Positions 1 to 7,348 of a stretch of 7,348 bases of DNA are shown one piece after another. A program made the position numbers and the translations under genes. Location of the stretch: positions 1 to 7,348 of IMG/VR virus record IMGVR_UViG_3300007141_000001. One strand, 5' to 3'. The notes under the pieces were generated by a model, which was not told the DNA's origin, searched no databases, and saw only the letters and a list, made by a program, of their open reading frames with translations. How positions within the stretch are numbered: the stretch's first letter is position 1; every line of letters begins with the position of its first letter. The stretch comes from a virus.

Positions 1-99
1 AAAACTCCCTTTATTACGCTTGCTCACCGAGGTTTGAGCAAATTAGCTGCCCGAATGGCCCATAACACCACGGCAAAGGCAATTACCAGCCCGATTACT
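1..99. repeat. Terminal direct repeat, copy 1 (identical to 7250-7348); circular-closure overlap
   Basis: Base-by-base reading: aaaactccctttattacgcttgctcaccgagg...cccgattact is present at both ends. Confidence 0.95.
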
Positions 100-254
100 G
101 CCACTTTATAGGTACTAAACTCATCCAAAATACTTGTCGTATCTGGCGCTTGAGCCTGTGCAAATGCAAGACCCGGCACCAAGGACATAAACATCAGGAA
201 AACAGCCGCTTGTGCGTGGCTTAATTTCCTTCCCACTGTCTGTAACATTTTCAT
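24..254 (-). CDS. Major coat protein (pVIII-like) precursor with signal peptide
   Basis: 76 aa. The N-terminal signal peptide ends in LAFA|QAQA. The mature ~44 aa has an acidic N-terminus (PDTTSILDEF), a hydrophobic core (VAVIGLVIAFAVVLWAI) and a basic C-terminus (RAANLLKPR), the classic inovirus pVIII layout. GAAAGGA lies upstream of the second Met, so the true start may be at 248. A hairpin follows directly downstream. Confidence 0.85.
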   Translation of the reverse strand: MKMLQTVGRKLSHAQAAVFLMFMSLVPGLAFAQAQAPDTTSILDEFSTYKVAVIGLVIAFAVVLWAIRAANLLKPR

Positions 255-258
255 CCTT

Positions 259-450
259 TCACCTTGTCGGCTTGAAAAACCGCTTTACTGCGGCAATTAA
301 AAACAGGCTAGAGAAAAAGGCAAATCCCACTGTATTAGCCTGACCTACAGTAGGCAGATAATCCAACAACGTAGGCTGTTCTACCCACGCTGTTGAATTA
401 CAGCTTCCATCACTTCCGGGCACAGCATCAAGACACACCAGATAACGCAT
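259..450 (-). CDS. Small membrane protein, candidate minor coat/assembly protein
   Basis: 63 aa with a C-terminal TM segment plus basic tail (GFAFFSSLFLIAAVKRFFKPTR). It is tightly packed between the upstream micro-ORF (stop 454) and the coat gene (start 254). Confidence 0.5.
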   Translation of the reverse strand: MRYLVCLDAVPGSDGSCNSTAWVEQPTLLDYLPTVGQANTVGFAFFSSLFLIAAVKRFFKPTR

Positions 451-453
451 GGC

Positions 454-570
454 TTACTGCCCCAGTCGCTTAATAGCCAGTGTGAGCAATACTGCACAAC
501 TGGCTACTCCGCTTGCAAAACCCACCGCCAAAAGCGTGTAGGGGTGAGACGTTGCAACTATCTGGAGCAT
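454..570 (-). CDS. 38-aa hydrophobic micro-protein (pVII/pIX-like minor coat candidate); not in the supplied ORF track
   Basis: Hand translation gives MLQIVATSHPYTLLAVGFASGVASCAVLLTLAIKRLGQ*. Its ATG overlaps the ssb stop region (TGATAATG). Its TAA lies 3 nt before the next ATG (TAAGCCATG). Size, hydrophobicity and position match Ff pVII/pIX. Confidence 0.5.
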   Translation of the reverse strand: MLQIVATSHPYTLLAVGFASGVASCAVLLTLAIKRLGQ

Positions 571-572
571 TA

Positions 573-890
573 TCACGCCGCTGCTTTAACTGGACGCGGT
601 ATCTGTTTAACCACAGATTCTGCATCAATTAAAGTAAACCGGCGAGATAATGCCAAGCTGCCATATCGGGCAGGCTCAATATCTGCTACCACATTCCAAA
701 GTTTTACCGTTCCAACAGGTAAAGCCGCCTCTGGACGTTCCACAGGTATATCTACTCGATAACCTATCTCATCATCCATTTGTACAACCGCTCTTTGAAA
801 GTAAACCGTTCTAGGGACCCCCAAACGGGTCTGTATTTGACGATATTCAAGCTCTCCTTTAATCGTTACTTTCGGCAATTCAATACTCAT
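573..890 (-). CDS. ssDNA-binding protein, gene V protein (G5P)-like
   Basis: 105 aa located immediately after Rep. Pattern similarity to Ff gVp as remembered: PEAALPVGTVKL vs GQPAYAPGLYTV, and ARYGSLALSRRFTLI vs GQFGSLMIDRLRLV. Confidence 0.7.
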   Translation of the reverse strand: MSIELPKVTIKGELEYRQIQTRLGVPRTVYFQRAVVQMDDEIGYRVDIPVERPEAALPVGTVKLWNVVADIEPARYGSLALSRRFTLIDAESVVKQIPRPVKAAA

Positions 891-962
891 CTCTTCTCTA
901 CTCTCTTCGCTTCGTCTATGGGTTAGTTAAATGATCTGGTTAATCAAACCTAAAGGGCTAGA

Positions 963-1769
963 TCAGTTCCCTTTAAGTAATTCTTTAAACTTCCCTGCAC
1001 TTCCAAACACATTAGATAAAAGTCCTTCATACGTTTTATTCCATTCTTTGACACCTTCTGCTATCGCCTTCTCTTCTTTCTTATCTCCGGATTGATCAAG
1101 CAATCCGCGATAATTAAACACAAGAGGCTGTAACAATTCCTCGCTATCTAAACGGCGCGCATAGTCCATCTTCGGCGGTTGCCATTTCCCAAAGTTCTTT
1201 GAGAAATCAACAACACCGCCCTTTGCCACATATTTGGAAACATAATGCGCAACGTCTGCCGAACTCGTCGGACGTTCCAACCGATTCCGGCCAAACTCTT
1301 TAAACCAAAACTCATGCCACTCGTACCGCGACATGAGTTTGTTAAGATCATTCGTCGGGGCGGAAACCACTACATGAAAGTGCAAACGGCCGTCTTTGTG
1401 AAATTCGGTCCCACGCGCCCATTGCAGGCCGTAGTGATCAACCTTTGACCACCGCCTGCCATAAACCTCTGTATTAATCCTGTGAACAAAGTAGCGAAAC
1501 GCTTTATCTGCGGCCTCCGGGTGCATGCCCCCTGTGCGGCCATTCGCCCGGTACGGCGTGAACATAAGCGTCCAGAATTGATGCCAGTTACCCCGAGCCA
1601 GTAAATCCCCGTATGCCTGCGCCGATTGCGCTTGTAAGCTGGCTGAAGCAAAAAGCTGTGAATCATCCGTAAACCGTTCATGCGATCCGTCCACCTGCAT
1701 ACATCCAGTCAAGGCCCAGACGCATTGCCAAATCCTCAAACAAATCCGGCTGGATAAACTCTTGCTCAC
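963..1769 (-). CDS. Rolling-circle replication initiator, HUH endonuclease superfamily (pII-equivalent)
   Basis: Motif I is FWTLMFT, motif II (HUH) is LHFHVVVS, and motif III with two Tyr is AHYVSKYVAKGG (YxxKY as in phiX174 A protein YVAKYV). The track start at 1769 is GTG and overlaps the upstream ORF by 92 nt. The ATG at 1700 (MQVDGSHERF) is the more likely start. Confidence 0.85.
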   Translation of the reverse strand: MSKSLSSRICLRIWQCVWALTGCMQVDGSHERFTDDSQLFASASLQAQSAQAYGDLLARGNWHQFWTLMFTPYRANGRTGGMHPEAADKAFRYFVHRINTEVYGRRWSKVDHYGLQWARGTEFHKDGRLHFHVVVSAPTNDLNKLMSRYEWHEFWFKEFGRNRLERPTSSADVAHYVSKYVAKGGVVDFSKNFGKWQPPKMDYARRLDSEELLQPLVFNYRGLLDQSGDKKEEKAIAEGVKEWNKTYEGLLSNVFGSAGKFKELLKGN

Positions 1770-1950
1770 TCACGCCCGCTAGTTGCTTAGCCGTTTCGTG
1801 TGCATCCTTTGACGACTTACCGCGATCCCATCGATCCCGATACCAGAACCAATAGTTATCTCGTTTCTCTCCAGTTACTAAGCCCCGGTAAATCCGTGGC
1901 CGGTAACGTCTGCGAGGTATCGCCCCGCCATTAACGCTTAGCTGTGTCAT
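1678..1950 (-). CDS. Hypothetical 90-aa basic, Trp-rich protein; first gene of the minus-strand operon
   Basis: ATG is preceded by GGAG 9 nt upstream. The N-terminal half is R/W-rich (RRRYRPRIYRG...YWFWYRDRWDRG) and is followed by a helix-like ETAKQLAGVSEQEF. It overlaps the Rep start. Confidence 0.55.
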   Translation of the reverse strand: MTQLSVNGGAIPRRRYRPRIYRGLVTGEKRDNYWFWYRDRWDRGKSSKDAHETAKQLAGVSEQEFIQPDLFEDLAMRLGLDWMYAGGRIA

Positions 1951-2038
1951 TGGTCTAACTCCGTTCCCCCAGTTCCCCTAGATATTCCGGCTCTTCTCTG
2001 CCTAGGGGAGAACAGAGAAAAACCGGACTACCTTCAAC
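1951..2038. promoter_or_regulatory. Divergent control region between the minus-strand operon and the repressor-like gene, with interleaved inverted repeats
   Basis: IR-A is tcccctag (1974-1981) / ctagggga (2002-2009). IR-B is ccggctcttctctg (1987-2000) / cagagaaaaaccgg (2013-2026, 12 of 14 complementary). A direct repeat gttcccc occurs twice (1963-1978). I could not place convincing -35/-10 hexamers. Confidence 0.5.
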
Positions 2039-2395
2039 ATGCGTCGAAAGTGGAACATTTATAAACGATTGTCTACCCAATCGTCAACAGGTGTTTTCGT
2101 GAGTACCCAAGAAAGGCTAATCAATGCCCTTTTCGAAAAATTTCCCCAACTATCCGAAACCGCCATTGCAAGAAAATGCGGTTTATCAATCGCAAGATTT
2201 AGTAACTACAAACTTGGAAAAAGAAAGATGGATATAGATGCTGTAATTGGCTGTGCACAAGTACTAGGTTGGAACGTACAAGCTACCGTTACCTCTCATG
2301 AAATCGAAATCGCAGAAACAAACCGCGTCAAAAACCTATGGAACATGATTGCCTCTAGCATAAAAGACAAAACCCAAATCCCGATTCACGCCTAA
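2039..2395 (+). CDS. HTH (XRE/cI-like) transcriptional repressor candidate
   Basis: Helix-turn-helix-like LSETAIARKCGLSIARFSNYKLGKRKM. It is the only plus-strand gene and is divergent from rep, as with rstR/cI-type regulators of temperate inoviruses. The ATG at 2039 has no SD, so the GTG at 2099 (AGG 9 nt upstream) is an alternative start. Confidence 0.6.
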   Translation: MRRKWNIYKRLSTQSSTGVFVSTQERLINALFEKFPQLSETAIARKCGLSIARFSNYKLGKRKMDIDAVIGCAQVLGWNVQATVTSHEIEIAETNRVKNLWNMIASSIKDKTQIPIHA

Positions 2396-2400
2396 CCCCC

Positions 2401-2440
2401 GGAGTAGTTACTCAACAGTAGGTTTCGTAACTCCACCTCA
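2401..2440. repeat. Conserved stem-loop motif, copy 1 (GTTACTCAAC-N5-GTTTCGTAAC-N5-CTCA)
   Basis: Core at 2407-2431. The stem is agttac/gtaact, with a symmetric TC/TC internal loop, AAC/GTT pairs and apical agtag. It starts 6 nt after the repressor stop. Confidence 0.7.
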
Positions 2441-2590
2441 TCGCTTCGTGCTTGCCCGTTGCCGACGATGAAGCGCGCCGACAACCCGGCAAGCCCTCAA
2501 ATCAACACCCCAAAGCCGGAAACAAAGAGCAAAGCCCTGCATTTGCGCTTTTGTTCGCTCTAGACCGCTCACAAAAGCGCCCATAGCCCA

Positions 2591-2629
2591 GCGGTGTTAC
2601 TCAACGAAAAGTTTCGTAACACCGCCTCA
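2591..2629. repeat. Conserved stem-loop motif, copy 2
   Basis: Core at 2596-2620. A perfect 10-bp stem gcggtgttac/gtaacaccgc, the same TC/TC internal loop and AAC/GTT pairs, apical gaaaa. It lies 189 bp from copy 1 in the same orientation. Confidence 0.7.
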
Positions 2630-2939
2630 CTGGCTACAACAAACCTCCCTGCAGACCCTCACCAAAAGCAAAAGCTGCACAGTTGAGAATTAGTTGCAAT
2701 AAAAACGCTCGCTAGCCGTCGTTTTTCCCTTCGCAGCTACCTACCTACTCGCCAAGGGATAGAAATCGATTCTAGGTAAGTTTTAGGCCCCTTCTGAGCC
2801 TCTTTCCAACCTTGGTAACTCCCTGAAGCCCGAACCCCTCAAGAGCAGCTCTCCCGAGAATCCAACCTTGCTGAGAAATTGATGCCCTACCGCGCGGCGA
2901 TTCCGTGGGACCCTGACCCACGAAATCGCCAAAAGCGAA

Positions 2940-2989
2940 GGGTTGGGTTGGGCTGGGGGCTTGGGCGGAATTTGGGCCATAGTATGGGG
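2940..2989 (+). other. G-quadruplex-forming run on the plus strand
   Basis: GGGttGGGttGGGctGGGGGcttGGGcGGaatttGGGccatagtatGGGG. The first four tracts have 2-nt loops. It is followed by C6-TA-C6-T5 at 3003-3021. Confidence 0.6.
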
Positions 2990-3081
2990 TCATGCTAAGC
3001 AACCCCCCTACCCCCCTTTTTCGCGCCACCTGTTTTGCAAGGATTTACGCCCTAATCAAGGAATGAATATTAACGGTTTCT

Positions 3082-3098
3082 TAACGTATTTCACACGG
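3082..3098. repeat. Left arm of a 17-bp perfect inverted repeat (taacgtatttcacacgg)
   Basis: It is the exact reverse complement of 3584-3600. Confidence 0.9.
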
Positions 3099-3256
3099 CA
3101 GAGACTTTATCTCACAAATCCGGTGGACACATCTGCGAAGCTAGTTACGGTTGCAGTAACGGTGTGCCACGTTCTGCAATTCGTGCTCCATTGCGCCTGT
3201 CCTCTCGACGGGCAACGGTACGTACCTTACTCATTTCGTTTGGGTGTTCTCCTCGC

Positions 3257-3392
3257 ATTCCCTTTGTAGTCTCAGCCGGGGACTTCGCCTCACGCACCGC
3301 CTTAACGTAGAACTTGTCTTGAACACCGTGCCAAAAATTCCCTTGTAGTCTCAGCCGGGGACTTCGCCTCACGCACCGCCTTAACGTAGAAC
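3257..3392. repeat. Tandem direct repeat: 57-nt (3257-3313) and 56-nt (3337-3392) copies separated by 23 nt
   Basis: Both copies read attccctt(t)gtagtctcagccggggacttcgcctcacgcaccgccttaacgtagaac. They are identical except for one T indel. The flanks after each copy are weakly similar (gaacacc / aacacc), suggesting an ~80-bp duplicated unit. Confidence 0.9.
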
Positions 3393-3546
3393 CTCTAACA
3401 CCTTACCCCTACTCTTTTCTTGCTCCAGTGACCCTAGGGAGCCCCCTAGCGGTTTGATGGTCCTGTACCTGCTAGTCAATGGCGAACCACTCCAAAGACC
3501 CTACTGCTAACCACCTCTTACACCTCCTTAAAATCGCCTTTTTTTC

Positions 3547-3576
3547 AGGGTATGCACATTTCTGTACACTTGTCAA
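3547..3576 (-). promoter_or_regulatory. Candidate sigma70-type promoter reading leftward into the ORF-free region
   Basis: Minus strand: TTGACA (3576-3571), 18 nt, TACCCT (3552-3547). About 20 nt downstream lies a perfect SD, TAAGGAGGTG (3530-3521). Confidence 0.35.
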
Positions 3577-3583
3577 CCCCCGA

Positions 3584-3600
3584 CCGTGTGAAATACGTTA
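3584..3600. repeat. Right arm of a 17-bp perfect inverted repeat (ccgtgtgaaatacgtta)
   Basis: It is the exact reverse complement of 3082-3098. The arms enclose 485 nt that include the tandem repeats. Confidence 0.9.
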
Positions 3601-3640
3601 TGCCTTTTAGCAAAAACCGTGCCAACTTCAAAAGCGGCCC

Positions 3641-3665
3641 AAAATGCACAAGCCTTGCGCATTTT
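3641..3665. terminator. A-tract/T-tract flanked hairpin, bidirectional terminator-like
   Basis: aaaatgcacaa-gcc-ttgcgcatttt. The single mismatch is A.C on the plus strand and becomes G.U on the minus strand. Confidence 0.3.
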
Positions 3666-3889
3666 CTAATCCGCATTTGAGCTGGCAAAAATCAACATCC
3701 AAAGCAAGAGCAAAAGCCCGCTGCTTTAAGACCTCCTCCCACTGAAGCTGGGGTTAGATAATTGCTTAGCACATCTTCCCGCTGAAAAGCGGTCTTCAGC
3801 GCGCAAGACGGCAGCATTAGCTAGCAAGTTATCCGCAACGCGCCAAGCGTTCATAACATCGGAACGTTTTAACATTCAAGCATTTAGCC

Positions 3890-3908
3890 TCATCCGCTTA
3901 GCGGATGA
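3890..3908. other. 8-bp hairpin tcatccgc-tta-gcggatga
   Basis: Perfect complementarity read directly. Part of the hairpin cluster at 3641-3974. Confidence 0.6.
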
Positions 3909-3944
3909 TGGAAGATTCATGCACGCGGAACGAAGAGCGCCACC

Positions 3945-3964
3945 GTAGGGGGCCAGCCCCCTAC
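3945..3964. other. GC-rich 8-bp hairpin gtaggggg-ccag-ccccctac
   Basis: Perfect stem, enclosed by a second helix cgcgg (3923-3927) / ccgcg (3969-3973). No U-tract on either strand. Confidence 0.6.
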
Positions 3965-4000
3965 ACCCCCGCGGATCGATCTTTCAGTATCCAAATTCAA

Positions 4001-4028
4001 AGGCGCATTAATTTTTATTATCTAAACA
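4001..4028 (+). other. Degenerate dif-like (XerC/XerD) site, candidate attP
   Basis: AGGCGCATTAA-TTTTTA-TTATCTAAACA compared with the remembered proteobacterial dif consensus DBBBCSBATAA-TRTAYA-TTATGTHAANT. The XerD arm matches 9/11, the centre 4/6 and the XerC arm 8/11. No integrase is encoded. Confidence 0.3.
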
Positions 4029-4056
4029 TTATCTAGGATATTAACTTTTATTATCT
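4013..4056. repeat. AT-rich iteron block: ATTATCT x3 (4017, 4028, 4050) and ttttattatct x2 (4013-4023, 4046-4056)
   Basis: Spacings of 11 and 22 bp (helical phasing). It lies immediately downstream of the zot stop. Candidate origin or Rep/host-factor binding region. Confidence 0.5.
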
Positions 4057-4059
4057 CTT

Positions 4060-5127
4060 TTAGTTTAAACGTGGTCCCAAACTAGATACTCTACGTGGAT
4101 GTTCACTACTGCTACGATTATTCCGTTCTTCTCCATAAGGGTTATACACAGGGCCACGACTTGCCAATGTTCTGCATTGGGCTAGTCCAATCTCATACTT
4201 CGTTCCTTGCTCTGTAATGCATGTGCAACTGTGATCTTTCCAGTTACCACTACCATCTAAGCCCTGCCCAGAAGACATACAGAATAATTCAGGATCTGAA
4301 GCAACTGACCGATCATCAAAAACCGGAGCCGTCCAAGGTGCCGCTGGAATCCTGGGTAAATGATCTTCTATATAGTCTGCTGTGGTTTCCCATCTCTTTT
4401 CTTTTTCTTCTTTTTTCTTGGCCGCATAATCAAATGCAACATCTGTAGGCATTATCTTCTGTTGCGTTTCGATTTTCTCATCTTTACTCATACCACTACG
4501 AACCTGCCAAATCACATAAGCCAGTAATAACCCTGCAATAGCAAATAACATCATTGCGCGTTTAGCTCTAGAAGAGATTGTTCTCTTTACTGTATGAATC
4601 TCTGCCGATTTATACAGTCCGTAACACTCTTTTGGATAAACCCACGTTTCATGATCCTCACAGGCTAATGCGCGATCACTCCGCACATTATCTATAACCC
4701 GGCTACGTCTATAAACAATGGCCGATTCTTTACCATTTTCTCTAACCAAATGTTCATGCAATCCGACCAGTGCTCTGATATTGGCATGGATTAAAGCGGG
4801 CGATTGAGTTATTAGAATTAATCTAATTCCCTCATGCCGGATAGTTTCCATTGCTTGGATATAAGCCGGTACCGCTCCCGAAGCTGCCCGGAAAAACCGT
4901 TGCGCTTCGTCCACTACCAAAATTGCGCCAGATGGCAACTCTTCCCATTTAGTAGGATCTGGAAAATCCAGAACACCCTCAATTGCGATGTCTGCTAAGT
5001 TAGATACAAATACCTGCTCATTTGATGCAATTGCCTGCTTGATATACCACACTGCCCGCAGTGTCTTGCCGTTGCCAGGCACCCCAGTCAGTAGGGTAAT
5101 CGAGGCCGTTTTAGCAATCGCGCTCAT
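4060..5127 (-). CDS. zot: Zot-like / pI-like morphogenesis ATPase
   Basis: N-terminal Walker A GVPGNGKT, Walker B ILVVDEAQ, a central TM (AMMLFAIAGLLLAYVIWQV) and a Cys-containing periplasmic C-terminal domain. The position after the pVI-like gene is canonical. Confidence 0.85.
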   Translation of the reverse strand: MSAIAKTASITLLTGVPGNGKTLRAVWYIKQAIASNEQVFVSNLADIAIEGVLDFPDPTKWEELPSGAILVVDEAQRFFRAASGAVPAYIQAMETIRHEGIRLILITQSPALIHANIRALVGLHEHLVRENGKESAIVYRRSRVIDNVRSDRALACEDHETWVYPKECYGLYKSAEIHTVKRTISSRAKRAMMLFAIAGLLLAYVIWQVRSGMSKDEKIETQQKIMPTDVAFDYAAKKKEEKEKRWETTADYIEDHLPRIPAAPWTAPVFDDRSVASDPELFCMSSGQGLDGSGNWKDHSCTCITEQGTKYEIGLAQCRTLASRGPVYNPYGEERNNRSSSEHPRRVSSLGPRLN

Positions 5128-5130
5128 TTC

Positions 5131-5153
5131 AATTTGTCAAGTCTTGACAAATT
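5131..5153. promoter_or_regulatory. 23-bp palindrome aatttgtcaag-t-cttgacaaatt, beginning 4 nt upstream of the zot start codon
   Basis: Perfect 11-bp arms. The related motif tttgtcaagac recurs in a second palindrome at 5195-5210, which overlaps the pVI stop. Each palindrome contains TTGACA on the minus strand; the first also has it on the plus strand. Confidence 0.5.
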
Positions 5154-5202
5154 TCTATTTTCATGATACGAGAATTTCAAGTACATCATTTCTCAGTCTT
5201 TG

Positions 5203-5508
5203 TCAAGACTTCACGAAAAAGATTTTTTTCACCATGATCAAAGTCATGAAGGAAACCATAATACTTGCAGCTTTGTTTATACCTAGCAAATTAAACCAGC
5301 ATTGCCATGCGGGCGGTATTCCATTCCATGCATTCGTTGCATGATCAATCAGTGGCTGGATAATCATTTCATTGGTTGCAATTAATATCCCAAGACGGCC
5401 CAAGAAACTTACCACAATCTGCACAAGATACATTTGTGCAAAGCGGACTATCCACGGCCCTAATACAGCTAGGAGGGTGGCTAATACTGGAATAGCAGGC
5501 AATGCCAT
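5203..5508 (-). CDS. pVI-like minor coat / membrane protein
   Basis: 101 aa and very hydrophobic with multiple TM segments. A strong SD GGGAGG lies 7-8 nt upstream, inside the end of the pIII-like gene. It sits between the pIII-like and pI-like genes as in Ff. Confidence 0.7.
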   Translation of the reverse strand: MALPAIPVLATLLAVLGPWIVRFAQMYLVQIVVSFLGRLGILIATNEMIIQPLIDHATNAWNGIPPAWQCWFNLLGINKAASIMVSFMTLIMVKKIFFVKS

Positions 5509-5511
5509 TAT

Positions 5512-6960
5512 TTAACCTCCCAAGCGAAGAGCAACCCATAAATAGGTACAGGACACAATTAACCAACCAATTATGCTTGCCAGATTCCACCAATCTGGCC
5601 CCATTTCAATATCATGACCCAGTAAAGTAAATCCAGTAGCGCATTGACTTACATCTTTAGCACCAAAGAGATTTGTTTTTAGTTCTTTATTCTCGTGCTC
5701 TTTCCAGATGGAAGATTCATCCACTGGCGGGCCTGTATCGGTACCCAAGGCTTGCAGCCCGGCTACCTCTTCAGCCCGCCAGTTCGTATCTTGATTAGTT
5801 CCAGTATCTAATGTCGCTAGTTTCTCTAATGCACAAGCGGAACGCCATTGCATTATCAAACTGCTAAATTCCATTGCATCGCATTTATCCCCCGTGCAAA
5901 CCGGAGGGATAGAACAAGAACCGCCGGTTATATTCCGATTTTTGCGGGTATTGCATTCAATGCGCCACTGAATACGGGTTTGTCCACACAACACCGGATC
6001 CCCTGAACAGGAAGGCGGGGTATTGCAATCATCCCCACCACTGAAACGGTTTCCACTCGAATCCGTTTCACCTTCTATATTCTCTCCATTATCTGAATTA
6101 CCCTCTTTCTCCAGATCTTCTGCAATCCATTTGCATGTACCATCCTCCCCTAATTGCTGCCCCATTGGGCATCTCTCATTATCGTTCTGACATGCTCCAG
6201 AGATATTCAACATCCCTGCAGGACATTCACTCTCAAACGCCTTGCAATGCACTATCCCAAAACGTATAGCTCCCGGAGTTCCTGCAAAAACTTGTTGCAT
6301 TCCTTGCGGACATTCACCATCTTGAATACATTCACCCCCTTCCTCAATAAATCCCTCATCACAGTTTGCAGAAGATATGCAATAACCTCCTCCAATTTTA
6401 TCTACCCATTCATAATCTGCATTCTTACATTCATCCTTAAATCCATCTTCACTGCAAAATGAATCAGTCACTCCAAATAAAGCGCCTGAACCCCAATTAA
6501 CACAACCCTTATAACAAAAAAGCGATCCATCAGGATAATCAACACTACTAATACCCAAGCCCTCAAACGGCTTACAAACATCCTGACATTGTCCCGTATA
6601 CGGATTCAATACCTGACCACCTGTACATTCCGGATCTTCATTATCCCACCTATATTCCCAAGTTCTACCGCCATCCGGTCCCCAAGGACTACAAAAAATA
6701 AACCAACCTCTTTGTTTATGCTGCGTTTCACAAACAAACATGGGCTCGCCGTAATCATCCTTGTATCTACAATTCGAAGACCACCAATCATCACCAACCC
6801 CACTTACTAAAACTGCTAAATCACGATGACATGCCGCCAAAGCTTCCGATTTAGTTGGAAATCTCACCTCAGCTTTAAGCTCACTGGCTCCAAAAAAGAA
6901 AATCAAAAGCACCGCCATAACCTGCAATGCAAGTGCTTGCTTGATATTCATTTCATTCAT
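5512..6960 (-). CDS. pIII-like adsorption / minor coat protein, cysteine-rich
   Basis: Signal peptide MNIKQALALQVMAVLLIFFFGASELKA|E. 30 Cys in the 488-aa track ORF. An acidic Gly/Ser/Asn linker (EDLEKEGNSDNGENIEGETDSSGNRFSGGDD). A C-terminal membrane anchor WWNLASIIGWLIVSCTYLWVALRLGG. The track start at 6978 is TTG; ATGs at 6969, 6960 and 6951 are alternatives. Confidence 0.75.
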   Translation of the reverse strand: MNEMNIKQALALQVMAVLLIFFFGASELKAEVRFPTKSEALAACHRDLAVLVSGVGDDWWSSNCRYKDDYGEPMFVCETQHKQRGWFIFCSPWGPDGGRTWEYRWDNEDPECTGGQVLNPYTGQCQDVCKPFEGLGISSVDYPDGSLFCYKGCVNWGSGALFGVTDSFCSEDGFKDECKNADYEWVDKIGGGYCISSANCDEGFIEEGGECIQDGECPQGMQQVFAGTPGAIRFGIVHCKAFESECPAGMLNISGACQNDNERCPMGQQLGEDGTCKWIAEDLEKEGNSDNGENIEGETDSSGNRFSGGDDCNTPPSCSGDPVLCGQTRIQWRIECNTRKNRNITGGSCSIPPVCTGDKCDAMEFSSLIMQWRSACALEKLATLDTGTNQDTNWRAEEVAGLQALGTDTGPPVDESSIWKEHENKELKTNLFGAKDVSQCATGFTLLGHDIEMGPDWWNLASIIGWLIVSCTYLWVALRLGG

Positions 6961-7042
6961 CCCAACCATGGGAAACAATCACCGCTGCACATACCCACCA
7001 CATCAGCACCAACAAACCATAAAGTTCTGCAAAACCATTCAT
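6953..7042 (-). CDS. 29-aa hydrophobic micro-protein (pVII/pIX-like candidate); not in the ORF track
   Basis: Hand translation gives MNGFAELYGLLVLMWWVCAAVIVSHGWDE*. Its stop overlaps the pIII-like start cluster (GATGAATGAAATG), suggesting translational coupling. No clear SD. Confidence 0.35.
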   Translation of the reverse strand: MNGFAELYGLLVLMWWVCAAVIVSHGWDE

Positions 7043-7174
7043 CTTTATTTATTCTTATCTTGCTGTGATCTGCTCTCATCGGGACGCTATCGCTTGCGAC
7101 TGCCCCCGTCCCTTGCCAAGCTGCGGGACAAGAGCAGTGCTGCGCTCTTAGCGCCCGAATCTAGGTATATAGAA

Positions 7175-7215
7175 GTAATTAGATAAGTAATTGGTTCAAT
7201 TACTTATCTAATTAC
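7175..7215. other. Perfect 19-bp stem / 3-nt loop hairpin (candidate packaging signal or complementary-strand origin)
   Basis: gtaattagataagtaattg-gtt-caattacttatctaattac, checked base by base. The arms carry TTATCTAA, also present in the 4013-4056 iteron block. Confidence 0.5.
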
Positions 7216-7231
7216 CCCAAGACCGCGCGCT

Positions 7232-7266
7232 GTAATAAAGGGAGTTTATAAAACTCCCTTTATTAC
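7232..7266 (-). terminator. 16-bp stem hairpin spanning the circular junction, 6 nt downstream of the coat gene stop; intrinsic-terminator-like
   Basis: gtaataaagggagttt-ata-aaactccctttattac. The inner GGGAG/CTCCC core is followed by TTTATTA on both strands. A strong terminator after gene VIII is typical of Ff-type phages. Confidence 0.6.
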
Positions 7267-7348
7267 GCTTGCTCACCGAGGTTTGAGCAAATTAGCTGCC
7301 CGAATGGCCCATAACACCACGGCAAAGGCAATTACCAGCCCGATTACT
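7250..7348. repeat. Terminal direct repeat, copy 2 (identical to 1-99)
   Basis: Same 99 nt as the window start. It re-reads the 3' end of the coat gene and half of the terminator hairpin. Confidence 0.95.

Follow-up and report, generated by a model that had tools for sequence, protein, structure and literature searches.

The window analysed here is a 7,348-nt stretch of viral DNA (positions 1 to 7,348 of IMG/VR record IMGVR_UViG_3300007141_000001). Its ends are duplicated over 99 nt, and the inovirus genome it represents is therefore circular and 7,249 nt long. Between an HTH repressor-like open reading frame (ORF) on the plus strand, with its stop at 2395, and the zot ORF on the minus strand, which terminates at 4060, lies an ORF-free interval of 1,664 nt (2396-4059, from stop to stop, not assigned to a strand), flanked by the replication/regulation and morphogenesis modules of the phage. 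Inoviruses usually leave almost none of their genome non-coding; here the gap makes up 23.0% of the genome and contains no credible ORF, much as a preliminary description of this DNA had claimed (about 23% ORF-free). The shift in GC content that it reported is also real, though modest (50.7% in the gap vs 45.1% in the remaining genome), and is repeated in the only close relative, L001 (48.9% in its gap vs 43.6% elsewhere), whereas the base bias of the plus strand that it took for a trait of the gap is a C over G skew belonging to the whole genome. Its picture of a highly ordered region stands in so far as the gap holds discrete repeats and at least eight hairpins that are significantly stable relative to shuffles, but unusually stable 50-nt windows are no denser in the gap than in the coding part (mean z -0.50 vs -0.52; Mann-Whitney p=0.63).

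The longest stop-free run in the gap is 128 codons, compared with 118 +/- 24 in gap shuffles. None of the gap ORFs keeps its frame or extent in L001, reading through TGA, TAG or TAA gave no product conserved there, and Pfam and PHROG searches with the ten longest gap ORFs returned zero matches. Relatives carry genes in the corresponding interval, namely minus-strand accessory genes for a membrane ('chloride-channel-like') protein and a DUF3653 protein, and tblastn and profile HMMs of these genes gave only E>0.2 against the gap. A decayed protein-coding gene is ruled out by these results together, and the initial view that the region is not a gene is upheld, with no ORF under any code tested and no residue of the relatives' genes.

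Scans of the gap for sigma-70 promoters and intrinsic terminators gave matches at chance level, and a search for tRNA and tmRNA found zero. A cmscan against Rfam 15 (E<=1; including GOLLD, ROOL, 6S, group I/II introns and ribozymes), proposed at the outset as a check, matched no family in any real sense. Its single match, to MIR848 (32.5 bits vs a gathering score of 90), was rejected as spurious; it is yielded by a generic long hairpin (3607-3702, minus strand) that is specific to the window and mostly deleted in L001.

Relatives and conservation of the interval

The one close relative from a zot search of IMG/VR, L001, is likewise gene-free here, over 1,590 nt. In GTDB genomes and a set of 5.8 billion proteins, all further relatives have at most 69% zot identity and compact, gene-filled intervals, and a Rep search gave the same picture; the comparison of loci leaves out P0123, a 66% relative from the Rep search. 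Blastn searches of GenBank phages and PLSDB plasmids with the gap or the genome gave no match, two metagenome scans for relatives returned nothing, and DNA-pattern scans of IMG/VR returned only L001, plus unrelated matches. Tailed-phage contigs with a common 18-mer were rejected, their intergenic similarity not being significant outside the hairpin itself.

Conservation and compensatory changes were read from a two-genome comparison of the window with L001. In this comparison, fourfold degenerate sites, used as the neutral yardstick, are 55.7% identical and coding DNA is 75.9% identical. The gap as a whole is identical in 54.5% of columns, which equals the neutral rate; its alignment has 328 gapped columns, the part outside the islands is indel-rich and evolves at a roughly neutral rate, and nothing recognisable in L001 corresponds to the segment 2530-2895. 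Set in this alignment are conserved islands of about 310 aligned columns (~19%) with 87-100% identity to L001, and compensatory pairs occur in at least six helices. These figures support stronger purifying selection on the islands than on the genes. Judged from the two sequences, the gap is a mosaic and not a uniform element, with conserved hairpins and origin-like elements set between fast-evolving filler, and the proposal of a single large structured element fails on the low share of island columns, the neutral overall identity and the segment without a counterpart.

Discrete elements outside the central module

Coordinates are those of the window, and the features described below lie on its minus strand unless stated otherwise. 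At the zot end, AT-rich iterons occupy 4007-4056 on the plus strand: 17-nt direct repeats (4007-4023 and 4040-4056) enclose the two copies of TTATTATCT (4015-4023 and 4048-4056), a CATTATCTAG variant lies between them, and L001 keeps three TTATTATCT-like copies. By their sequence these repeats behave as TTATTATCT iterons and not as a dif-like site; a XerCD dif-like attP of the CTXphi, phiLf or XacF1 type was rejected, the best match to four dif sequences (16-18/28) being within shuffle range. Element A (3917-3976; 90% identity to L001) consists of the hairpin GTAGGGGGC-TGG-CCCCCTAC followed by GGTGGCGCTCTTCGTTCCGCGTGCATGAATC. L003, L005 and L006 share this hairpin, and two neighbouring filamentous prophages of Xylella fastidiosa (L039) each have it downstream of zot. 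Hairpin H2 (3891-3907, CATCCGC/GCGGATG) has three compensatory pairs relative to L001 (CGGCCAC/GTGGCCG) and a DNA-fold z of -4.5, and a hairpin at 3799-3844, also with three compensatory pairs relative to L001, is not unusually stable (z -0.08).

At the repressor end, a hairpin not assigned to a strand is present twice, at 2403-2437 (stem ...GTTAC/GTAAC..., loop TCAAC-N-GTTTC; absent from L001) and at 2591-2625 (z -4.7), the outer stems differing between the copies with complementarity kept. A conserved element at 2443-2526, of which L001 has two copies, contains a 17-bp hairpin (2450-2494) with two compensatory pairs and z -3.9, and a hairpin of 13-14 bp at 2897-2929 (z -6.0) differs from L001 by one compensatory change and by one Watson-Crick pair in place of a wobble.

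Element B (2964-3047) contains GGGGGGTAGGGGGG (3003-3016), then TAGCATGACCCC. A stretch of ~55 nt that directly follows the homologous PF23343 rep gene in L002, L003, L037 and L038 can be aligned with it; in these relatives the stretch reads TAGCTTGAC, with CTTG where the window has CATG. Because a B-like element directly follows rep in these four relatives, element B is a candidate plus-strand origin or Rep recognition element and the best candidate for the nick site. Both A and B are kept in distant relatives of 57-65% GC. The preliminary description had divided the gap into a normal origin region at the right and about 1.2 kb without a role, a division that is wrong in detail, as element B lies inside the supposedly role-less part.

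The 519-nt module

Two 17-nt arms, 100% complementary and 485 nt apart, close a module of 519 nt (3082-3600). The 5' arm (3584-3600, TAACGTATTTCACACGG) and the 3' arm (3082-3098) form a 17-bp long-range helix or, as DNA, an inverted repeat, and co-vary in L001, where the arms are imperfect and retain pairing (with U-G and bulges) but not identity. TA dinucleotides flank a 15-nt arm core in the window, and AT is found on both sides in L001. There is no third copy of the arm in the genome, and a function of the arm as repressor operator was rejected for want of further copies. Just upstream of the module is a sigma-54-type -24/-12 motif (3609-3624, TGGCACGGTTTTTGCT), of which L001 keeps TGGCATGATTCTTGCT; TTGGCACGGTTTTTGCT fits all defined positions of the consensus (TGGCAC-N5-TTGCW, with GG at -24 and GC at -12). 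No other match to the consensus occurs in the genome; among 200 shuffles, 10 gave a match. The predicted start, at ~3597, falls within the opening bases of the 5' arm. The 50-100 nt upstream of the motif are mostly deleted in L001.

Inside the module, the block at 3100-3235 surpasses the rest of the gap in conservation (~90% or more over ~130 nt), is conserved above every gene and contains two invariant hairpins (3189-3217, z -3.5; 3147-3184, z -2.9) and a weaker third. From its sequence it is a candidate for either an RNA core or a signal that initiates the complementary strand. Two direct repeats of 53 nt on the plus strand (3261-3313 and 3340-3392; 98% identical, 79-nt period) are a recent duplication, since L001 has a single copy; their similarity to element A is not significant, and they were rejected as copies of it. 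A hairpin at 3431-3453, predicted on both strands, has three compensatory pairs and z -3.2. The island at 3506-3554 (90% identity to L001) includes TAAGGAGGTG (3521-3530), a perfect 10-nt Shine-Dalgarno-like sequence, downstream of which there is no conserved ORF in the L001 alignment.

The consensus fold of the module has z -5.6 relative to column-shuffled alignments and 13 compensatory pairs vs 7.2 +/- 2.2 in column shuffles. Folded singly, the sequences are of ordinary stability (z -1.0 to -1.7), and the two strands yield different consensus folds with similar support and only 25 pairs in common. The fold of the window is more stable on the phage (+) strand (-166.7 vs -139.8 kcal/mol), where G-U/G-T pairs are tolerated. 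A profile search with the module across all fetched loci found nothing. What endures of the structured element first proposed is its strong islands, its compensated helices and the 17-bp long-range helix, but not a robust global fold.

Discussion

The reading that we favour, with about even confidence, takes the gap for an inovirus intergenic region that is composite and has expanded, with origin and regulatory functions. The gap lacks genes, its islands are conserved, its helices carry compensatory changes, and element B is linked to rep in relatives; specific roles, such as origins and priming, and the action of the structures as DNA and not as RNA, we infer. Discrete cis-acting elements would act on the single-stranded viral (+) strand, which is the minus strand of the window, and as double-stranded binding sites, and would be separated by fast-evolving filler. 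This low-GC lineage may have lost the accessory minus-strand genes of its relatives (those for the membrane protein and the DUF3653 protein), and its replication elements may have been gathered into one interval, to which the Ff intergenic region offers a parallel. Hairpin A would be a clade-wide element downstream of zot, element B the recognition or nick region of the PF23343 rolling-circle Rep, and the invariant hairpins in 3100-3235, just upstream of B, a complementary-strand initiation signal, around which the 17-bp long-range helix would fold a closed domain from ~0.5 kb of viral-strand sequence.

In the Ff phages (f1/M13/fd), the intergenic region comprises the packaging hairpin A, the minus-strand origin hairpins B and C, and the plus-strand origin hairpins D and E. 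The gap is similar in that it follows the morphogenesis genes, lacks ORFs and has a series of viral-strand hairpins, and in having a Rep-linked element beside hairpins able to prime the complementary strand, which here are candidates. It is dissimilar in length (508 nt in Ff vs 1,664 nt in this phage and 1,590 nt in L001) and has no sequence similarity to the Ff region, and several of its features have no equivalent there: a sigma-54-type motif, a 17-bp helix that bridges 485 nt, large variable spacers and a divergent repressor gene at one end. Single-strand initiation signals, such as the G4/phiX-type complementary-strand origins, plasmid ssi sites and the Frpo ssDNA promoter of the F plasmid, span ~100-300 nt with two to three conserved hairpins on the incoming single strand. 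The block at 3100-3235 is like these in form only, and we know of no sequence similarity between them.

A second comparison is with the phiLf/Cf-type Xanthomonas inoviruses, in which the ori/PS module consists of four stem-loops in ~120 nt inside gII, CTTG is the superfamily-I Rep recognition sequence, and the packaging-signal consensus is GGX(A/-)CCG(C/T)G within a hairpin stem (bioRxiv 10.1101/2023.12.30.573655). By zot these phages are of the same clade (37% identity to Cf1c/XacF1), and the concept of stem-loops with CTTG for a superfamily-I Rep is common to both; their module, however, is compact, and its Rep is not detectably related to that of this phage. The phiLf ori gave no alignment with the gap, and a scan for the packaging-signal consensus found zero matches in the gap or in L001 and one within the g6 coding region. 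The absence of this consensus counts against the composite-origin reading, as does CATG in place of CTTG in element B; the CTTG in the B-like elements of the four relatives speaks for it. Moreover, because origin and packaging signal take up only ~120 nt in the Xanthomonas phages, obligatory functions explain neither the 1.66 kb nor the ~10 conserved helices. The origin or packaging signal could also lie not in the gap but in a second intergenic region, from coat to g3 (294 nt), which has conserved hairpins of its own, one of them invariant with CTTG in its loop.

It is possible, if rather unlikely, that the module is instead a new large structured non-coding RNA, transcribed from 3600 to 3082 on the minus strand from a sigma-54-type promoter at 3624-3609, with ends that pair in the 17-bp helix and so stabilise it, the conserved blocks forming a core and the variable parts peripheral stems. 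A consensus sigma-54-type motif exactly at the 5' arm fits an RNA better than a DNA element, and this motif is unique in the genome, is kept in L001 and has its predicted start on the first bases of the arm. Co-variation of the closing helix, the consensus fold with its number of compensatory pairs, and a block conserved above every gene point the same way. An RNA would, however, have to be reconciled with the lack of an Rfam family match and of a terminator after the 3' arm, with single-sequence folds of ordinary stability, with different folds of similar support on the two strands, with a recent 79-nt internal duplication that the window tolerates, and with the deletion in L001 of most of the upstream region where activator sites would lie. 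As the comparison is one of two sequences, from only two genomes, a structured RNA of ~0.5 kb is possible but unproven. GOLLD and ROOL, which are borne by phages or prophages, and 6S-like end-paired RNAs are similar to the module in their hundreds of ORF-free nucleotides, their paired termini and their conserved core with variable periphery; they differ in coming from other host lineages, and the cmscan was negative for them at E<=1. That the module belongs to an undescribed class of large structured nucleic-acid elements in filamentous phages, either a sigma-54-driven paired-end ncRNA or a folded viral-strand domain, with a core (3100-3235) whose function goes beyond standard origin and packaging signals, we regard as unlikely, and functions such as host manipulation or carrier-state control are suggested for that core just as tentatively.

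We consider it improbable that the gap is mostly non-functional filler left after accessory-gene loss, with a few ordinary terminators or operators and a structure that reflects over-fitting to two sequences. The near-neutral identity of the gap, its gapped columns, the segment without an L001 counterpart and a hairpin density not above the genome background all agree with such filler. Filamentous virions also lengthen as the genome grows and tolerate extra DNA, as in Ff cloning vectors, for which reason the earlier argument from size constraint to function is weak. Filler would nevertheless not account for island columns far above both neutral and coding identity, for multiple compensatory changes within the same helices, for elements A and B in distant relatives, or for a gap of similar length in L001 although synonymous divergence between the two phages is saturated. 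Recombination or transposition sites, either as the ends of a non-autonomous mobile element (MITE) inserted here or as those of an invertible DNA switch flipped by a host recombinase, are a very improbable explanation of the 17-nt repeats: like fimS-type invertons and MITEs, the module has short perfect inverted repeats around a few hundred bp of non-coding DNA, a geometry typical of both, and its arms, with no third genome copy and with TA beside the core in the window, could change together in L001 because both must match the same enzyme, but no recombinase or transposase is among the nine phage ORFs, arms and interior are found nowhere else (viral, plasmid, phage and metagenome sequences and fetched loci), the interior is co-linear in both phages, with strongly constrained islands, the top-conserved block and compensated hairpins that are unexpected in a passive MITE, and the L001 arms keep pairing and not identity, the change of flanking TA to AT on both sides fitting pairing better than target-site duplication.

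Non-coding DNA takes up 22-23% of the genome in this lineage, and islands within it are conserved above the proteins of the phage. As a composite intergenic region, the gap would exemplify a rearrangement of replication and regulatory signals upon the loss of accessory genes, and the module at 3082-3600 is a concrete candidate for a novel structured element, RNA or DNA, carried by a phage. Should element B prove to be the nick region, it would pinpoint the origin used by the widespread PF23343 Rep family. This family occurs in Xanthomonadales inoviruses, including Xylella and Xanthomonas prophages.

Genome organisation and origin of the gap

The 7,348-nt window is an inovirus contig, circular and complete, whose true length is 7,249 nt, since positions 1-99 are identical to 7250-7348, an assembly overlap of 99 nt that is present likewise in its sole close relative, L001. 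The structural and replication genes all lie on the minus strand, encoding a g3-like protein (6978-5512), a g6-like DUF2523 protein (5508-5203), Zot/pI (5127-4060), ORF90 (1950-1678), a PF23343 rolling-circle Rep (1769-963), an SSB-like protein (890-573), a 63-aa protein and the coat protein (254-24), so the minus strand of the window corresponds to the phage (+) strand. On the plus strand of the window is an HTH repressor-like gene (2039-2395), and the gap, 2396-4059, exactly fills the space from its stop codon to that of zot. The gap has no credible ORF, as the preliminary description had it, with a longest stop-free run of 128 codons compared with 118 +/- 24 in shuffled sequence, and its GC is indeed shifted (50.7%, against 45.1% in the remaining genome). 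No match was found in Pfam or PHROGs for the ten longest gap ORFs, and suppression of stop codons one at a time gave no ORF common to the gap and L001. Two further points of that description were qualified. The plus strand is richer in C than in G, but this skew is genome-wide rather than specific to the gap; and specific repeats and hairpins are present, but high order is not a bulk property, as a scan of the whole genome in 50-nt windows showed unusually stable structure to be no denser in the gap than in genes.

GenBank phages and PLSDB plasmids gave no match at the DNA level, and the window Zot is 37% identical to those of Xanthomonas phages Cf1c and XacF1. The one close relative found, L001 (an IMG/VR contig of 7,286 nt; 85% amino acid identity in Zot), shares the layout of the window, with a gene-free interval of 1,590 nt from zot to a minus-strand repressor. 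The remaining relatives, found via Zot or Rep, all have at most 69% amino acid identity and come from Xanthomonas, Stenotrophomonas, Lysobacter, Luteimonas and Xylella. Their GC is 57-65%, except for a Xylella fastidiosa prophage region (L039, 44.9%); that of the window and L001 is 45-46%, and this low GC, together with the presence of element A in L039, points tentatively to a host resembling Xylella or to another low-GC member of the Xanthomonadales. These relatives are mostly compact, one exception being L030, in which zot is followed by ~566 non-coding nt. Their zot-repressor interval encodes a ~140-aa membrane protein and a DUF3653 protein, both on the repressor strand, an arrangement also found in the phiLf literature, and in XacF1 the interval is tiled by ORF9-ORF12. 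So long a non-coding interval is derived within this low-GC lineage. Searches with tblastn and profile HMMs of the membrane-protein and DUF3653 families detected no remnant of either in the window or L001, and we therefore reject a decayed gene as its explanation.

The repressors of the window (2039-2395) and L001 (382-669) are unrelated (BLASTP E=0.74) in phages that are otherwise co-linear, and the repressor regions share only the final few codons and the adjoining TTAGGCGTGAATCGGG. The immunity module has therefore been swapped, exchanging this end of the interval, and hetero-immunity between the two phages is probable. The divergent promoter region between repressor and ORF90 contains at 1982-2030 a 17-bp near-perfect palindrome (CCGGTTTTTCTCTGTTC...GGCAGAGAAGAGCCGG, z -5.0), probably an operator or regulatory hairpin of the immunity switch.

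Candidate origin elements

The most economical reading of these two metagenomic genomes is that the gap is an expanded, composite intergenic region, and we consider the chances that this is correct to be even. Such a region would hold the clade-wide cis elements A and B, a probable complementary-strand initiation block, and further viral-strand hairpins and binding sites, and variable filler would have replaced lost accessory genes. Element A, a hairpin in 3917-3976 (-) of the form GGGGGTGTAGGGGGC-loop-GCCCCCTACGG (~3942-3967), recurs in the related loci L003, L005 and L006, lying in L003 and L005 between the gene for the membrane protein and those for DUF3653 and the repressor, and is found at ~90% identity downstream of zot in both adjacent filamentous prophages of L039. 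Element B (2964-3047, -) reads G6TAG6...TAGCATGACCCC...GCCC and aligns with a ~55-nt element directly 3' of the homologous PF23343 rep in L002, L003, L037 and L038, where it reads TAGCTTGAC. A study of the phiLf origin and packaging signal cites CTTG as the superfamily-I Rep recognition sequence (bioRxiv 10.1101/2023.12.30.573655). The CTTG in these counterparts and their adjacency to rep make element B the best candidate for the plus-strand origin; in this lineage it has left the junction of rep and ssb and now lies in the gap. At 60-190 nt upstream of element B are the invariant hairpins of the 3100-3235 block, an arrangement reminiscent of Ff, in which the minus- and plus-strand origins are adjacent. 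The Ff intergenic region, along with single-strand initiation signals, is the nearest functional likeness of the gap, and on the two genomes we class the gap as a variant inovirus intergenic/origin region and think it less likely than not that it contains something categorically new.

The AT-rich repeats beside zot are TTATTATCT iterons, repeated in L001 too; their match to a dif-like site was not significant. The gap matched no Rfam family, and neither a dif-type attP nor the Xanthomonas packaging-signal consensus was recognised in it. A GCTTTTGCT(C/T)TTG-type motif, possibly a protein-binding site, occurs three times in phage-strand orientation in the gap (2520-2540, 2663-2675 and 3701-3721) and also in L001 (~6320 and ~7116).

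Three considerations hold the composite reading to even confidence. In related Xanthomonas phages, ~120 nt suffice for origin and packaging signal (bioRxiv 10.1101/2023.12.30.573655). A second intergenic region, the 294 nt from coat to g3 (6979-7249 plus 1-23), has three conserved hairpins, some strongly compensated relative to L001 and one invariant, and might contain the packaging signal, a terminator or the actual nick site: one of 15 bp immediately following the coat stop codon, an AT-rich one of 22 bp without mismatch (~7165-7215, RNA-fold z -7.2) that is still palindromic in L001 despite widely different sequence, and an invariant GTCCC-GCAGCTTGGCAA-GGGAC with CTTG in its loop. Finally, the closed 519-nt module and the sigma-54-type motif fit no standard element.

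The 519-nt module

What stands out most in the structure is an inverted repeat of 17 perfectly matched nt (3082-3098 and 3584-3600), which closes the module 3082-3600 (-). The L001 arms are at the same positions with concerted changes (ACGTATTTCA/TGAAATACGT in the window, ACGAATTTCA/TGAAATTCGT in L001), the outer TA...TA becoming AT...AT, so that the closing helix has two or three compensatory pairs, of which automatic covariation counts register one, as well as one U-G wobble and two bulges. The two-sequence consensus fold of the module has a z of -5.6 against column-shuffled alignments, and 13 compensatory pairs compared with 7.2 +/- 2.2 in shuffles, 1% of which reach 13; single-sequence folds are unexceptional (z -1.0 to -1.7). 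Folding the opposite strand yields another consensus with comparable statistics, and only 25 pairs occur in both predictions: those of the closing helix and the 3453-3431 hairpin, plus the tip of the 3217-3189 hairpin. We therefore regard the closing helix and several local hairpins as credible, but the predicted internal long-range architecture is not established. Across the gap, stability under DNA parameters significantly exceeds that of shuffled sequence for eight hairpins. Compensatory pairs, counted per helix as changes on both sides between window and L001 with pairing kept, number three in each of the minus-strand helices 3907-3891, 3844-3799 and 3453-3431, two in each of 3327-3321/3249-3243, 3306-3269 and 2494-2450, and one, plus one wobble-to-Watson-Crick change, in 2929-2897.

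Directly upstream of the 5' arm, TTGGCACGGTTTTTGCT at 3625-3609 (-) perfectly matches the sigma-54 -24/-12 consensus. The genome contains no other match (one arises in 10 of 200 shuffles), and the motif is retained in L001 as TTGGCATGATTCTTGCT. Transcription from it is predicted to start at the first bases of the arm, the chief argument that the module encodes an RNA with paired ends. That it is a genuine new non-coding RNA of ~0.5 kb nevertheless seems unlikely to us, as a terminator scan found none after the 3' arm, and the region upstream of the motif, where an activator site is expected, is mostly deleted in L001. Within the module, L001 keeps a Shine-Dalgarno-like TAAGGAGGTG (3530-3521, -), perfect over 10 nt, but not the reading frame downstream of it (12 codons versus 34).

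Conservation of the gap

The window and L001 have diverged widely. Of the aligned gap columns, 54.5% are identical in L001, with 328 gapped columns, compared with 75.9% identity in coding DNA and 55.7% at 4-fold degenerate sites, so that averaged over its length the gap evolves neutrally. No ORF is kept in frame or extent, and 2530-2895 is without counterpart in L001. A window-specific duplication of 79-nt period at 3261-3392 (two 53-nt copies, 98% identical; a single, diverged copy in L001) indicates that this stretch of the module tolerates recent insertion. Around 310 columns lie in islands 87-100% identical, above the conservation of any gene, at 3957-3917, 3554-3506, 3222-3132 (wider block 3235-3100), 3047-2993 and 2499-2453 (all -). 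The gap thus reads as a mosaic of constrained islands within variable filler, and that it is mostly junk is improbable. Least probable is that the inverted repeats, of which the genome has no third copy, are recombination or transposition sites.

In L039, each of the two Xylella prophages has a dif-like TTCATAATTGTATATG ~100 nt beyond zot (14395-14440 and ~17030-17075), and a tyrosine recombinase gene separates this inverted pair; nothing equivalent is present in the window. Seventeen tailed-phage contigs (L009-L013, L015, L016, L018-L027) have an intergenic hairpin ACCGTCTCA-CCGTCGAGAGGACAGG-CGAGACGGT (for example L016, 3530-3600, -), of which the inner 18 nt are common to the invariant window hairpin 3189-3217 and the outer stem is different yet complementary. 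About 45 nt past it these contigs have GTTGACA...CATACCCTAAA, like window 3547-3581; extended similarity between the two regions was not statistically significant. An unrelated IMG/VR contig, L032, packs eight TGGCAY-N5-TTGCW motifs, distributed over both strands, into 2.5 kb (6700-9400), several preceded by a repeated TGTTAGTCGCTAGGA box, which looks like a dense sigma-54-type promoter array, or a repeat family, in a phage.

Follow-up and report, generated by a model that had tools for sequence, protein, structure and literature searches.

Twin imperfect stem-loops beside the repressor gene of a Xanthomonadaceae-type inovirus: candidates for a hairpin signal of the single-stranded DNA stage

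To our knowledge, apart from Ff and a handful of phages like phiLf, hardly any cis signals of filamentous phages (minus-strand origin, packaging and regulatory signals) have been mapped. In the inovirus DNA considered here, two copies of an imperfect stem-loop lie behind a repressor gene, and the question is what role, if any, they play. We analysed the whole stretch of 7,348 nt of the record IMGVR_UViG_3300007141_000001 (hereinafter, the window). Its nucleotides 1–99 are exactly repeated at 7250–7348, which indicates a circular genome of 7,249 nt. The window is a circular inovirus genome with a Rep of the Xanthomonadaceae-type family. Protein searches found relatives of its Rep and Zot in Xylella, Xanthomonas, Lysobacter, Luteimonas, Pseudoxanthomonas and Stenotrophomonas, which suggests a member of the Xanthomonadales as a surrogate host. 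The genes and the elements discussed below are collected in Table 1. Inoviruses package the sense strand of the Rep, coat, pIII and Zot genes. Therefore, the viral (+) strand corresponds to the minus strand of the window. Both stem-loops lie inside a 1.66-kb non-coding region (2396–4059) directly 3' of the HTH repressor gene. No reading frame is preferentially conserved in this region, and all six frames gave short matches only.

Table 1. Genes and intergenic elements of the window.
Feature	Position	Strand	Remarks
Coat-like protein	24–254	minus	
Small PHROG-matched protein	259–450	minus	
105-aa protein	573–890	minus	usual position of the ssDNA-binding protein
HUH Rep, PF23343 REP_ORF2-G2P	963–1769	minus	HFHVVV and YVSKY motifs; preceded by a 90-aa ORF
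Degenerate operator-like palindromes	2033–2098		2033–2048 TTCAAC-ATGC-GTCGAA; 2083–2098 GTCAAC-AGGT-GTTTTC
HTH regulator	2099–2395	plus	sole plus-strand gene; PHROG HTH and transcriptional-regulator matches
SL1 (copy 1)	2401–2437	minus	arms GTTAC 2407–2411 and GTAAC 2427–2431; inner AAC/GTT stem; 5-nt loop
Element C	2442–2507	minus	hairpin of about 45 nt (2450–2494) with conserved flanks; directly adjoins SL1
Hairpin A	2545–2580		GCGCTTTTGT-N16-ACAAAAGCGC; directly adjoins SL2
SL2 (copy 2)	2584–2636	minus	core 2596–2620; 10-bp stem 2591–2600 / 2616–2625; outer TAGCC/GGCTA stem (5 bp); asymmetric CCTCA bulge
Zot	4060–5127	minus	
DUF2523 protein	5203–5508	minus	
pIII-like protein, 488 aa	5512–6978	minus	

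The motif GTTACTCAAC-N5-GTTTCGTAAC occurs exactly twice on the plus strand, at 2407–2431 and 2596–2620, with 189 nt from start to start. No further match with up to three mismatches was found in the window, and none of 200 dinucleotide shuffles matched. A preliminary description of this locus had reported two copies in the same orientation, each followed by N5-CTCA, with a core-adjacent pair that switches from A-T in copy 1 to T-A in copy 2 and an outer stem that is a perfect 10 bp in copy 2 and weaker in copy 1. All of this was confirmed, and the outer stem of SL1 turned out to be interrupted. SL1 begins 6 nt past the stop codon of the repressor gene. The 2×2 internal loop reads TC/TC on the plus strand and GA/GA on the minus strand, the stem core is A/T-rich, and the apical loops (agtag and gaaaa) differ at four of five positions. 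The 164 bp between the copies contain only short ORFs of 30–48 aa, none of them in a preferentially conserved frame.

The folding of the two copies was assessed for DNA and RNA against shuffled sequences. As DNA, SL2 folds with −14.0 kcal/mol on the minus strand and −13.6 kcal/mol on the plus strand (z −4.6 and −5.6); as RNA, its z values are −5.0 and −5.8, so that the range over both nucleic acids and both strands is −4.6 to −5.8. The DNA fold of SL1 gives −6.3 kcal/mol on the minus strand versus −4.0 kcal/mol on the plus strand (z −1.8 and −1.05). With z from +0.05 to −1.8 as DNA or RNA, SL1 is no more stable than shuffled sequence. The strand preference of the stem-loops is small (0.4–2.3 kcal/mol), and throughout the genome the minus strand folds better by about 2 kcal per 120 nt for compositional reasons. 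We therefore dropped the folding asymmetry as proof of the working strand, since this signal is partly compositional.

The copies belong to a 52-nt direct repeat (2389–2440 and 2578–2629) with 73% identity, found by a repeat search. Counted from the alignment of this repeat, the arms are identical at 20 of 20 positions, the loop at one of five and the flanks at 17 of 27 (18/32 for loop and flanks together). A recent duplication or a gene-conversion tract is disfavoured, because the 5-nt loop between the arms would have been homogenised too. A larger tandem duplication was also rejected: beyond about 58 nt, the flanks of the copies have no significant similarity. With neutral decay at 56% identity, 20 identical arm positions would be expected with a probability of about 0.56^20, or about 1e-5 by this estimate. 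The contrast between arms and loop points to selection on the arm sequence and not to recent duplication, and no other evidence for such selection is as good. There is exactly one compensatory pair between the copies, and 256 of 500 shuffles reach the same number, which does not separate it from chance. The preliminary description had argued for a functional hairpin from structure conserved while sequence varies. The constraint on the arms, the fold potential and a hairpin at the same position in a relative (see below) speak for this argument; the covariation between the copies, a single pair, is not statistically informative.

We also searched for more copies. The exact motif had no match in viral contigs, and the 34 matches to a relaxed motif lacked outer stems, lay in unrelated contexts and were taken as chance. 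A scan of 185,579 representative genomes of bacteria and archaea gave one match to the motif, with about six expected by chance (estimate). It lies inside a 501-aa ORF, and on these grounds we rejected host repetitive palindromes such as REP. BLAST of the intergenic region against phage and plasmid collections gave no match. A covariance model built from both copies and run over 22 related loci, as the preliminary description had proposed, revealed no further copy. The preliminary description had named a lack of homologous copies in related genomes as refuting its reading, and this applies by half: no sequence-homologous copy was found in related genomes, and the search left a single positional homologue with a different apex. 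The same description had listed a weaker GTTAC-7nt-GTAAC hairpin at 3144–3160. This hairpin is present, and about 0.1 sites of this type are expected by chance in a genome of this size (arithmetic estimate); however, it shares only the GTTAC/GTAAC ends with the stem-loops, and the covariance model missed it at E≤10.

Searches for closer relatives through Rep in viral and metagenome contigs, and through the Rep, repressor and Zot proteins, yielded only one close genome, IMGVR_UViG_3300007042_000002 (hereinafter, L001). L001 is the only close relative in the collections. It is about 75% identical to the window at the nucleotide level (Rep 74%, Zot 85% identical), has the same gene order and measures about 7,186 nt after removal of its own terminal redundancy. 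L001 does not contain the twin-hairpin motif, which is absent from 20 other related loci as well. All relatives besides L001 have at most 69% protein identity and lack both the motif and element C, and element C used as an anchor pattern retrieved only the contig of L001 itself. The repressor gene of L001 is unrelated to that of the window apart from the last 26 nt; therefore, a module at about 1991–2370 has been swapped between the two genomes.

It turned out that L001 carries, downstream of its repressor gene, a homologous hairpin at the corresponding place. In the plus-strand orientation of the window, this hairpin B reads GGCGGGGTTATG-TCACCAA-CATACCCCCGCC. It sits between the conserved hairpins C and A and aligns positionally with SL1, and its flanks align with those of SL1 and SL2 (left CCTAACC..CGG, right CC.CCT..GCTTCGTG). 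According to RNAalifold, SL1, SL2 and hairpin B form a common 11-pair stem, in which both partners of two pairs have changed and still pair (AU/UA/GC and CG/CG/UA). In this stem, 90.9% of the cells are paired versus 30–61% for slid partners. The covariation comes from three sequences, and shuffle controls reach the observed values 28–54 times in 500. On the Rep-sense strand, the apical loop of hairpin B measures 7 nt, and four pairs beneath it lies a single G·A mismatch; the window copies have GA/GA three pairs below a 5-nt loop, on a 3-bp stem. Thus, the window and L001 both keep a hairpin at this position, with a stem that co-varies modestly and a tip that is genome-specific.

The neighbouring hairpins are conserved as well. 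Element C is 90% identical to its counterpart in L001, where it is present in two copies (96% identical, 215 nt apart). RNAalifold gives it 24 pairs, two of them compensatory, and four G·U/T pairs that are possible solely on the minus strand. Its minimum free energy as DNA is −16.0 kcal/mol on the minus strand versus −10.9 kcal/mol on the plus strand. Hairpin A has the same stem in L001 (GCGCTTTTGCC...GGCAAAAGCGC), where it adjoins hairpin B. On the viral strand, L001 has the contiguous order C–SL–A. In the window the cluster is split and partly duplicated: the order is SL1–C–spacer–A–SL2 on the plus strand and SL2–A ... C–SL1 on the viral strand. When folded as Rep-sense single-stranded DNA, the cluster reaches z −4.3 (window) and z −5.3 (L001). 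The region is plastic, with A absent beside SL1 and C absent beside SL2. The loss of A beside SL1 can be explained by a short CGC(C)TAA microhomology, if the sequence comparison is read in this way.

Taken with a probability of about 0.35, our tentative explanation is that the twin stem-loops are a lineage-specific hairpin of the viral single-stranded DNA that is recognised by a protein, has a tandem G·A loop and belongs to the C–SL–A cluster. Such a module would act while the DNA is single-stranded, most likely on the viral (+) strand. We assign this strand mainly because of element C and because tandem G·A pairs are known to be stable, the preference of the stem-loops themselves being small. 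On the viral strand, each copy would read GTTAC-GA-AAC-loop-GTT-GA-GTAAC, that is, a symmetric tandem G·A capped by three base pairs and a 5-nt loop of variable sequence. The cluster would remain folded amid the protein-coated viral DNA, and some protein would bind the stem together with the G·A loop in a sequence-specific manner. Most plausibly, the cluster would belong to the signal for making the complementary (minus) strand, or would serve another step at the single-stranded stage. A GC hairpin at 3945–3965 and a block at 2965–3016, both conserved throughout the Rep family and away from the stem-loops, could already cover the packaging and origin functions, and the cluster could then be accessory.

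Known systems offer partial parallels for such a hairpin module. The intergenic region of Ff phages (f1/M13/fd) contains hairpins [A]–[E], which serve as the packaging signal, the minus-strand origin and the plus-strand origin and are each read by proteins. The likeness is that imperfect hairpins, formed by the strand that is packaged, cluster in non-coding DNA between morphogenesis and replication genes. In contrast to Ff, the window motif is duplicated, has a tandem G·A loop and adjoins a repressor gene, which is missing from Ff; the sequences are not similar, no promoter-mimic hexamers were identified in the window, and the function of its motif is a predicted one. In rolling-circle plasmids, the single-strand origin (sso) is a strand-specific, structured, non-coding stretch of 150–300 nt, whose sequence evolves fast while the hairpins are kept and which is specific to the host, not to Rep. 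By analogy, this would fit a cluster common only to the window and L001; however, motifs like RS_B or CS-6 of sso were not identified in the window. In phiLf and phiLf-UK, a cluster of four stem-loops (SL1–SL4, about 120 nt) serves as the origin and packaging signal, with separable nick, Rep-binding and packaging hairpins, some of them dispensable (bioRxiv 10.1101/2023.12.30.573655). The window resembles phiLf-UK in being a Xanthomonadaceae-type inovirus with a run of adjacent stem-loops, but the cluster of phiLf-UK lies inside gene II, whereas that of the window is in a non-coding region. BLASTP found no significant similarity between the two Rep proteins beyond the common HUH and tyrosine motifs, and element C does not preserve the CTTG nick motif of phiLf-UK: the window has CTTG, but L001 has TTTG.

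Several other identities were rejected. The packaging consensus of Xanthomonas inoviruses, as given in the preprint on phiLf-UK, is a hairpin of 20–26 nt whose GC stem of 7–8 bp contains GGX(A/-)CCG(C/T)G and whose loop of 6–10 nt has T and C conserved. A scan in both orientations gave no hairpin-context match in the window, including at or near the stem-loops, whose core is A/T-rich. For XerCD dif-like attP sites, we looked for 28 bp with XerC and XerD arms around a 6–8-bp centre, as in phiLf, XacF1 and CTXphi; the best site in the window matched 15 of 22 arm positions and was not at the stem-loops. A search for a tRNA-like attP in the region was negative.

The main rival explanation is a duplex operator, since CTCAAC, a half-site of the operator of the repressor family, occurs within the core. 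According to it, the adjacent HTH repressor would bind the 25-bp imperfect palindromes as auxiliary operators and act by a roadblock or by looping with promoter-proximal sites. This is suggestive, but we consider it less likely than the hairpin explanation above. The repressor likely starts at GTG 2099 (98 aa), since homologues begin with MTTQEKL, and it is truncated compared with the 152–174 aa of the homologues. Four phages or prophages (L045–L048) have repressors of the DUF3693/XRE type that are 63–71% identical to it, with a near-identical HTH segment. A perfect CTCAAC-N4-GTTGAG palindrome precedes their repressor gene by about 70 nt, and the gene start bears a second site, GTCAAC-AGGT-GTCGAG. 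In the window, the sites at these canonical positions match at 9 and 8 of 12 positions, and the stem-loop core, with CTCAAC-N5-GTTTCG (a perfect first half-site and the inner GTT of the second), equals or beats them with 10/12. This favours an operator, as does the best ungapped match of SL1 in the genome, which falls on the site at 2079–2103 (16/25; shuffle p about 0.02). Only the window has the motif, and the sole part swapped relative to L001 is the repressor module; the spacing of 189 bp is, arithmetically, 18.0 helical turns. However, the spacer is one base longer than in the operators (N5 instead of N4), the right half-site is wrong at two positions, and with four spacings allowed, chance alone would give about one 10/12 match in a 7-kb genome (arithmetic). 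An operator leaves unexplained the Watson–Crick pairs of the long extra stems outside the 17-bp site (nine consecutive in SL2, five in SL1), and a homodimer site is not expected to hold the same asymmetric TC/TC deviation twice. No promoter consensus was found at or near the stem-loops on either strand. The copies lie downstream of the gene, and none of the homologous loci has a comparable site there or the GTTAC...GTAAC motif. A resemblance of SL2 to the HTH-coding segment 2178–2206 (24 of 31 alignment columns) is probably due to chance: the shuffle p is about 0.04, and the L001 hairpin gives a similar spurious match. It would be very unlikely, in our estimate, that the stem-loops are structure-specific targets of the repressor, in which a single-stranded hairpin or a cruciform presents the CTCAAC half-site by the tandem G·A platform. 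If this were true, the repressor would act directly on the single-stranded stage, for example by blocking complementary-strand synthesis of a superinfecting genome. We know of no prior description of such superinfection immunity in inoviruses.

The stem-loops may also work in RNA, which we regard as unlikely, either as a hairpin of the 3'-UTR of the repressor mRNA (plus strand; a stabiliser or a decayed terminator) or in a Rep-sense non-coding or antisense RNA over the 3' end of the repressor gene. GA/GA in RNA is a standard sheared tandem, SL1 begins just past the stop codon, and the four conserved G·U-type pairs of element C on the Rep-sense strand are more typical of RNA. In L001, hairpin B is followed on the repressor-sense strand by TTTTGCTT, which resembles a terminator tail, and the minus strand of the window has weak terminator-like sites at 2538–2526 and 2327–2311. 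On the other hand, hairpin B was not called as a terminator in our scan, the window has just as many terminator-like sites as shuffling predicts, and no promoter consensus feeds either strand. The scan called no intrinsic terminator at either copy on either strand; both copies lack a T-run (a U-tract in RNA) and end in the tails CCACCTCA and CCTCACTG. The RNA fold of SL1 does not surpass that of shuffles, Rfam 15 gave no match at 2396–2640 even at E≤1, and a terminator or stabiliser has no need of two copies with identical arms. That the copies have no present function, being relics of duplication or rearrangement in a recombination-prone region or a short selfish palindrome inserted twice, is likewise improbable. 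The plasticity of the region, including the two copies of C in L001, would agree with this, as would the absence of the motif from every other genome searched, the thermodynamic weakness of SL1, the truncation of the neighbouring repressor and the degeneration of its canonical operators. The identity of the arms is hard to reconcile with neutral decay, however, and L001 keeps a hairpin at the same position with compensatory changes. No multi-copy family was seen in the bacterial and archaeal genomes, where the only match is the one inside the ORF.

The preliminary description had also pointed to HUH enzymes and IS200/IS605-type systems. HUH enzymes read imperfect hairpins, the phage encodes an HUH Rep, and the copies stand in direct orientation, as do the hairpins with conserved irregularity in IS200/IS605 (IS608) and REP/RAYT systems. 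The analogy was not supported, and we find a Rep nick or termination site or IS200/IS605-type ends highly improbable here. The difference in the loops leaves no conserved nick motif, and the motif is absent from L001 in spite of its closely related Rep. Two working nick sites 189 nt apart would release a minicircle in each round of replication. Only the 164 bp lie between the copies, with no Y1 transposase, there is no multi-copy family as in REP/RAYT, and the enzyme of the window is a replication initiator. The non-coding block conserved with the Rep family lies elsewhere, at 2965–3016. On the Rep-sense strand, this block reads GGGGGGTAGGGGGGTTGCTTAGCATGACCCC, with GGGGGGTAGGGGGG..CTTAGC(A/T)TGAC as the conserved form. 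It has relatives in seven of the related loci (L001, L002 and L004–L008); in distant relatives it adjoins Rep, and in L002 it separates Rep from the gene that follows.

Inoviruses normally carry hairpin signals of this kind in their intergenic regions, and the twin hairpins are one of several such signals here. They are a new sequence family, known from one genome and one divergent positional homologue. Together, the window and L001 give separable candidates for cis signals: the C–SL–A cluster, the family-wide GC hairpin and the origin-like block conserved with Rep. If the stem-loops are a protein-recognised single-stranded DNA signal with a tandem G·A loop, this phage group would gain a new recognition motif, which would also aid the annotation of related prophages of Xanthomonadaceae, plant pathogens included. 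Should they be operators or relics, the result would be routine. The only matches to Rfam 15 in the window were a chance match of MIR848 to a long hairpin at 3607–3702 and a weak snoRNA match.

Distant members of the family defined by Rep, the HUH replication initiator, share a conserved non-coding block that ranks first among the candidates for the plus-strand origin. In the Rep-sense reading, the block appears as GGGGGGTAGGGGGGTTGCTTAGCATGACCCC...CCCAAATTCCGCC. It is present in L001, the sole close relative, and its identity in L002 and L004–L008, which are more distant loci, is 78–84%. The window carries CTTAGCATGAC where the relatives have CTTAGCTTGAC. In L002, the counterpart of the block sits between Rep and the next gene. 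A 13-bp hairpin adjoins the block in the window. The L001 counterpart of this hairpin is perfect and has 14 bp (AGCGATTTTGTGGG / CCCACAAAATCGCT); the two versions differ by several two-sided changes, and pairing is kept.

The GC hairpin is a cis element common to the whole family. L049 and L051 carry it right after TraX/Zot, with 97% identity across 32 nt, and L004 has it with 91% identity. A hairpin resembling it lies where Rep ends in L002. It is possibly a packaging signal or an operon-end signal.

Coordinates of the features in the window and in L001
Feature	Window	Strand	L001	Window sequence
Rep ORF	963-1769	-		
90-aa ORF	1678-1950	-		
Repressor ORF, listed start ATG 2039	2039-2395	+		
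Repressor ORF, start GTG 2099	2099-2395	+		
Repressor HTH-coding segment	2178-2206			
SL2, aligned part	2591-2620			
Element C, two copies			1-69 / 216-284	
Near-palindrome	2762-2777		108-126	GAAATCGATTCTAGG
Hairpin beside block	2897-2931			GGCGATTCCGTGGG-loop-CCCACGAAATCGCC
Origin-like block	2965-3016, reaching ~2940			
17-nt inverted repeat	3082-3098 / 3584-3600			TAACGTATTTCACACGG
53-nt direct repeat	3261-3313 / 3340-3392			
Long hairpin	3607-3702	-		
Sigma-70-like promoter consensus	3688-3661	-		
GC hairpin	3939-3970			GTAGGGGGC-ca-GCCCCCTAC plus flanks
Zot-side palindromes	5133-5151 / 5199-5217		4821-4838 / 4888-4905	TTTGTCAAGTCTTGACAAA
Two perfect hairpins	7175-7215 / 7232-7266			

Element C, the conserved hairpin adjoining the first of the twin stem-loops (SL1), occurs in L001 as two copies with 96% identity, 215 nt apart. 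In the window, the twin stem-loops are spaced similarly, by 189 nt, and the parallel suggests that hairpin modules have been repeatedly duplicated and lost in this region. The second stem-loop, SL2, can be aligned with gaps to the HTH-coding segment of the repressor gene (24 identities in 31 columns, shuffle p~0.04). This likeness is probably due to chance; a spurious match of comparable score was obtained for hairpin B, which lies at the homologous position in L001.

Homologues of the repressor point to a GTG start downstream of the listed ATG. The 60 nt upstream of this GTG correspond by homology to the operator/promoter region in related phages. The repressor of the window is without the hydrophobic C-terminal extension present in the 152–174-aa homologues. 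A near-palindrome that looks like an operator is kept in L001 as CCTAGGAATCGATTCTAGG within unalignable surroundings, and a terminator scan rated the L001 version as terminator-like.

The non-coding region also contains a perfect 17-nt inverted repeat with arms separated by 485 nt. At the corresponding positions, L001 has a matching pair of another sequence (ATACGAATTTCA..CGG); thus, the arms have been altered jointly. The repeat could serve for long-range pairing in ssDNA or as paired protein sites. A 53-nt direct repeat (98% identity, 79 nt apart) lies within a conserved non-coding block, with seemingly one diverged copy in L001. The region further includes an imperfect long hairpin of ~96 nt, overlapped by a sigma-70-like promoter consensus. 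The match of this hairpin to the plant microRNA family MIR848 is a chance one; it scored 32.5 bits, and the gathering score is 90.

The 90-aa ORF overlaps the Rep ORF by 92 nt in a different frame, and L001 shares this arrangement. In more distant relatives, its place is taken by several small ORFs that precede Rep. The 90-aa ORF may be either a separate protein or a frameshift.

The 75-nt gap separating the DUF2523 gene and Zot holds two copies of a palindrome with TTGACA-like hexamers inside, and both copies are kept in L001. The copies are a possible promoter/operator of Zot. Two perfect hairpins of 19 bp and 16 bp lie between the pIII-like gene and the coat gene end. No other local structure in the genome is as stable as this one, at about -37 kcal/mol per 120 nt; the hairpins are probably terminators after the coat gene.
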